A program made the position numbers and the translations under genes. From Dictyostelium discoideum (lineage: Eukaryota): a stretch of 64,000 nt of DNA. The stretch is taken from contig CM000150.2 in the NCBI GenBank assembly GCA_000004695.1, positions 1,472,001-1,536,000 on the forward strand, read 5' to 3'. The notes under the pieces were generated by a model. The model saw only the letters and a program-made list of their open reading frames with translations. It ran no database searches and was not told where the DNA came from. How positions within the stretch are numbered: position 1 is the first letter of the stretch; each line of letters starts with the position of its first letter. Of this stretch, positions 1-64,000 are shown in pieces.

Positions 1-613
1 TTGTAACTTGTGACCCATTGAATCTATTACTCTCTGGATGCGTTGGATCATACTGGTCATTGCCCTCAATGAATTTGTTGCCTTCTTGAGTGGCAAGTTT
101 TGAATAGGTTGCTAATAAATCATCACATTCATAACCATCGACTTTTGTGAATGCAACATTTATTGAATCTGTGACTTCGGGTATTAGTAAAAGTTGTTGT
201 AATAATTCTGGTGGTGTTGGTGGTCTATTGGATTTATATTCTGGATATAAATCACGTCTAAAACTACTTCCACCTTTTGGATCAAAACAAACCACTATAC
301 TATCAATTGGTTTCAATTCATCAATAACCTTTAACATTGATCTCATAAATCCATATAAAACATTAACATTCATACCTTCATTAGTTAATGATGGTGTCGT
401 TGCATTTGCCTTATATGCCATTAATGTACCATCAATTAATACAGTATGTTTTTTTCTTTTTTCAATTTTAATATCTTTTATTGTTGTCATTGTTGTTGTC
501 ATTGTTGTTGAAGTTGTAGTAGTAGTATCACCTATTATTGGTACATTATTATTATTTACATTATTTTCAATATTATTTAATATTGAATCTTTTTTATTAT
601 TTACATTTATTGT

Positions 614-648
<35 letters not shown>

Positions 649-1262
649 TTATTTGATTAACTATATTTTCAAAATTCATTTGTTCAATTGAGTGACGATG
701 ATGATGATTATTAGTATTAAAAGTATCTTGACCATAATTATAACTATTAAATTGAAAGTCAGTATCTATTATAGGAGAATCTACAATTTGTGGATGTTGT
801 TGAAATGGCATTTGGTAATCATTTAAAACGAATGATGATGGTATTTGTTGAATAGTTTTCTTTATTACATTAGTTGGCTTTTTAAAATAAATCTTTTCAC
901 CATTTGATAATGATAAATATGGAACATTGGATTTAATTTTAATTTTCATTTTTTTAGTTTTCGGTATTTCTTTTTTGATAATATTTATGCCATCATTTTT
1001 TATATCATTTTTTATATCATCACTATTATTATTATTATTACTATTATTACTATTGTTATTATTATTATTACTATTATTACTATTATTACTATTATTATTA
1101 TCTAATTGGTTGGTTATTGGATTTATTATTATATTATCATTAGTAAAATATTTATTATTATAATTATTATAATTATTAGAAAATGAATTTATGAAAAAAT
1201 TTGTAATTAAAGGTGTTTTTAAATTATTTAGATTTTTTTTATATTGTTTTGATATCGTTATC
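1..1262 (-). CDS. Bacterial-type 5'-3' exonuclease (53EXO/FEN-like, Pol I N-terminal type) domain protein. The C-terminus runs off the window edge, and there is a long Asn/Ser/Thr-rich N-terminal extension.
   Basis: The reverse-strand translation from ~490 downwards reads MTTIKDIKIEKRKKHTVLIDGTLMAYKANATTPSLTNEGMNVNVLYGFMRSMLKVIDELKPIDSIVVCFDPKGGSSFRRDLYPEYKSNRPPTPPELLQQLLLIPEVTDSINVAFTKVDGYECDDLLATYSKLA. This matches the hallmark motifs of Pol I-type 5'-3' exonucleases (YK.NR...P..L, ExDD). The frame stays open upstream to an ATG near 1262, so the start is either ~1262 or the internal ATG at ~490. The +strand ORFs 147..656 and 927..1163 are antisense artefacts. Confidence 0.55.
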
Positions 1263-1866
1263 ATTTTTAACAATTTAATAATCTAATTTATTTTTATTTT
1301 TTTTTTTTTTTTTTTTTTTTATTTTTTGGAAATAAATTAAAATAATGAAAAAAAAAAAAAAAAAAAATTTTGAAAAAAACGAATTGAACAAATCTAATAT
1401 TAAAATTAATTTTAATTTTAATTTTTATTTTTTTTTTGGGAATTGATTTAATTTGGGGTGGTTGTGAAATTAAATTTATTTAAAGATTTGGATTTAGTTC
1501 AAGCTCTAAATAATTTAAACTATGAAATCCATACATTAGATGAGAAACCGTGAAAATAATAAAAATAAACATAAAAATAAAAAAAAATAAAATATAATAA
1601 AAATAGTAATAATAATAATAATAATTTTAAATCAAATATTAAATTTATTTTTTATTTTTTTTTATTTTTTTTTTTTTCCAAATATTTTAATCATTATCTG
1701 TTTAATTCACAAACAAAACTTTTTTTTTTTTTTTTTTTTTTTATTTTTTTTTTTTTTTTCATCAAAAAATTTTCACAAAAACGACTTTTTTTTATTTTTT
1801 TTATTTTTTTTTTATTTTTTTTTCATATTACACATATCTGCATATTTATACCTATATATACATAAA

Positions 1867-2392
1867 ATGACTAAAAACGTAATTGGTTCAATAACAAAGA
1901 ATTTAGAAACAGTATTTGGAACTTTAGCAAAAAGAAAGAGTAAAGGTGAAAATTTATTAGATGTTTGTTTTTCATTACCAAGTAGAGGTGTTGGAAATAA
2001 ATTTGCTAAAATGGGTTGGACTGAAAAAGATACATATTGGACCGTAACAAAAACAAAATTTAATAGTATTACTGTATGTCATTATTTTTTTTATTTTTTA
2101 TTTTTATTTTTATTGTACTTTTTATTTAACACATTCAAAAAAAAAAAAAAATAAAAAAAATAAAAAATAAAAAATATATTAGTGTACAAATTCATCATTA
2201 AAAGGTCAAGCATATGGTATTTTAACATGGGGTGGTAAAACAGATACAAAAGAAAGAAAAATTGATGATGCTTTTTCAAAAGATTGGACAATTTACCCAG
2301 CTATTAAATTTCCAGCTGCAGCTGAACCAGTTGTTGAAACTGTTATAACTGAAGAAAATCCTCAAACTGAAGAACAACAACAACAAAACTAA
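1867..2392 (+). CDS. Small hypothetical protein, two exons
   Basis: Exon 1 is 1867..2073, ending before a GTATGT donor at 2074. The intron is 2074..2182 (acceptor ttag). Exon 2 is 2183..2392 with TAA at 2390. The joined frame reads ...KFNSIT|CTNSSLKGQAYGILTWGGKTDTKERKIDDAFSKDW...QTEEQQQQN*. I recognise no family. Confidence 0.45.
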
Positions 2393-2441
2393 AATAACAC
2401 TAATAATAACAATATCAACAACAATAATAATAATAATAACA

Positions 2442-2475
<34 letters not shown>

Positions 2476-2662
2476 CAACAACAAACATCAACATTTAGCT
2501 TATATATAACTTTTTTTTTTTTTTTTTTGGGTGAACTTTTTTTTTTATTCAATCATTCTTCCTTCTTGTCAAATAAATCAACTTTCCATTATTCATCAAC
2601 CAATTAAAAAAAAAAAAAAAAACAAAACAAAACAAAACAAAACAAAGAATATAAATAATTAC

Positions 2663-2729
2663 AACAATAAACGCAACTAAATTATAGGGATTAAAGAAAT
2701 TAATAATTGGATAAAGTTTATACTTTAAT

Positions 2730-2773
<44 letters not shown>

Positions 2774-2896
2774 ATGACAGTCACCACTTGGATTTACAAT
2801 AGCTATTATTAATACAACTCGTTTGTTTGAGTTGGAATTTAAGATTTGAGACTTGAGATATCCTGTACTTTAATATAAGTTTTGTACTTTAGCGAG

Positions 2897-2943
<47 letters not shown>

Positions 2944-3175
2944 ATACCAATAATAACAGCAAAATGAATAAATGCAACTATAATATAGGATAAGAAATTG
3001 GATAGAGTTTATACCTTAATTAATTATTGATTTTTTTTTTTTTTTTTCCAAACTGGGTTTAATAACGCCATGTGAGAGCTATTATTATTATTTCTAATGG
3101 AAAGCAGTAATTACATTAGTTTGTTTGAGTTGAGATTGGAGATGGAATCATATGCAATAATCCAAAAAAAAAAAA
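2663..3175. repeat. Degenerate tandem duplication of two ~230-bp units. Each unit has an internal T-run and a terminal A-run.
   Basis: Unit A (~2663-2935) and unit B (~2941-3175) share blocks such as caaCTAtAATATAGGaTAAgAAATTgGATAgAGTTTATACcTTAATTA and GTTTGTTTGAGTTG(G/A)GATT at ~60-65% identity. Unit A carries TGATGAC right after its T-run. Confidence 0.4.
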
Positions 3176-3253
3176 TAAAAGATAAAAAATTAAAAATTAA
3201 AAAATTAAAAACTAATACACTATATATATATTAAACTATTATTATTTTATTTT

Positions 3254-6148
<2,895 letters not shown>

Positions 6149-6644
6149 TTTTATCTATCTACATGTGTGTGTTATCTTTTATTACATAATAAAATAAAAA
6201 AATGATGTGAAAAGAAAAAATAAAAAAAAAAAAAAAAAACTAAAATAAAATAAAATGAAATCTGAAAATAAAAAAAAAAAAATAAAAAGGTTATAAATTA
6301 AACGAATTTTTAAAAAAAAAAAAAAATAAAAAAAAAAATTAAAAAATTGCATCATGATTAAAATAAGTTTTTTTTTTTTGTTTTTTTAACACAATCCCAA
6401 ATGTTTTGAAAATGTTGTAATTGAAAATTTTTATATAGGAAAAAGTAAAAAAAATCATTACCAGAGTGTTAATTTTTAATCATTTTTTTATTTTTTTTTT
6501 GGCTGACTACCGCCATTTTTTTTTTTTTTCTCTACTCAAAATTATAAAATTTATTATTAATTTATATTTTTTAAAAATAAAATACAACCAAAATATAATT
6601 ATAAATTTATATTTTATTTTTTTTCTTTAAATTTAAATAAAAAA

Positions 6645-6854
6645 GGGGGTGAGGCGCACTCTCGTAAATCTCTGAAGTTGTGCAATACAGAGCGAATGCG
6701 TAGAGGTCGAATGATGCAAGCACCAAACATATGACCTCACCTCGAAGAAAAATAAGTTTAATCGAATATGCACATCAACGTGTGATGGCAGAAAGAGATT
6801 AAGCTTTTTAGAACAGATACTACACATGATCAAAGCGAGACGCTTCAAGAAGGT
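6645..6854 (-). ncRNA. U2: U2 spliceosomal snRNA gene, copy 1
   Basis: The reverse complement contains GATCATGTGTAGTATCTGTTCT (the U2 branch-point-interaction region GAUCAAGUGUAGUAUCUGUUCU), a Sm-site-like ATTTTTCTTCGAGG, and the 3' domain ACGCATTCGCTCTGTATTGCA...GTGCGCCTCACCCCC, which matches U2 ...ACGCAUCGACCUGGUAUUGCA...GGUGCACCC. It is followed by a T-run. The 5' and 3' ends are estimated by alignment to metazoan U2, give or take about 5 nt. Confidence 0.8.
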
Positions 6855-6908
6855 ACCTTTTCAAAATGAAAAAACTACTCTTTTGTATTTAAATATATAA
6901 TTTTTTAT

Positions 6909-6915
6909 TTATGGG
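6909..6915 (-). promoter_or_regulatory. DUSE-like snRNA upstream element (CCCATAA) about 57 bp upstream of the minus-strand U2 copy
   Basis: The reverse complement of ttatggg at 6909-6915 is CCCATAA. It is placed symmetrically to the element upstream of the + copy. Dictyostelium snRNA genes are known to carry a conserved upstream element near -60. Confidence 0.5.
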
Positions 6916-6957
6916 TTTTTTTCTTTTCGTGAAAATAGTGAAGTTAAAAATTTATGA

Positions 6958-6999
<42 letters not shown>

Positions 7000-7134
7000 T
7001 AAAATATTTTTAGAAAATTTTCTTAACTCAAATCATGGTGTTATTAATAATATTAAATGATGTATAAAAAAAAACTTTATTTTTATTTTTATTTTGAATA
7101 TTGTTTTTTTTTTTTTTTCAAGAATTCATGAGGA

Positions 7135-7141
7135 CCCATAA
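7135..7141 (+). promoter_or_regulatory. DUSE-like snRNA upstream element (gaCCCATAAaaa) about 60 bp upstream of the + U2 copy
   Basis: cccataa at 7135-7141 sits in a slightly GC-richer patch (gaattcatgaggacccataaaaa) within the AT-rich spacer. Confidence 0.5.
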
Positions 7142-7197
7142 AAATAAAAAGTTAATACTTTTAAATAAAAAAAGAAATAATTTCATTTTGAAAAGGT

Positions 7198-7407
7198 ACC
7201 TTCTTGAAGCGTCTCGCTTTGATCATGTGTAGTATCTGTTCTAGAAAGCTTAATCTCTTTCTGCCATCACACGTTGATGTGCATATTCGATTAAACTTAT
7301 TTTTCTTCGAGGTGAGGTCATATGTTTGGTGCTTGCATCATTCGACCTCTACGCATTCGCTCTGTATTGCACAACTTCAGAGATTTACGAGAGTGCGCCT
7401 CACCCCC
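7198..7407 (+). ncRNA. U2: U2 spliceosomal snRNA gene, copy 2, a perfect inverted duplicate of copy 1
   Basis: The same sequence as 6645..6854 lies on the + strand. The inverted repeat spans ~6621-6868 and 7184-7437. The two genes are transcribed divergently from a ~340-bp spacer. Confidence 0.8.
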
Positions 7408-7678
7408 TTTTTTTATTTAAATTTAAAGAAAAAAAAAAAAAAGTAATAATTTAATAACAAAATTTAAGAAATAAAATTAAATAAAAAATTAAATTTATTT
7501 ATTTATTTATTTATACATGAATAATAAAAATAAGAAAGGGAGATAAGAACCTGTTTTATTTATTTTTTATTTTTATTTTTTTTTTTTATTTTTTTTTTTA
7601 TTTAATCAATGTAAATGGATATATTGACTAGAGTCATCGTTTTAATTTATAATTTAATATTTATTATTATTTTTAATT

Positions 7679-8043
7679 TTATAAAAGCATTTTATTTGCA
7701 CACCAAATTCTTTGTAAAATATCATTTTGTACATCATTTAAAGAACTCCAAAGTTCTCTTTGAATTGCAGGTAAACCATTAACTTCTTTTCTTTCACAAG
7801 CGATTAATAGGTTGTTTAAGATTGCGATAGTTTCTTCAGACAATTCAGAACCTGCACTATATTGAGAATGTTGTTCATTTATATCATTTACTAATTTACT
7901 AAGTTGTGCTTGTGATTTTGAAAAACTATCTTGTAAAATATATAATAAAAATAATGATACACGTGTTTCAATTAAAATAAATGGATATAATGACATACTA
8001 ACTGATGATGGTAATATTGTATTATTATTTATATTATTATTTA

Positions 8044-8080
<37 letters not shown>

Positions 8081-8888
8081 GTTATTAATATCATTAAAAA
8101 AATTATTATGATTACTATTATTATTAATTTGATCAAAACTACTATTAGTTGTTGTATTTAGTAATGATAATTGATTCATTCTAGATTCTAATGGTTGTGT
8201 TGTTTCACCTGCAATATTTACAATTAAATCTAAATAATCACAAGCACCCTTATAATCCCATTCCATAATTTTACAATATGCTGCTTCTTTTAATGAGTTG
8301 ATTGCACTTATTGGACTTTCTGTCCTTTGAATTTCTGCTGCCTTTTGAAAATATTCTGCACCTTCTTCTAATTTATTTAATCTTTTTAATATTGATGCCA
8401 TTTCAAAATATAATGTACCCATTATACTAAATCTTTTATAATTTTGATAAATCTTTTTTTTTATAAAAGTAAATAAAAAAAATAAAAAAATTAATATTAA
8501 TAAATATATATATATATAATAATGATGTTTTTTTTTTTTTAAAATTTACTTTTATAGCTAATAAATAACAATTAATTGCTTCAGGTATATTCTCTTCAAA
8601 TGATATTATTTCAGATTCATTTGTTGAAATTTCATTTTCCCATATTAAATAACCAGCATCAATATAACATGAGGCTTCTGCTGATGATGAAGCTTTAATT
8701 GCTTGTTCACATCTACCAATTGATAGACAACAAAATGCTGCATATATATTATTACCTTCACGTTTAAATGAATTCATTACTTGTGTATATTGATCAACTG
8801 CTTCTGAATAATTTGGTTTCCTCATTGGAAACTTTTTTTTTTTTAATTTTTGTGATATTAATTTATAAGAATCTATTAAATGACTCAT
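7679..8888 (-). CDS. Soluble NSF attachment protein (SNAP) family, TPR-like, probably the gamma-SNAP-type paralogue
   Basis: There are two exons, complement(8550..8888) and complement(7679..8452), with a 97-bp intron at 8453..8549 (GTAAAT donor, AG acceptor, phase 0). The joined product reads ...DAGYLIWENE..EAINCYLLAIK|IYQNYKRFSIMGTLYFEMASILKRLNKLEEGAEYFQKAAEI... This aligns with alpha-SNAP [44 protein letters not shown]. A poly-N insertion lies in the middle. Confidence 0.65.
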
Positions 8889-9291
8889 TCTTATTTATTA
8901 TTTATTATTATTATATTATTATATTATTATATTTTAAAATTGGGAGGGGGTGAAAAGGGAATGTTGATTTGAAAAAAAAAAAAAAAAAAAAAAATTTGAA
9001 AAAAAAAAAAAAAAAGGAAAAAAAAAGAAAAAAAAAAATAATATTGTTGTCTGGTTATATATAACCATATAATTTTTTAAAGAAAAAGATTTTATAAATA
9101 ATAAAAAAAAAAAAAAAAAATAGATTATTTCAGTTTACCCAATTTTTTAATATTTTTAATAAAAATTCTATTTATTTTTATTATTATATTTTTTTTTAAA
9201 AAAAGAAATCAGGGTTTTTTATTTTTTTTTATCTTCACAATTTTTTAAATTAATAAAAACAAAAAAATAAAAATAAAAATAAAAATTTTTT

Positions 9292-9344
<53 letters not shown>

Positions 9345-9368
9345 CATTTAAAAAATAATAAATAAAGA

Positions 9369-11750
9369 ATGAATTTTAAAATTATATATTTTATAATTTT
9401 ATCAATAATAGTTTCATATTTTTCAAAGATTGGTATTGATTATTATTTTAGTAGTGATGAAATTAAAGAGAGATATTCATTATTTGAATATGTTGTAAAT
9501 GATCAAATAATAAAATTTGGTAGTAATAGAGATAGAGATCTTTTTGATAGATCACATTATAATGAAGAAGTATTTTATAATATAAAGATATCAAAAGAAG
9601 TTCAAGATGCACTTAGATATGGTAAACCAATCGTATCATTAGAGTCTACAATTATTTCACATGGTATGCCATTCCCACAGAATTATGAAACTGCATTGGA
9701 GGTTGAATCAATCGTTAGATCATATGGTGTTATTCCAGCAACTATTGCAATTTTAAATGGTACAATTCATATTGGATTAACCGAGAAAGAGATTCACTAT
9801 TTAGCAACGGTTGGTAAGGATGCAATTAAAACGTCACGTCGTGACATTGCCATGGTGACATCGATGGGTAAGACAGGATCTACCACGGTTTCAGCAACTA
9901 TTTTATTCTCAAATTTAGTGGGTATCAAAGTGTTTGTCACTGGTGGATTGGGTGGTGTTCATAGGGGTGCCGAAACAAGTTTAGATGTGAGTGCAGATTT
10001 AACAGAGTTGGGTAAGAATGGTGTTATGGTAGTTTCAGCAGGTGTAAAGAGTATATTGGATATTGGAAAGACTTTGGAATATTTAGAGACTCAAGGTGTT
10101 ACAGTGGTGACTTTTGGTTCTGATGAATTCCCAGCATTCTTTACAAAACATTCAGGTGTAAAGACACCAAATCGTTTGGATACCGTTGACCAATGTGCAA
10201 AACTTCTCTACTCAAATCAGTTACTTCAATTAAAGAGTGGCATGGTCGTTGCCGTGCCACCACGTGATAATGAACATTCTGAGCTCATTGACCGTGCAAT
10301 CAAAGAATCAATTGAACAATCAAAAGTAGATGGTATTTTGGGTAAAGATATTACACCCTATCTCTTAAAGAAAGTAAATGAAAAAACTGGTGGTAAATCA
10401 TTAGAATCAAATATTGAATTGGTTAAAAACAATGCTAGAATTGGTTCACAAATTTCTAAACATTATTATAATTTATTAAAAAATAAACAATCACCAACTA
10501 GTAGCACTACTACCATTAAAGGTGATGAATTAGTTTTCAACTATTTTGACCAACGAGTAAATACTTTTCTTAGAAATTATTTTAAAACATTATCAGCAGA
10601 GACTTTGTTATTAAATGGTCCAAATAAATTAAAAGGTTTAAATGGACCAAAACCAAATAAACAATTGGCTGATAATCATATTGAGTATGATATTGTGGTG
10701 GTTGGTGGTGCAGTGATCGATATGATTTCTCATCCATTTAAAGAGAGTGGTTTCCAAATGGAAACTTCAAATCCGGGTGCTATTTCAATTAAAATGGGTG
10801 GCGTTGGTCGTAATGTTGCAGAGGTATTATCAAGATTACAAATGAATTCATTGTTTATTAGTTTGGTTGGTGACGATGTTCACTCTGGTCTATTGATGGA
10901 ATCATTTCAAAAAATGAATTTATCATCCAATGGTGTTGGTATCAAGGTTGGTAGTAAAACTGCAATTTACAATGCAATTATGAATGATCGTGGTGATTTG
11001 GCAGTTGCAATAGCTCAAATGGATATTTTCGATGAGATTACACCTTCCTACATTTCAAAATTTGATTTAACCTCAAGTAAACTTTTAGTTTTCGATGGTA
11101 ATATTCCAATTGAATCAATGACTTATTTAGCTCAACTATCAAGATCAAAAGGTATTAAACTTTGGTTCGAACCAACAAGTGTCTATAAATCTTCAAAAAT
11201 CGTTGAATCATTCATTTTATCTTCAATTACCTATATTTCACCAAATAGAGATGAATTAATTAAAATTTCAAATGAAATTATTAAAAAAGGTTTAATTAAA
11301 TTTGAAAATATTATAAATAATGATATAAATGGTAATTAATTAAAATTTATTTATTTATTTAGATTTATTTATTATATATTTAATTTTTATTAATATTATT
11401 TATTTATTTATTTAGATTTAGAAAATATTAAAAAGCATAGTATAATTTTAATTGAATCTGGTATAAAATATATTATTACAAAGATGGGATCAAAAGGAGT
11501 ATTATTAGCTTATAAAAAAGATGATGGAGAATTTAAATTTGAATTATTTTCAGCACCAGAAGTACCAGATAACAAGATTGTAGATGTAACAGGTGCTGGT
11601 GATAGTTTAGTTGGTTGTACAATTTATTCAATATTACTTGGTCATAATTTAACAACTGCAATCCCCCAATATGGTACCCCTTGTGCAAAAGAAAGTTTAT
11701 TATCAACAAATCCAGTTTCACCAAATATTAAAATTTCTTTATTTAAATAA
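9369..11750 (+). CDS. Bifunctional pseudouridine-5'-phosphate glycosidase (PsuG/IndA-like) fused to a PfkB-family carbohydrate (pseudouridine) kinase
   Basis: Exon 1 is 9369..11331 and exon 2 is 11416..11750, with an 84-bp intron (GTAATT...TTTAG, phase 1). The N-terminal domain reads GKPIVSLESTIISHGMPFPQN...VFVTGGLGGVHRGAETSLDVSADL, the PsuG signature. The C-terminal domain reads DIVVVGGAVIDM...GGVGRNVA...DVTGAGDSLVG, the PfkB kinase signature. The first ~60 aa are hydrophobic and have no homology, so the start is uncertain. Confidence 0.7.
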
Positions 11751-11814
11751 ATATTTATTAAATTTTTTATTATTTTTTTCTTTAAAACATTTTTTAAAAA
11801 ACGTCTAATTGAAC

Positions 11815-11925
11815 TTTACCATTTTTACCACCATAATATGATAAAGAAACACCACCATTGAATTTTTAGTAATTTCACATTAGTCAAAACTATTTGAACA
11901 AGTTTAATCTGAACATTTTAATGAA
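11815..11925 (-). pseudogene. Short fragment of the MRH-domain secreted-protein family (the GVSLSYYGGKNG region)
   Basis: The stretch ccatttttaccaccataatatgataaagaaacacc... matches the central part of the intact paralogue at 13131..13859. It is flanked by unrelated AT-rich sequence. Confidence 0.45.
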
Positions 11926-12029
11926 AAAAAAAAAAAAAAAAAACAAAAAAACAAAAAAACAAAAAAACAAAAAAAAAAAGATCTAATTTAATTTATTAAT
12001 AATTTTAAAATTTTTTATTTATTTATTTA

Positions 12030-12670
12030 AAAAACAAATTCACATTCCAAGTCAATTGAGTTACTTAAAAGTTTTTGAAAATTCTTTCTATGTAAAACTT
12101 AAACCTTTATTATTAATAGTGCATTAATGTTTTGGACTTGTAGGACTTGGTGTTGGAGTTGGTGTTGGTGTTAGTGTTGGAGTTGGTGTTGAATTAATTG
12201 GACAAGCATACATTGAACTCATTGAACATTTATATATTGGAACTAATGAATTAATTCTGATACAGTGATTGGTATTTAAAATAGCTGATGGTTCACAGTA
12301 AAAGTCTAATTTAACTGTACCATTTTTACTACCATTATATGATAAGGAAACACCATTTGAAATTTGAGTAATTTCACTTTTTTCAATATAAGTCATTGGT
12401 AAACAGTTTCATTTTTATAAAAATAAAGGCAACTTTGAACATTGGTTAAATTGTCCGTTTCTTTAAACTATTGCATTTTGGACAATATCCACAAATATTG
12501 AAAAAAAGGAAGAGCATTAATTCTCCATAAGGAATGTCGGAGATTGATCGTGTATAATAATAATCTCCTTTTTTAGTCAATGGTGATAAATCGATTAAAC
12601 CTTGAGCTGTGTTTAATTTACAAACATTATTATTACAATATCCAAATGAAAAATTTAATAAATAACTTAA
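12030..12670 (-). pseudogene. MRH-domain secreted-protein paralogue, copy A. It is degenerate, with a frameshifted N-terminal half and a premature stop.
   Basis: The ORF 12124..12396 encodes only the C-terminal half of the domain plus a TP-linker and then stops. Upstream in another frame lies a signal-peptide/LIDLSPL segment at ~12430-12670. The 3' region at 12030-12124 still matches the C-terminal Cys-module of copy B. Confidence 0.55.
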
Positions 12671-13130
12671 AGTTAAAAAAATAATAATTTATTCATTTTT
12701 TTTATATTTATTGAATGATGAAGAAAAAAAAATTGTATAAATTGATAATTAAAATACTTAAAAATTTATTTAAAAAAAGATTAAATAAAAAATTAATTAA
12801 AATTCTGTTTTTTAAACACTTACTCCAATTGGTTTTTTCGATTGTGATAGTTTTTTTTTTTTTTTTAATTTTGACTAAAAAAGGTAAGGTATTTTTGTGA
12901 ATCATTATTAATATTAAATTATATTACATCTTTGTTTTTGTTCACTTGGGTTTTTTATTGTTTTTGTTTTTTTTTTTTTTTTTTTATTTTTAAAAAATAT
13001 AATAAACATTTATTTACTGATAAAAATTGTTCATAAACACCAAATAAAAGAAAAAAAAAAATACCAAAGTAAACAAAAAAAAAAGATGTAGTATAATTAA
13101 TAAATAATTTTAAATTATTTATTTATTTAT

Positions 13131-13859
13131 TTAAAAAACAAATTCACATTCCACGCCAATTGAATTACATAAAATTTTTTGAGAATTCTTTTTATAATTA
13201 CAAGTAATTGAACTATTTGATGTAAAACTTAAACCTTCATTATTAATAATACATTTATGTTTTAGACCTTCTGGTGTTGGTGTTGAGCTTAAGGTTGGTG
13301 TTGGTGTTGAGCTTAAGGTTGGTGTTGGTGTTGAGGTTGGTGTTGAGGTTGTAGTTGGATTAATTGGACAAGCATGCATTGAATACATTGAACATTGATA
13401 TAATGGAACATATGTATTAATTCTAATACAATCATAGATGTTTAAAGTTTTAGCGGATGGATCGCAGTATATGTCTAATTGAGTTGTACCATTTTTACCA
13501 CCATAATATGATAAAGAAACACCATTTGAAATTTGAGTAATTTCACTTTTATCAGTATAACCCATTGGTGGAGCAGTACCATCTTGTGGATAAAAAGCAC
13601 AACTTTGAGCATTGGTTAAATAGTTGTTACTTCCTAAACTATTACATCTTTGTGTATATCCACAAATATTGAAAAATAGTGAGAATGATTTTGGTGGATA
13701 ATCAATGAATGATCCTGAAAAATAACCACCATTTGGTAAAGTCAATGGTGATAAATCAATTAGACCTTGCTTGGTGTTTAATTTACACACATTATTACTA
13801 TAACCAAATGAAAAATTAAATAAATAACCTATAGTTAAAAAAATAATTATTTTATTCAT
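13131..13859 (-). CDS. Secreted protein with a single MRH (mannose-6-phosphate receptor homology)-like domain, a Thr/Pro/Ser mucin-like linker and a small C-terminal Cys-module. This is the intact reference copy of a tandem family.
   Basis: It encodes 242 aa. There is a signal peptide MNKIIIFLTIGYLFNFSFG. The Cys pattern C..LIDLSPL..Y...Y.F.ICGY..C.....SCAFY...G.....L.YYGG..G....IYCD......C.RI.....Y.C.MYSM.AC matches the MRH-domain consensus. The linker is PTTTSTPTSTPTPTLSSTPTPTLSSTPTP. Confidence 0.55.
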   Translation of the reverse strand: MNKIIIFLTIGYLFNFSFGYSNNVCKLNTKQGLIDLSPLTLPNGGYFSGSFIDYPPKSFSLFFNICGYTQRCNSLGSNNYLTNAQSCAFYPQDGTAPPMGYTDKSEITQISNGVSLSYYGGKNGTTQLDIYCDPSAKTLNIYDCIRINTYVPLYQCSMYSMHACPINPTTTSTPTSTPTPTLSSTPTPTLSSTPTPEGLKHKCIINNEGLSFTSNSSITCNYKKNSQKILCNSIGVECEFVF

Positions 13860-13940
13860 TTTTTTAATATTTATTGGGTGATGAAGAAAAAAAAAGTAAA
13901 GAAAAAAAAAAAGAAAAAAATAAAAGTTTAAAAAAAAAAA

Positions 13941-13964
13941 AAAAAAAAATTTCCCGAGTCACTA
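13941..13964 (-). promoter_or_regulatory. Conserved 24-nt upstream motif (TTTCCCGAGTCACTAGGAAAAAAT) about 85-105 bp 5' of MRH copy B
   Basis: It shares 20 of 24 nt with 15686..15709 upstream of copy D. It is a non-AT-rich island within AT-rich promoter sequence. Confidence 0.35.
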
Positions 13965-14640
13965 GGAAAAAATTAAAAAAAAAGAAAATTATTGTTTTAA
14001 TTTAATTCTTAAGAAAATTTTTTTGAAATTTTTATGGGTGGTGGATATTGGAAAAAAAGGAAAGAAGTGGATGAAAATATATTAAAAAATAAATAGAAAT
14101 AATAAAAAATAAAAAATGAAAAAAAGATTAAATAAACAATTAAAATTCATAAAAAATAAATTAAAAAAGATTAAATAATTAATTAAATAATATAATAATT
14201 AAATATTATTATTATTATTTTTCTCTTTAATTATTTTTTTGTTCACTTGTTATTATTTTCGTGTTTGGTTGTAATTATTTTTGTTTGAGGGGTGATTATC
14301 ATTTTTGTGTTTGGTTAAAATTATTGGAGGGTTATATATATATTTTTTTTTATTTTTTTTATTTTTTTATTTTTTTAAATCACTTTTCAAAAAAATTTAT
14401 TAAAATAAATAGAAATTAATAAAATAATATAAAAAAATTATTAAAAAAGATTTTTTTTTTTTTTTTTCTTTAAATTGATTGTGTTTAATTGGTATTTTTG
14501 ATTGTGAATAGTTTTTTTTTTTTTTTGTTTTAAAAATTATTAAAATAAAAAATAAAAAAAAAATAAAAAAGATAAAATAAAAAAATTAAAATCCAAAAAA
14601 AGATTAAAATAAATATTTAAAATTAAATAATATTTTATTT

Positions 14641-14830
14641 TAATGATTGGTTTAATGATTAATTGGACATTAAGCATACATTGAACATTTATATATACTG
14701 GAACTACTGAATTAATTATAATACAGTCATAGATGTTTAAGCTTTTAGCGGATGAATCACAGTATAGTTACACCAGTATTACCATAATACGATAAGGAAA
14801 CATCATTTGAAAATTTTTGGGTGATAGATA
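14641..14830 (-). pseudogene. Degenerate fragment of an MRH-family paralogue (C-terminal part of the domain)
   Basis: The stretch ...gcatacattgaacatttatatatactggaactactgaattaatt...cacagtatag matches copies B and D but carries indels and has no ORF. Confidence 0.5.
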
Positions 14831-15040
14831 TTGGAAATTTTTCTGACATTTTATTTGAAATGAAACTAATTTTATAAATTAATAGAAAAAAAAAAAAATA
14901 AAAAAGATTAAAAAAAAATTAAAATCCTTTAAAAAATAAAAAAAAAAAAGACTAAATGAATAATTAATTATTTATTATTTTTATTATATTTCTCTTGGTT
15001 GTCATTATTTTGTTTTTAAACGAATGGCTGAGAATTTGGA

Positions 15041-15541
15041 TTAATTGGGGCAAGCATACATTGAATACATTGAACATTTAAATACTGGAACTACTGAATT
15101 AATTCTAATACAGTCATAGATGTTTAAACTTTTAGAGGATGGATCACAGAGTATGTCTAATTGAGTTACACCAGTATTACTACCATAATATGATAAAGAA
15201 ACACCATTTGAAATTTGAGTAATTTCACTTTTATCAGTATAACCCATTGGTGGAGCAGTACCATCTTGTGGATAAAAAGCACAACTTTGAGCATTGGTAA
15301 AAAAGTTGTTACCTCCTAAACTATTACATTTCTTTGCATATCCACAAATATTGAAAAGTAGCGAGAATGATTTTGGTGGATAATCAAAGAATGATCCTGC
15401 ATAGTAACCACCATATGGTAAGGTTAATGGTGATAAATCAATTAAACCTTGAGCTGTGTTCAATTGACAAACATGATTACTATAACCAAATGAAAAATTT
15501 AACAAATAGCTAAAAGTTAAAAAAATAATTATTTTATTCAT
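15041..15541 (-). CDS. Secreted MRH-like-domain protein, a short paralogue of 166 aa with signal peptide plus domain only
   Basis: The ORF is intact. It is ~80% identical to copy B through the domain and ends right after ...YACPN, with no TP-linker or C-terminal module. Confidence 0.5.
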   Translation of the reverse strand: MNKIIIFLTFSYLLNFSFGYSNHVCQLNTAQGLIDLSPLTLPYGGYYAGSFFDYPPKSFSLLFNICGYAKKCNSLGGNNFFTNAQSCAFYPQDGTAPPMGYTDKSEITQISNGVSLSYYGSNTGVTQLDILCDPSSKSLNIYDCIRINSVVPVFKCSMYSMYACPN

Positions 15542-15685
15542 TTTATAATATTTAAAAATGTATTTTTTTTATTGAATAATGAAGAAAAAGAAAAGAATAA
15601 ATAAGAAAAAAAAATAGAAAAAAAAAAAGAAAAAAGAAAAAAAAATAGAAAAAAAAAAATAAAAAAAAAAATAAAAAATATATAT

Positions 15686-15709
15686 TTCCCGATTCCCTAG
15701 GACAAAATC
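15686..15709 (-). promoter_or_regulatory. Conserved upstream motif (TTTCCCGATTCCCTAGGACAAAAT) about 145-170 bp 5' of MRH copy D. It is part of a 13-bp inverted repeat, 15696-15708 against 15770-15782.
   Basis: cctaggacaaaat and attttgtcctagg are separated by ~60 bp of A/T. Confidence 0.35.
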
Positions 15710-16239
15710 AATCAAAATAGAAAGTCAAAAGGAGATTTTTTTTTTTTTTTATTTATTTTATTTTCATTTATTTTGTCCTAGGAAATTGGGTGGTTTGATA
15801 CAATGATTGGAAATTACAAATCAATTTTGTACGATTTTTTTTTTTTTGAAAAGATTTTTTTGTTTTGTTTTTCTGGTAATTTTATTTTTTTTTTTTTTTA
15901 ATTTTTTTTAATTTTTTTTAATTTTTTTTTTTAATATTTGTGAGGACTTTTGGAAATTGAAAAGTAAAAAAAGGTGTTTTGGGTTGGTAAAAAAAATAAA
16001 AAAAAAATAAAAAAAATAATGTTGCCCCAGGCAAACCCAAAACACTTTTTTTTTGACACCTAAATTTTTATTATTCACAAATTTTGGAATTTCTAATATT
16101 TTATTATTTTATTAAAAAAAATAAAAAAAAAGAGAAAAAATAAATAAAATTGAATTCAAAATTGAAAATGTTGTAGCCGAACTTGGATTAGGAGGAGTTG
16201 TGGGAACTAAAGTTTGACAGTAAACTTCAAATTGGTCAA

Positions 16240-17057
16240 TCATGAATCCAGTACTATTAAAACATTCCAATTTAATATTTTCAAAAGCATTTGAACAAGT
16301 TTTATCTGTAAATAAAAACAGTTGAATTTCAAAAGTATTTTGAAATCTGTTGGTAAAATTGAAATTCTTTCAAAATCACAAAGATTCATACAATTTCCTA
16401 CTGTTACATTATAACCACTTGTTGGGCATAGATTACCAAAAAATTTGAAACTATTATAAATAATATTTGAAGGATTTGAGGTTGGATTTGGAGAAGGGGT
16501 AAAAGTTTGAGTTTGAGTTTGAGTTGGAGTAGTAGAAGGGGTAATAGTTGGAGAAGAAGTAGGTGAGATAATTGGACAAGCATACATTGAAATCATTGAG
16601 CATCTATATAAAGGAACTACTCTATTTATTCTAATACAATCATAGATGTTCAATGATGTGGCGTGGGTCACAATAAATTTTAAATTGAGCTGTACCATTT
16701 TTACCACCATAATATGATAATGAAACACCGTTTTTAATTTCAAACAGTTCACTTTTGTCAATATAACCCATTGGTGGAGCAGTGTCATCATTTTGATAAA
16801 ATGCACAACTTTCTGCGTTGGTGTTTTTAGTATTATTACCTAAGGAATTACATCTCGTTGCATATCCACAAATATTGAAAAGTAGTGAGAATGATTTTGG
16901 TGGATAATCAAAGAATGATCCAGCATAATAACCACCATTTGGTAGAGTCAATGGTGATAAATCAATCAATCCACCAATGTTTGCAAACATTATTATCATA
17001 CCCAAAAGAATTATTTACAAAGTAAAAAAATGTAATAATAATAAATAATTTAAACAT
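16240..17057 (-). pseudogene. MRH-family paralogue, copy E, carrying at least two frameshifts
   Basis: The signal-peptide ATG is at 17057 (MFKLFIIITFFYFVNNSFGYDNNVCK). The first frameshift is a ~7-nt deletion near 16985 in the CKLNT.QGLIDLSPL region. The second frameshift is near 16680, which splits the domain between ORFs 16640..17005 and 16240..16806. The TP/TQ linker and C-terminal module are present in the second frame. Confidence 0.6.
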
Positions 17058-17511
17058 TTGATTTAATATAGCTTTTTTTTTACTAATTATTATTATTTAA
17101 AACACTTTCAAATAAAAATAAATAAATAAAAAAAAAAGATTAAATATTTTTTTATGTATTTCAAAAAAAAAAAAAAAATGGTTATAAAAAAAAAAAACCA
17201 AAACAAAAAAAGTCTTTTCTAAAGATTTTGTATCGCCATTGCTATTGGTGATTTTTTTTTTAAAAATTTTATTTTTAATTATTTTTTTTTTATTTTTTTT
17301 TTATTTTAATGGACAGGCAATCGACCAAACTGGAGTTTAATAAAAAAAAATATAAAAAGTTTGTGGTAACTTTTTGGAATTAAAGCAAATTGTGGCAGCA
17401 TAGTAAAAGTGGAAAGAAAAAAAAAAAAATTAAAGCTGGAAAAAAAAAAAAAGAAGAAAAAGATAATTTTATTTTTTATAGTTTTTTTTTTTTTTTTTTT
17501 TTACTTTAAAC

Positions 17512-19326
17512 TTATAATATATTAATATTATGATCTTTTAAATGAGTTTGAATGATTAAATCAGAATTCTCTAAAAATCTATTATTTGAATAGATTACTT
17601 TTGGTTGATAATAAACTTCACGACCAAATTGTTTCTTACAAAAGATTTCACCATGTTGATTCTTTAAAAACATTTGAGTTGTATCAGGATTTTCAAGAAA
17701 AGTATCATGAACTACAGTACAAGTGTTTATGAAATTCTCTTCATTTGTTGTTGAAACACCACCAGATACAGCCATACTAGTTAGAGAATCATATGATAAG
17801 AAATGAAATCCATTCGATGGTGAAATGGTTGTACTGTGTAATATTGTTGGTGGTGAAGGTCTATTGTCAAACGATTGCTCTAAATCTTTTGATAGTTGTA
17901 ATATACGATTATTATGATTCAATCTAATCTTATTAAATTCTAAATGAATTGTAAATTGTGTATTTGGATTTATATCTGTTAATAATGCAATAGTTAAATC
18001 TGTCCAATAAATTATTAATAATTTAACTGCAATATATTCTGTTTCATTCTTTTTATCATTATTATTATTATTATTATTATCATTATCATTGTTATTATTA
18101 TTGTTATAATTATTATAATTATTATAACTATTATTTGATTGATGATGATGATGATGATGATGTTGTTGTACATTATTTATATTAAAAACATTATTTTGAT
18201 TTTGATTTATATCAGTATTAATATGTTTATTTTTTAAATTTGTATATTCCTGTGGTGATATATAAACAGTTTGATGATAATCTTCAGGAATGTAAAGTGG
18301 TGGTGCATTACCATTTGAATTATTTGAATTGTTTAAATTTGAACCACCAGAATTTAAACCACCAATATTTGAAGAACTATCTTTACCTAAACCAGAGGAT
18401 GAACTTGACATGTTCAATGGTGATTGTAATGGTGATTGTGGTTGTGATGATTGTTGTTGTAATATTAATGGATTAGTTGCATTCTTTCTACTATATTCAA
18501 TTTTATCCAATATGAATTTAGTTGTAGTTTTCAATTCGAAATTACTATATAATACTGTATTTCTAAAGAATATTGCACCTCCTAAATGATCATTTTGTGA
18601 TATACTATCAATTAAATGTGATGCTTGTATAAAAAATCTTTGTGATCTCTAATAATAATAATAGTATTAGTATTATACACCATATGTATATTATACATAA
18701 TAATAATAATATTTACATTTGGTAATGGTGTATATGGTAATGGATTAAAAGGATTCATTATATTTTTATATATATTGTTTGTTACAATTTGCATTAATTC
18801 ATTTAATTCGAATTCGAGTTTCTTTTTTTCTTTCTTTTAAAATTTTGATATTAAAAAAAAAAAAAAAAAAGTATTACGATTAGTATATACGTATATGTTT
18901 TTAAAATTATAAATTATATATACTTACAGAAATTGTACCTAAAGTTTTATAAAAAAAAGTTAAAGCTTTATAAATATGATTTAAATGATTTGAAACTGTT
19001 GATGGTGCAATATCGATATCAGTGCATAATACCATTGTATAACGATCAACTAATTTTAATGATAGGACATGTCTTTCTAATGTGATATAATCGATTGGTG
19101 ATGAAGTGAAGAAATCACCACTAATACCTGACATTGAATGAATACCACCACCAAAATTAACTTTCATCATATTATTAACATGAGGAATATCTGGATAAAA
19201 GTAAATTAATTTCTCATTTTGATCTGCACTCTCATCATTTTCAAATTCTTCATAAATGCAAAATAATATTTCATCACTCTTTAAAAAATGTAATGGTGTT
19301 AATGGTGTTTCGCTGTAATGTGCCAT
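17512..19326 (-). CDS. Hypothetical protein with a longin-like N-terminal region (tentatively CCZ1/Mon1/HPS-type), a His run and poly-N
   Basis: Exon 1 is complement(18928..19326), MAHYSETPLTPLHFLKSDEILFCIYEEF...KLIYFYPDIPHV...KTLGTIS, ending at a GTAAGT donor. The 279-bp intron is 18649..18927. Exon 2 is complement(17512..18648), RSQRFFIQASHLIDSISQNDHLGGAIFFRNTVLYSNFELKTTTKF... The ILFYHP-like KLIYFYPD motif suggests a CCZ1-type longin domain, but the family call is weak. Confidence 0.45.
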
Positions 19327-19380
19327 TTTTTTTTTTTAAGATATATAATATCTTTTTTTTTTTTTTTTTTTTGTTGGTGG

Positions 19381-19435
<55 letters not shown>

Positions 19436-19470
19436 CAGAAAAAAAAAAAAAAAAAAAAAAAAAAATAGAA

Positions 19471-19797
19471 ATGAAAAATGAAATTTCTCTACATTTTTTA
19501 AATTTATTTATTTTATTTTTATTTTTAAATTTTATTTTTATTTTTATTTTATTCACTAGGATATATGATGAGATATTGGATATACTTTTTCAATTATCAT
19601 TAGATAATTTTGAAGAGGTTTTTAAAAATAGATTTAATGAAGAAACAAGCTGTGTAGATTATGAATCTCCAGATGTTGGTCTGGCAACAATTACAATGGT
19701 AGTTGATGAATCGGAGCAGCAAATTACGATTCCATTAGATGAAGATGTCAAAAACATTTTATACAGTGAGAAAAAGGGTAAATCTACTCTTAAATGA
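19471..19797 (+). CDS. Small hypothetical protein of ~108 aa
   Basis: It has an in-frame ATG at 19471 and no GT donor in the 5' part, so it is probably a single exon. The product is MKNEISLHFLNLFILFLFLNFIFIFILFTRIYDEILDILFQLSLDNFEEVFKNRFNEETSCVDYESPDVGLATITMVVDESEQQITIPLDEDVKNILYSEKKGKSTLK. The upstream part of ORF 19318..19797 is a poly-K translation of poly(A). Confidence 0.3.
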   Translation: MKNEISLHFLNLFILFLFLNFIFIFILFTRIYDEILDILFQLSLDNFEEVFKNRFNEETSCVDYESPDVGLATITMVVDESEQQITIPLDEDVKNILYSEKKGKSTLK

Positions 19798-20030
19798 AAA
19801 AAACAATGGCAACAAAAAAAAACAATTTTTTTGATTTTTTTAGATTTTTTTTTTTGGTGAAAGTATACTTCTCTTTTTTTTCCATTTTTTTTTGATGAGA
19901 GTATACTTCTCTTTTTTTCATTTTTTTTTTTTTTTGTAATTAATTTTTCTAAATGCAAATAGCTTTTTTTTTTTTAAAACAAATTTCTTATTTTTTTTTT
20001 TTTTAATAAATTTTTAAAAAAAAAAAAAAA

Positions 20031-21941
20031 ATGGAAAAATATTTATTTGATTGGATTAAAAATTCAGAGAGTGATAATAAATCTAATAAATTATTGGATT
20101 CAATTTTAATTTTATCACTCAATGGTTTATTAATATCATGTGAACCACTTATAGAACTCCATAATAAATTTATAAATAATAATAATAAAAATAATAATAA
20201 TATTGAAAATTCATTTTATGGATTAAATTCAAAACAATTAATATTACTAGGTGATCAATTAAAATTATTAAAAAAAAAAAATAGTAATGAAAAAATTATT
20301 GAAAAAATAAAAAATAATTGTGGTTATAATGCAAATAAATTTAATATTATAATTGAAAATAATTTAATATATAATTTAAATAATAATAATAATTTAAATG
20401 ATAAAATTAATAATTGTAATAATAATAATAATAAAAATAATAATAATAATAATGAAATTGATTTATTTTTTAAAATTTGGAGAAATAAAATAATTAAAAA
20501 AGAAATATTATTTCAAAATAGATTATTTAATATTCATTCTTGTCAAATTAAAATGACAATAAATCAACTTTTAAATTATAAATATAAAGAATATTTAAAA
20601 TCAATTTTAATTACAACTAATACTACAACCAATATGAATAATGATGATGGTGATGGTGATGAAATATTGGAACAAAAAGATGAAATTATATCAAGAGGAA
20701 TGATACCAAATAATATTGAAACACTTGAATTTGATTATAATTTAAATCCAATAATACAAGAGAATAGTTTACCAAATTCAATTGAAACATTAATATTTAA
20801 TAAGGGTTTTAATAGGGAATTAATGAATTTACCAAATCAATTAAAAACACTTGAAATTGGTCAATCATTTACTCATACCATTAAACCCGGTCAATTACCA
20901 CCAACTTTGACAAATTTAAATATTTCAAAAACTTTCAATGGAATAATTATACCAGATGGAGCAATACCAAAATCAGTTACAAGTGGTAATGTTTTTCACA
21001 AATTTGATTCATTTGGTAATAAATATAGAATCAATACAGATATTAGAGTACCTAAGAATTGTACATCCTTAAAGTTTGATAGATTCTTTAATCAGTTTTT
21101 AAAAGTTGGTGATATTCCATCCAATGTTCAATCAATAAAATTTGGTTATCACTTTAATAATTGTTTAAAAGAGAATGTTTTACCAACATCATTACGTACT
21201 TTAAAATTTGGATCATGTTATAATGTTGCATTTGATGAATATAATAAAACATTACCCGAGGGTTTAGTTAATCTCGAATTCTCATCTTACTGGAACCAAG
21301 ATTTAAAAGATTGTCAAATTCCATCAACACTTGAATCAATTTCATTTGGTTCAACATTTGATAGAGAAATTCAAGGTTTAAGTAAAAGTAATTTAAAATC
21401 TTTAAAATTTCATCAACTTGGATTTTTTGATAAACCAATTTCAATCGATCAATTACCATTTAAATCATTAACTTCTTTAAGTTTGGGTGGGTCTTTTAAT
21501 CACCCAATTAAGGGTTGGTTAAATAAATTAGTAAATTTAATTCATTTAGATTTAGGTACTGCTTTTGCTCAACCAATTGAAAATAATGATTTACCAATGT
21601 CCGTAACATCATTACGTTGTTTATTCCAACGTCAAAAAATTTTAAATAATTCAATTTTACCTCCTTTAAAAAAAATGATATTCCCTTTTGGAAATAATGG
21701 AAATAATAATAATAACTATAATTATTTAGATTTATCAAAATTACAATTACAATCACAATCAATACCATTATTACCGAATACCTTAGAGATTTTAGATATT
21801 GCTAATTGTAGAGTATCTTTCTCATATGAAAATTTACCACCAACTTTAAAAATAATTTATTATTCAAATTCTGATATTGATTATTTAAATTCAATTGATG
21901 ATAATTTATTTACAACTTATTTTAAATTATATAATAATTAA
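20031..21941 (+). CDS. FNIP-repeat-containing protein (Dictyostelium-type FNIP/DUF285 repeats)
   Basis: This is a 636-aa ORF with ~22-residue repeats: LP.SLK.L.FG..FNQ.I....LP.SL..L.FG (IPNNIETLEFDYNLN..., LPNSIETLIFNKGFN..., LPNQLKTLEIGQSF..., LPTSLRTLKFGSCYN...). Confidence 0.7.
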   Translation: MEKYLFDWIKNSESDNKSNKLLDSILILSLNGLLISCEPLIELHNKFINNNNKNNNNIENSFYGLNSKQLILLGDQLKLLKKKNSNEKIIEKIKNNCGYNANKFNIIIENNLIYNLNNNNNLNDKINNCNNNNNKNNNNNNEIDLFFKIWRNKIIKKEILFQNRLFNIHSCQIKMTINQLLNYKYKEYLKSILITTNTTTNMNNDDGDGDEILEQKDEIISRGMIPNNIETLEFDYNLNPIIQENSLPNSIETLIFNKGFNRELMNLPNQLKTLEIGQSFTHTIKPGQLPPTLTNLNISKTFNGIIIPDGAIPKSVTSGNVFHKFDSFGNKYRINTDIRVPKNCTSLKFDRFFNQFLKVGDIPSNVQSIKFGYHFNNCLKENVLPTSLRTLKFGSCYNVAFDEYNKTLPEGLVNLEFSSYWNQDLKDCQIPSTLESISFGSTFDREIQGLSKSNLKSLKFHQLGFFDKPISIDQLPFKSLTSLSLGGSFNHPIKGWLNKLVNLIHLDLGTAFAQPIENNDLPMSVTSLRCLFQRQKILNNSILPPLKKMIFPFGNNGNNNNNYNYLDLSKLQLQSQSIPLLPNTLEILDIANCRVSFSYENLPPTLKIIYYSNSDIDYLNSIDDNLFTTYFKLYNN

Positions 21942-21943
21942 AA

Positions 21944-21982
<39 letters not shown>

Positions 21983-22430
21983 GTGTTGAAAAAAAAAAAA
22001 AATATCTTTATTTTCGATTTCATACCTTCACAAAAAAAAAAAAAAAAAAAAAAAAAAAACTATTTTTAAATATTTTCAAAAAAAATAAAAAAAAAAATAA
22101 AAAAAATAAAAAAATTATTAAAATTATAAATAATTTTTTTTATTGTAAAACCACACTTTTCTTATTATTATTATTATTTTTAATTAATTTATTTTTTAAT
22201 TTATTTTTTTCATCTTAATTTTATTTACAATAATAAATTAAAAGCTAACTTTATTATTAAATTTTATTTTTAATTAATTTTTTTTTTTTATTTTTTTTAT
22301 TTTTTTATTTTTTTTATTTTTTTTTTTTTCTATAATTTTTTTTTAAATTTTTTTTTTATTTTATTATAATATAATAAATAATAATAAAATAAAAAAATAA
22401 TAGAAATAATAATAATAAATAAATAAAGCA

Positions 22431-34056
<11,626 letters not shown>

Positions 34057-34457
34057 AAAATAAAAAAAATAAAATTTAAAAATTAAAGGATTTAGTAAGA
34101 TGATTGAGTTTTTTTTTTGAAATAATTATTATTTTGGTTGGATAATAGTTGCTTCTCTTTTATATACTTTTTTTTTTAATATTGATTATTCAGTGTTTAT
34201 CCATTATAGGAAATAAACAATTATATATATTATTTAATATCTGGATTTTAAAATGTAAAATAGTTTTAATTTTTAAATAACATATAAAACGAAAAATCAG
34301 TTTTCATTTTTAAATCACATATAAAAACATATTATCAATTTATGTATTCAGAATATTATAACCAATATATTTAATTTACATGTTTTGGTTTTTTTTTTTT
34401 TTTTTTTTTTTTTTATTTTTATTATGGAATGTAAAAAAATTGTTGGGAATCGAACCT

Positions 34458-35960
34458 TTTTTTTTTTTTTTTGATATAAATAAACTATTGTAGTATACAA
34501 TTAGTATGTTATTTTTATTTATTTATTTTAGGTTTTTTAATTTTTGTGAATTTAAAATGGTATGTTATTTTAGATTAGGTAATTAATAATTAATTGGTGG
34601 TGTAATTGTTGGAATTGGTTCATTAGTGTTTATGCTCCATTCTTTTTTAAATTTTTTGATTGTTTCGGACCATTGGGTTTCTTTTTGAGTTTTTGTGAGG
34701 TTGTTTTTAATTGAGTATTGGTTAAAGTTTGATAATGTTCTTGAATATTCCAATCTTTTTAGCTTGTGCCATTTTGATTTTAATATATCATAATCTAATG
34801 TTGTGTTGTTTATTTGGTTGTTCCAATTATCAATTGATTGAGTTATATTGATGTCAAATAATGATTTGCATAACCATATCCATATTTGGTGAATAACTAA
34901 TGAGATTATGTTCCAATATGCATGTGTTTTGACTAGATCAAGATTTGTGTTTATATAATTCCAGTTGAACCTGTATTTTTTATATTGTGCATTTTTTGCA
35001 AAATGAAAATTAATATTGATAGTTGGATCTGGTTTAAATGCTTTGTTGTTTATTTGTGGTTTATAAATGAGTGTGTATAATTTTGTTGTTTGGTTTTTTG
35101 TTAGTGACCAGTTTTTGTTTCCATTGCAATTTTTATATATAAAATATTTTAATTTGTCGTGGTTTATGAAGTTGATTGTGTGCTGACAATTGAAAAACAA
35201 ATGACCATAGGGGTCATTATTCATTTCATTTTTGCAAATGGGGCCAACTTTGTTGTGTAGATGATTAATTTGCATTGTATCACGGCCTTTTGGATCTTTT
35301 AATTTTTGAATTTTGACAAATAGTTGGTGGTATGTGTATTTCCATAATAGTTGTATTGATTGTTGGTGCGAAGTAAGAAGTAGATCTGAATATTTCTTGC
35401 CACCTCCGCCCATATTAAATTTAATATGGACACCACATAGTCTTTTGATTTGCATTGGTGATTGTTGAGTATTGTAGAGTAGATTTCTTTGAGTGTTGGT
35501 GGTAGTGAAATATTATTTGTGATTAATGTTTGAGAGGTTTGGTTTTTTATTAATATTGGTTGTAGGGTTTGAACTTTATCTTTTAGATGTCCAATTTGAG
35601 TTGCATAGTTTTCCCATTCTTTTTTAATTTTTATAAGGTATGGAGAAGAGATTGATTTGTTGATTATTTGATCCATCCAACTTATCATGTATATTGAATT
35701 GTTTGCAGATTTATGCATTTGTAAAAATCTGTTGTATATCCAAATCTTTTGAGCAACTTGTCGTAATTGTATATTCCAAAATACCCCAACCACCTTCTTT
35801 TAATGGTTTTAATGATCTATCATAACACATCAAAGGTATTTTTTCACGTGAATGGATGGTTAATGTGTTGTTTTCAATGGAATTGGTATTGAGAGAATTC
35901 ATAAACCATGAGATTAATTTATTAATTTGAATTTCTTCATCTTTTGTAAATTCTTCAAGT
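34458..35960 (-). mobile_element. 5'-truncated non-LTR (TRE3-type, tRNA-gene-targeted) retrotransposon fragment. It carries the ORF2 C-terminal Cys-rich region, the 3' UTR and the poly(A) tail.
   Basis: Minus-strand ORFs in three frames (35711..35902, 35299..35793, 34583..35455) encode a retroelement ORF2 C-terminus with a CKNEMNNDPYGHLFFNCQH cysteine motif. The overlap across frames shows frameshift decay. The 3' UTR is 34474-34582, and T16 at 34458-34473 is the poly(A) on the minus strand. The element lies ~80 bp downstream of the tRNA-Trp at 36042..36128, in the same orientation. It is flanked by the 17-bp direct repeat ttgttgggaatcgaacc (34441-34457 and 35994-36010). Confidence 0.6.
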
Positions 35961-35998
35961 TAGAAATCAAAATAATGTTAAATTGAATAAATTTGTTG

Positions 35999-36009
35999 GG
36001 AATCGAACC
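35999..36009 (-). promoter_or_regulatory. ex-B box (downstream B-box-like GGTTCGATTCC) ~33 bp 3' of the tRNA-Trp gene
   Basis: The minus strand reads ...TCAAAGGTTCGATTCCCAACAA. Dictyostelium tRNA genes commonly carry an external B box in the 3' flank. Confidence 0.5.
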
Positions 36010-36041
36010 TTTGATTTTAGAAAGTCTCTTAAAAAAATGAC

Positions 36042-36128
36042 AGACCCCTCAGGGAGTTGAACCCTGGACCAACTGCTAACTTCTAACGTTTTGGAGACAA
36101 TTACAATAAACCACTATGCTAAGGAGTC
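36042..36128 (-). tRNA. trnW-CCA: tRNA-Trp (anticodon CCA) with a 13-nt intron
   Basis: The reverse complement is GACTCCTTAGCATAGTGGTTTATTGTAATTGTCTCCAAAACGTTAGAAGTTAGCAGTTGGTCCAGGGTTCAACTCCCTGAGGGGTCT. The acceptor pairs GACTCCT with AGGGGTC, with one G-U. The D-loop is AGTGG. The anticodon stem pairs ATTGT with GCAGT, and the loop is C-U-CCA-A-[intron AACGTTAGAAGTT = plus 36078..36090]-A. The T-arm is CAGGG-TTCAACT-CCCTG. The discriminator is T, followed by a T7 terminator. Confidence 0.75.
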
Positions 36129-36400
36129 TTTGAAAATTCACTGGATGAAACACTTTGTTAACACCTCATTTTTTTCGGTGAAACACTATGTTATGGAGTC
36201 ATTAATTTTTATGTCAATAACATGCTGGAATTTAGCTGGCGAAAATTAAAATTGAAAACCAATTGGATGACTCACTTTCCTAAGCCCTCATTTTTTTGGG
36301 TGAAACACTATGTTAAGAAGTCATTACTTTTTATGTCAATAATATGCTGAAATTAAGCTGGCAAATATTAATATTATACCTAGTTATAATAATTACAAAA
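36129..36400 (-). repeat. About 2.3 tandem copies of a ~117-bp module immediately upstream of tRNA-Trp. Each module is the 5'-flank plus a degenerate copy of the first ~20 nt of the tRNA.
   Basis: Repeating blocks (plus strand) read gtgaaacactatgtta(t/a)g(g/a)agtcatta.tttttatgtcaataa(c/t)atgctg(g/a)aatt(t/a)agctggc(g/a)aaa(a/t)attaa.attgaaaaccaattggatga.(a/t)cactttg.taa(c/g).cctcatttttttgg. The subsequence acactatgtta.ggagtc mimics the tRNA 5' end ccactatgctaaggagtc. Confidence 0.55.
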
Positions 36401-36789
36401 AACAAATAGTTTTTTTTTTTAAAAAAAGAGGTATAAAAAAATTATATGGATTAATAATAATAAATTTTTTTGAATAACAATTAAATATTATTATTTTGGC
36501 GAATGCACATCACTTATTGAATTTCTTTTTTTATTTTTTATTTTTTTATATATACCCCATTGTAAAGCTTAATAAAGTAAAAAATATTAAATCCATTTAT
36601 CTAATTAATAGATGAAGTAAAAAAAAATTATATATCGTATAGTGATTTTTTAGTGTTCTATCTATACTAATAAATATTAATAATGAATATTAAAAATAAT
36701 TAAAATTAAATCATTGTTAAAAAAAAAAAAAAAATGAATTTAATCGTTCTGTTTTTTTTTTTTTAATTTTTATTTTCTCCAGCTAAATT

Positions 36790-37040
36790 CCAACATGTTA
36801 ATAGCTTAAAAAAATGAATGTATTAATTCTGTTTTTAGCTGGCAAAAATTAAAATTGAAAACCAACTGGATGGCACACTTTGCTAATGTCTCATTTTTTT
36901 AATTAGTTATCAACCTGAAAATAAACATAGTGGTTTATTGTATTTGTCTCCAAAAATGAGGGCTTAACAAAGTGTGCCATCCAGTTGGTTTTCAATTTTA
37001 ATTTTCGACAGCTAAAAACAGAATTAATACATTCATTTTT
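36790..37040. repeat. Inverted repeat of two ~90-bp module copies (~36805-36900 and 36945-37037). The central spacer holds a plus-oriented tRNA-Trp 5' fragment catagtggtttattgtatttgtctcc.
   Basis: The left arm reads ...gaatgtattaattctgtttttagctggcaaaaattaaaattgaaaaccaactggatggcacactttgctaa... The right arm reads ...ttaacaaagtgtgccatccagttggttttcaattttaattttcgacagctaaaaacagaattaatacattc... The arms are reverse complements of each other. Confidence 0.55.
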
Positions 37041-37431
37041 AATATTAATATTTTAAAATAATTTATTTAAACAAAGAATTAATAAGAGAAACAAAGAACA
37101 AAATAACAAAAAACAAAAATCTACAAAGAGTCAATTGATCAAAATAAGAGAAATGAGATTATTAATATTTTTTATAGTATTAAAATTAAATATATATAAA
37201 AAATAAAAAAAAAATTAACACTTTTTTTTCAAAATATCACAAATATATTTTTTTTTTTTTATGACTTCACACAAAAAAAAAGTAATTTTAAAAAAAAAGA
37301 ATTTTTTTCTTTTTTTTTTTTTTTTTTTTATTTTCTTCTAATTAATCCTCATATAAAATTAACACAAAAAAAAAAAACAACGACAACTTCACCTTTTTTT
37401 TATTTTATTATTCATCTAAAAAGATAAAAGA

Positions 37432-38298
37432 ATGTCAAAATTAGTCTCACAGTGGTTAAATGAATCATTCAAAGTTATCAGAAAGAGTCAAGTAATAAAA
37501 TATAAAGTACACTTAAAAAATGTAGACGATAGCATTAAAGAATATTTTGAAAAACCAGACACATTAATAAGAGTCAAAAAAGGTATGGTATTATTAACAG
37601 AAAATCTTGACTCAGTAAAATTTGCATCCTCTTGCTTTGACGAAGTGGAAGTGGAAAATTCAACAAAGATTAGTTTCCCATTAAAATTGAAACAACTGGA
37701 ATCTTTAGATTATTTGGATGCGATGCCTGAAGAACTCTCATCAAAGGTAGTCGAACGTCGAACATTTCCAAAAGAGATATCTTTCACCTTTGTTAATCTT
37801 GATGAGAAATGGGACACACATCAATTAACAAAGACTATAGAAAATCTTGATTTTCCCAAAAAAAAACTCCTACAAACCTATTACGCTCAGCATGAGCAAG
37901 AGCAAGAGCAAGAGCAAGAGCAAGAGCAAGAGCAAGAGCAAGAGCAAGAGCAAGAGCAAGAGCAACAGCAACAATTTATCCCCAGAACTAATAACTATGA
38001 AGATTTCAAAATATTACAAAAAAAACTAAGTAGACAGAAAATACAACAACAAATGATCAAAAAGGAAATCAAAAGAAGCTTCAAAAAAAACAAAAACAAA
38101 AATAACAACAACGACCACAAAAAGAACAAATTCGACAACAACGACCACAACAAGAACAAATTCGACAACAAATTCGACAACAACAAGATGAAAAAGAGTG
38201 ACAAGACGATAAAGAGGAAAAACAACACAAAAACAACACCAACCACAAGAACAACACAAACTACAAGAACAACACCAACAAAAAAAACACAAGAATAA
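37432..38298 (+). CDS. Hypothetical protein of 288 aa with a (GAGCAA)n-encoded (EQ)n tract and a K/N-rich C-terminus
   Basis: A single ORF runs from the ATG at 37432. The unique N-terminal ~140 aa (MSKLVSQWLNESFKVIRKSQVIKYKVHLKNVDDSIKEYFEKPDTLIRVKKGMVLLTENLDSVKF...) has no recognisable domain. Confidence 0.45.
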   Translation: MSKLVSQWLNESFKVIRKSQVIKYKVHLKNVDDSIKEYFEKPDTLIRVKKGMVLLTENLDSVKFASSCFDEVEVENSTKISFPLKLKQLESLDYLDAMPEELSSKVVERRTFPKEISFTFVNLDEKWDTHQLTKTIENLDFPKKKLLQTYYAQHEQEQEQEQEQEQEQEQEQEQEQEQQQQFIPRTNNYEDFKILQKKLSRQKIQQQMIKKEIKRSFKKNKNKNNNNDHKKNKFDNNDHNKNKFDNKFDNNKMKKSDKTIKRKNNTKTTPTTRTTQTTRTTPTKKTQE

Positions 38299-39350
38299 CA
38301 AGAAAAACAAGAAAAGTAGCATGAACAACAACCACAGCAACATGTAAATTAAAAAATAGCAAAACAAAATATTAGTAACTTTTTATAATATTAAAATGAA
38401 TAAAATCTGAATGTATGGTTTGAAATCTTATTTATATAAACTCTCAAGTAAATTTTTTAAAAAAAAAATACCAGAAAGGCAGAGGAAAACGAATAAAACT
38501 TTGGAGGTTAGGTTTTTTTTTTTTAAATATAAAATCAGAAGTAATTGTGATGGTAAAGATAATAAATCATTTGTTCAAAATATTCACATTATTAAGTTTT
38601 ATTTGATCTATTAAAACTATTTATCATTAATATTTTATTAAGCAATAATTATAAAAAAACAATCTTTTTTGATTTAAATATAGGTGAGAATTCTCATTTT
38701 ATCAAGTGGTTTTATATATGTTTTTTTATAAGATTAAATAATTAAATAATAAAATTATGAAATTAATTTTTTTTTTTTTTTTTTTTTTCAGCACATTGAC
38801 CCACGAAGGCTGAGTTTGAACAACAGAGGTCTTTTAAATTTTAATCTTGTTGGATTTTTTTTTTTTTTTAATATTGAATAATAAGTGTTTATCCATTAAA
38901 GCAAATAAACAATAACTAATAGTTTTAGTTATTCATTTTCTTTAATTTTAATATTCAAATAAGGAATTTTAATAGTGTAGTAACTAATTTTTATTATTAT
39001 TATTATTAATATTGTTATCTTTTTTTAAAATATCGAGTTTTTAGATATGTTAAATATTAAATAAATTAATTTAATAAATCAAATAATATGATTATAATTG
39101 ATTAGATGAAATGGTATGATTTGGAAGAATCAGTTGATTCTTGCAAGTTAATTATCTTAATAATAGTATTTGTTTAAGGAAATCGTTTGGGTCTTTAAAA
39201 TTGTTCTGATCTTTTGAAAGAGTTAATTTACATGTTTTTTTTTTTTTTTTTATATATAAATATATATTCTGGAAATCAAATTAATGTTAAATTGAATAAA
39301 TTTGTTGGGAATCGAACCTTTGATTTTAGAAAGTTTCTTAAAAAAATGAC

Positions 39351-39437
39351 AGACCCCTCAGGGAGTTGAACCCTGGACCAACTGCTAACTTCTAACGTTT
39401 TGGAGACAATTACAATAAACCACTATGCTAAGGAGTC
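39351..39437 (-). tRNA. trnW-CCA: tRNA-Trp (CCA), second copy, identical 87-nt gene with a 13-nt intron (39387..39399)
   Basis: It is identical in sequence to 36042..36128. It has the same 3' flank TGTCATTTTTTTAAGA(G/A)ACTTTCTAAAATCAAAGGTTCGATTCCCAACAAATTTATTCAATTTAACATTA. The ex-B box is at 39308..39318. Confidence 0.75.
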
Positions 39438-39904
39438 CTTGAAAAATCAATTGGATGAAACACTTTGCTAAGGCCTCAATTTTATTGGAAAACCCAAATT
39501 AATCAGAAAATTTCCAGATTTTTAACTTTTTAAAGTAAAATAAAAAATAGAAAGAAAATAAGATGAAAATTACAAACAACACCACAAATATTAAGCAACA
39601 CAAATGCCTACAAAAAATAAGCGAAATTGTGGATAAAACTCAAATAAAAAAAACAATTCAAATATGTCATCAACATCAATCACGAACCAGACGATAAAAT
39701 AAAAAAAGATTTAGAAAAAGTTTGGACAAAAAAGATGTTTAATCAAAAGTAATAATACAATTCAAAATTTGAAACAAAAAAAAAAAAAAAAAAAAAAAAA
39801 AAGTTAACTAACCCCTCTTTTAGAGACCCTGTAAAAAACTACAAATAAAATGAGATCAAGCAGGAGAAGCAACTAATAATTGCGTTATCCAATTCAAAAA
39901 AAAA

Positions 39905-40090
39905 AAAAAAAAAAAAGCCTCATTTTTTTGGAAACAAATACAATTACAATAAACCACTATGCTAAGGAGTCCTTGAAAACCAACTGGATGACACACTTTG
40001 CCAAGGTCTCATTTTTTGGGGTGAAACACTGTGCCAAGGAGTCATTACTTTTTATGTCAATAACATGCTGGAATCTAGCTGGCGAAAAAT
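39905..40090 (-). repeat. Module repeat plus a truncated tRNA-Trp 5' fragment (32 nt at 39940..39971), an orphan piece of the tRNA-Trp upstream repeat
   Basis: acaattacaataaaccactatgctaaggagtc is the reverse complement of the first 32 nt of tRNA-Trp. It is followed by the module cttgaaaaccaactggatgacacactttgccaaggtctcattttttggggtgaaacactgtgccaaggagtcattactttttatgtcaataacatgctggaatctagctggcgaaaaat. Confidence 0.55.
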
Positions 40091-40121
40091 AAAAAATAAA
40101 AAAAAACAGAATGATTACTTT

Positions 40122-40158
<37 letters not shown>

Positions 40159-40408
40159 CAAGGATTTAATTTTAATTATTTTTAATATTTATTAGTATAG
40201 ATAGAATACTAAAAAAATAATCAATATGATACAGAATTTTTTTTATTTTTTTGATGTCAAATTTGACGATGTTTTAATCACAAAAAATATCTTTTGAAAA
40301 AAAAAAAAAAAATCTTTTTTTTTTTTTTATTTTTTACTCACCAATTTTCTTTTTTTTTTATTTATAAATAATTTTTATAAACAAAAAAAAAAAAAAAAAG
40401 AAAAAGAA

Positions 40409-42206
40409 ATGAAATTTTCTTTATCTTTAATTTTTATAATAATTTCTGCAATTGTGAATGTAAACTCTCAAACAACTTGCAGATTTGCACCAACCTATAC
40501 ATTAAACGATATTATTAACTCTAATAATCAATCATTCATCAATGATGTATTATTTTGGGAAGGAAATGTATGTATGGAAATCAAAAAATTAATAAAAAAT
40601 AACAAAAAATATTAATAATTAATTTTTAAAATAAAAAAAAAAAAAAAGTTTCATTCAAATCAAGTTGGAGTAAATTATGAATGTGGATATACATATGATG
40701 GACATGAATTAAATTATATTACTGGAGAATTGGATTCACCATTACATGAATTCAGTGCACCATCAAAAGAATCAATTCATTTAGGAATGTTAGCATTGGC
40801 ATTGAATGAATGGGTTAATGAAGAACCGGAAAATTATAAAGCAATTAATTTTTTTCATCAAAACATAACTCGTACCACCACAGAACAAAACGAGATTCCA
40901 TATAGTGGTAATAGTAATTTTGACAATGCAATTACAATACTCTATAGAAAGATCAATACCTATCATCAATTTAATCAACGTTTTCCAGGATTTGGTGGAT
41001 TTCATCCATGGGTATCGGTTAATGATTCCGGTATTTTCTTATTAGATGGTTGGACCAACCAAGTACCAGGTTTGGATAATGGTGAAATGATTTGGGGACT
41101 TTATGCAGTATACAACCTATTAACCACTCAACCAACATTTATTAACAACTACCCCACACTCGGACCATTGTATGAAAAATATTTCCAAATATTAATTAAT
41201 AATGCAATGACAATATTCTATCAACCAAGTGGCTATATTAGTGCAGTTGTAGAAATCAATGATATCTATTCAACACCAACACCAAGCAATTATTTAAATC
41301 CAAGTGGATTATTAAATGATCCATATGAGGGTGAATTGTTGGTAGTGTTTATGGACTTGTTTTGCCAATGGCCATCTGAAGAGGCACGTGACCAAATTTG
41401 GATTAATAAAAGAGCATTATTACAATCAGTTGAATTCAATACCCATAGCAATACAAATATAACAGTTCAACGTGGTTGGTGGTTTTCATCACATGAACAA
41501 TGGAAATATTTAATGTTACCTTATCAAGAGATTGAAATTAATCAACGTGTTTTCCGTAATGGTGAAAGGGCAAGAACTTGGTTCTCCTCAATTAATAATT
41601 ATCCTGGTTTATTTGCTTCTGTAACAAATGTAACTGAAATCAATCAAAATAATGGCTACGTTAGTGCAACTGGTATTAGTGAAATTGCTTTTCAACAACA
41701 AGTTACCAATGCATTAATAACACCATATGCTTCATTTCCATTATTTTTAATTCATGATCAACCATCATTAGGTCTTTCTTGGTATTATACAATGTTAAAT
41801 GGTCCTTCAATGCAAAATCCATTTGGTAGTACTGAATCTGTTAATATAATTGGTACAGGTAAATAATTAATTAATTTATTACATATTTAAATCAAAAAAA
41901 TTCTTTTTTTTTTTTATTTTACTAATTTTATTTTTATTTTTATTTTTAGAAATTGCATCTGTAATTACTTGGGATTCAAAGATTACAACAGTTTTATCAA
42001 TGTTGGGTGGTATTTCAAATATTAATTTACAATTTTTAAAATCAAATGGATTATTTGAACGTTTTTCAACTGTAATTGATAGAGAATGGTCATTGGCTTT
42101 CCCAAATTTAAATGGTGAAAATTTACCATTTATGTATCCGTCACGAGATGTTACAATTCCAAAAATTTTAAATGATTTTACAAATTGTACATTAAAAAAG
42201 ATTTAA
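40409..42206 (+). CDS. Secreted hypothetical protein of ~525 aa in three exons, function unknown
   Basis: Exons are 40409..40567 (signal peptide MKFSLSLIFIIISAIVNVNSQ..., GTATGT donor), 40649..41858 (FHSNQVGVNYECGYTYDGHELNYITGELDSPLHEF...FHPWVSVNDSGIFLLDGWTNQVPGLDNGEMIWGLYAVYNLL...; AG|GTAAAT donor, phase 1) and 41950..42206 (EIASVITWDSKITTVLSMLGGISNINLQF...TLKKI*). Reading frames are conserved across both junctions. Confidence 0.55.
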
Positions 42207-42263
42207 ATAAAAATAAGAATAATATTTTTAAACAATTATTTATAATAATAATAATAATATTTA

Positions 42264-43878
42264 TTATGATTCTAATGGTTTAATATCGTTATTAATATTA
42301 ACTTCAATTGAAAAGTCTATAACTAAACTATCATCTTTTAACCAAACTTCTGGTTTTTTTCCAGGTTCTGTTGATTTTATAAAATAATGACAACCAACTG
42401 ATTTTTCTTTATCCATAACTTTTTAAATAATCAAAGAAAAAAAAAAAAAAAAAAAGTTAATATATATTATTAGAAAAAAATAAACAATTATTTCCAATTT
42501 GATTAATTTTAATTAATAACTTACTTGATTTATTTTTAAAAATAAGATTTTTAGATTCATCTTTAAAATTAAGTAAAACAAATTTATAAAATACTTTAAT
42601 TGGATTAATTGAATCAGATTTTAAAAAAAGTGAAGTATATGAACCATCGTCTTTACCTTGTGGATAAATTACCAATTTAAATTTTTTATCATAAATTTTA
42701 AAAGATGGAGAAGTAATTTTTCTATATTTTCTTGATTCGGTTAAATAATTTGAAATTGACCATCTATTTTTATATTTAAGTAAACAACCATTAATAAAAT
42801 ATGAATTAACTTTTGAAACTTTTTCAAATAAATCATCAAATTTAATTCTTTCTTGTTGTTCTTTTTGTTCTTTTTGTTCTTTTTGTTCTTTTTGTTGTGG
42901 TTGTTGATTATCTTTTGGATATAAATCTAATTGAAGATTATTTAATTTTTTATCAATTTTAGATTCAAATTGATAAAATTTATCATAGAGTTGGTCACAT
43001 TTTGATTCAGTTTCAAGTTGTTCAAGTTTATTGATCTTATTTAAAAGATTTTCATATTTGATATTGGTTTCTTTGATTTGTAATGATTGAGATTCAATCA
43101 TTGAACCCATTGCAAGTGTATGATTAATTGAACTAAGATGTTGAGTTAAATTTGATTTTGGGAATCTATTTGATTGTTCACAACCATATATTTTGTATGG
43201 ACAATCGATCATTACCATTTGGCATTGTTTTTCAATGTGTGATTCTAATTGAGATCTCTCCAATTGAACGGTACATCCATTTTCACTGCATTTCACAATA
43301 AACTTTGGACATTCTTTATAATGATTCTCTAATGATCTTGATGTTATACCATCGGTATCACAATATCTACAATATTCTAATCTAAATTCACATTGTTCTT
43401 TTTCATGTTTTTCAACTTGATTTAATCTAATAATTTTATTACATCCAATAAATTTACATTTTATATGTGTAAATTTACATTGTTTTAAATGTTTTTCAAT
43501 TTCACCAATTGTTATAATATCTTTACATCCATTTTCTAAATCTTTGATTTTATTATTATTATTTTTATTTTCATCAATATATTTAAATGAATTTGGACAA
43601 TTAACTTTTATATTTAAAAAATCTTGTTCAATGAATCTATTTCTTGATAGTTCTGAAATTGATTTAACTATACATCTACATATCATACATTCTTTTTTTT
43701 TAAACAATGATTCTGCCCAACATGTTTTGCAAAACCAATGAATTTCTTTACATTGATAAATTTCTTTTTTATATACTGATTCATAACAAATTGAACATGA
43801 ATACTTTTCAATATTTACATCTTCATAAAAAATATCTGTTAAATTATATTGTATAAAATAATGTGTATATTCTGCCAT
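42264..43878 (-). CDS. TRAF-like protein with an N-terminal RING finger, TRAF-type zinc fingers, a coiled coil and a C-terminal MATH domain
   Basis: Exon 1 is complement(42525..43878), ending at a GTAAGT donor (phase 1). The 106-bp intron is 42419..42524. Exon 2 is complement(42264..42418), IMDKEKSVGCHYFIKSTEPGKKPEVWLKDDSLVIDFSIEVNINNDIKPLES*. The RING is CSICYESVYKKEIYQCKEIHWFCKTCWAESLFKKKECMICRC. The TRAF zinc fingers are HLKQCKFTHIKCKFIGCNKI...CEFRLEYCRYC...HYKECPKFIVKCSENGC. The MATH domain is ...YFINGCLLKYKNRWSISNY...SFKIYDKKFKLVIYPQG. Confidence 0.7.
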
Positions 43879-44297
43879 ATGGTACTTAAGTTTTAAAAAG
43901 AAAATGAAAATTAAAAAAAAAAAAAAAAAAAAATTAAAAAAAATAATAAAAAAAATAAAAAAAAAAATAATAAAAATAAAAATAAAAATAAAACAAAAAT
44001 GGAAAATAAAAAAACTAAAAAATTATTCTTTTTTTAGTTGTGTAAAAAAAAAAAAAAATAAATACTTACTTTTTAGTTAACAATTTTAATTTATTCTTTG
44101 AAAAAAATAAAATTTCTTATTTTTTTCTCTTTTTTTTCTATGAAACCATAAAATAAATAAAGGAGAAAATTAATTCTTATACTTCAATTTACTTAAAAAG
44201 AAAAAAATAAAATAAAATACCTATTTTTAATTAATTATTTTTATTTATTAATTTAGTTTAAATTAATTTAATTAATTTAATTAATTTAATTTATTAT

Positions 44298-44343
<46 letters not shown>

Positions 44344-44723
44344 ATTAGTGGAATCTTTAATTAATTAAACACATTTTGTTGAAGAAGGAAAAAAAAAAAA
44401 AGTTAATCTTTTTATTTTTTTTAATTTTTTTTTTTTTTTTTTTTTTTTTACAATTTTTTTTTTTTTTTTTTTTTTTTTCATTTATTTTTACACAGAAGTG
44501 GTTGTTTAAATTATTTGAAGTTTTATATTTATATTTTTGATGGAATATCACAATAATTATACAAGTAAAAAAAATAAAAAGAAATAAGAAAAAAACCAAA
44601 CATCGATTAAACATTTTGTTTTGTTTTATTTTTTTAATTTTTTGTTTTTTCTAAAAAAAAAAAAAAAATAAAAAATAAAAAAAAAATAAAAAAAATTTCA
44701 ATCTACCATAAAAATAAAACAAA

Positions 44724-47586
44724 ATGAATAAAAAGGTATTTTTAAATAACTATTTAAATGAAAGAAAACAATTGAATGGTAATGAAATCAACAATAACAA
44801 CAATAACAACAACAATAACAATTACAACAATAATAACAATAATAATAATCTAAATAAGGATAAGGATAAAGATAAAGATAAAGAAAGAGATAAAGATAGA
44901 GAAAGAATTAAAGAAAGAACTAAAGAAAGAGGTGACAAAGAAAGAGATAGAGATAAAGAAAGAGACAGAGAGAGAAAGAAAGAAAAAGTTGAAAAACCTC
45001 AAGTTGCCGTCTTAAAACAAAGTGCTCAACATGTTAAACAACAAAGATTAAAAGAAAAAGAAAAAGGTAAAGAAAAGGAAAAAGATAAAGAAAAAGATAA
45101 GGAAAAAGATAAAGAAAGAGAAAGAGAAAAAGAAAAAGAAAAAGAAAAGGTAAAAGATAGAGAAAAAGAAAAAGAAAAAGAAAAAGAAAAAGAAAAAGAA
45201 AAGGTAAAAGATAGAGAAAAGGTAAAAGATAGAGAAAAGGAAAAAGAAAAAGAAAAAGAAAGAGACAAGCTCAAACCAAAAGATTCCAAAATTAAAGAAA
45301 GAGATATTGAAAAGGAAAAAGTAAGAGATAGAGAAAAAGAAAGAGAAAAAATTAGAGATAGAGAAAAAGATAAAAATAGTAACAATAATATTATTAAACC
45401 AAAAGAAAAAAAAGATGAAAGTATTGCAAAAACTCAAAAAAATATAACAATTAAAGAAAATGGCAATATAACCAGTAGTAGTAGTATTAGTAATAGTAGT
45501 AGTATTAATAATAATAATAATAATAAAATAATAAATAAGAGTGTTAGTACCAATGGTAATGGTAATAGTAGTAATAGTACAAATAATAATAACAGTAATG
45601 GTAGTAATGGTGTAGATATAAAAAAGAAACCAATTCTTGACTCAAAGAAAAGGGCATTACCATCATCATCATCAAAATCTCAAACTACATCAACTTCAAC
45701 TTCAACCTCAACTTCAAAATTATCAAAACCAATTGTGAAAAAGAAAAAAGATTCAAATTTAAAAAGGATTAAACTTTCAAATGGTGGTGTAGTTACAAAA
45801 TATAAGAGAAAGAAATCAAATAATGATAGTGGTAGCGATGATAGTAGTTATGATAGTAGTGATGATAGTAGCGGTAATGATAGTAGTAGTAGTGGTAGTA
45901 GCAGTAGTAGTGGTAGTGATGACAGCGATAATAGTAGTGATGATGATAGTGATAGCAGTGATGGCGATAGTAGTAGTGATAACGATGATGACAATGACAA
46001 AAATAGTAGTGGAAGTGATGATGACGAAGATGGTGATTCTAGTAGTTTCGATAGTAATTATAGTGGTTCATATGATAGTTTTAGTGACAGTAGCGAATGT
46101 GACGATAGTGATTGTTCATGTGGAAAAAAAAGAAAAAATAAACCCGATAGTAGTAATAGTAAATTAACAAATTTAAAAAAACCAATAACCAATGGTAACA
46201 CCACCGATAATTTAGACAATGGTTTAACAACATCATCAATAGTAGTTGACGATCAACAAAAAATTACAAATGAATATATTGAAAAACATTTAAATTCTGG
46301 TAAAGCGAACCCTGACTATTCTGATATTGCTGTCTTAATTCAAAAATCAAGAAATAAGAAATTTGGTTTCATTTCAAGAAGTAAGTATCATTCAATTTAT
46401 TAATAATATAAAATATATATTAATTAACTTTTTTTTATTATTCAGACTTTTTTATAGAAAGAACAGAGAAAATATTATACGAAATTGATGATATTGATAT
46501 TTGTAATTGTTCAAAAAGTAGTGGATCAGTTTGCGGTGATGATTGTTTAAATAGAGAATCATATGTAGAATGTAATATTGAACATTGTGAATTAGGTAAA
46601 AAATGTACGAATCAAAGATTTCAAAGAAAACAATATTCAAATATTAAACCTGCATTTGTAAGTCATATAATATAATTTTTTTTTTTTTTTTTTTAATAAT
46701 AACATATTAATGTTTATTTTTATTTTTTTATTTTTTTTTTATTTTTTTTTTATTCTAGACAGGTAAAAAAGGATGGGGATTAATTGCAAATGAAGACATT
46801 GAAGAAAAACAATTTATAATGGAATATTGTGGTGAAGTAATTAGTAAACAAACTTGTTTGAGAAGGATGAAAGAGGCAGAGAATGAAAAGTTTTTTTATT
46901 TCCTTACATTAGATTCAAAGGAATGTTTGGATGCAAGTAAGAGGGGTAATTTAGCAAGATTTATGAATCATAGTTGTGATCCAAATTGTGAAACCCAAAA
47001 ATGGACGGTTGGTGGTGAAGTAAAGATTGGAATTTTCGCAATTAAACCAATACCAAAAGGTACTGAATTAACATTTGATTATAATTATGAAAGATTTGGT
47101 GCACAGAAACAAGAATGTTATTGTGGTTCTGTAAATTGTCGTGGTTATTTAGGTCAGAAATCAAAATCATCCACTTCTACAACTCGTCCAAAACAAATCA
47201 CTCGTTGGAAGAATTCAATAGTTTTAAATCATAATCATCATGTTAAATATTTTTTAGGTGAACCAATCATTCCACATTCAAACCCTTCCTCCTCCTCTTC
47301 CTCTAGATCAGTATCAACTCTTTATAATAGTGAATTATCACCAGAGATGGAATTACAATTAATTAATTCAAAAAGAATATTCCTACATAGAAATGTTAGA
47401 AAATTGAAATCTTTTTATTTTAATGTTTTTAATTATTATAGTAGCGGTGGTGGTAGTGGTGGTAATAATAAAAAGTTAATTAATATAACTTCAACTTCAA
47501 CTTCAAATTCATCTTTAAATTCATCTTTAAATTCAAATATAAAATTAAAAAGAAAAAATAAAATTAGTGATATCTTCAATATTTGA
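44724..47586 (+). CDS. SET-domain histone-lysine N-methyltransferase, SET2/ASH1 type (AWS-SET-postSET), with a long K/E/D/R-rich and Ser/Asp-rich N-terminal region
   Basis: Exons are 44724..46380 (GTAAGT donor, phase 1), 46446..46657 (AWS: ...DICNCSKSSGSVCGDDCLNRESYVECNIEHCELGKKCTNQRF...; GTAAGT donor) and 46759..47586 (SET: TGKKGWGLIANEDIEEKQFIMEYCGEVI...NLARFMNHSCDPNCETQKW...GTELTFDYNYERFG; post-SET: QECYCGSVNCRGYLG). Introns are 65 bp and 101 bp. Confidence 0.75.
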
Positions 47587-48066
47587 ATTTAAACAAAACA
47601 AAAAAAATCTGGAAAAAAAAAAAAAAAGATATTTTTAAAATTCAAAATTCAAATTTTTTAAAAAAAAAAAAAAAAAAGCACAACCGAAAAAAAAAAAATT
47701 AACCGGTATTAATTTATTTATTTTTATTTTTTTTTTTTTAATTTTTTTTTATTTTTTTTTTTTTTTTTTTTTTCACAACAAATTTTTTTTTTTTTTTTTT
47801 TTTTTTTTATTATTTTTATATTTTTATTACACATATCGCTTAAGGTAAGTTTTATATGGCAAAAAAGACATATGAAAAATAAAAATGAAAAAAAAAATAA
47901 AATAAAAAATAATATTGTTATTACACCTGCATCGATATTATAAGATATTTTATATTTTTTTATTTTTCTCTCTTTTATTTTGTGTTTATTTTTCAAACAA
48001 ATTTTCTTTTTTTTTTTTTTTTTTGTATAAGTAATAGGAAAAATAAATAAAAATAAAAAAAAAAAA

Positions 48067-48112
<46 letters not shown>

Positions 48113-48753
48113 CAACAAACATTAAACATAAAACAAATAATTTTTTTTTAAAAAAAAAAAAATAATAAAATCATAGTGAGCCTACCCAATAAAAAAAAAA
48201 AAAAGTAATATAAAAACTATAAAAATAAATTGGATACGATTTTTTTTTTTTTTTTTAAAAAAACACCACACATAATAAAATTAATTTATAAAAAGAATAT
48301 AGAATAAGTAATGAAATTTCCTTCTATTCCTTAGAATTTCTTTATTTCAAATAATGATTCTTAATTTTAATCGGAATTTCATTTTTTCTTGGAAATATTT
48401 TTTTAAATTATTAAGTTGTAAAAATTCTTCCAAATTTCCCAAAAACTATTACAATAAAAAAAATATTTAACTGAAATTTTTATTTCTTTTTTTTTTTATA
48501 TTTTTATAAATTTTTAATTATTTTTGTATTTGTTTTTTTTTTTTTTTCAAAAATTTTTTAAAATAAAATAAAATTTTTTTTTTTTTTCATTCATTATTTT
48601 TAATCCCAATTTTTCATTCAACACCCACATTAAAAAAATAAAAATCTTGTTTCACACAAAATTTCAGTATAATTTTAAATAACAAATAATTAACACCACA
48701 CTCTTATAAATTTATAAATTATAACAACAATAATAAATAGTATATTTTAAAAG

Positions 48754-49173
48754 ATGGCCCGTACAAAACAAACCGCACGTAAATCAACTGGTGCTAAAGT
48801 ACCACGTAAACACATTGGTTCTAAACAAGCCCATAAACAAACTCCAGTCTCTTCATCAAGTGGTGGTGTAAAGAAAGTACATCGTTTCAGACCAGGTACT
48901 GTCGCTCTTAGAGAAATCAGAAAATACCAAAAGAGTACCGATCTCTTAATTCGTAAACTCCCATTCCAACGTTTAGTCAGAGAAATCGCACAAGAATTCA
49001 AAACCGATCTTCGTTTCCAATCTGCCGCCATCGGTGCCCTTCAAGAAGCCTCTGAAGCTTACTTGGTTGGTTTATTCGAAGATACCAATTTATGTGCCAT
49101 CCACGCTAAACGTGTTACTATCATGCCAAAAGATATTCACTTAGCCAGACGTATCAGAGGTGAAAGATCATAA
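48754..49173 (+). CDS. Histone H3 variant
   Basis: The product is [139 protein letters not shown]. The histone-fold is canonical H3. The N-tail has substitutions and a short insertion ([19 protein letters not shown]) replacing the K27 region. The antisense ORF 48747..49031 is an artefact. Confidence 0.85.
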
Positions 49174-49306
49174 AGAGTTTATTTTTATTTTTTAACAAAA
49201 AAAAAAAAAAAAAAAAAAAACAAAACTATTCAACTCATTTGTAAATTTTCATTAATATAATTCCATAAAAAAAAAAAGAAAAAAAAAAAAGAAAAAAAAA
49301 AAAAAG

Positions 49307-49337
<31 letters not shown>

Positions 49338-49690
49338 TTTTTTTTTAAATAAAGATAATGTTATTTAATTAATTTGTATATACAGCTTTTATTTTATTTT
49401 TTTAATATAAAAACCTTTTTTTTTTAATTTTTTTTTTTTTTATTTATTTTTTTCATTACAATTTCCAAAAATTTTGAAAATTTTTATTTTATTTTTATTT
49501 TTATTTTTTTTTTTTTCATTACAATTTCATATCCGATTATTACTTATTCAAATACAGATAGATAGAAAAAAAAAAAAAAAAAAAAATAAAATTAATATAG
49601 ACATAGTTGTATATATTTTTTTTTTTTTTTTTTTTTTTAAATCATTGCAATGATTAGATCGAAAAGTAATATATAATAATAATAAAAATA

Positions 49691-54501
<4,811 letters not shown>

Positions 54502-55024
54502 TCAAAACAATAATATCAAAAGCAATATTCAAAATAAAATAATAATAAAAAAAAAAAAAAATAATAATAATAAATAATAAATAATAACAAATAATAATAA
54601 ATAATAATAATAATAATAATAATAAAAATAAAAATAAAAATAAAATCATTTATTTGTGAAAATTAGTAGTATTCACAAGATATATGTTTTATCTGTATAA
54701 AAAAAATGTATAAAAAGTGGGGTGTAATTCCTAACTGTTTTTTTTTTTTTTTCTATTTTTAGAGCGAGAAAAGGTTGTTTTTTAAAATGTTTACTTTTTT
54801 TAATTTTTAAACATCAAATGAAGATTTACTTTATTTTATTTGAAAATATTTTTTAACAACAAGTTTAATTATTTTAATTTTTGTGTTTAAAAAAAAAAAA
54901 AAAAATAAAAAAAAAAAAGAAATAATAAAAAATTATATAATTATAAATTTGGTTAAAAAAAAAAATTATAATTACATCACACAAAAAAAATTATAATTAT
55001 AATCAAAACAAATTAATAAAAAAA

Positions 55025-55435
55025 ATGATTAATAGTTTTGTCTCTACAACTAAAAAAGTTACTACCTCCATCCCAACAAATGATATTTTTCCAATTAGAG
55101 AGGAATATACTGAAGATATTAGGTCAATGCTTCAAAATAATTTAAATCAATTTTTGGAAGTGGTAAAAAAAGAGGTACCAATGTTTTACCTTTATAAAGG
55201 TATTGAAGGTAGAGTTAAGGAAATTGAGTCAATGAATAGAAAATTGGTTACTAAAAATAAACATAGTTGGAAAGATGTTTCTGATTATTGTGGTGTTCAA
55301 ATTATTGTTCATCCTTTTAAAAATATAAAAGAAATCATTCATATGTTAAATCATTTAACAAAAAAACATAATTTCAAAATGTTTGTATTTTATTTAAAAA
55401 TTTATTATTTTATTATCTTATATTTATTTTTTATT

Positions 55436-55479
<44 letters not shown>

Positions 55480-56102
55480 CACAAAGAGTAAAAGAAGAAA
55501 ATATTTTACCAAAAGATTCTACATCATTTGGATATAGGGCAACTCATATTGATTCAATATTTAATGATTTAAAGGTCGAAATTCAAATAAGAACTATTTT
55601 TCAAGATATATGGGGACAATTGAGTCATCAACAATATGAAATTGCAAGATTAAATGGTTATGATAATGCCCATAATTTACCAAGAGATATTAGTCAAATA
55701 TCTTCTCTTTTGGAAATATCTGAAGTTCTTTCAGGTTTATTGGCAAGTAACCACTCTCAACCAATACCAACTTCTAAAGTTGAATCACCAGATCAAATGA
55801 AACTTTTGTTTGCTAAAAAATTTAAGTACGGAGGTCATATGACCAATTGGGAATTTGGAGTTCTTTTTGAAGTTTCAAAACTTGGTGGAATTAATTCACC
55901 ACATGAACTTGAAAAAAAGTGGATTGAATTTTCAAAAAAATTAAATAACCCACCAGAGTCAACGCCAAATGTAATTTTTAAATTTGCTCAATACTTATTT
56001 ATTGGAGAATCCTTTAATCCAAATATTATCACTGATTCAAAAGTATCTTATGAACTCCTTCATAAATTTAAAAATGTTTTGTCGAATATTCCATTAATAT
56101 GA
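55025..56102 (+). CDS. RelA/SpoT-domain nucleotidyltransferase, small-alarmone-synthetase-like, ~323 aa
   Basis: Exon 1 is 55025..55380 (GT donor inside ...AAAAT|GTTTGT, phase 2). The 106-bp T-rich intron is 55381..55486. Exon 2 is 55487..56102. The product is ...YKGIEGRVKEIESMNRKLVTKN...DYCGVQIIVHPFKNIKEIIHMLNHL...STSFGYRATHIDS...LKVEIQIRTIFQDIWGQLSHQQYE. This matches the RelA_SpoT synthetase fold motifs (G.R.K...S...K; D..G.RII; GYRS.H; EIQIRT..Q..WAE..H...YK). Exon 2 is noticeably less AT-rich than its surroundings. Confidence 0.6.
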
Positions 56103-56261
56103 AAAAAAATAAAAAAAATAAAAATAAATCGTTTTGTCAGTTTTAAAAAAATCTTCAAATCAATTTTCGTTGCTTGTGTTTCGTTAAATTTCAAAAAAAA
56201 AAAATTTTGATTTTTTTTTTTTTTTTTTTTTTTGACAGTGCTCTAGATAAAATATATAAAA

Positions 56262-56973
56262 ATGACAACAAATAAACCATCATTCAGTTACTTTAAAGTT
56301 TTAGTTCTTGGTCAACTTCCAAGATTCACTTTAAATTATTTTGGTACCGATTTTACTGATAATTATGTCGAGTCAATTGATGATGAATTCAGAAAAACCC
56401 TTAAATTTGGTCAATTACCATTATTTGTTGACTCAGATGGTTTCAGATTAACTCAAACAGATGCTATTTGTAAGTTTACCCTTTATATATATTTTTATAC
56501 CTATATATTTAATCTCTAATTTATTTTATTTTTTATTTTTAATTATTTAAAAAAAAAAAAAAAAAAAAAAAGGTAAATACATTGCCGCTAAACATGATTT
56601 CCTTGGAAAATCAATTAAAGAAAGAGCAATCGTTGATGAAACAATCGCTGCAGTTCATGATGATGTTATTATTCCAGGTTATAAAGTTGGTAAAGGTGTT
56701 GAAGATAAAAAAGTTATTGACACAATCATTTCAAGACATTTCACAACTTTTGAAAATGTTTTAGCTGAAAACAAATTCATTGCTGGTGGTGATAACTATA
56801 CTCTTGCTGATTTATATGTTTTTGTTGCTTACCACTATTATAAACATTTAGGACATTCTGAAAAGTTCCAAAATAAATTCCCACATTTGGAAGCTTTACA
56901 AGCTCATTTCGAATCAAATAAAGGTATTGCTGAATATATCAAAAATAGACCAGATTCTGGTAGAGGTATTTAA
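56262..56973 (+). CDS. Glutathione S-transferase, cytosolic alpha/mu/pi-like class, 202 aa
   Basis: Exon 1 is 56262..56469 (GTAAGT donor, phase 1). The 103-bp intron is 56470..56572. Exon 2 is 56573..56973. The product is [28 protein letters not shown]...[22 protein letters not shown]|[22 protein letters not shown]...[22 protein letters not shown]... Confidence 0.75.
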
Positions 56974-57142
56974 ATAATAAAATAAAATAAATATTAAAAA
57001 CAAATAAAATACAAAATATATATAAATAAATAAATAAATATATAATGATTACATTTTAATATATATATATAATTTCTTTATTTTTATTTTTATTTTTTCT
57101 AATTACATAATAAATTTTATTCTTTTTTTTTTTTTTTTTTTT

Positions 57143-59470
57143 TTAACAACAAGATTTTTTCATTTTATAAGGAACTTGTAATTTAATTTCAGTACTAATT
57201 ACTAAAAGTTGTTCTAATTTAAAGTGTTGACCAGTTGTTGGGATATTTACTTTAATTGGTTTTAAACCCATCATTTGACTACTTGAATCTTCATTTGTAT
57301 CAAAACTTGAAAGTTGAGGTTGAGCAACATTTGATATGTATGATTGTTGTTGAGGTATGAAAGCTTGTTGTTGGGGCATTACATTTGATGAGTATGAATT
57401 AGGAGCACCTAAACCTTCAAAATCATTATCATCAGCATCATTGGTTTGATCATTTGAAAATCTAAAGATCTCTTTTGCATTTCCAGTGAATTCACCATAT
57501 TTATAATCGGTTGGAAGGTAAAGAGATATTGATAGTGTACTAATTGGAATATCTATTTGTGGGAAAACTACACCAAAAGTACCAACATTTAAAAATTCGA
57601 AATCACGAGTATGTTTATAGACCAATTCAACTTTAAAAGTTTTTTGAACACCAGAGGATGTACCAGAGGATTTATTCAATGGAATCATTAAACAACCTTG
57701 ATCATCTATGGCTGGTTTAACTGCTTTTTTAGAGACAATTGTACTCCAAATTTCAAATTGATGTGGAATTGTAACACGAATATATTGTTGTTGTTCATTA
57801 CGAATAGTGAATAAACATTTGGTCAACATTGCACCCTCTGAGCTACAAGTAGCAGTGAAATGAGCACTTGGACAAAATGCAACCAATACTGGTAAATCTT
57901 GATGTTTAATAACTTTGAATGATAATGCATACTTTGGTACAAGGAATTTATAGGATAATAATAATGGACCAGATGACATTGAAACTAGTTCCGATGGTAA
58001 TTCACTCTTATCGATTAATGTTAAATTATCACGTGTCAATGATTCAACTTCAACGTTTGCTGTCGATTCAACAGCCAAGTAACCTTTTTCACGTGAAATT
58101 TCAATACCAGAACAACGAATACCTTTTGAAATATTAATGGTACCTGATGTTGAATCCATTTCAATCTCTGCTGAAATTGTTAAACTAAATGATGACTCTA
58201 CTGATGATGTTAATTGAACCTTTATTAATTGATCTTTATTTGGTTCAGGTGTTGATATTTCTATGAGATTTGGTGATAAACAATCCCAACGTTTAATATT
58301 ATAACCATCAACACTAAGTACTTTAATATTACTACCAACCAATATATCAAATGATGAAACACTACCACTAACTACAGTATATACAATATTTGAAAGTATC
58401 ATAATTACACCTTCACCAACTGAACAAAGTGTATTTTGTTCAACATTTAATTTAGTTGCTTCAATTGGTTTAATTTGAGAAGCAGCAGCAGCGGCGGCAG
58501 CAGCTTTACCTTTTTCAGTTGAGCCAGTTGAAGAACTTAAATCAATTTGATTGATTTTTTGTTGTTGTTGTTGTTGTTCATTTTTATTTTCAGCATCAGT
58601 CCATTGAATTTTTAAATAATTTGTTGGTTGGAATGGACATTTTTTAATTGTATGTGTATATTGTTTACCATCGATTTCAACTTGTTTATATTTTAAATGA
58701 TCAACATTATCTCTAACTAAAGGTTCGACAACATCAACATTAACTTTTCTAGGTACAGAGATTTCTAAATGATTAAAAGTTGCCTTTGGTAAAGCAATAC
58801 CAACACCATTCTTTTTTGGTGTTAAAAAGTTTGCTAAAACATTCAACTCTACATTATAGGTACCAACTCTATCACAAAATAAACTATGAGCATCTTGATA
58901 AATACCAATACATGATTCATCATCATTTTTACCACTGAATTGAATTGATGATGATGTTATACAAACTGTTGATGGTAATAATGGTATTTGAACTTGATCA
59001 CAATTATTATTCTTATTATTATTATTATTATCTTTTGAATTTGGTTCAGGGAAAACATGAATTTCAAAATTACATTTAAAAGATACATTAAAATCTTCAA
59101 CATTTGCAATATATGATGATTTTTCAATTGAGTATGGAATTGATGATTCTTTATTACTATTCTCTTTTAAATATTCTAACCAATCTTTTAAAGGTAATTT
59201 AATTTTAACTTCTTTTGAATTTGGATGCTCTGTAATTGATAATAATTGTTTCTCTTGTACTTTAGTTGCATTTATTACTTTTCCTCCATAATTACTTGCT
59301 GACCATGTATTAGAGTTACAATAAAGATCTTGAAATTTTTGTTGTGGTTGTTGAACATTTACTGTGGATTTCATTGAACTTTTTGAAATGAAATGTCTAT
59401 CATCATCACTACCACTATCATTATCATTGTAACTACTACCACCACCACTACTATATTTTGATCTTGCCAT
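57143..59470 (-). CDS. Hypothetical protein of 775 aa
   Basis: A long minus-strand ORF starts at the ATG at 59470. The sequence is unique with low repeat content. I see no recognisable domain (beta-rich Ser/Thr/Val composition, an Ala run, a poly-Q stretch). Confidence 0.5.
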   Translation of the reverse strand: MARSKYSSGGGSSYNDNDSGSDDDRHFISKSSMKSTVNVQQPQQKFQDLYCNSNTWSASNYGGKVINATKVQEKQLLSITEHPNSKEVKIKLPLKDWLEYLKENSNKESSIPYSIEKSSYIANVEDFNVSFKCNFEIHVFPEPNSKDNNNNNKNNNCDQVQIPLLPSTVCITSSSIQFSGKNDDESCIGIYQDAHSLFCDRVGTYNVELNVLANFLTPKKNGVGIALPKATFNHLEISVPRKVNVDVVEPLVRDNVDHLKYKQVEIDGKQYTHTIKKCPFQPTNYLKIQWTDAENKNEQQQQQQKINQIDLSSSTGSTEKGKAAAAAAAASQIKPIEATKLNVEQNTLCSVGEGVIMILSNIVYTVVSGSVSSFDILVGSNIKVLSVDGYNIKRWDCLSPNLIEISTPEPNKDQLIKVQLTSSVESSFSLTISAEIEMDSTSGTINISKGIRCSGIEISREKGYLAVESTANVEVESLTRDNLTLIDKSELPSELVSMSSGPLLLSYKFLVPKYALSFKVIKHQDLPVLVAFCPSAHFTATCSSEGAMLTKCLFTIRNEQQQYIRVTIPHQFEIWSTIVSKKAVKPAIDDQGCLMIPLNKSSGTSSGVQKTFKVELVYKHTRDFEFLNVGTFGVVFPQIDIPISTLSISLYLPTDYKYGEFTGNAKEIFRFSNDQTNDADDNDFEGLGAPNSYSSNVMPQQQAFIPQQQSYISNVAQPQLSSFDTNEDSSSQMMGLKPIKVNIPTTGQHFKLEQLLVISTEIKLQVPYKMKKSCC

Positions 59471-59705
59471 ATTTTATTAATAACTAATTTGTATTATTTA
59501 TTATTTATTATTATTTATTATTTTTATTGTAGTTGACTCAACAAAAAAAAAATAAAAAAAAAATAATCAATAAAATAAAAAAAAAAAAAATAATAAAAAA
59601 AAAAATTAAATTAAAAAAAAAAAAATAAAAAAAAAAAAAAAAAAAATCTTAGTTTTTTCTGTAAAAAAAAAATAAAAATAAAATTATTCTGTGAATTTGT
59701 GTGGT

Positions 59706-59746
<41 letters not shown>

Positions 59747-60114
59747 GGTTGCAAATAAGATTTAAAAAACAAAGCTTAGTTTTTTTTTTTTTATGGAAAA
59801 TATGTTGTTTTTAAATAAATTAAACAATTTTTATTTATTTTTATTTATTTTTAAATAAAACCTTTAATTTTTTGCAATCTTTAATCATTATTTTTTTTAA
59901 TTTTTTTAATTTTTTTAAATTTCAAATCATACTTTCGTAAATTAAACAAAAAAAATAAAATAATATAAAATTTAATTTTTTTTTTTTTTTTTTGTTAATA
60001 ATAAAGACCCAAGATATTTTTATCCTAAAAAATTACGCAACATTTAACCAAAGATATTTTTTCTTCAACAAACTAAAAATAAAATATCTTTTAAAAAATG
60101 TCAAAAATTATAAT

Positions 60115-60170
<56 letters not shown>

Positions 60171-60258
60171 ATAAACAAACAAAAAATTCTTTTTTTTTTT
60201 TTTTAAAAAATAAAAAATAAAAAATAAACAAACAAATAAAATAAATTTTAAAAAAATA

Positions 60259-60503
60259 ATGATGATATCTTTAAAATCAAATTATATAATTGTATTTATT
60301 TTTTTCATAATTCAAATATTAAAAGTATTTGGAGATAGTGACTTCAGTTTATATGCAGTTACAACCAATCCAGTTGGCACATATGTAACAGTTGTTGATA
60401 CATTTTATAATAAATTTTTAGCAAATACTTCATTAAATTTAAATGACTTAAACATTCAAAGTTTTTTAACCGTTGATTCAGGTTTAAATCTTGTATGTAT
60501 AAA

Positions 60504-60534
<31 letters not shown>

Positions 60535-60571
60535 AATAACAAAATCAATAATTATTATTTAAATTCTCCAA

Positions 60572-60619
<48 letters not shown>

Positions 60620-61436
60620 ATAGATATCATTACTTTGTCAAGATTCAAATAATACAAATTATTTAGTTACTGCAGATGTTAAAACTGGTGAAATTGAAAA
60701 AAGTAAAGGAATTCAAAATGATGGTTTTAATATTACAAATAATAATAATTATATTTATTCAAATGATACAGATGATATTTTTTTACCAACATGCTCAAAT
60801 GGTGAATTAACAATTTTACATTGGAATTTCAATGAACAATCAGATTATGTCAATCAATTTGCAGTTAATGGTATTTCTGATACTGATTCAAGTTATCAAC
60901 CAAAATGTACATTGTCATCAAATAATGGTTTATATGTATTTTATAAATCAAGTGATATTGACAATCCAAGTAAACTCGTATTATTAGATTTAAATAATAC
61001 TGATAGTGGTTCATTTTCATTATCATCATCATCATCTTCATTACAACCAGTACTACCAACAATTGAAATTTACACATTTAATGGTTTTAAGGCTGACAAT
61101 GTTGAGATGATATATGTTGATAACCAAGATAGTAATGTTGTTTATGTAATTTATAATTCTGATGGTACTACACGTTCATGTACTCTCCTTCTCAATGAAA
61201 GAACCCCAATTTGTAAAAACGCATATTTTGACTACCCTTTGAATCCATATAATTATAATTATAATCCATTCTTCTTAACAAGTGATCTAGTAGGATTCGT
61301 TTCAATTCAATCAACATCACCAACTCAATTATTATTTGGACTTTGGGAATTAAATTTTGAAGGTGACTCTGCAACTCAAACTGATAATTTATGGCAATCA
61401 AAAAATCCTTCAAATTACACCTATTTTAAAAATTAA
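60259..61436 (+). CDS. Secreted hypothetical protein of ~348 aa in two exons
   Basis: Exon 1 is 60259..60492 (signal peptide MMISLKSNYIIVFIFFIIQILKVFG; GTATGT donor). The 131-bp intron is 60493..60623. Exon 2 is 60624..61436 (ISLLCQDSNNTNYLVTADVKTGEIEK...). Confidence 0.5.
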
Positions 61437-61585
61437 ATTATAATAATATTATTTAATTTAAAAATCAAATCACTATATTTAAAAAATTAAAAAAATAAAT
61501 TCATTTAATTATTTAAATTTCAAAATTTTTATTCATTATTATTACATAATATATTTTTTTATTGTGATAGTTTTTTATTTGTTTA

Positions 61586-63463
61586 TTAATAAGAATATGA
61601 AATAGAAGAGGAAGATGATGTGGAACGGGAGGAAGATGATGTGGAGGATGAAGAAGTAAAAGATGGAATGGTTAAACCTAATTTTTTACAATGTTGATTA
61701 CATTTATGTGATTGAAAGAATTTAATTATACCAGGTTTACCAAGGTTACAACTTCCAAATCTTAATGTATCAGTGGAATGAATTGCTGGATCAGTTAATA
61801 AATAACCTTTTGAGGTTTTGACACCTTGAATATCGACTACAATTGCTTTATTTTTTGATTCTTGATATGTCCAATGAGAGAATGTTTGAAGTATTTCAGA
61901 CATTGCATCATCTTTTAACCAACCACAATTACTATTGTATTTTTGATATTCACCATTGATAAATGTTTCAATCCCAAAATACATTGGTTTTTCAGAATGT
62001 TTCATTTGTAAGACTTTTGCAACAGTGAATGTAATTTGATGTTCACTCGAAGTTAATGATAATTGTTTATTAAATTCAAGTGCAAATTTTGCAGCAACAG
62101 TTTGACATTCCATTGATTCAAAATATCTTTTCTTTGAATTTTCTCTACCACCAATATATTTTGATTGTTTAAGAACTACTTTCTTACCATGTTCGTCAAT
62201 TCCTAAATAAGCTAATCTACAAGCACCGTGTGAGAATGGATTTGGAGCAATTTTAATTGAAATGGTAATTTCATTTAATTTCATTTCATAGGATGATGAT
62301 AAACATGTAACAATATCTGATGGCATTTTAAATTTTGTTTGTAACATTTGAATATATGGTAATTCACCAAAATCAATATCCATATTGGTATTAATTTCAA
62401 ATTCACGTTCACTACGTTGTTTACCTGTTGAGCCATCAATGTTGTGACCTAAATATTGTTCAGTCAATACTGATCTTGACACTGAAATACTTTCTTCAAT
62501 TGAAATAAAAATTCTTTCATTCATTTTTGAAGTTTCTTTTGAATCGAATGAATTTATTGATTTCTTATTTCTTGATATTTCTTTAGTTTTTTTATCAAAA
62601 AAATCAATCATTTGACCTGTTTCTTTAAGATTAATATGGCCAAAATAGTAGTTGATATTTAATGAAATTATATCAGTTAATAAATCATCTAATTTAATAC
62701 CATTTGGATCACCACCTGGATAAGAATCAGCCATTGAATGGTATTCAGTACCATGGCAAGGGGCATCAGCGATATGAATTACAACTCTAGTTGAATTTGG
62801 CCTCCATTTCATTGATTTAATTAAATCCATACCTCCAAATACATCTTCAGGACCATCAGCACCACCACCTGCTCTAATTTCAGAAACAAATCTAACAAAT
62901 TCTACAGTGGAACGAGAGAATTGAAAAGTTGAACATCTGTTTGATGCTACATCGAAATCAGTATAACGAATAAAACCAAATTCAATATCTAAAAATGAAT
63001 GTTTTAATTTTAATGCTTCTTGTAATTTTACAATATCACTCTTTATTTGTTCAATATATGGATCCATTGAACCAGTACAATCAACAATAAATAATAAATC
63101 AACACACTCCGATGCTCTAATTGCTTTAAATGTTAATTTAATTTCTTCATTTCTTTTTTCAATTTTTTTTTCTTTTTCTTTTGCAAGTGTTATTGAATCT
63201 TTTGTAGTAGTTGTTTTTTCATCTCTTGGGGTACTACCATAAACCATTCTTAATGCACTTTCATCTGATATATGTGTTTTACTACCACCTGAACTTAAAC
63301 CACTTCTTGATGCATCAGTTTTTAATGATGTTGGCACTTTTCTTGTTCCAAGTGAAGTTTTTGATAATGAATTTGAAATTGAATCCATATCTGAAACATT
63401 AACTCTTCCGGATGGCTTTGTTTTTGATTCTTTTTCAGTTGACAAAACATACTTTGATTCCAT
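61586..63463 (-). CDS. vwkA: von Willebrand factor A-domain alpha-kinase (vWKA-type atypical protein kinase)
   Basis: The ORF encodes 625 aa. The vWA motif is DLLFIVDCTGSM...; the alpha-kinase catalytic domain is at the C-terminus (...AIVVDIQGVKTSKGYLLTDPAIHSTD...FGSCNLGKPGIIKFFQSHKC). It has a Ser-rich tail. This domain architecture is characteristic of Dictyostelium VwkA. Confidence 0.65.
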   Translation of the reverse strand: MESKYVLSTEKESKTKPSGRVNVSDMDSISNSLSKTSLGTRKVPTSLKTDASRSGLSSGGSKTHISDESALRMVYGSTPRDEKTTTTKDSITLAKEKEKKIEKRNEEIKLTFKAIRASECVDLLFIVDCTGSMDPYIEQIKSDIVKLQEALKLKHSFLDIEFGFIRYTDFDVASNRCSTFQFSRSTVEFVRFVSEIRAGGGADGPEDVFGGMDLIKSMKWRPNSTRVVIHIADAPCHGTEYHSMADSYPGGDPNGIKLDDLLTDIISLNINYYFGHINLKETGQMIDFFDKKTKEISRNKKSINSFDSKETSKMNERIFISIEESISVSRSVLTEQYLGHNIDGSTGKQRSEREFEINTNMDIDFGELPYIQMLQTKFKMPSDIVTCLSSSYEMKLNEITISIKIAPNPFSHGACRLAYLGIDEHGKKVVLKQSKYIGGRENSKKRYFESMECQTVAAKFALEFNKQLSLTSSEHQITFTVAKVLQMKHSEKPMYFGIETFINGEYQKYNSNCGWLKDDAMSEILQTFSHWTYQESKNKAIVVDIQGVKTSKGYLLTDPAIHSTDTLRFGSCNLGKPGIIKFFQSHKCNQHCKKLGLTIPSFTSSSSTSSSSRSTSSSSSISYSY

Positions 63464-64000
63464 TTTTTATTTTGATTCAATAATATTTTTTTAAGTTTTT
63501 AAACAAAACTTAAAATATGAATTTTTGAATTAATTTATACCATAGAGAAATTCATTTTTTTTTATTTTTTTATTTTTATAAATAATAATTTAAATTTAAT
63601 TCAAAAAAATACTTTTTTTACTTAAAAAATTAAAAAAAAAAAATTAAGTTTTTCTGATCATCGAGATATTTTTTAAGCTTAAAAATATTGCAACAGTCTT
63701 TATGTTTAATTATCAAAATAAATTATAATGTTCATAAATTAAAAAAAAAATGAATAAAATTGTAGATCAGGTTGGCTTTTGAATACAATTGTAGATGCAA
63801 TACAAAAAAAAAAAAAAAAAAAAAAAAGTAGATGATCAAGAAGTAAAAATGGAATTGTTAACCTAAGAGTTTAATTAATTGATAATTGTCTGGCGATTGA
63901 AACTTTATTATATTTGTATAAATGGACCTTTTTTTTTTTTTTTTTTTTTTCACTCCAAACCAAAGAATTTAAACAAATAAAATGAAATAGAATTATTTCA

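Follow-up and report, generated by a model that had tools for sequence, protein, structure and literature searches.

Homogenised transcribed regions and side-specific promoters in a head-to-head pair of U2 snRNA genes of Dictyostelium discoideum

How do two U2 snRNA genes, placed head to head and only 339 bp apart, remain nearly identical when the sequences just outside them do not? The question is raised by chromosome 1 of Dictyostelium discoideum AX4, where positions ~1,478,645-1,479,407 hold a head-to-head pair of ordinary U2 snRNA genes. The pair lies within a stretch of 64,000 nucleotides, the whole of which was analysed and is here called the window; all coordinates below are window positions. 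Expression has reportedly been verified for 17 D. discoideum snRNA genes. The snRNA genes of this species number 17 (PMC11193728), and 18 “rnu” gene names are given for its snRNAs in the supplement of PMC3188802. These genes, the DUSE and the concerted evolution of snRNA genes are already published. Around the pair, three window ORFs exactly match the AX4 proteins DDB_G0268570, DDB_G0268140 and vwkA, which bears out Dictyostelium as the organism first guessed. The positions listed for DDB_G0268116 and DDB_G0268118 in the Sucgang et al. synteny table show that a window position equals the chromosome 1 position minus 1,472,000. Five of the eight large ORFs have no exact protein match, most likely because raw ORFs and annotated gene models do not coincide; for the 656-aa ORF at 9369-11339, the annotated product has 765 aa. 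An exact look-up of the 166-aa ORF at 15041-15541 returned no record.

The locus was compared with its syntenic sites in seven other assemblies, which were reached through homologues of DDB_G0268118: three of D. discoideum (L001, L006 and L007), two of D. cf. discoideum (L002 and L008), one of D. citrinum (L003) and one of D. firmibasis (L004). A divergent U2 pair flanked by the same neighbours is found in all seven (L001-L004 and L006-L008). Together with the window, eight assemblies and 16 U2 copies are thus available.

That both genes encode U2 is clear from the Rfam family RF00004 (cmscan, gathering score 46). The right copy matches at 7196-7403 on the plus strand (95.4 bits, E = 8e-18) and the left copy at 6649-6856 on the minus strand (91.1 bits, E = 8e-17), in both cases over model positions 1-192 of 192 and without truncation. 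The original prediction, made by reading the letters alone, had proposed two U2 genes transcribed away from each other, each with a branch-point sequence, an Sm site and a 3′ stem-loop. All of this is borne out: the full-length matches lie above the gathering score, one on each strand, their 5′ ends are turned towards each other across 339 bp, in an orientation for divergent transcription, and the three elements align to RF00004 in each arm. The 5′ ends are taken from the covariance-model alignment and are uncertain by about +/-3 nt, and the 3′ end is set at the close of the C-run. The features of the RNAs are as follows.

7196..7407, plus strand: U2 snRNA gene, right copy, ~208-212 nt (RF00004); identical to both L006 copies.
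6645..6856, minus strand: U2 snRNA gene, left copy, one base unlike the right copy (RF00004 and gapped alignment).
7229..7242, plus strand: GUAGUAUCUGUUCU, containing the branch-point box GUAGUA at 7229-7234 (direct reading); mirrored at 6810-6823 on the minus strand.
7299..7305, plus strand: Sm-site core AUUUUUC, aligned to the single-stranded consensus AUUUUUg; mirrored at 6747-6753 on the minus strand.
7366..7372, plus strand: AUUGCAC, loop of the 3′-terminal stem-loop IV, aligned to UUgCAcU in the model; mirrored at 6680-6686 on the minus strand.
6808, minus strand: the only substitution in the transcribed region (alignment); A in the left copy (T on the plus strand), G at 7244 in the right copy.

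The branch-point segment, with its left-copy GUAGUA at 6818-6823 (minus strand), corresponds in the alignment to GUGUAGUAUCUGUUCU, which is invariant in the RF00004 consensus, and is unchanged in 16/16 copies. The Sm site has the A-U5 core and lacks the flanking purines of the usual consensus. The stem-loop IV motif reads AUCGCAC in both copies of D. firmibasis. The alignment covers every helix in the model (stem-loops I, IIa, IIb, III and IV), with four non-standard pairs in the right copy and five in the left. These structure calls rest on the covariance-model alignment, which was preferred over the single-sequence minimum free energy fold; for the right copy the latter gives stem-loops IIa, IIb and III locally, together with non-canonical long-range pairs (z = -2.6). 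Sequence barely varies among the 16 copies. Both copies look functional and would, judging from sequence, be expressed: the GUAGUA box would pair with the intron branch site, and the Sm site and 3′ stem-loops would assemble the U2 snRNP. When JGI metagenome contigs were scanned for exact occurrences of GATCATGTGTAGTATCTGTTCTA, five contigs were returned, which proved unusable for a dictyostelid comparison; they carry U2 genes of unrelated eukaryotes, present as single copies with 27-57% G+C, different stems and no DUSE.

The two genes are embedded in a somewhat larger inverted repeat. A repeat search of the window gives 306-nt arms, 6605-6910 against 7142-7447, which are 92% complementary without gaps. 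Gapped alignment and direct reading narrow this to a near-identical core of 255 nt (6617-6871) against 256 nt (7181-7436), in which 254/256 positions agree. The inverted repeat had been described as exact; the repeat is there, but its arms are separated by the substitution at 6808/7244 and by a 1-nt indel in the T-run that directly follows the gene (6 T in one arm, 7 T in the other). Beyond the core, identity drops sharply: about 10 promoter differences are found from -45 to -16, and the 3′ flanks diverge from ~+242.

Between the arms lies a short spacer containing the presumptive promoters.

6857..7195, no strand: 339-bp spacer with two back-to-back promoters and a 36-nt T-run inside (direct reading and alignment).
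7134..7141, plus strand: DUSE ACCCATAA of the right copy, first base at -62 (pattern search).
6909..6916, minus strand: DUSE ACCCATAA of the left copy, first base at -60 (pattern search).
7160..7178, plus strand: A/T-rich, putatively TATA-like stretch TTTAAATAAAAAAAGAAAT of the right copy, -36 to -18.
6875-6893, minus strand: left counterpart of the TATA-like stretch, TTTAAATACAAAAGAGTAG (sequence reading).

In dictyostelids the DUSE, [AT]CCCA[AT]AA, lies ~60-63 nt upstream of ncRNA starts (PMC3188802, PMC7919456). The DUSE-like elements that the original prediction had placed upstream of each start fit this published motif and distance, at ~60 nt as measured from the model-derived (cmscan) 5′ ends. 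Across the window the motif is not enriched (19 sites against 20.0 +/- 3.8 expected), so that only its position and conservation carry weight. A further ACCCATAA site at 14032-14039 (minus strand) is probably due to chance, as nothing but low-complexity sequence and the beginning of a protein gene comes after it. The 9-mer ACCCATAAA is invariant in 16/16 copies from the eight assemblies. Its position never leaves the range -60 to -62, and no other such motif occurs in any spacer, although the spacers range from 301 to 1175 bp. Most promoter columns around it vary, with 20 of ~91 being invariant from -100 to -16. With its position fixed in 16 copies while spacer lengths vary four-fold, the DUSE has good comparative support as a promoter element whose distance is constrained. 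For the TATA-like stretch, of which only an AAAA..G core is kept across the 16 copies, the evidence is weak because the surrounding sequence has 14% G+C. L006 has exactly the AX4 spacer (100% identity), and in the two other D. discoideum assemblies the identity is 85%. Each U2 copy would use its own promoter, made of a DUSE ~60 nt upstream and an A/T-rich proximal region.

Which polymerase would read these promoters? Just past each gene lies a conserved flank.

7408..7436, plus strand: 3′ flank T(5-7)ATTTAAATTTAAAGAAAAAAAA, conserved in the 16 copies with small changes; mirrored at 6617-6644 on the minus strand.

Past the cmscan end, mean identity between genomes is 0.80 at +1 to +40 and 0.59 at +41 to +100, and the flank (T-run and ATTTAAATTTAAAG) is a candidate signal for 3′-end formation or termination. 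If the T-run served as a terminator, the pair could be transcribed by RNA polymerase III instead of II. A run of 5-7 T does follow the C-rich 3′ end in 16/16 copies, and in D. discoideum a DUSE stands upstream of Pol II as well as Pol III genes (PMC7919456). Against this, intergenic DNA of 14-18% G+C abounds in T-runs. Furthermore, D. discoideum U2 reportedly has a trimethylguanosine cap and U6 does not, and such a cap is the usual signature of Pol II. Transcription of the pair by Pol III is therefore unlikely.

The comparison of paralogues within and between genomes shows where the two genes are held alike. In every genome examined, differences between the two copies start at -16/-17 and at ~+240 to +245, which delimits a tract in each arm.

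7181..7436, plus strand: right arm of the homogenised tract, ~-15 to +241 (within-genome copy differences start outside it).
6617..6871, minus strand: left arm of the homogenised tract (gapped alignment and copy comparison).

A column was called concerted when it varies between genomes while both paralogues are identical within each genome. From -15 to +241 in seven genomes (259 columns), 229 columns are invariant, 9 are concerted and 2 are side-specific; from -100 to -16, a single column is concerted and 45 are side-specific (9:2 in the tract against 1:45 in the promoter, Fisher exact test, p = 6e-8). Thus the pair evolves in concert within sharp boundaries, its transcribed regions being homogenised and its promoters side-specific. 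In D. firmibasis, for instance, three changes (+A, U>C and C>U) are found in both copies, and the 3′ tails differ by genome (CCCC, CCCACCCC, CAACC, CAATCA or CATC). The transcribed region is so conserved that few sites inform on concerted evolution. There are also 19 private differences between paralogues in the seven genomes, many within homopolymer runs, part of which could be assembly errors. The right copy of L001 (D. discoideum) has three private substitutions, hence homogenisation is not instantaneous.

Could purifying selection alone account for this, with all U2 positions constrained and no exchange between the copies? U2 is one of the most conserved RNAs, and the 229/259 invariant tract columns are what such constraint would leave. 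The variable columns tell against it, since nine have the same state in both paralogues and two are side-specific; the shared changes fall, among other places, in loops and in the 3′ tail, which is terminal or not transcribed, and selection without exchange needs the same mutation twice per lineage. The spacer of L008, a D. cf. discoideum assembly (GCA_054859205.1), also points to arms that recombine. Relative to AX4 it aligns better as reverse complement (79%, score 206) than forward (61%, score 89), yet L008 is collinear with AX4 in gene order, in the left outer flank and in the first ~20 nt past each arm (the right outer flank, at 0.54 against 0.52, is too diverged to inform). In this single assembly the breakpoints of the inversion fall inside the arms, and the inverted spacer is consistent with a crossover between them. 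Selection acting alone is thus distinctly unlikely.

The preferred reading is that gene conversion would homogenise the segment from ~-15 to ~+241, i.e., the transcribed region and ~30 nt of 3′ flank, and that the promoters outside the tract would evolve independently. An occasional arm-to-arm crossover would flip the spacer, which would be harmless because both promoters are equivalent in this explanation. The boundaries at -15 and +241 are directly visible because the orthology of locus and promoters is still traceable, and the limits of conversion tracts can be read because the promoters retain orthology and the genes do not. The pair thus makes a clean natural example, in which these limits are readable within a few bases.

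A different view of the genes would make one or both of them a pseudogene, or a divergent and developmentally regulated “U2 variant”, instead of canonical U2. D. discoideum reportedly has U2 variants with an extra 5′ stem-loop, and the A at 6808 replaces a stem IIa G-C pair with an A.C mismatch, which cmscan flags in the left copy only and which accompanies a score 4.3 bits below that of the right copy. However, both copies match the whole model and have a DUSE at the canonical distance, so that a 5′ extension would not fit if the start lies ~60 nt from the DUSE. Their sequence is almost invariant across four species. The site equivalent to 6808 is G in all 14 copies of the seven other assemblies, including the left copy of L006, a D. 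discoideum assembly 99.79% identical to the window across 10.4 kb; the A thus belongs to the AX4 reference alone and is either a private mutation or a reference error. That it may be a reference error concerns anyone who tells the two copies apart by this base. A hairpin-like TTTCATTTTGAAA just 5′ of the start was considered as the 5′ stem-loop of a U2 variant and rejected, as it lies upstream of the DUSE-implied start and is not conserved in D. firmibasis. Altogether, a pseudogene or variant is very unlikely.

When did the pair arise? The arms, at 254/256, and the copies of several assemblies, which are 100% identical to each other, would suit a recent inverted duplication in D. discoideum, one of two explanations first suggested for the identity of the arms, the other being ongoing gene conversion. 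But D. citrinum and D. firmibasis have this divergent pair at the corresponding site, and there the protein encoded next to it shares only 95% and 91% identity, respectively, with that of D. discoideum. Just outside the arms, 45 side-specific promoter columns are common to several genomes, and the sharp boundary of identity falls at the same place in all of them. Independent insertions in the other species are opposed by the left-type and right-type promoter sequences that are shared. At the syntenic locus of D. purpureum, and at that locus only, cmscan and blastn (E <= 1e-3) found no U2; this interval is a synteny-block boundary (Sucgang et al. synteny table). As the syntenic pair is present in D. 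citrinum and D. firmibasis and absent at the D. purpureum site, the duplication is old and predates the divergence of these two species from D. discoideum. A recent duplication is thus highly improbable, and of the two explanations it is conversion that is favoured by side-specific promoters next to homogenised transcribed regions.

Finally, the two mechanically listed ORFs at 6633-6848 (minus strand) and 7204-7446 (plus strand), rightly set aside earlier as artefacts but of 71 and 80 aa and not 71 aa each, have practically no chance of encoding small proteins, as they begin in a eukaryotic genome with TTG, a start taken from the bacterial code, match no Pfam family at E <= 1, lie exactly over a strong structured-RNA match, and include one whose length is altered by a 1-nt indel, with no constraint seen.

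The best explanation, to which we give a probability of roughly 90%, is then a canonical U2 pair with its own DUSE promoters, which stems from an old duplication and whose arms are kept near-identical by recombination. One may go further, with a confidence that falls somewhat short of even odds, and suppose that the pair is a recombinationally active inverted repeat, which has persisted from a time before D. discoideum and D. firmibasis diverged, that its conversion tracts are limited by the loss of homology outside them, that the orientation of the spacer is polymorphic in wild isolates, and that the T-run with ATTTAAATTTAAAGA8 is an undescribed 3′-end signal of dictyostelid snRNAs. The pair itself is ordinary, and any Rfam-based annotation would detect both genes; U2 genes, the DUSE promoter and the concerted evolution of snRNA families are already well known from Dictyostelium or from eukaryotes at large.

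Compared with the Rfam U2 family and the U2 genes of D. discoideum, the GUAGUA box, the Sm core, stem-loops I-IV and the AUUGCAC of loop IV are all shared. Nothing essential differs from the usual U2: the 5′ end reads GUACCUUCUUG instead of AUCGCUUCUCG, the loop of stem I has 3 nt, and a C and not a G follows the Sm site. The promoters have the motif, the distance and the three consecutive C that mark the DUSE of Group 4 species (PMC3188802, PMC7919456), here as ACCCATAA at -60 and -62. Unlike Class I RNA genes, of which the TGTG box is an element (PMC7919456), the pair has no such box, and its two DUSE promoters stand back to back within one short spacer. Multi-copy snRNA genes generally evolve in concert (PMC4291461), an example being the tandem RNU2 array of primates (Pavelitz et al., 1995, 1999, cited in PMC4291461). 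As in that array, paralogues within a genome are closer than orthologues between genomes; in Dictyostelium, however, there are two copies, and they are inverted, so that exchange between them would also yield inversion. Plastid genomes have flip isomers, which arise through inversion by homologous recombination between inverted repeats. By analogy, the segment between the U2 genes may behave alike, as it lies between identical inverted arms and occurs in both orientations among related genomes; here, though, the arms are only ~255 nt long and are themselves genes, and the orientation differs between strains.

The whole window was scanned against Rfam 15 at the gathering threshold, which gave four matches. 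Two of them are U2 snRNA (RF00004), each covering model positions 1-192 of 192, while the remaining two are tRNA genes distant from the U2 pair. The features read from the RF00004 matches and their alignment are as follows:

7196-7403, plus strand: U2, right copy, 95.4 bits, E = 8e-18 (gathering score 46)
6649-6856, minus strand: U2, left copy, 91.1 bits, E = 8e-17 (gathering score 46)
7229-7234, right copy: branch-point box GUAGUA, within the GAUCA-N-GUGUAGUAUCUGUUCU segment
7299-7305, right copy: Sm core AUUUUUC
7366-7372, right copy: loop IV, AUUGCAC

The invariant GAUCA-N-GUGUAGUAUCUGUUCU segment is present, as are stem-loops I, IIa, IIb, III and IV. The original prediction, a U2 snRNA in each arm of an inverted repeat, is thus borne out by the covariance-model search that it proposed, with one full-length match per arm on opposite strands. 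The 5' ends face each other across a gap of 339 bp and transcription is therefore divergent, again as predicted. Two ORFs overlap the arms in a bacterial-code ORF listing; both start with TTG, and a Pfam search at E <= 1 gave no match for them. They are artefacts of that list, as had been supposed, but they measure 71 and 80 aa and are not a mirrored pair of 71 aa.

Positions 6300-7800 were also read directly. The repeat finder gives one long ungapped inverted repeat with arms of 306 nt (6605-6910 and 7142-7447, 92% complementary), and gapped alignment of the reverse-complemented left half with the right half gives a near-identical core (6617-6871 versus 7181-7436) between far more diverged flanks. 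The coordinates first proposed for the repeat are correct to within a few bases, and near-identity holds, but perfection does not (254/256, with one substitution and one indel). The indel is a 1-nt length change in the T-run after the C-rich 3' end. As for the substitution, in the RNA sense the left copy has A (6808) and the right copy G (7244), so that a stem IIa pair which is G-C on the right becomes A.C on the left, and this is the cause of the 4.3-bit difference in score. In L006, a D. discoideum assembly with AX4-identical proteins and 99.79% identity to the window over 10.4 kb (6 mismatches), both U2 copies carry G at this site, as do all other copies; the A is therefore private to the AX4 reference, through either mutation or an error of sequencing.

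Each of three D. discoideum AX4 proteins is matched exactly by a large ORF of the window: DDB_G0268570, DDB_G0268140 and vwkA, a kinase. In the synteny table that Sucgang et al. published in 2011, DDB_G0268116 is at chr1 1,479,679-1,480,888 and DDB_G0268118 starts at 1,481,369; these are the window ORFs at 7679-8888 and from 9369, so that the window begins at chr1 1,472,001 and the U2 pair is at ~1,478,645-1,479,407. Long (TTA)n/(TAA)n-type runs encoding poly-Asn within minus-strand ORFs (5640-5790 and 8020-8100) make up the bulk of the direct-repeat output near the pair.

Syntenic regions were fetched via the neighbour DDB_G0268118, a pseudouridine-metabolising enzyme, from assemblies of D. 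discoideum (L001, L006, L007), "D. cf. discoideum" (L002, L008), D. citrinum (L003), D. firmibasis (L004) and D. purpureum (L005). By cmscan and blastn, a divergent U2 pair lies between the same two neighbours in every assembly but that of D. purpureum, where no U2 was found within 22 kb at the syntenic locus. The neighbouring protein is 91% identical between D. discoideum and D. firmibasis, and the syntenic pair in the latter makes the duplication at least as old as the split of these two species. Recent duplication, one of the two explanations originally offered for the identity of the arms, is thus contradicted by the presence of the same pair at the syntenic site in D. citrinum and D. firmibasis. 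A boundary between D. discoideum/D. purpureum synteny blocks falls exactly in the U2 interval (Sucgang et al., 2011): DDB_G0268114 belongs to block 1982 and DDB_G0268116 to block 1170, the two blocks being on different D. purpureum scaffolds, and the interval between these genes holds the U2 pair and a 964-aa ORF (the gap from this ORF to DDB_G0268116 is 6149-7678). Upstream neighbours differ at the D. purpureum locus. The D. firmibasis spacer (L004 6607-7781) is 1175 bp long, versus 301-344 bp in D. discoideum and D. cf. discoideum, and its ~800 bp of more complex sequence have no Rfam match.

How, then, have the copies stayed alike? Within each genome, copy-to-copy differences begin at -16/-17 and at ~+240 to +245 from the model-derived 5' end, with 0-2 differences between these boundaries in most genomes. 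Alignment columns in seven genomes were classed as concerted (varying between genomes, paralogues identical within each), side-specific (common to at least two genomes) or private (one copy in one genome):

Alignment columns by class
-15 to +241: invariant 229, concerted 9, private 19, side-specific 2, mixed 0
-100 to -16: invariant 20, concerted 1, private 14, side-specific 45, mixed 11

The concerted to side-specific ratio is 9:2 in the first tract versus 1:45 in the second (p = 6e-8, Fisher's exact test). Purifying selection accounts for the invariant columns, but it leaves unexplained the genome-specific changes common to both copies: an extra A in stem-loop III, AUCGCAC in loop IV and a C>U seven nt downstream of the latter change in D. 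firmibasis, an extra A in stem-loop III in D. citrinum, and three substitutions in L008. The 3' tail likewise reads CCCC, CCCACCCC, CAACC, CAATCA or CATC depending on the genome, both copies being alike in most. Promoters, on the other hand, come in two types, left (…ACAAAAGAGTAGTTTTTT…) and right (…AAAAAAAGAAATAATTT…), which D. discoideum, D. cf. discoideum and D. citrinum have in common. Mean identity in the 3' flank (+1 to +40) is 0.86 for paralogues and 0.80 for orthologues; in the promoter (-52 to -13) it is 0.71 and 0.75. Judged from these alignments, the pattern is that expected from gene conversion limited to the region of retained homology, in agreement with the ongoing conversion originally suggested. 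The right copy of L001 (GCA_054859355.1; 7873-8081) departs from its partner, and from every other D. discoideum copy, by three substitutions of its own (AU>UC; A>U in stem-loop III) and by a shorter C-run at the 3' end; it may be either escaping homogenisation or an assembly error.

In L008 (GCA_054859205.1), the left-type promoter is on the copy adjoining DDB_G0268116 and the right-type on the other. Its spacer aligns to that of AX4 better as the reverse complement (79% identity, score 206.5) than in the same orientation (61%, score 89), whereas in each of the other assemblies of D. discoideum and D. cf. discoideum the spacer aligns better forward. Gene order is collinear, as are the left outer flank (0.72 vs 0.54) and the first ~20 nt past the 3' end of each arm; the right outer flank (0.54 vs 0.52) is too diverged to inform on orientation. 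Collinear flanks around an inverted spacer place the breakpoints inside the arms, which, in this one assembly, is the signature expected of a crossover between inverted repeats.

The spacers (301-1175 bp) are poorly conserved apart from ACCCATAAA, unchanged in 16 of 16 copies, always at -60 to -62, and with no second such motif on the strand concerned in any spacer. The upstream elements in the window are:

7134-7141, plus strand: DUSE (Dictyostelium upstream sequence element) ACCCATAA, right copy, first base at -62
6909-6916, minus strand: DUSE ACCCATAA, left copy, first base at -60
~7115-7120, plus strand: TTTC(A/C)A, from the alignment of 16 copies
~6929-6934, minus strand: TTTC(A/C)A, from the same alignment

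The predicted DUSE-like element is therefore present upstream of each copy. The window shows no enrichment of [AT]CCCA[AT]AA (19 sites versus 20.0 +/- 3.8 in shuffles); with the 8-mer at chance frequency, the evidence for the DUSE is positional and comparative. An A-rich core (AAAA..G) at ~-30 to -20 is likewise conserved, which is weak evidence at 14-18% G+C. The short TTTC(A/C)A at ~-78 to -73, some 12-14 nt upstream of the DUSE, is present in most of the 16 copies and could be a further promoter element or chance in A+T-rich DNA. Directly 3' of the U2 end, all copies carry T(5-7)ATTTAAATTTAAAGA(8), conserved above the sequence beyond (0.80 vs 0.59 between genomes); it may be a 3'-end formation signal, or its T-run a terminator, as far as A+T-rich DNA permits such a reading.

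Other repeats occur elsewhere in the window. Two identical intron-containing tRNA-Trp(CCA) genes (36041-36129 and 39350-39438, minus strand; Rfam 44.8 bits each; ARAGORN) each lie in one unit of a direct repeat (35963-36140 and 39272-39449; 178 nt, 98% identity, units 3309 bp apart). Between them sits an inverted repeat (36810-36898/36952-37040) with 89-nt arms, 93% complementary and 53 nt apart, and a further family of 183 nt is found at 36097-36279, 36219-36401 and 39940-40122. Segments 12152-12732, 13355-13873, 15036-15554 and 16559-16966, mutually 78-90% identical in secondary blastn matches, overlap ORFs 13131-13859 (242 aa) and 15041-15541 (166 aa), all on the minus strand, and suggest a small family of paralogous genes in tandem. 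G+C is 17-33% per 2-kb window; its maximum (0.33, at 52001-54000) lies inside a 1257-aa ORF (50728-54501), with extreme strand asymmetry (AT skew 0.50, GC skew -0.39) and trinucleotide-periodic repeats around 52872-53002.

Hinas and colleagues reportedly described the spliceosomal RNA genes of D. discoideum in 2006, U2 and several U2 variants among them, and that snRNA genes evolve in concert is textbook knowledge. The U2 pair is of a known kind and almost certainly annotated already. A later paper counts 17 snRNA genes in D. discoideum (PMC11193728), 18 "rnu" gene names are found in the supplement of PMC3188802, and Rfam-based snRNA annotation exists for D. firmibasis and D. giganteum. This analysis adds how old the pair is, where the homogenised tract begins and ends, that one isolate has the spacer inverted, and that the 6808 variant is private. 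The homogenised pair is in line with what generally holds for snRNA families (PMC4291461). The DUSE and its distance are already published: [AT]CCCA[AT]AA precedes Dictyostelium ncRNA genes by ~63 bp (PMC3188802) or ~60 nt (PMC7919456), it serves genes of Pol II as well as of Pol III, and all spliceosomal RNA genes are within the published set, with which the U2 pair agrees in both motif and distance.

Follow-up and report, generated by a model that had tools for sequence, protein, structure and literature searches.

A 5.3-kb locus in the window, the 64-kb stretch of Dictyostelium discoideum (strain AX4) DNA analysed here, carries a tandem gene family whose products, judging from structural modelling, really do use the mannose-6-phosphate-receptor homology (MRH) fold. 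We regard it as reasonably probable (about 0.6) that the family is syntenic, restricted to Dictyostelium and made up of extracellular MRH barrels, rebuilt at the sugar site so as to recognize a ligand other than mannose, and encoded at a birth-and-death locus. Each gene would encode a signal peptide and one CIMR-type MRH β-barrel (P-type lectin fold). Optional modules may follow: a Thr/Pro mucin-like stalk, its length altered by repeat slippage; either four Cys in a short tail or a 6-Cys module spanning ∼90 aa; and, in certain copies, a C-terminus resembling a GPI-attachment signal, so that both soluble secreted and surface-tethered forms would exist.

When the window was searched with tblastn, all matches to the 242-aa product and its relatives fell between positions 11797 and 17057, on the minus strand only. 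They form six segments, two intact, two frameshifted and two fragmentary, which are tandem paralogues at one locus:

16112..17057, minus strand: copy A, pseudogene (tblastn, three frames; 3′ limit about 16112)
15041..15541, minus strand: copy B, intact, DDB_G0268122, 166 aa (ORF)
14658..14860, minus strand: fragment, decayed remains of an MRH-domain 3′ half in changing frames (tblastn E 1e-7 to 1e-9)
13131..13859, minus strand: copy C, intact, DDB_G0268434, 242 aa (ORF)
12030..12695, minus strand: copy D, older copy-C-type pseudogene (tblastn, three frames)
11797..11925, minus strand: fragment, short chimeric remnant (tblastn E 2e-5)

The sequence-only reading had proposed two intact genes, two pseudogenes and two fragments on this strand, and tblastn and nucleotide alignment confirmed it. 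Its coordinates were correct for both intact genes but slightly short for the pseudogenes: copy D runs from an ATG at 12695, not 12670, and copy A continues to about 16112, not 16240, taking in another Cys-rich module plus a hydrophobic tail. In the remnant at 11797..11925, reading by eye shows a copy-A-tail-like piece and, after it, the domain stretch SEITxISNGVSLSYYGGKNG..QLD. The fragment at 14658..14860 has a counterpart in D. cf. discoideum, likewise lying between copies B and C (L002, 12451-12579).

Copy A is 97.6% identical in nucleotide sequence to an intact 334-aa orthologue in another D. discoideum strain (L001). Relative to this orthologue it carries frameshifting deletions of 7+1, 2 and 1 bp, as well as an in-frame deletion of 87 bp in the linker. 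The ancestral copy A comprised a signal peptide, the MRH domain, a Thr/Pro linker, the ∼90-aa 6-Cys module and a GPI-signal-like hydrophobic tail. On this comparison, copy A is a pseudogene inactivated recently in the AX4 lineage, whereas the other D. discoideum strain still has it alive. Sequencing errors in AX4 were considered as the source of its frameshifts and rejected, because an independent D. discoideum assembly (KAM99441xx proteins) contains the same 118-aa copy-A ORF fragment and the same downstream fragment. Copy D is 84.5% identical to copy C and has several frameshifting indels, one of them a 26-bp deletion, together with in-frame stops that can be read directly from the sequence. 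It corresponds to dictyBase DDB_G0268120_ps, while gene order suggests that copy A is DDB_G0268124_ps; both are listed as pseudogenes under the dictyBase names that Kin et al. 2018 give. The 90-aa model XP_647562 and the old model DDB_G0268436 are ORF fragments inside copies D and A, respectively, and the AX4 GenBank/RefSeq entries for DDB_G0268120 and DDB_G0268436 should be corrected accordingly. The fold label turned out not to be new, since both intact products already carry the name ‘MRH domain-containing protein’ in UniRef; the dead copies are flagged in dictyBase. No main-text naming of the array genes was found in the literature searched.

Copy C is organized as follows (signal peptides and GPI signals were assigned by eye throughout):

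13859-13803, minus strand: signal peptide
13802-13362, minus strand: MRH domain
13361-13275, minus strand: Thr/Pro linker, holding a perfect 24-bp x 2.7 tandem repeat
13274-13134, minus strand: 4-Cys tail
13133-13131, minus strand: stop

The signal-peptide-like N-terminus, Thr/Pro linker and Cys-rich tail are thus present as first described. Copy B consists of a signal peptide and a bare MRH domain. Compared with copy C, it has a 1-bp insertion (read by eye) right behind the final Cys-Pro, so that a TAA stop follows at once. The copy-B protein is 100% identical to P0004, and the 166-aa form is kept in two other genomes as well (P0005 and P0006), three in all. The earlier description of the family as single-MRH-domain proteins holds in that each has one such domain; it does not cover the C-terminal modules, which differ among paralogues and in some end in a GPI-signal-like tail. 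Neither intact AX4 gene has such a tail. Copy-A orthologues, read unspliced, end in NPNSATMTPFSILNSISFSFFFFFFLK or a similar GPI-signal-like sequence before the stop, and D. citrinum copies end in NSATTIPFSIWNSVLFIFFYFLLLKIF and NSATSIPLSILNSILCIFFLLFFLKI. A C-terminal SSATT/NSAT stretch plus hydrophobic tail is conserved in three species.

The superfamily concerned is the MRH/P-type lectin fold, Pfam clan M6PR (CIMR, Man-6-P_recep, PRKCSH, ATG27). An AF2 model (pLDDT 89, pTM 0.85) predicted a flattened β-barrel of two antiparallel sheets with an N-terminal hairpin in front, and a Foldseek search with this model matched CD-MPR (E 5e-8), which upholds the fold first assigned from cysteine spacing. 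Since 17 of the 26 sequences in the AF2 input alignment were canonical CIMR-type repeats, the local loop geometry of the model may lean to the canonical form. The Pfam search suggested for the 242-aa product returned nothing: neither AX4 protein matched a Pfam model at E≤10. A profile built from the array alone matched only CI-MPR in the PDB, short of significance (E 0.059). The match to curated models is instead transitive. The family profile detected dictyostelid multi-repeat MRH proteins (E 1.5e-37), and hhalign joined the array-only and multi-repeat-only profiles with 99.4% probability (E 6.7e-22). The multi-repeat profile in turn detected CI-MPR (E 1.5e-80), and the multi-repeat proteins exceed the Pfam cut-offs for CIMR (42 bits versus 22.5) and ATG27.

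These multi-repeat proteins are the nearest sequence relatives of the array. Polysphondylium violaceum CYY_005925 and CYY_007853 have four repeats each and the metagenomic protein P0012 has seven, the range being two to seven tandem repeats per chain. They share with the array the framework DLSPL...ICG...QSC...CD...YACP but, unlike the array, match Pfam CIMR and ATG27 directly and keep the Gln, Arg, Tyr and canonical loop-C disulfide in many repeats. The same derived MRH sub-type occurs in one Tieghemostelium lacteum protein, DLAC_09134 (P0015). It has the derived IYDC...FEC...YACP Cys pattern and lacks the Gln, Arg and Glu of the sugar-binding tetrad; a Ser-rich stalk and then a hydrophobic C-terminus follow its MRH domain, although EGF-like modules, absent from the array, lie between stalk and anchor.

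The tetrad positions were set with hmmalign in eight family domains, anchored on CI-MPR domains 3 and 5 (Q348/R391/E416/Y421 in domain 3, and equivalents). In all eight, Gln is replaced by A/T, Arg by G/F and Glu by T/S/K/N/A, while the Tyr position is Y/F/H and is the only one of the four to stay aromatic; none of the domains has the sugar-binding tetrad. MAFFT shifts the Glu position by one residue, but the residue found there is still non-acidic. Loop C, which bears the Arg, is shortened and has lost its Cys, and the partner Cys before the Tyr is likewise absent; an N-glycosylation sequon (NGT) lies in the loop. Six of the eight Cys align to CIMR-type positions (C6, C47, C53, C68, C113 and C145 in domain numbering), while C125 and C137 are new and invariant. 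The new pair is a candidate disulfide that appears to replace that of loop C. Across 16 domains from five genomes, the eight Cys and the motifs GLIDLSPLTLP, SFSLLFNICG, NGVSLSYYG and IYDCIRIN are invariant or nearly so. Per-site entropy is highest at position 131, beside the Glu position, and at 61-62 and 103-104. The family varies most in its former binding loops.

With three of the four sugar-binding residues lost, the array proteins are probably not conventional lectins, and the glycan-binding role proposed at the outset is not supported by this comparison. That they are genuine secreted P-type lectins, binding mannose-type glycans through the usual or a slightly altered MRH pocket, is unlikely in our judgement. 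Candidate ligands would be mannans of bacteria or cell surfaces, or else the methyl-phosphomannose or high-mannose glycans carried by Dictyostelium lysosomal enzymes. The confirmed fold and the aromatic residue at the Tyr position agree with such a role, as do the tetrad residues kept by the multi-repeat relatives. So do the Gln of QSC, two residues before a conserved Cys, kept in most members (E in the copy-A type), and the mild induction of DDB_G0268434 on Klebsiella (log2FC 0.81, adj. P 1.2e-6). Against it stand the replacements in every member, the deletion of the Arg-bearing loop C together with its Cys, and the variability of the region equivalent to Glu, the most variable site of the family. 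In characterized MRH domains (CI-MPR, OS-9, GII-β), loss of tetrad residues accompanies loss of sugar binding. A different sugar specificity is compatible with the loss of three canonical residues. In the preferred reading, with the mannose-holding residues gone, loop C short and its disulfide exchanged for a new Cys pair, the barrel would serve as a module that binds neither mannose nor Man-6-P but some other ligand, perhaps a protein or another glycan, with specificity residing in the variable loops. A parallel would be found in the non-sugar-binding domains of CI-MPR, among them domain 11, whose ligand is IGF2.

To our knowledge, all well-studied MRH proteins work within the secretory/endolysosomal pathway. 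The array proteins might by analogy be intracellular factors like OS-9, GII-β, GNPTG or Atg27, acting in ER quality control, lysosomal sorting or autophagy, and one of ten family members does match Pfam ATG27 weakly (E 0.0047). We consider this very improbable. The C-termini are ECEFVF, YACPN or a GPI-signal-like tail, not an HDEL/KDEL-type sequence, and the proteins lack a membrane-spanning segment with a sorting tail in the cytosol. Further, lineage restriction, copy-number variation and fast evolution would be unusual for core trafficking factors. Stalks of the Thr/Pro mucin type are a usual feature of surface and secreted glycoproteins in Dictyostelium; secretion, GPI anchoring and O-glycosylation of the array proteins are suggested. 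The closest known systems differ from the array in several ways. The CI-MPR-type receptor has 15 domains, a transmembrane segment and a cytosolic sorting tail, whereas each array protein has one domain and neither of the latter features, would be secreted or GPI-anchored on a Thr/Pro stalk, has the new Cys pair in place of the loop-C disulfide, and occurs in a few Dictyostelium species only. CD-MPR, a type I membrane protein, has a sorting tail and keeps the Gln/Arg/Glu/Tyr site intact, both of which are lacking in the array. The MRH domains of OS-9/Yos9/XTP3-B, glucosidase II β and GNPTG are structurally further from the array than CIMR repeats are; these proteins reside in the ER/Golgi, conserve the mannose-binding residues and are encoded by universally conserved single-copy genes, while the array is a variable tandem family.

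D. discoideum, D. cf. discoideum, D. citrinum and D. firmibasis are the only species in which full-length members were found. The syntenic loci L001-L004, with the same flanking genes throughout, contain 3, 3 plus one fragment, 5 and 3 copies. Both L001 and L002 have an intact copy A, and copy D occurs only in AX4, being missing from the three-copy locus L001. Orthologue dS is 0.07-0.30 and paralogue dS 0.18-0.55; orthologues are thus recognizable, with no concerted homogenization. Tandem paralogues, dead copies, and differences between genomes in copy number and in intact or dead status bear out the birth-and-death history first proposed. The locus would turn over by tandem duplication, module loss and frameshift decay, with copy-number differences between species and even strains. 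Rapid evolution, also claimed initially, is evident from dN/dS values of 0.29-0.78 for the array, whereas the neighbouring Indigoidine_A/PfkB gene has 0.06-0.11 at a comparable dS.

A dispensable, decaying family, in which intact ORFs are merely young duplicates not yet disabled and have no specific ligand, seems to us a little less plausible even than the lectin role. Two of the four full-length AX4 copies and both fragments are dead, copy A having died recently, and copy B has a dN/dS of 0.78 between AX4 and L001. Expression is low and does not exceed about 15 TPM: about 4-11 TPM for the array in vegetative cells, with 4-5 TPM for copy B, and about 0 TPM for copy D. A search of a life-cycle proteome supplement did not find the array proteins. 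However, dN/dS was below 1 in 11 of 11 array comparisons (mostly 0.3-0.5), orthologous copies A, B and C are intact across three divergent genomes with Cys and long motifs near-invariant, and the 166-aa form is preserved. The relative in T. lacteum further indicates that the sub-family is old. A dN/dS below 1 with half of the AX4 copies dead would also fit a weak, dispensable function.

Nearly all MRH domains known so far are intracellular lectins of sorting and quality control. A lineage-restricted extracellular MRH family without the mannose-binding residues and with a rewired disulfide would show that the fold can be recruited to other ligands, although this has no bearing on a long-standing open question. 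A more speculative extension, to which we give little weight, is that the barrel was re-purposed as a polymorphic extracellular recognition module, with soluble and GPI-anchored forms, hypervariable loops where sugar was once bound, and presence/absence polymorphism among strains, as copy A would exemplify. If so, possible roles would include strain or self recognition, cell adhesion and discrimination of bacterial prey, and the family would form a new functional class of MRH proteins beyond the known secretory-pathway roles. The gene set is small and tractable, with two intact copies in AX4 and three in other strains.

Gene models outside AX4 also need attention. The 328-aa D. firmibasis model is a fusion of two genes, and a spurious terminal intron costs the 334-aa and 332-aa models a probable GPI signal. 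In one assembly, a gene model (P0041) joins copy B by splicing to the fragment at 14658..14860.

The array proteins are best read as a variant of an already known fold family: Dictyostelium-specific, predicted to be secreted or GPI-anchored, and carrying putative MRH-fold (P-type lectin fold) binding modules in which the former sugar site has been remodelled and is variable. A tblastn search of the window (G+C ~22%), using the 242-aa product plus three of its relatives as queries, gave matches confined to positions 11797-17057, all on the minus strand. Both intact genes, the two pseudogenes and the two fragments described in the sequence-only reading were recovered. The array and its flanks are arranged as follows:

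9369-11750, plus strand: Indigoidine_A/PfkB fusion gene, flanking the array
11925..11797, minus strand: short fragment (tblastn)
12695..12030, minus strand: copy D, sharing 84.5% identity with copy C and carrying numerous frameshifting indels
13859..13131, minus strand: copy C, intact ORF of 242 aa
about 14860..14658, minus strand: short fragment (tblastn)
15541..15041, minus strand: copy B, intact ORF of 166 aa
17057..about 16112, minus strand: copy A, tblastn match spread over three frames
17512-18534, minus strand: hps4 orthologue, the array's other flank

The 242-aa ORF of copy C matches D. discoideum AX4 XP_647563 (DDB_G0268434) exactly. Copy A shares 97.6% nucleotide identity with an intact 334-aa orthologue in another D. 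discoideum strain (locus L001), relative to which deletions of 7+1, 2 and 1 bp shift its frame and its linker is shortened in-frame by 87 bp. In-frame stops were read directly from the sequence of copy D. The possibility that the AX4 frameshifts are sequencing errors was rejected: a second, independent assembly shows the same copy A ORF fragment and the same fragment downstream of copy B, and the lesions are therefore real. According to Kin et al. 2018 (PMC6198379), dictyBase already has pseudogene entries for DDB_G0268120_ps and DDB_G0268124_ps; gene order points to the latter being copy A. Two AX4 GenBank/RefSeq protein models, DDB_G0268120 (90 aa) and DDB_G0268436 (118 aa), represent no more than ORF fragments within copies D and A, respectively. 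Since automatic annotation already exists, the suggestion that the family was undescribed in this organism is weakened. In another D. discoideum assembly, a 196-aa model (P0041, KAM9944143.1) joins copy B by splicing to the decayed fragment (window 14658-15541), probably an annotation artefact.

The fold was not apparent from direct searches. The Pfam comparison proposed with the initial MRH assignment gave no match at E<=10 for either AX4 protein, and phmmer found no match for the 242-aa protein among PDB sequences. A full-length profile of 10 sequences matched PDB entries (DotF and glucoamylase) through the low-complexity linker only. An AF2 model based on a shallow alignment of ten close relatives had a pLDDT of 37.7 and was discarded; a confident model was obtained only after domain slices from distant dictyostelid relatives joined the alignment. 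With the family profile as query, an exhaustive HMMER search detected distant dictyostelid proteins in which the domain is repeated in tandem 2-7 times (E 1.5e-37 to 5.7e-8), a Tieghemostelium protein combining the domain with EGF modules, and a MACPF protein of Heterostelium that also bears it. Pfam ATG27 was matched above the cut-off by two of the multi-repeat proteins; P0012, with seven repeats, also exceeded that for CIMR, and P0016, with four, only just reached PRKCSH_1. Aligned by hhalign, the array-only and multi-repeat-only profiles matched with 99.4% probability (E 6.7e-22, 139 columns). The multi-repeat profile in turn matched CI-MPR with E 1.5e-80; CI-MPR was also the sole PDB match of the array-only profile, at an E of just 0.059. 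The MRH fold call is borne out, the profile chain running from the array through the multi-repeat proteins to CI-MPR. In the Heterostelium album protein (P0027, PPL_07800, 644 aa), a MACPF (perforin-like) domain precedes a single CIMR-type MRH domain in which Arg and Tyr of the mannose-ligating tetrad are retained; the protein is pore-forming, with a candidate glycan-targeting module.

The tetrad positions were set on the chain sequence of CI-MPR domain 3, and all domains were then aligned to one HMM. Relative to the literature numbering Q348/R391/E416/Y421, the Gln, Arg, Glu and Tyr of the chain are uniformly offset by +2. In this alignment, the Gln position was A/T in all eight family domains, the Arg position G/F and the Glu position T/S/K/N/A, with Y/F/H at the Tyr position, whereas Gln, Arg and Tyr are retained in many repeats of the multi-repeat relatives. 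The Arg-bearing loop is shorter in the family (...GGKNGTT...) and lacks its Cys, as well as the partner Cys preceding Tyr; two extra invariant Cys occur in IYDC and YQC. Among 16 domains from five genomes, the core motifs were invariant, and variability peaked at position 131 (adjoining the Glu position), 61-62 and 103-104 (adjoining the Arg position). Such a sequence pattern is what an MRH barrel would show after abandoning the canonical mannose pocket. That the proteins act as lectins of the canonical kind, as proposed, is unlikely, since Gln, Arg and Glu are replaced in all eight family domains.

The N-terminus (MNKIIIFLTIGYLFNFSFG/YS...) resembles a signal peptide, as judged by eye, and the modules following the MRH domain are optional and differ among copies. 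A perfect 24-bp x 2.7 tandem repeat (window 13272-13335) lies in the Thr/Pro linker of copy C, and linker length differs between strains (products of 242, 250 and 248 aa). Copies C and D have a 47-aa tail with 4 Cys, and copy A a 6-Cys module of about 90 aa. Homology searches detected no relatives of either module: the sole match to the copy A tail was the AX4 pseudogene fragment itself, and BLASTP against the T. lacteum relative gave no significant match. Copy-A-type genes, like some genes of D. citrinum, encode a conserved small-residue site and then a hydrophobic C-terminus, as is typical of GPI signals. Copy B was cut short by a 1-bp insertion directly after the final Cys-Pro, as read from the sequence; its 166-aa form is retained in three genomes. 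The models at L001:10001-11106 (334 aa) and L002:10001-11082 (332 aa) carry a terminal intron. Unspliced, both ORFs run on into the conserved GPI-signal-like tail, and the intron probably arose as an artefact of gene prediction.

Synteny of the locus extends to four other genomes:

L001, D. discoideum (second strain): three copies, all intact (334, 166 and 250 aa)
L002, D. cf. discoideum: three intact copies and one fragment
L003, D. citrinum: five copies of the domain, of which one is apparently interrupted
L004, D. firmibasis: three copies, all intact

Compared with these loci, copy D and the 11.8-kb fragment are specific to AX4. The pseudogenes, the fragments and a copy number varying among the four loci support well the birth-and-death evolution initially proposed. 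Nei-Gojobori dN/dS over the signal peptide and domain was 0.29-0.78 for orthologues and 0.37-0.55 for paralogues. Since the neighbouring Indigoidine_A/PfkB gene gave 0.06-0.11 at similar dS, against 0.29-0.78 for the array, constraint is relaxed or partly diversifying, not absent. Across window positions 9001-19000, the L001 assembly (GCA_054859385.1) is just 85-95% identical to AX4, with a dS of about 0.08 even in the housekeeping neighbour, a high divergence within one named species. In D. firmibasis, the 328-aa 'transmembrane protein' model RB653_007554 (P0002; L004:10001-11392, GCA_036169595.1) wrongly joins two neighbouring family genes: the first of the two ORFs ends in ...YACPI* and, after an AT-rich spacer of about 300 bp, the second starts with MKQIVVFLVMIAILFNETFG.... 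A true two-domain form was rejected, the second copy having its own ATG and signal peptide.

Transcript levels come from Kin et al. 2018 (PMC6198379, supplement 2). DDB_G0268434 showed TPM values of 0.5-0.9 in cup, 5-14.5 in stalk, 0.5-2.6 in spore and 10-11 in vegetative cells; those of DDB_G0268122 were about 0, 0.1-1.2, 0-1.3 and 4-5, respectively, and those of the array pseudogenes near zero. In the Parikh 2010 series, which supplement 5 of that paper tabulates again, DDB_G0268122 ranged from about 5 to 21 units between 0 and 24 h. DDB_G0268434 was 1.75-fold up on Klebsiella relative to axenic medium (adjusted P 1.2e-6; PMC7078664). A life-cycle proteome supplement has an entry for neither product, and a search by gene and UniProt identifiers found, within the literature library covered, no paper with these genes in its main text.

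Elsewhere in the window lie two tRNA-Trp(CCA) genes on the minus strand, 3.3 kb apart (36041-36129 and 39350-39438); their length of 89 nt each suggests that they contain an intron. The segment 52001-54000 has a G+C of 0.33, an AT skew of 0.50 and a GC skew of -0.39, and GC skew exceeds 0.3 at 34001-36000 and 44001-46000; these skews probably stem from strand-biased simple-sequence coding regions.

Follow-up and report, generated by a model that had tools for sequence, protein, structure and literature searches.

Behind one of two tRNA-Trp(CCA) genes in a 64,000-nt stretch of Dictyostelium discoideum DNA (the whole stretch analysed here, hereafter the window) lies the remnant of a retroelement, and one and the same 17-mer is found beside its poly(A) tail and again on the side of the tRNA gene. 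The locus raises the question of which element was inserted at this position, and whether the repeated 17-mer is the target-site duplication left behind by its integration, as had been proposed in an earlier sequence-only reading of this DNA. Descriptions of TRE3 elements and of their homing behind the tRNA genes of D. discoideum date back to the late 1990s. [quoted passage not shown]

Genomic setting and the two tRNA-Trp genes

The window has a G+C content of about 22%, and its retroelement proteins match gene models of D. discoideum AX4. The element is intergenic and situated just behind an ORF of 3,690 codons, which ends at 34056 (all coordinates are those of the window; Table 1). In assembly GCA_054883475.1, the same locus is found at CM142508.1:1316218-1329084. 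ARAGORN predicts both tRNA-Trp genes to be one base longer on either side than Rfam does; with the Rfam boundaries, the only difference between the two is found at position -1, and the mature tRNAs are identical. Beyond these two tRNAs, the Rfam scan returned nothing. The spacer that separates the first tRNA gene from the ex-B box contains a T7 run, which is likely the Pol III terminator, and carries an AAA at its ex-B-box end, which, judging from the junction between poly(A) and target, is the probable site of the first nick.

The neighbourhood is rich in related sequence. Partial tRNA-Trp copies and tandem or inverted units of about 122 bp occur nearby (36097-36401, 36810-37040, 36926-36960 and 39940-40122), and the structure of this neighbourhood is not alike in the two assemblies compared. 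In addition, a TRE5-type fragment (39489-39916) is located upstream of tRNA-Trp copy 2 and displays the position and orientation pattern of TRE5; no similarity was found between this fragment and the TRE3-B remnant described below.

Table 1. Positions of the features at the filled (locus 1) and the empty (locus 2) tRNA-Trp locus of the window
Feature	Position	Strand	Evidence or remark
Far flank of locus 1 (paralogue in locus 2: 38860-39271)	34168-34425		Flank comparison
Poly(A)-side copy of the putative duplicated target, 31 nt	34426-34456	minus	Exact 17-mer 34440-34456 plus GGAATGTAAAAAAA
A16 tail (T16 on the plus strand)	34457-34472	minus	Directly after the 17-mer; element homology ends here
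TRE3-B 3' UTR, 110 nt	34473-34582	minus	Colinear with the 3' ends of L001, L002, L004 and L007
TRE3-B ORF2 C-terminal remnant, 5'-truncated after the RT domain	34583-35962	minus	BLASTN, global alignment, translation compared with P0001/P0014
tRNA-side copy of the putative duplicated target, 47 nt	35963-36009	minus	17-mer 35993-36009 plus 30 nt; 45/47 identical to 39272-39318
Spacer between tRNA and ex-B box, 32 nt	36010-36041	minus	Read from the sequence
tRNA-Trp(CCA) copy 1, with intron	36042-36128	minus	Rfam RF00005, 44.8 bits; ARAGORN 36041-36129
Internal B box of tRNA-Trp copy 1, GGTTCAACTCC	36053-36063	minus	B-box scan
Paralogous empty site with a single 17-mer/ex-B box (39302-39318) and tRNA-Trp copy 2	39272-39437	minus	No TRE3-B homology
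tRNA-Trp(CCA) copy 2, with intron	39351-39437	minus	Rfam; ARAGORN 39350-39438

Identity and structure of the element

For the classification of the element, three reading-frame pieces of the minus-strand ORF2 were stitched into one protein query. This query matched the D. discoideum protein P0001 with 90% identity at 100% coverage (E=3e-270), and the cluster of P0001 includes GenBank AAC27746.1, which is described as 'similar to HC domain of Tdd-3 and DRE'. A second match, with 84% identity over 56% of the query length, was obtained to P0006, the cluster of which comprises P0032, i.e. DDB_G0291686, a gene that is listed as 'TRE3-B ORF2' in Table 2 of PMC12405889. P0032 is in turn 97% identical to P0014, a gene model of 1,389 aa in the P0001 cluster, whose locus constitutes a near full-length element of about 4.8 kb with the Pfam domains Exo_endo_phos (APE) and RVT_1. 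The next most similar protein cluster reached an identity of only 34%, and a Pfam search with the stitched ORF2 remnant yielded no domain, as expected for a 5'-truncated copy.

The comparison at the DNA level points in the same direction. With the L002 copy, taken from the gene models of assembly GCA_054883475.1, as full-length reference, window positions 35962-34457 align to L002 positions 7083-8606 with 97.6% identity over 1.47 kb and 5 indels, and the match continues through the 3' UTR into the poly(A) (BLASTN and global alignment). No other TRE3-B sequence was found in the window with this reference as query. On the strength of these protein and DNA matches, the element is assigned to TRE3-B and not to TRE5, the name being drawn from the gene-product label in Table 2 of PMC12405889; the TRE3-type affiliation suggested earlier is borne out in this respect.

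On the minus strand, homology to the element extends from 35962 to 34457 and comprises 1,506 bp, which correspond to about positions 3244-4764 of the ~4.8-kb element and thus to its 3' third. Consequently, ORF1, APE and RT are absent, and the part of ORF2 that was kept is the post-RT region, which terminates with a stop codon at 34583-34585. This remnant is disrupted by a 1-nt insertion (+1 T) at 35781, which causes a frameshift, by a 32-nt palindromic insertion at 35403-35434 and by two 24-nt deletions near 35895 and near 35269, the latter of which removed the residues RFHARCLP just before the zinc knuckle. The CCHC knuckle itself is also affected, its first Cys being replaced by Gly (VCPIC to VGPIC). 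The element possesses a poly(A) tail but no LTR. The segment 34457-35962 (minus strand) thus represents a TRE3-B copy that is 5'-truncated and dead, and the sequence-only description of a truncated element of about 1.5 kb with a frameshifted ORF2 C-terminus, a 3' UTR of about 110 nt and an A16 tail holds in all of these points.

Regarding its position, the 5' end of the element (35962) is located 79 nt downstream of the 3' end of tRNA-Trp copy 1 (36042), and both are encoded on the minus strand, in agreement with the distance of about 80 bp on the same strand that had been noted before. The window copy exhibits the distance of 40-150 bp, the orientation relative to the tRNA gene and the association with a B box that are characteristic of TRE3, and not the location about 48 bp upstream in opposite orientation that is typical of TRE5. 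The proposed position-specific, TRE3-like integration downstream of the tRNA gene is supported by the published range, within which the 79 nt fall (PMC5911963).

External B boxes and insertion junctions

The 17-mer TTGTTGGGAATCGAACC occurs in exact form at 34440-34456, 35993-36009 and 39302-39318; these three occurrences compare with 0.03 expected by chance, and none of 100 shuffles reached three. Its twofold presence at the filled locus as an exact repeat was recognized correctly by the sequence-only reading, whose coordinates need to be lowered by one base. Read as its reverse complement, GGTTCGATTCCCAACAA, the 17-mer opens with GGTTCGATTCC, a perfect B-box consensus, which confirms that the repeat overlaps an ex-B box. 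In the 64 kb analysed, the motif GGTTCRANYCC is restricted to tRNA and ex-B sites: five sites were found, as opposed to 0.12 expected, two of which are internal and three external B boxes. Accordingly, a perfect GGTTCGATTCC ex-B box is present at both ends of the insertion, at 35999-36009 and at 34446-34456.

Read along the sense strand, the tRNA gene is followed by the 32-nt spacer with its T-run, by GGTTCGATTCCCAACAA and by the 30 nt ATTTATTCAATTTAACATTATTTTGATTTC, to which the 5' end of TRE3-B, (TAA)CTTGAAGAATTT, is joined; on the 3' side, A16 is followed by GGTTCGATTCCCAACAA again and then by TTTTTTTACATTCC. Comparison with the full-length copy demonstrates that the homology to TRE3-B stops at 35959-35962. 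The 30 nt between the tRNA-side 17-mer and the element (35963-35992) are not part of TRE3-B; they are identical at 29 of 30 positions to 39272-39301 of the empty locus, where their position behind the 17-mer is the same. Only at the poly(A) end does the exact 17-mer border directly on the element; on the tRNA side, 30 nt separate it from the 5' end. Because the two copies of a target-site duplication have to adjoin the element directly, one at each end, the notion of a 17-bp target-site duplication is wrong in the form in which it was put forward.

Since the 30 nt are target DNA and not TRE3-B, the duplicated segment would extend from the ex-B box as far as the 5' junction. The best reading is that the 17-mer represents the perfectly preserved core of a duplicated target segment of 31-47 nt. 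On the tRNA side, the duplication would amount to as much as 50 nt with the AAA/TTT beside the tail included. In the segment next to the poly(A), GGAATGTAAAAAAA aligns to the 30-nt stretch of the tRNA side with gaps of 10, 6 and 1 nt, a homology that is not significant on its own in AT-rich DNA and rests on its collinearity with the flank. An alignment of the junctions with the empty site places the 17-mer twice at the filled locus and once at the empty one, so that the 17-mer is indeed duplicated relative to the empty site. A short duplication of about 10 bp at the actual junctions was considered and rejected, as the 10 nt that precede the 5' end do not recur behind the poly(A).

The second tRNA-Trp locus as empty site

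The second tRNA-Trp locus carries the 17-mer once and is devoid of TRE3-B homology, as had been stated before. Its relation to the filled locus extends to the far side of the element: 34168-34221 matches 38860-38913 at 91%, and TTAATTTACATG with the adjoining T-run at 34369 matches the same sequence at 39225. As the far flank of locus 1 is thus paralogous to locus 2, the latter spans the insertion point uninterrupted.

On the tRNA-proximal side, the similarity between the two loci is considerably higher. Here, 35963-36173 and 39272-39483 are 95% identical, and the 78 nt that follow the tRNA gene show only two differences. The boundary of this block coincides exactly with the element junction, whereas the far flank is only about 68% alignable and contains many gaps. 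Judged from this step in divergence at the junction, the tRNA-proximal block was most likely homogenised with the second locus by gene conversion after the insertion, which would account for the three gaps by which the two duplicated segments differ. With locus 2 as the donor, the tRNA-side copy would be of the locus-2 type and the poly(A)-side copy would be the original one, and the duplication would have measured about 31 nt at first. A duplication of 47 nt followed by deletions in one copy is less likely, because it requires two to three deletions within 47 nt, as compared to four internal indels in the entire 1.5-kb element (a count that leaves out a 3-nt difference in tail length).

The use of the second locus as an empty-site control is justified in so far as it contains a single 17-mer and no element; it is not fully independent, given its likely conversion with locus 1. 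The same locus in the other assembly (L006) carries the identical insertion, and no insertion-free allele is found there. The idea that locus 2 lost an element by recombination between the repeats was dismissed, since the far flanks are far more diverged from each other than the element is from its relatives.

Comparison with other TRE3-B copies

Eight other copies of TRE3-B were retrieved from GCA_054883475.1, namely one each at L001, L003, L004, L005, L007 and L008 and two at L002 (Table 2). All eight are located downstream of a tRNA gene, at distances of 49-67 nt (the range for L004 being 42-50 nt), and seven of them are in the orientation of the tRNA, the copy at L004 being the exception. 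Duplications could be read in seven copies and comprise 7-12 bp just after the ex-B box. These lengths were measured on the fetched copies; a literature search for published TRE3 duplication lengths found none.

Table 2. Insertion sites of the eight TRE3-B copies retrieved from GCA_054883475.1 (junction: nt between the 3' end of the tRNA gene and the 5' end of the element, or its 3' end in the case of L004)
Copy	tRNA gene	Junction	Duplication	Remark
L001	tRNA-Gln	66 nt	ATCTTTT	Same orientation
L002a	tRNA-Phe	52 nt	TCTAATTGGTAA, right after ex-B GGTTCGACTC	Full-length copy
L002b	tRNA-Asp	51 nt	ATGCATCCA	200-bp fragment
L003	tRNA-Val	~49 nt		No duplication length read; second TRE3-B follows
L004	tRNA-Phe	42-50 nt	TTAAAGCA	Opposite orientation; poly(A) end toward the tRNA
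L005	tRNA-Thr	~51 nt	ATAYCCAATT	Same orientation
L007	tRNA-Gly	59 nt	TATTTTATCCCA	5' part inverted
L008	tRNA-Val	67 nt	TAAAAAGCT	Same orientation

Measured against the 7-12 bp of the seven readable copies, the duplication of 31-47 bp at the window locus is an outlier. The position of the first nick differs as well: in the window copy it lies before the ex-B box, whereas in the other copies it lies 10-32 nt past the start of the box. The priming site of the window copy, C/AAAGG, resembles the T/AAA-type sites of L001, L002b, L005 and probably L008.

Proposed mechanism and alternative explanations

Probably, the locus is the outcome of an insertion of a TRE3-B remnant by TPRT behind tRNA-Trp, accompanied by a duplication of at least 31 bp that contains the ex-B box, and of a subsequent gene conversion. 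The identity, boundaries, orientation and distances of the element and the contiguity of both flanks at the empty site follow directly from the comparisons above; the TPRT steps are deduced from what is known of TREs and of non-LTR elements of the APE type (PMC5391098, introduction; PMC5911963). Initially, TRE3-B would home to the B-box site, which is presumably bound by TFIIIC, the targeting that the literature proposes for TRE3. Its endonuclease would then nick the antisense strand at ...GAACC(TTT)^G, i.e. at the tRNA-proximal edge of the ex-B box 29-32 nt behind the tRNA, and the T-rich 3' end would prime on the poly(A). Reverse transcription would stop or truncate after 1.5 kb, a second nick would be set about 31-47 nt further from the tRNA, and the 5' end of the element would be joined 79 nt behind the tRNA. 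Repair of the gap would in turn duplicate the whole ex-B box together with the next ~14-30 nt of the target. Later on, the tRNA-proximal block, up to the element junction, would have undergone gene conversion with the second tRNA-Trp locus.

Beyond this single insertion, it is possible, if a little doubtful, that TRE3-B can prime on the tRNA-proximal side of the ex-B box while its 5' end is joined at the usual place, so that the two nicks straddle the site presumably occupied by TFIIIC. If true, this would give rise to a duplication of 31-50 bp and would leave a second, isolated ex-B box at a distance of 1.6 kb from the tRNA gene, with a potential role as an additional TFIIIC site or as a new landing pad for TRE3.

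Among the alternatives, the one that fares best, albeit improbable, holds that the true duplication is a 17-20-mer and that the 30 nt were added later, for instance by break repair in which copying from locus 2 continued beyond the homologous part and was followed by non-homologous joining to the element, a route that possibly also made the present 5' truncation point. A duplication of 17-20 bp would be nearer to the 7-12 bp of the other TRE3-B copies, the two repeats are perfectly identical within the 17-mer and diverge beyond it, all but one of the 30 nt agree with locus 2, and the region is clearly prone to rearrangement. However, such a scenario demands a second event with a non-homologous endpoint, which nonetheless would have deposited target-like DNA in its native order and position; furthermore, the collinear shortened stretch on the poly(A) side (TGGAA..TGT.AAA..AAA) would be left as a coincidence.

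Still less probable is an origin without any duplication, in which the distal ex-B box would be derived from a lost third tandem tRNA-Trp unit and a deletion would have joined the A-tail to the A-run before the ex-B box of that unit, thereby removing the third tRNA gene and the original 3' flank of the element. The endpoint of this deletion would have to fall 0-3 nt from the edge of the ex-B box, no trace of a third tRNA or of its 32-nt spacer is found, and the far flank runs collinear to that of locus 2, as would be the case for the original downstream DNA of the unit that is present. A lost unit would be compatible with the several partial tRNA-Trp copies and ~122-bp units in the vicinity, the structural difference between the two assemblies and the lack of a short duplication at the actual junctions.

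Finally, the idea that the element is a TRE5 or another tRNA-associated type (Skipper-2, DGLT-A) with an incidental position at tRNA-Trp can practically be discarded: TRE5-type fragments do occur nearby (39489-39916), but the fragment in the window is unlike this element, which matches TRE3-B in protein and DNA, ends in a poly(A) tail, is devoid of an LTR and belongs to a family of which 8 of 8 other copies reside downstream of tRNA genes.

Relation to known elements and biological meaning

The feature is an ordinary dead TRE3-B remnant at the canonical TRE3 position and, as such, of a kind that is already known. With TRE3-B it shares the DNA identity of 97.6%, including the 3' UTR and the poly(A), the ORF2 identity of about 90% to proteins that cluster with the TRE3-B-labelled gene, and the location downstream of a tRNA gene, in the same orientation and beside an ex-B box. 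On the other hand, the window copy is a dead 3' third with a broken zinc knuckle, and its duplication of 31-47 nt includes a whole ex-B box, as opposed to the 7-12 bp after the ex-B box elsewhere. Among more distant systems, mammalian L1 is similarly characterized by APE-type TPRT, an A-tail, 5' truncation, a variable spacing of the second nick and occasional long duplications, but is not targeted to Pol III genes. TRE5-A (DRE) is a related APE-RT-zinc-finger non-LTR element that likewise makes use of the Pol III machinery at tRNA genes and of TPRT, yet it integrates about 48 bp upstream of them and in opposite orientation. [quoted passage not shown]

The biological significance of the locus is small, and the long duplication with its ex-B box is a minor curiosity. 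For the analysis of comparable insertions, the locus illustrates that an exact repeat beside a poly(A) tail is not automatically a target-site duplication and should be checked against the true 5' boundary of the element, and that a paralogous 'empty site' may have been homogenised in part with its filled counterpart. Provided that the long duplication is genuine, it would add a small data point on the spacing of the TRE3-B nicks relative to the ex-B box.

Other copies of TRE3-B

Among the TRE3-B copies at other loci of GCA_054883475.1, the one in L007 carries a 5' segment (positions 12-880 of the full-length reference element) that is inverted relative to the 3' segment (2746-4763) and is accompanied by a clean 12-bp duplication, TATTTTATCCCA. 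Its structure resembles the twin-priming inversions known from L1. The L004 copy, with the duplication TTAAAGCA, is oriented opposite to its tRNA-Phe gene, the external B box adjoining the poly(A) end. It departs from the rule given in PMC5911963 that TRE3 shares the orientation of the tRNA gene. In L003, a 5'-truncated TRE3-B lies behind tRNA-Val, and right after it comes the 5' end of another TRE3-B; such TRE-TRE tandems are reported in PMC5391098. The copy in the window alone features a 32-nt insertion, GGTGTCCATATTAAATTTAATATGGGCGGAGG, with the palindromic core CCATATTAAATTTAATATGG.

Features at the tRNA-Trp loci and at other TRE3-B copies
Feature	Sequence	Position	Strand	Remarks
TRE3-B copy	L004	4517-7744		tRNA-Phe at 7795-7868 (-)
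TRE3-B copy	L007	2212-5099		
TRE3-B pair behind tRNA-Val	L003	4600-6400		
32-nt insertion	window	35403-35434		only in the window's TRE3-B copy
Altered tRNA-Trp copy 1 site	L006	3981-4681		corresponds to window 36093-36112
Repeat/tRNA-Trp-like stretches	window	36097-36401, 36810-37040, 36926-36960, 39940-40122		
Poly(A) retro-fragment, ~430 bp	window	39489-39916	+	flanking repeats 39473-39488 and 39917-39931

Surroundings of the two tRNA-Trp genes

At the corresponding locus of GCA_054883475.1 (L006), the TRE3-B element matches that of the window at 100% identity, junctions included, while tRNA-Trp copy 1 is destroyed by 701 bp, consisting of two TRE5-type poly(A) fragments, in place of ~20 nt of the gene body. 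ARAGORN did not detect copy 1 in L006, copy 2 being the sole tRNA-Trp found. The strains differ here either by a structural polymorphism or in their assembly.

The retro-fragment near tRNA-Trp copy 2 contains two A-runs (39777-39803, 39896-39916). It begins 51 nt upstream of the gene and on the opposite strand, which is the canonical TRE5-type position, and is bordered on both sides by a direct repeat of 15-16 nt (gcctca[a]tttt[a/t]ttgg). In L002, a further locus with TRE3-B copies, members of the fragment's repeat family likewise lie upstream of the tRNA-Phe and tRNA-Asp genes, on the opposite strand. Moreover, both tRNA-Trp genes are preceded by tandem units of ~122 bp, each of which includes a stretch similar to the tRNA-Trp 5' half, and an inverted pair (36810-36898 and 36952-37040, 93% complementary) encloses a plus-strand tRNA-Trp fragment, CATAGTGGTTTATTGTATTTGTCTCCAAAAATGAGGGC.

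Sequence identity between the tRNA-Trp loci

The two loci share a block of 95% identity (window 35963-36173 versus 39272-39483), whose two ends lie at the TRE3-B junction of the copy 1 locus and the TRE5-type junction of the copy 2 locus, whereas the flanks beyond both junctions are far more diverged. This coincidence of the block ends with insertion junctions, together with the diverged outer flanks, suggests gene conversion tracts between the tRNA-Trp loci that are limited by the insertions.

Follow-up and report, generated by a model that had tools for sequence, protein, structure and literature searches.

The tRNA-Trp gene pair

Two genes for tRNA-Trp(CCA), identical to one another at 87/87 nucleotides, lie on the minus strand of the window, i.e. 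of the whole 64-kb stretch of DNA that was analyzed, where they form a direct repeat, 3.3 kb apart, with a small protein-coding gene between the copies (288 amino acids, no domain found by Pfam). The tRNA calls rest on two independent finders, ARAGORN and the Rfam covariance model. ARAGORN reports two tRNA-Trp(cca) genes, at 36041-36129 and 39350-39438, as the sole tRNAs in the window, and Rfam RF00005 matches 36042-36128 and 39351-39437 with 44.8 bits, compared with a gathering score of 29 (E = 2.8e-6); the Rfam tRNA alignment places a 14-nt insert within the anticodon loop of both copies. The first-pass annotation had proposed an intron-containing tRNA-Trp(CCA) gene at 36042-36128 and an identical 87-nt gene at 39351..39437. 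Both proposals are borne out, the coordinates being exact, and the strand, which had been left unstated, is minus. The coordinates of these genes and of the features around them are collected in Table 1.

Read 5' to 3' on the minus strand, and divided into its structural parts, the gene begins GACTCCT / TA / GCAT / AGTGGTTTA / TTGT / A / ATTGT / CTCCAA, continues with the intron AACGTTAGAAGTT and, after the intron, ends A / GCAGT / TGGTC / CAGGG / TTCAACT / CCCTG / AGGGGTC / T, the final base of copy 1 being the discriminator, T73. Dissection of the gene gives an acceptor stem of 7 bp, a D stem of 3 bp plus a U13:U22 mismatch, an anticodon stem of 5 bp that includes two G:U pairs, the anticodon CCA, a variable loop of 5 nt, and a standard T arm with a stem of 5 bp. 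The minimum-energy fold differs from the cloverleaf (-19.8 versus -17.9 kcal/mol); such non-cloverleaf minima are common in AT-rich tRNAs, and the covariance-model score outweighs this result.

The window as a whole is about 22% GC, has U2 snRNA genes (Rfam), and has open reading frames that match Dictyostelium discoideum proteins at 94-100% identity, including the product of the AX4 gene DDB_G0268440. When 34100-40400 was scanned with Rfam at permissive settings, nothing was returned beyond the two tRNAs and a hairpin below threshold; the mir-5014 match on the palindrome described below, at 33 bits against a threshold of 101, is treated as chance. Exact look-up of a 52-aa ORF spanning copy 1 gave no match, and a comparison of tRNA-Trp patterns with metagenome sequences likewise gave no matches. 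Look-ups of two AX4 proteins also came back empty.

Table 1. Features of the tRNA-Trp gene pair and its surroundings, in window coordinates
Feature	Position	Strand	Details	Basis
tRNA-Trp(CCA), copy 1	36042..36128	-	5' exon 36128-36091; anticodon 36094-36092; intron 36090-36078; 3' exon 36077-36042	ARAGORN, Rfam, dissection, exon conservation
tRNA-Trp(CCA), copy 2	39351..39437	-	intron 39399-39387	ARAGORN, Rfam, dissection
T7 run, putative RNA polymerase III terminator, copy 1	36031..36037	-	+5 to +11	read from sequence
T7 run, copy 2 equivalent	39340-39346	-	+5 to +11	read from sequence
ex-B box, copy 1	35999..36009	-	GGTTCGATTCC	motif scan, spacing, PMC3159450
ex-B box, copy 2	39308..39318	-	GGTTCGATTCC	motif scan, spacing
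Third box	34446..34456	-	GGTTCGATTCC; adjoins poly(A) tail of TRE3-type fragment	motif scan
Core of duplicated block, locus 1	35963..36140	-	proximal 3' flank, gene and 12 nt of 5' flank	repeat search
Core of duplicated block, locus 2	39272..39449	-		repeat search, per-segment identity
Distal 3'-flank homology island, locus 1	34168..34234	.		84% to partner over 67 nt
Distal 3'-flank homology island, locus 2	38860..38926	.		84% to partner over 67 nt
Two tandem ~122-bp units upstream of copy 1	36130..36375	-	36253-36130 and 36375-36252	
tRNA-Trp 5' fragment	39971-39940 (in 39940..40122)	-	tRNA positions 1-32, 100% identical	
Unit upstream of the 39971-39940 fragment	40122-39973	-	homologous to locus-1 unit	
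Palindrome	36810..37040	.	two inverted unit copies, 231 bp	
TRE3-type non-LTR fragment	34457..35962	-	5'-truncated, (A)16 tail	ORF homologues, L001 relative
TRE5-A-type fragment	39491..39917	+	5'-truncated	sequence, L002 paralogue, L008 order, published modules

Intron

The 13-nt intron lies between A37 and A38, the canonical 37/38 site of tRNA introns, and its length falls inside the range of 6-133 nt given for eukaryotes (PMC4090602). Owing to an A-run its placement slides by 1-2 nt, leaving the mature sequence unaffected. The position of the intron, the isoacceptor and the presence of multiple identical copies are shared with the tRNA-Trp(CCA) of Saccharomyces cerevisiae, which is encoded by six identical genes, all with the canonical intron, and in which the intron has been shown to be dispensable (PMC4090602).

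C32 can pair with the intron base G(-3), 3 nt before the 3' splice site, which corresponds to the anticodon-intron pair of the eukaryotic endonuclease; free-energy folding of the weak, AU-rich intron region does not single this pair out. Eleven gene copies were compared, i.e. those of D. discoideum (four assemblies and the window), D. cf. discoideum, D. citrinum and D. firmibasis. Three intron variants occur among them: AACGTTAGAAGTT, AAAGTTAGAAGTT, which is seen in the second D. cf. discoideum copy, and AACGTTAGAAGCA, which D. firmibasis shares with D. citrinum. G(-3) is invariant in the 11 copies, and the bases that vary are intron position 3 together with -1 and -2, the latter two being those that would sit in the bulge.

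Promoter elements, terminator and ex-B boxes

The A box (TAGCATAGTGG, tRNA positions 8-18) fits the consensus TRGCNNAGTGG and the B box (GGTTCAACTCC, 36063-36053) fits the consensus GGTTCRANNCC. In both copies a T7 run starts 4 nt past the gene; relatives have T4-T7. Further downstream, 33 nt from the end of the gene, each copy has an ex-B box; at copy 1 this box is 54 nt from the internal B box, and the spacing from internal B box to ex-B box is 51-54 nt in all copies of the D. discoideum complex and D. citrinum. According to work from the Winckler laboratory, 66% of the tRNA genes of D. discoideum have an ex-B box, at a distance of ~41 bp downstream (PMC3159450), compared with the 33 nt found here.

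A third box of the same sequence adjoins the poly(A) tail of the TRE3-type fragment. That it is a part of the retroelement was considered and rejected, since the copy of this element in L001 has the same terminus, ...TTTATTTATATC(A)n, beyond which comes unrelated DNA that lacks the box. Once the TRE3-type insert is removed, 48 nt separate the third box from the ex-B box of copy 1, so that copy 1 of the window has three B boxes spaced by 54 and 48 nt, an arrangement that accounts for the extra box. In D. cf. discoideum (L008), the first two 51-nt units of copy 1, each comprising B box, gene 3' end and trailer, differ by 1 base, and the ex-B box there is visibly a tandem duplicate of the 3' end of the gene. 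No statement on an origin of the ex-B box by 51-nt tandem duplication was found in the Winckler-laboratory papers PMC3159450 and PMC5006619. It may be that the box at 34446-34456 derives instead from an unusually long target-site duplication.

Retrotransposon fragments

A non-LTR fragment of ~1.5 kb, oriented like the tRNA gene, lies downstream of copy 1, the 5' end of the fragment being ~80-87 bp from the gene. Pfam found no domains in the ORFs of the fragment; pieces of these ORFs match a multi-copy D. discoideum family, two homologues having an RT domain (PF00078). The fragment is 91% identical to positions 4680-6221 of L001, a second copy of the element that lies 129 bp downstream of a tRNA-Val, and it is absent from two other D. 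discoideum assemblies (L003 and L007) and from D. cf. discoideum (L008). Elements of the TRE3 family insert ~100 bp downstream of tRNA genes (PMC5006619), compared with ~80-87 bp here. The position of 34457-35962 fits the TRE3 family, and the fragment is therefore called TRE3-type.

The fragment at copy 2 is of a different kind. It begins 54 bp upstream of +1 of the gene, has its 5' end toward the tRNA and its poly(A) distal, and consists of a B-module-like part (39491-39803) and a C-module-like part (39804-39917), each with an A-run. Direct repeats of ~13-20 bp (39471-39491 and 39918-39938) bracket it, and it is common to the window and L007. The 3' end of TRE5-A comprises ORF2, a B-module (290 bp, with the start of ORF1) and a C-module (134-137 bp), and the element, its 5' end turned toward the tRNA gene, inserts ~50 bp upstream of that gene (PMC3159450); the 54 bp observed here, with the same orientation, may be compared with this value. 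Comparison with a longer paralogue in L002, which has an ORF2 tail, identifies the fragment at 39491-39917 as the B- and C-modules of a TRE5-A-type element, an assignment made by the sizes and content of its parts and not by alignment to a reference element.

Repeat units and tRNA fragments

A local repeat family is present upstream of both genes and nowhere else in the window. Its units have the order S1 (about 51 nt), S2 and S3 (about 46 nt). A decayed piece of the tRNA-Trp 5' end makes up S2, which starts at +1 and ends in '...CC' plus an A-run. S3 immediately precedes both intact genes on their 5' side and, as follows from comparison with L003, is likewise a decayed copy of the 5' half. 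In the palindrome the two arms (36810-36898 and 36952-37040) are 93% complementary, and a plus-strand tRNA-Trp fragment (positions 11-40) is located at its centre, at 36926-36955. A homology search with a 70-aa ORF that spans the repeat unit gave no matches.

Five more tRNA-Trp fragments were found in L008, ending at position 41 or 46, i.e. inside the intron. Because they reach into the intron, they must be copies of gene DNA or of pre-tRNA and not of spliced exon halves. The upstream pieces that end in '...CCAA' plus an A-run had been considered as retro-copies of spliced 5'-exon halves, and this proposal was rejected on the grounds that 3 or 8 nt of the intron are included in their L008 equivalents. 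Between them, the A-rich 5' leader and the AAAA where anticodon and intron join offer a simple microhomology route to tandem duplication at the DNA level. Partial tandem copies are seen on both sides of the genes, the 5' half of the gene being repeated upstream and its 3' end, in the ex-B units, downstream.

The duplicated block

The duplication is real and collinear, with a core that is 98% identical and flank islands that have diverged. The core (35963-36140 compared with 39272-39449) is an ungapped alignment of 178 nt. Within it, the proximal 3' flank is identical at 77/79 positions; an identical 3' flank of ~50 bp that includes an ex-B box had been proposed, and of this the ex-B box stands, while the shared flank is longer than stated and is not fully identical. 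The first 50 nt of 5' flank are 82% identical between locus 1 and locus 2. Further upstream, the 5' half of copy 1 with the adjoining unit (36097-36279) is 85% identical, over 183 nt, to the tRNA fragment and unit of locus 2 (39940-40122).

On the 3' side, homology resumes in the distal islands, which contain the 45-bp motif reported earlier at 34183-34230 and 38869-38915; the best 45-mer has 40 matches, whereas 200 Markov resamples averaged 30.8 and never exceeded 34. The ttacatgtttt-(T)n flanks noted earlier near 34380 and 39230 were also recovered, as ttacatg(T)n, located at about 34375 in locus 1 and about 39227 in locus 2; the motif follows the island in the same order in each case. At locus 2 the duplicated block spans from about 38860 to 40122, somewhat larger than the minimum of ~0.7 kb around each gene that the first-pass annotation had deduced correctly in kind. 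The block looks discontinuous because of two insertions, the TRE3-type fragment at 34457-35962 and the TRE5-A-type fragment at 39491-39917. Its neutral parts are ~76-85% identical between the loci.

Age of the pair

The locus was retrieved from other assemblies via the neighboring genes. D. firmibasis (L004) and D. citrinum (L009) each have one tRNA-Trp gene, located between a VPS13-like gene and a GH162 gene, and D. purpureum (L005) has no tRNA-Trp at the locus. The D. discoideum assemblies L003 and L007 have two such genes, one on either side of the small gene, and D. cf. discoideum likewise has two around the small gene, the second of which was found by BLAST only and has 1 mismatch, in the intron. 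Not counting the retroelements, 480 bp separate copy 1 from the VPS13-like gene and 524 bp separate copy 2 from GH162. The distances of the single D. firmibasis tRNA-Trp from the same two genes are 496 and 544 bp, and this agreement is the geometry expected from one ancestral gene duplicated with its flanks. From the distribution of single and paired genes, the duplication postdates the split from D. firmibasis and D. citrinum and is common to the D. discoideum complex.

All 74 of the 74 exon positions are identical in the 11 gene copies, from 5 taxa, and all 3 variable sites are intronic. The flanks diverge directly beyond T73, and the combination of frozen exons with diverging flanks is evidence of purifying selection. 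The proximal 3' flank behaves differently from the rest of the block. Over +1 to +50, pairs within a genome match at 49/50 (window) and 48/51 (L003) positions, compared with 44-45/53 across lineages, and the homogenized tract extends to +79 in the window and only to ~+47 in L003. The simplest reading is that there was one old duplication, after which gene conversion would have acted separately in each lineage. A recent duplication is not the source of the high identity of the gene and its proximal flank, given how far the neutral parts have diverged. What is added for this pair is its age, together with the indication that identity has been maintained by gene conversion and is not a sign of recency.

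An alternative, that duplication occurred independently in each lineage, would also explain why the proximal 3' flank is more alike between paralogues than between orthologues. It is nevertheless very unlikely: the copies in the window, L003, L007 and L008 flank an orthologous small gene, with the same order, orientation and outer genes; the window and L007 share a TRE5-A B+C fragment, 54 bp upstream of copy 2; and the neutral parts, at 76-85% identity, speak for an old event. Still less credible, to the point that we give it almost no weight, is the proposal that the two copies are not working genes but tRNA-derived repeats or pseudogenes, e.g. SINE-like elements or relics. The neighborhood is indeed rich in tRNA-Trp fragments and repeat units, and the discriminator is atypical for a tRNA-Trp. 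However, the full-length copies have the same base at every exon position in the five taxa, in the midst of decaying flanks and fragments; they retain intact A and B boxes, terminator and ex-B box; they clear the Rfam gathering threshold by a wide margin; and it is the fragments that carry substitutions and deletions. A single old duplication of working genes, with later gene conversion, is preferred to both.

A strain difference at copy 1

One D. discoideum assembly, L002 (GCA_054883475.1), is identical to the window over 5980 nt (100%) and 99.68% identical over 10.2 kb. In L002, ARAGORN finds copy 2 only, so that the earlier description of the gene as present twice fails in this one assembly. 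Copy 1 is split there, with tRNA positions 87→37 and 16→1 parted by 701 bp, and the 20 bp that correspond to tRNA positions 17-36 (window 36093-36112) are missing.

The 701-bp insert has three parts, in the order el1, el2 and el3, and the same three-part order is found in D. cf. discoideum (L008), where Pfam found no domain in a 371-aa ORF. The first part, el1, is the C terminus of a long ORF, with a CX2C...HX4C motif (CCHC knuckle) and a stop codon before an A-run; el2 is 286 bp and has an ATG-initiated short ORF; and el3 is ~110-125 bp. These sizes and contents match the published layout of TRE5-A, from which it follows that the 701 bp are one 5'-truncated element of the TRE5-A type. The insert, and likewise the 427-bp block upstream of copy 2, had been considered as three and two nested poly(A) fragments, respectively. 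This reading was rejected because the order recurs in D. cf. discoideum, because el1 is a long-ORF C terminus, and because el2 and el3 match the TRE5-A B- and C-modules. On the sequence evidence, the L002 allele is the window state plus a single TRE5-A insertion with a 20-bp target deletion.

The junctions of the L002 insertion lie 84-104 bp upstream of the ex-B box. TRE5-A is normally found 108-127 bp upstream of a B box, and isolated B boxes are known as sufficient targets for it (PMC3159450); at locus 2 the TRE5-A-type fragment lies 119 bp upstream of the B box. We infer that the L002 insertion was probably directed by the ex-B box and hence landed inside the gene.

It might be argued that copy 1 of the window is an assembly artefact, i.e. 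that the true locus is L002-like and that the reference has collapsed a repeat. L002 is near-identical to the window elsewhere yet lacks 36093-36112 and has 701 extra bases, and nine substitutions are clustered at 36887-36967, in the palindromic repeat, which shows that the two assemblies differ in repeat regions. The whole difference at copy 1 is, however, explained by one strain-specific TRE5-A retrotransposition plus the 20-bp deletion, and TRE5-A is described as keeping an active population. Copy 1 is, moreover, intact in three other assemblies (L003, L007 and L008), in the window it has its own unique flanks on both sides, and on the 5' side no more than 16 nt of overlap would have been needed for a collapse. 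There is thus little to recommend an artefact, the chances of which we rate as slight, and we consider copy 1 of the window to be genuine and ancestral.

The acceptor end and tRNA-Trp identity

The published identity sets for eukaryotic tRNA-Trp list A73 and U5:G68, A73 being the major determinant in human, plant and archaeal systems and U5:G68 a minor one; A73 is described as conserved in all archaeal and eukaryotic tRNA-Trp (PMC1538984, PMC9976931). Two further members of the set, the anticodon C34 C35 A36 and G1:C72, are both present in the genes studied here. At position 73, by contrast, T follows C72 in 11/11 copies, and in place of U5:G68 these genes have C5:G68. The discriminator of yeast tRNA-Trp is A73. 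T73 is kept in all 11 copies while the bases that follow it differ between taxa, so that conservation stops at T73; at the other end of the gene, base -1 varies (A, G or T), and the one-base-longer stem that ARAGORN occasionally draws is consequently not conserved.

A literature search found no paper on tRNA-Trp identity in Dictyostelium. It is conceivable, and we put it forward tentatively as somewhat less than an even chance, that the use of U73 and C5:G68 by the cytoplasmic tRNA-Trp of dictyostelids represents a lineage-specific shift in the identity rules for this tRNA.

Discussion

The available evidence makes us highly confident that the locus holds two functional nuclear tRNA-Trp(CCA) genes of D. 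discoideum, which were duplicated locally, after which their flanks diverged and were interrupted by retrotransposons. In the history proposed here, one ancestral gene was duplicated locally in the ancestor of the D. discoideum complex, and ~0.3-0.7 kb of flanking sequence to either side was copied with it. Selection and gene conversion would afterwards have kept the gene and its proximal 3' flank identical, while the rest of the block diverged and was struck by tRNA-targeted elements, of the TRE3 type at copy 1 and of the TRE5-A type at copy 2.

With respect to expression, we infer transcription, splicing and TFIIIC binding from the elements present. RNA polymerase III would transcribe the genes from the internal A and B boxes and stop at the T7 run, the ex-B box being a putative TFIIIC site; tRNA splicing endonuclease and tRNA ligase would then remove the 13-nt intron, and the C32:G(-3) pair may position the 3' cut.

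Each of these features has been published before, be it the intron at the canonical site, the occurrence of identical tRNA genes in pairs, the ex-B box or the presence of TREs near tRNA genes. Peffley and Sogin reportedly cloned a 'putative tRNATrp gene' of D. discoideum (Biochemistry, 1981), which is said to have a short intervening sequence beside the anticodon and to be associated with repetitive DNA. Among 390 tRNA genes of D. discoideum, 41 groups of two or three identical genes have been described (Eichinger et al. 2005, summarized in PMC5372738). Nothing essential distinguishes the present pair from those described, the organism, the same anticodon within a pair, the 100% identity and the spacing of a few kb all being shared. 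The locus is of a textbook type in a fully annotated model genome, and the finding as stated is of small importance; its value is as a clean, well-dated example of a duplicated tRNA pair.

The only items that specialists might follow up are the probable ex-B-directed knockout of copy 1 by TRE5-A in one strain, and U73. With regard to the latter, if these genes are the Trp decoders of the cell, the tryptophanyl-tRNA synthetase of Dictyostelium must read the acceptor end in a manner unlike that of the human, plant and archaeal enzymes.

The acceptor end of tRNA-Trp

The discriminator base of the tRNA-Trp(CCA) in the window is U73 (the minus-strand base after C72; window 36042 and 39351), and its 5:68 pair is C:G. 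According to the literature, A73 and U5:G68 are conserved in eukaryotic and archaeal tRNA-Trp, A73 being the major identity determinant, whereas the Dictyostelium tRNA-Trp here has U73 and C5:G68. T73 is invariant in all 11 tRNA-Trp copies from five taxa (among the loci: the window, D. discoideum L003 and L007, D. cf. discoideum L008, D. firmibasis L004 and D. citrinum L009), and in the same 11 copies divergence of the trailer among taxa begins directly 3' of T73. The U2 spliceosomal snRNA genes, arranged head to head with a gap of ~340 bp, are a further duplicated small-RNA gene pair in the window.

Features at the tRNA-Trp loci and elsewhere in the window
Feature	Location	Strand	Remarks
U2 snRNA gene	window 6649-6856	-	91 bits
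U2 snRNA gene	window 7196-7403	+	95 bits
B boxes (three)	window 34446-34456, 35999-36009, 36053-36063		
51-nt tandem duplication with ex-B box	L008 about 1530-1655	-	
Low-complexity ORF between copies 1 and 2	window 37432-38298	+	288 aa
Repeat units with tRNA-Trp 5'-half copies	window 36130-36375, 36810-37040, 39940-40122		
Repeat units with tRNA-Trp 5'-half copies	L003 5319-5395		
Repeat units with tRNA-Trp 5'-half copies	L008 2180-2335, 7340-8483		
TRE5-A-type insert	L002 5981-6681		between window 36092 and 36113; ORF2 tail, B-module, C-module

Repeat units and the region between the tRNA genes

Tandem and inverted repeat units, which in the window occur nowhere but beside the tRNA-Trp genes, contain copies of the 5' half of tRNA-Trp that have decayed. 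Each copy starts at +1 and ends in the anticodon loop or the intron, followed by an A-run; the fragments in L008 run into the intron. The window and L002, the same locus in D. discoideum assembly GCA_054883475.1, are identical over many kb apart from a cluster of nine substitutions that falls within ~80 nt in the middle of the palindrome formed by two inverted units (window 36887-36967 versus L002 7456-7536). There, the L002 version is nearer the repeat-unit consensus than that of the window, and its tRNA fragment reaches position 7; the cluster could reflect gene conversion, or it could be a sequencing error in one assembly.

The ORF between the two tRNA genes, in which no Pfam domain was found, is present in the D. 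discoideum complex: it is 288-318 aa long in D. discoideum assemblies, and L008 has a putative homologous region. D. firmibasis and D. citrinum lack it at the corresponding position. Its arrival at the locus coincided with the tRNA-Trp duplication.

Mobile elements and the origin of the ex-B boxes

Inserted upstream of copy 1 in L003 (about 5471-6536) is an element ~1.07 kb long whose terminal inverted repeats measure 33 bp (gattgttattctcattattaagagataaaagct...); it is present only in that D. discoideum lineage and looks like a non-autonomous DNA transposon. Both TRE3-type copies examined (window 35955-35962; L001 4680) have the same internal start, CTTGAAGAATTTACAAAAG...; that an identical start occurs beside different tRNA genes (n=2) points to a defined subfamily of truncated elements and away from random loss of 5' sequence.

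The D. cf. discoideum ex-B box, an extra B box downstream of the tRNA gene, lies within a near-perfect 51-nt tandem duplication that spans the B box, the 3' end of the gene and the trailer, and the three window B boxes are 54 and 48 nt apart once the TRE3 fragment is removed. Together these observations suggest that the ex-B boxes of the tRNA-Trp family are remnants of tandem duplications that took in only part of the tRNA, its 3' end.

A single 5'-truncated TRE5-A-type element has destroyed copy 1 in GCA_054883475.1, with an accompanying 20-bp target deletion. Measured from the ex-B box, the insert junctions lie 84-104 bp upstream, close to the usual spacing between TRE5 elements and the B box, so the ex-B box may have steered the element into its own tRNA gene.

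Follow-up and report, generated by a model that had tools for sequence, protein, structure and literature searches.

Why should partial copies of a tRNA-Trp gene be arrayed beside the intact gene in Dictyostelium discoideum, and what kind of sequence are they? The repeats in question lie at 36129-37040 of the window (the whole stretch of 64,000 nucleotides analyzed, with a GC content of 23%). A first-pass annotation described them as modules made of the tRNA 5' flank plus a fragment of the tRNA 5' end. We analyzed the repeats within the window and at the syntenic locus from eight other assemblies, which was retrieved via the SGL protein cluster.

Two tRNA-Trp(CCA) genes of identical sequence are encoded on the minus strand. 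Copy 1 (36042-36128; 87 nt, including a ~14-nt intron that follows the anticodon loop) was identified by ARAGORN and by Rfam model RF00005 (44.8 bits), and copy 2 (39351-39437) by ARAGORN and Rfam. Copy 2, together with its 3' flank and the segment referred to below as U, shares 95% identity with copy 1 across 212 bp (blastn). The tRNA-plus-array block is present twice at a spacing of 3.3 kb, and a 288-codon ORF is located between the two tRNA genes. An external B box, GGTTCGATTCC, occurs 33 nt 3' of each gene (35999-36009 on the minus strand for copy 1, and the paralogous box at 39308-39318 for copy 2), and both boxes match the consensus GTTCRAnYC (PMC3159450). When the repeat region was scanned, the B-box consensus was confined to the two tRNA-Trp genes and their external B boxes. 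The gene adjoining the repeats encodes a protein that is 99% identical to AX4 DDB_G0268130, an SGL/GH162 protein. The DDB_G number falls in a range that would correspond to chromosome 1.

A tandem array was identified upstream of copy 1 (36142-36375; period 122, 1.9 copies, 85% matches, score 356 in TRF). The two 122-bp units are 84% identical to each other over 124 nt (blastn, E = 2e-33). The repeats are far above chance expectation, and module sequence is confined to 36.1-40.3 kb within the 64-kb window (blastn). Thus, tandem modules upstream of copy 1 are present as first described, although their period is 122 bp and not ~117 bp; the ~2.3 copies originally counted are reached when the 5' end that belongs to the tRNA itself is included. 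Each 122-bp module consists of V (51 nt), t' (33 nt) and U (39 nt), and the order on the tRNA-sense (minus) strand is V2-t'2-U2-V1-t'1-U1-tRNA. U1 (36129-36167, minus strand) comprises a decayed tRNA 5' unit, GAGGTGTTAACAAAGTGTTTCATCC, and the native -8 to -1 flank, TTTTCAAA (shuffle p = 0.001 against the 34-nt unit consensus); the full U segment reads GAGGTGTTAACAAAGTGTTTCATCCAGTGAATTTTCAAA. t'1 (36168-36200, minus strand) is a short-form tRNA-5' unit, GACTCCATAACATAGTGTTTCACCGAAAAAAAT, with the tRNA-like fragment GACTCCATAACATAGTG (E = 4e-4 in an nhmmer search with a wild-strain HMM), and is followed by V1 (36201-36251, minus strand). The second repeat (36252-36375, minus strand; 122-124 bp, TRF and blastn) is made up of U2 (36252-36289), t'2 (36290-36322; tRNA-like fragment GACTTCTTAACATAGTG, nhmmer E = 2.7e-7) and V2 (36323-36375). 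A degraded fragment of the tRNA 5' end, as had been noticed from the sequence initially, is therefore found in each module.

Wild D. discoideum L002 and L006 have two tRNA-Trp genes, as in the window, and simple arrays. These arrays contain up to 7 head-to-tail copies of a 33-36-nt unit, GACTCCTTAGCATAGTGTTTCACCTAAAAAAAGAT, which takes the form GACTCCTTAGCATAGTGTTTCACCTAAAAAAA(G)AT. In L002, TRF reported one array at 9342-9570 (35 nt x 6.7 copies, 84%, score 298) and a second one abutting the gene (36 nt x 2.8 copies). One to three wild units directly abut the tRNA-Trp genes. The wild unit consists of tRNA nt 1 to ~22, an anticodon-loop-like remnant and an A-run. Its match to the tRNA extends over the first ~17-22 nt (17 in the consensus, and 22 of 22 in the gene-adjacent L002 unit). 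An HMM trained solely on wild-strain units was then run on the window using nhmmer, and it matched three t' units, three tRNA 5' ends and one copy of U (U_c2). The t' segment of the window is the same unit as is found in the wild-strain 33-36-nt arrays.

The segment U, which had been taken for the flank of the tRNA gene, also aligns to this unit. Five of the six copies of U beat shuffled sequences in alignment to the unit consensus (p 0.0002-0.02), and U2 was marginal (p = 0.07). The best-preserved copy, U_c2 (39438-39477, minus strand; GAGGCCTTAGCAAAGTGTTTCATCCAATTGATTTTTCAAG), matches CCTTAGCAAAGTGTTTCA at 17 of 18 positions (nhmmer E = 0.008). U ends with the native -8 to -1 flank, TTTTCAA(A/G). 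Given the alignment of U to the unit consensus and the 17/18 match of U_c2, we infer that the "5' flank" is an older copy of the tRNA 5' end. Thus, the first-pass annotation was right that part of the tRNA-Trp 5' end was duplicated repeatedly, along with sequence next to it, but this neighboring sequence is not simply flank. Derivation of V from the tRNA is marginal; the 3' 32 nt of V1 are possibly another decayed unit (shuffle p ~0.03 against the unit). V-like sequence is found at the distal array end in L002, L006 and L005. As t' and U are tRNA-derived and differ in decay, and are combined with V, the 122-bp module is a higher-order repeat with sub-units of different ages. The fragments have the features of tRNA pseudogene fragments: similarity to the parent (nhmmer, blastn), and a missing B box and 3' half. 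We also considered U as a degenerate tRNA 3' half, based on a common CAGTTGGT, and rejected this because the alignment to the 5' unit is much better.

A related array is associated with copy 2. The region 39917-40094 (minus strand) aligns over 155 nt, at 88% identity, with V1-t'1-U1-tRNA(1-32) of copy 1 (blastn; nhmmer E = 2e-7 and 5.5e-5). It includes a long-form unit (39917-39971, minus strand), in which tRNA nt 1-32 are 100% identical at 39940-39971, followed on the same strand by U_o (39972-40010), the short unit t'_o (40011-40043) and V_o (40044-40094). This sequence was initially reported at 39905-40090 as an orphan copy with a 32-nt tRNA fragment. It does have that fragment and belongs to the same repeat family, but it is not an orphan: on sequence grounds it belongs to the copy-2 array, whose distal part was split off by insertion of the retrotransposon TRE5-A. 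A 5'-truncated, 430-bp TRE5-A remnant (39487-39916, plus strand) retains the 3' B-module, the C-module and poly(A) (39896-39916). A target-site duplication of 14 bp, which is imperfect, borders it on both sides (GCCTCAATTTTATT, 39473-39486, and GCCTCATTTTTTTG, 39917-39930). Copy 2 before the insertion was reconstructed as Y-V-t'-U-t(long, nt 1-~40)-U-tRNA. The insertion is clearly later than the t-U junction.

The identity of the inserted element is supported by several features. Its 5' end is 50 bp from +1 of tRNA copy 2, in head-to-head orientation, and TRE5-A integrates ~50 bp upstream of tRNA genes, head-to-head (PMC3159450). The length of the remnant agrees with the published B-module (~290 bp) and C-module (134-137 bp; PMC3159450). 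The remnant is 90% identical to L001 8246-8682 (L001 and L004 are from GCA_054883475.1, of the same lineage). The last 54 nt of the L001 copy fold into three stems, and T15, C26, A35 and C38, counted from the 3' end, are all present (4/4 bases at offset 0). Precisely these bases and stems of the TRE5-A.1 C-module were the targets of mutation in Siol et al., 2011 (PMC3159450). In the window copy, stem I has lost 6 nt; the register is shifted as a result, and of the four bases only T15 and C26 still match. The same B+C sequence occurs in L005, where it is preceded by an A-run and by the end of an ORF of 507 codons; the N-terminus of this ORF product matches the final part of Pfam RVT_1. Thus, from the C-module stems and bases, the length, the 50-bp distance and the orientation, we conclude that 39487-39916 is a 5'-truncated TRE5-A. 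A protein search with a 44-aa ORF in the B-module, aimed at TRE5-A ORF1, returned no matches.

In L001, two elements (A and I) were at one stage distinguished. They are now treated as one 5'-truncated TRE5-A, because the order in L005 (ORF2 end, A-run, B+C) is continuous with the 507-aa reverse-transcriptase ORF. Separately, a TRE5-A insertion destroyed tRNA-Trp copy 1 in GCA_054883475.1, and its spacing is as expected if the external B box directed it there.

Beyond the copy-1 array, we identified a palindrome of 231 bp (36810-37040). Its 89-nt arms (36810-36898 and 36952-37040) are 93% complementary and are separated by a 53-nt spacer. Each arm carries Z, the start of V, and U, and the spacer contains tRNA nt 11-40 on the plus strand (36926-36955; 29/30 identical, blastn). 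This agrees with the original description of head-to-head inverted modules with a truer tRNA fragment in the spacer, except that ~250 bp had been claimed; the modules are of the same family as the array. Adjoining the palindrome on its left, 36620-36817 (plus strand) duplicates, in inverted orientation, the array of copy 2 at its distal end (Y + Z + V; 40042-40244 reversed; blastn 73.5%, 219 nt, E = 1e-36). Its source is the SGL-proximal end of that array. The palindrome is restricted to AX4-type assemblies and is absent from L002, L005 and L006. An inverted segmental duplication in the lab-strain lineage appears to have produced it. The possibility that the palindrome is thug-S was considered and rejected, as thug-S is described as an intron-containing DNA transposon.

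The number of units and their arrangement differ in every lineage sampled (window/L001, L002, L006 and L005). The tandem array is absent, and there is a single tRNA-Trp upstream of SGL, in D. firmibasis, D. citrinum, D. dimigraforme and one D. cf. discoideum. In D. firmibasis, a single tRNA-like 5' fragment does lie ~65 nt upstream, in inverted orientation, and was missed by the unit HMM. No tRNA was found at the syntenic locus of D. purpureum. L005, from a related species (D. cf. discoideum), has five copies of a different unit that consists of tRNA nt 1-47, a common 30-nt sequence (X) and a T-run. X is an unrelated sequence, and the breakpoint, a different one, is also in the intron region. 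This separate family means that propagation of tRNA-Trp 5' fragments at this locus is either recurrent or old.

We consider it likely that the repeats are a locus-specific, non-mobile minisatellite with higher-order structure that grew from the tRNA-Trp(CCA) 5' end by local DNA duplication, and that they are debris. By locus-specific, we mean that the repeats were not seen elsewhere in the 64 kb and about ten syntenic 20-kb loci. The basic unit of 33-40 nt would comprise the last native 5'-flank bases, tRNA nt 1-~22 (~40 in long forms) and an A-run. The founding event may have been replication slippage or unequal exchange between two A-runs, one of them 7-15 nt (or ~45 nt) upstream of the gene and the other within CCAAAA at the anticodon loop/intron start, and the duplicated stretch would reach from the flank to about nt 40. 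This model is suggested by the form of the junctions, as every junction from t to the next unit reads ...CC(A)n(G)AT/GA... (the slash marks the junction), and by the native flank, in which every species examined has an A-run at -7 to -15. A-runs at junctions are weak evidence for the mechanism because such runs are very common in a 23% GC genome. Furthermore, two breakpoints within a 14-nt intron hint at a non-random process that is not predicted by simple slippage.

Subsequent expansion and reshuffling may have involved unequal sister-chromatid exchange, internal deletion (long to short form), template switching and gene conversion from the live gene (as the 22/22 match of the gene-adjacent L002 unit might indicate). 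Copies of V, t' and U of different decay would have come to form the 122-bp higher-order unit, which would then have been duplicated again. One piece would have been duplicated in inverted orientation, giving rise to the palindrome. TRE5-A later landed in the copy-2 array and split it. Array units are identical between two lab-lineage assemblies, so instability is not visible on short time scales, which counts against the local-duplication model. tRNA genes are fork-pause sites in yeast, and protein-bound Pol III genes, acting as fork barriers, may plausibly have been the trigger. Two reports describe duplications, deletions and inverted copy-number variants that are induced by replication barriers (PMC12151478, PMC10766183). 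Events of the kind described there might in principle provide a mechanism for the tandem repeats and the palindrome beside a Pol III gene that is bound by protein and strongly transcribed.

Other origins would give TRE5-A a direct role. The first-pass annotation raised the possibility that the modules are a TRE5 A/B-module, but the analysis lends this no support, and we consider it extremely unlikely that they are terminal (A/B) modules of TRE5-A or of another annotated tRNA-targeting element. The modules start ~45-50 bp upstream of the tRNA, where TRE5 elements land, a genuine TRE5-A remnant occurs in the same region, and A-modules are known as repeated (PMC3159450). However, no blastn match was found between the B and C modules of the remnant (the comparison covers B + C) and either 36129-37040 or 39917-40094, and the period is 122 bp, as compared to 200 bp for the A-module (PMC3159450). 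The units are in tRNA-sense orientation and lack an adjacent B-module/ORF1, poly(A) and a target-site duplication, their content is demonstrably derived from tRNA-Trp, and different, simpler arrays occupy the same place in wild strains. Alternatively, the units could be a by-product of TRE5-A integration, in which a long staggered cut (-48 to about +40) or abortive target-primed reverse transcription generated a giant target-site duplication and left an A-tract. We regard this as quite improbable, despite the fact that the U-plus-long-unit period (~85-90 bp) begins at the canonical TRE5-A site, that target-site alterations are frequent at TRE5-A integrations (PMC3159450), and that four independent TRE5-A insertions occurred in these tRNA-Trp arrays across strains. 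The A-tract is on the wrong strand for the poly(A) of a head-to-head TRE5-A, the period in wild strains is 35 nt and not ~90 nt, and the copy-2 TRE5-A has an ordinary 14-bp duplication and postdates the t-U junction. It is also unlikely that the units passed through RNA, with an oligo(A)-tailed 5' fragment of pre-tRNA-Trp (unspliced or aborted, extending from the transcription start to the anticodon loop/intron) reverse transcribed by TRE enzymes, inserted beside the gene in a SINE-like manner, and later amplified in tandem. Such a pathway would account for units that start within 2-3 nt of tRNA +1, for long forms that end in the anticodon loop/intron, for the A-run after every unit and for the location of the breakpoints of two lineages, both in the intron. 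In addition, the TRE5-A reverse transcriptase is active at exactly this place. Yet the A-run is already present in native flanks, the units point the other way from TRE5-A, which is strictly head-to-head (PMC3159450), and there are no target-site duplications or dispersed copies in the 64-kb window and ~200 kb of syntenic loci. According to Siol et al., D. discoideum has no processed pseudogenes, and retrotransposition depends on the C-module hairpin (PMC3159450). The L005 form contains intron bases and thus did not derive from a cleaved 5' exon. Examined as potential tRNA-derived SINEs, the units lack the internal B box; one long unit has a perfect A box, whereas that of the other units is degenerate.

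The remaining question in weighing these readings is whether the repeats do anything, as tRNA-Trp promoter or insulator elements or as a small-RNA hairpin gene. Folded as RNA, the palindrome is predicted to form a near-perfect 89-bp hairpin (-118 kcal/mol, z = -17.6), and U-like sequence adjoins the tRNA in the AX4 type and in D. cf. discoideum. However, wild D. discoideum has a different unit in place of the proximal flank, and sister species have an unrelated flank, while the tRNA is 98-100% identical; neither wild strains nor sister species have U next to the tRNA. The palindrome occurs only in the AX4 lineage. All matches of Rfam miRNA models to the palindrome were below gathering scores and represent generic hairpin resemblance. 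The 9-13-mers of its arms had no match in the miRNA supplementary tables of PMC4894637 and PMC6161686 (a weak test). The Rfam tRNA model, run over the repeat region, found the two tRNA-Trp genes and no array unit. Thus, the absence of a B box from the units, their non-detection by the tRNA covariance model and a proximal flank that varies while the tRNA is identical make a function unlikely. We assign a functional role a low probability, comparable to that of the integration by-product, and found no support for the promoter, insulator and small-RNA roles that were proposed at the outset. Judging from the sequence, the function of the repeats is probably nil, and fragments without the B box and 3' half are most likely inert pseudogene debris.

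If the repeats are a minisatellite, as we favor, they resemble other minisatellites and VNTRs in their head-to-tail 33-40-nt units, strain variability, higher-order 122-bp unit and non-coding nature. They differ in that the unit is the 5' end of an adjacent, still-functional tRNA gene, and in that the array abuts this gene. A partial tRNA gene copy beside an intact one, as here, is also a feature of bacterial attL/attR sites, but there the 3' part is duplicated once by site-specific recombination of an integrating element, whereas here the 5' part is duplicated many times and mostly with no element between. The association of a tRNA-Trp gene with repetitive DNA was reportedly noted by Peffley and Sogin in 1981. 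The arrays share with TRE5-A (DRE) integration sites a niche about 50 bp upstream of a tRNA gene, and TRE5-A is found inside the copy-2 array, but the modules have no TRE5-A B/C similarity, poly(A) or target-site duplication and are in tRNA-sense orientation. Entamoeba has tRNA gene arrays with intergenic short tandem repeats, and these similarly place amoebozoan tRNA genes amid strain-variable tandem repeats (PMC2652664). Whole tRNA genes are arrayed genome-wide in Entamoeba, with microsatellite-like repeats, in contrast to the partial 5' ends found here at one known locus (PMC2652664).

We found no earlier description of tRNA-fragment arrays in Dictyostelium in the literature searched, and six module and retroelement sequence strings had no match in a full-text literature search. 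A protein search for further copies using a 54-aa ORF read through the modules gave no matches. Exact scans with tRNA-Trp 5'-half strings gave no match in metagenome contigs or in bacterial and archaeal genome contigs. A 19-mer from the unit matched one metagenome contig; this was dismissed as a chance match in a 60% GC bacterial contig.

A more general proposal is that fork stalling by Pol III/TFIIIB-TFIIIC makes Dictyostelium tRNA genes seed polymorphic minisatellites from their own 5' ends, with breakpoints in the anticodon-loop/intron region recurring across independent lineages, and that the AX4 palindrome perhaps gives rise to small RNAs with tRNA-Trp 5' sequence. We view this as doubtful. 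If true, it would represent a general, previously undescribed form of genome instability driven by tRNA genes, which are already landing pads for retrotransposons.

The locus is a further case of sequence types that are already known (minisatellite, pseudogene fragments and retrotransposon target site) and not a new biological system. It is relevant to annotation, as an annotator could take these repeats for modules of a transposon, for clusters of tRNA pseudogenes or for regulatory flanks, and what appeared to be a conserved tRNA 5' flank here consists of older copies of the gene's own 5' end. Given that it is structurally unstable and strain-variable, the locus may serve as a marker for typing D. 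discoideum strains. For TRE5-A biology, it is of interest that the element has landed repeatedly inside such arrays. The arrays also lend themselves to studying whether slippage and template switching in Dictyostelium are promoted by tRNA genes to which Pol III is bound.

We identified a 5'-truncated copy of TRE5-A, a tRNA-targeting retrotransposon, inside tRNA-Trp copy 1 in L001, the syntenic locus of a second assembly of the same laboratory lineage (GCA_054883475.1). The 700 bp insert (L001 7981-8681) consists of the end of ORF2, an A-run, and the B and C modules, and replaces nucleotides 17-36 of the tRNA gene (window 36093-36112); the assembly is otherwise near-identical to the window. The interrupted gene was not detected by ARAGORN. 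The external B box (window 35999-36009, minus strand) lies 105 bp downstream of the poly(A) junction of the insert and the internal B box only ~51 bp from it. Published distances for TRE5-A targeting directed by the external B box are 108-127 bp, and thus the insertion fits this mode of targeting. A solitary B-box core match, GTTCAAACC, within the ORF downstream of copy 1 (35566-35574, minus strand), is probably due to chance.

Across 12.2 kb, the window and L001 differ by ~13 base substitutions, nine of which are concentrated at the centre of the palindrome (window 36887-36967). The L001 version of the centre resembles the V segment and the tRNA more closely than does that of the window. The cluster could reflect gene conversion, mutation associated with a hairpin, or sequencing error in one of the assemblies. 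Elsewhere in the window, two U2 snRNA genes (Rfam RF00004, 91 and 95 bits) are arranged divergently, head to head, at 6649-6856 (minus strand) and 7196-7403 (plus strand).

At the syntenic locus L008 (D. cf. discoideum, GCA_054859235.1), the tRNA-Trp gene has downstream of it, in the same orientation, a full-length non-LTR retrotransposon (3026-7356; ORF1 of 296 aa, ORF2 of 1096 aa with RVT_1). This arrangement is the orientation and position expected for a TRE3-type element. The AT-rich DNA separating array pieces carries a recurring motif, TGTAACGAAAGTGGTC, in L005 (D. cf. discoideum, GCA_054859205.1; ~7290-7330 and ~8380-8400) and in wild D. discoideum (L002 ~5640-5700). It is partly arranged as inverted pairs (TGTAACG...CGTTACA), and may be the terminus of a small transposon.

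L005 also carries five chimeras in which tRNA-Trp nucleotides 1-47 are joined to a common stretch of ~30 nt, TTAGCTTATCACCCAAGAAGCAAGACACA, and then a T-run (2176-2338 and 7336-8486). Three are located in tandem units of ~550 bp, and all share TTGCCTCC in place of TTGTCTCC. These chimeras are a separate family with a different intron breakpoint. In D. firmibasis (L003 9436-9540), an inverted tRNA-Trp-like 5' fragment, CTTAGCATAGTGGTTT, with a B-box-like GGTTCAAGTCT after it, is found ~65 nt upstream of the only tRNA-Trp gene. The Rfam tRNA model does not recognize this fragment, which may represent a head-to-head partner gene that has decayed.
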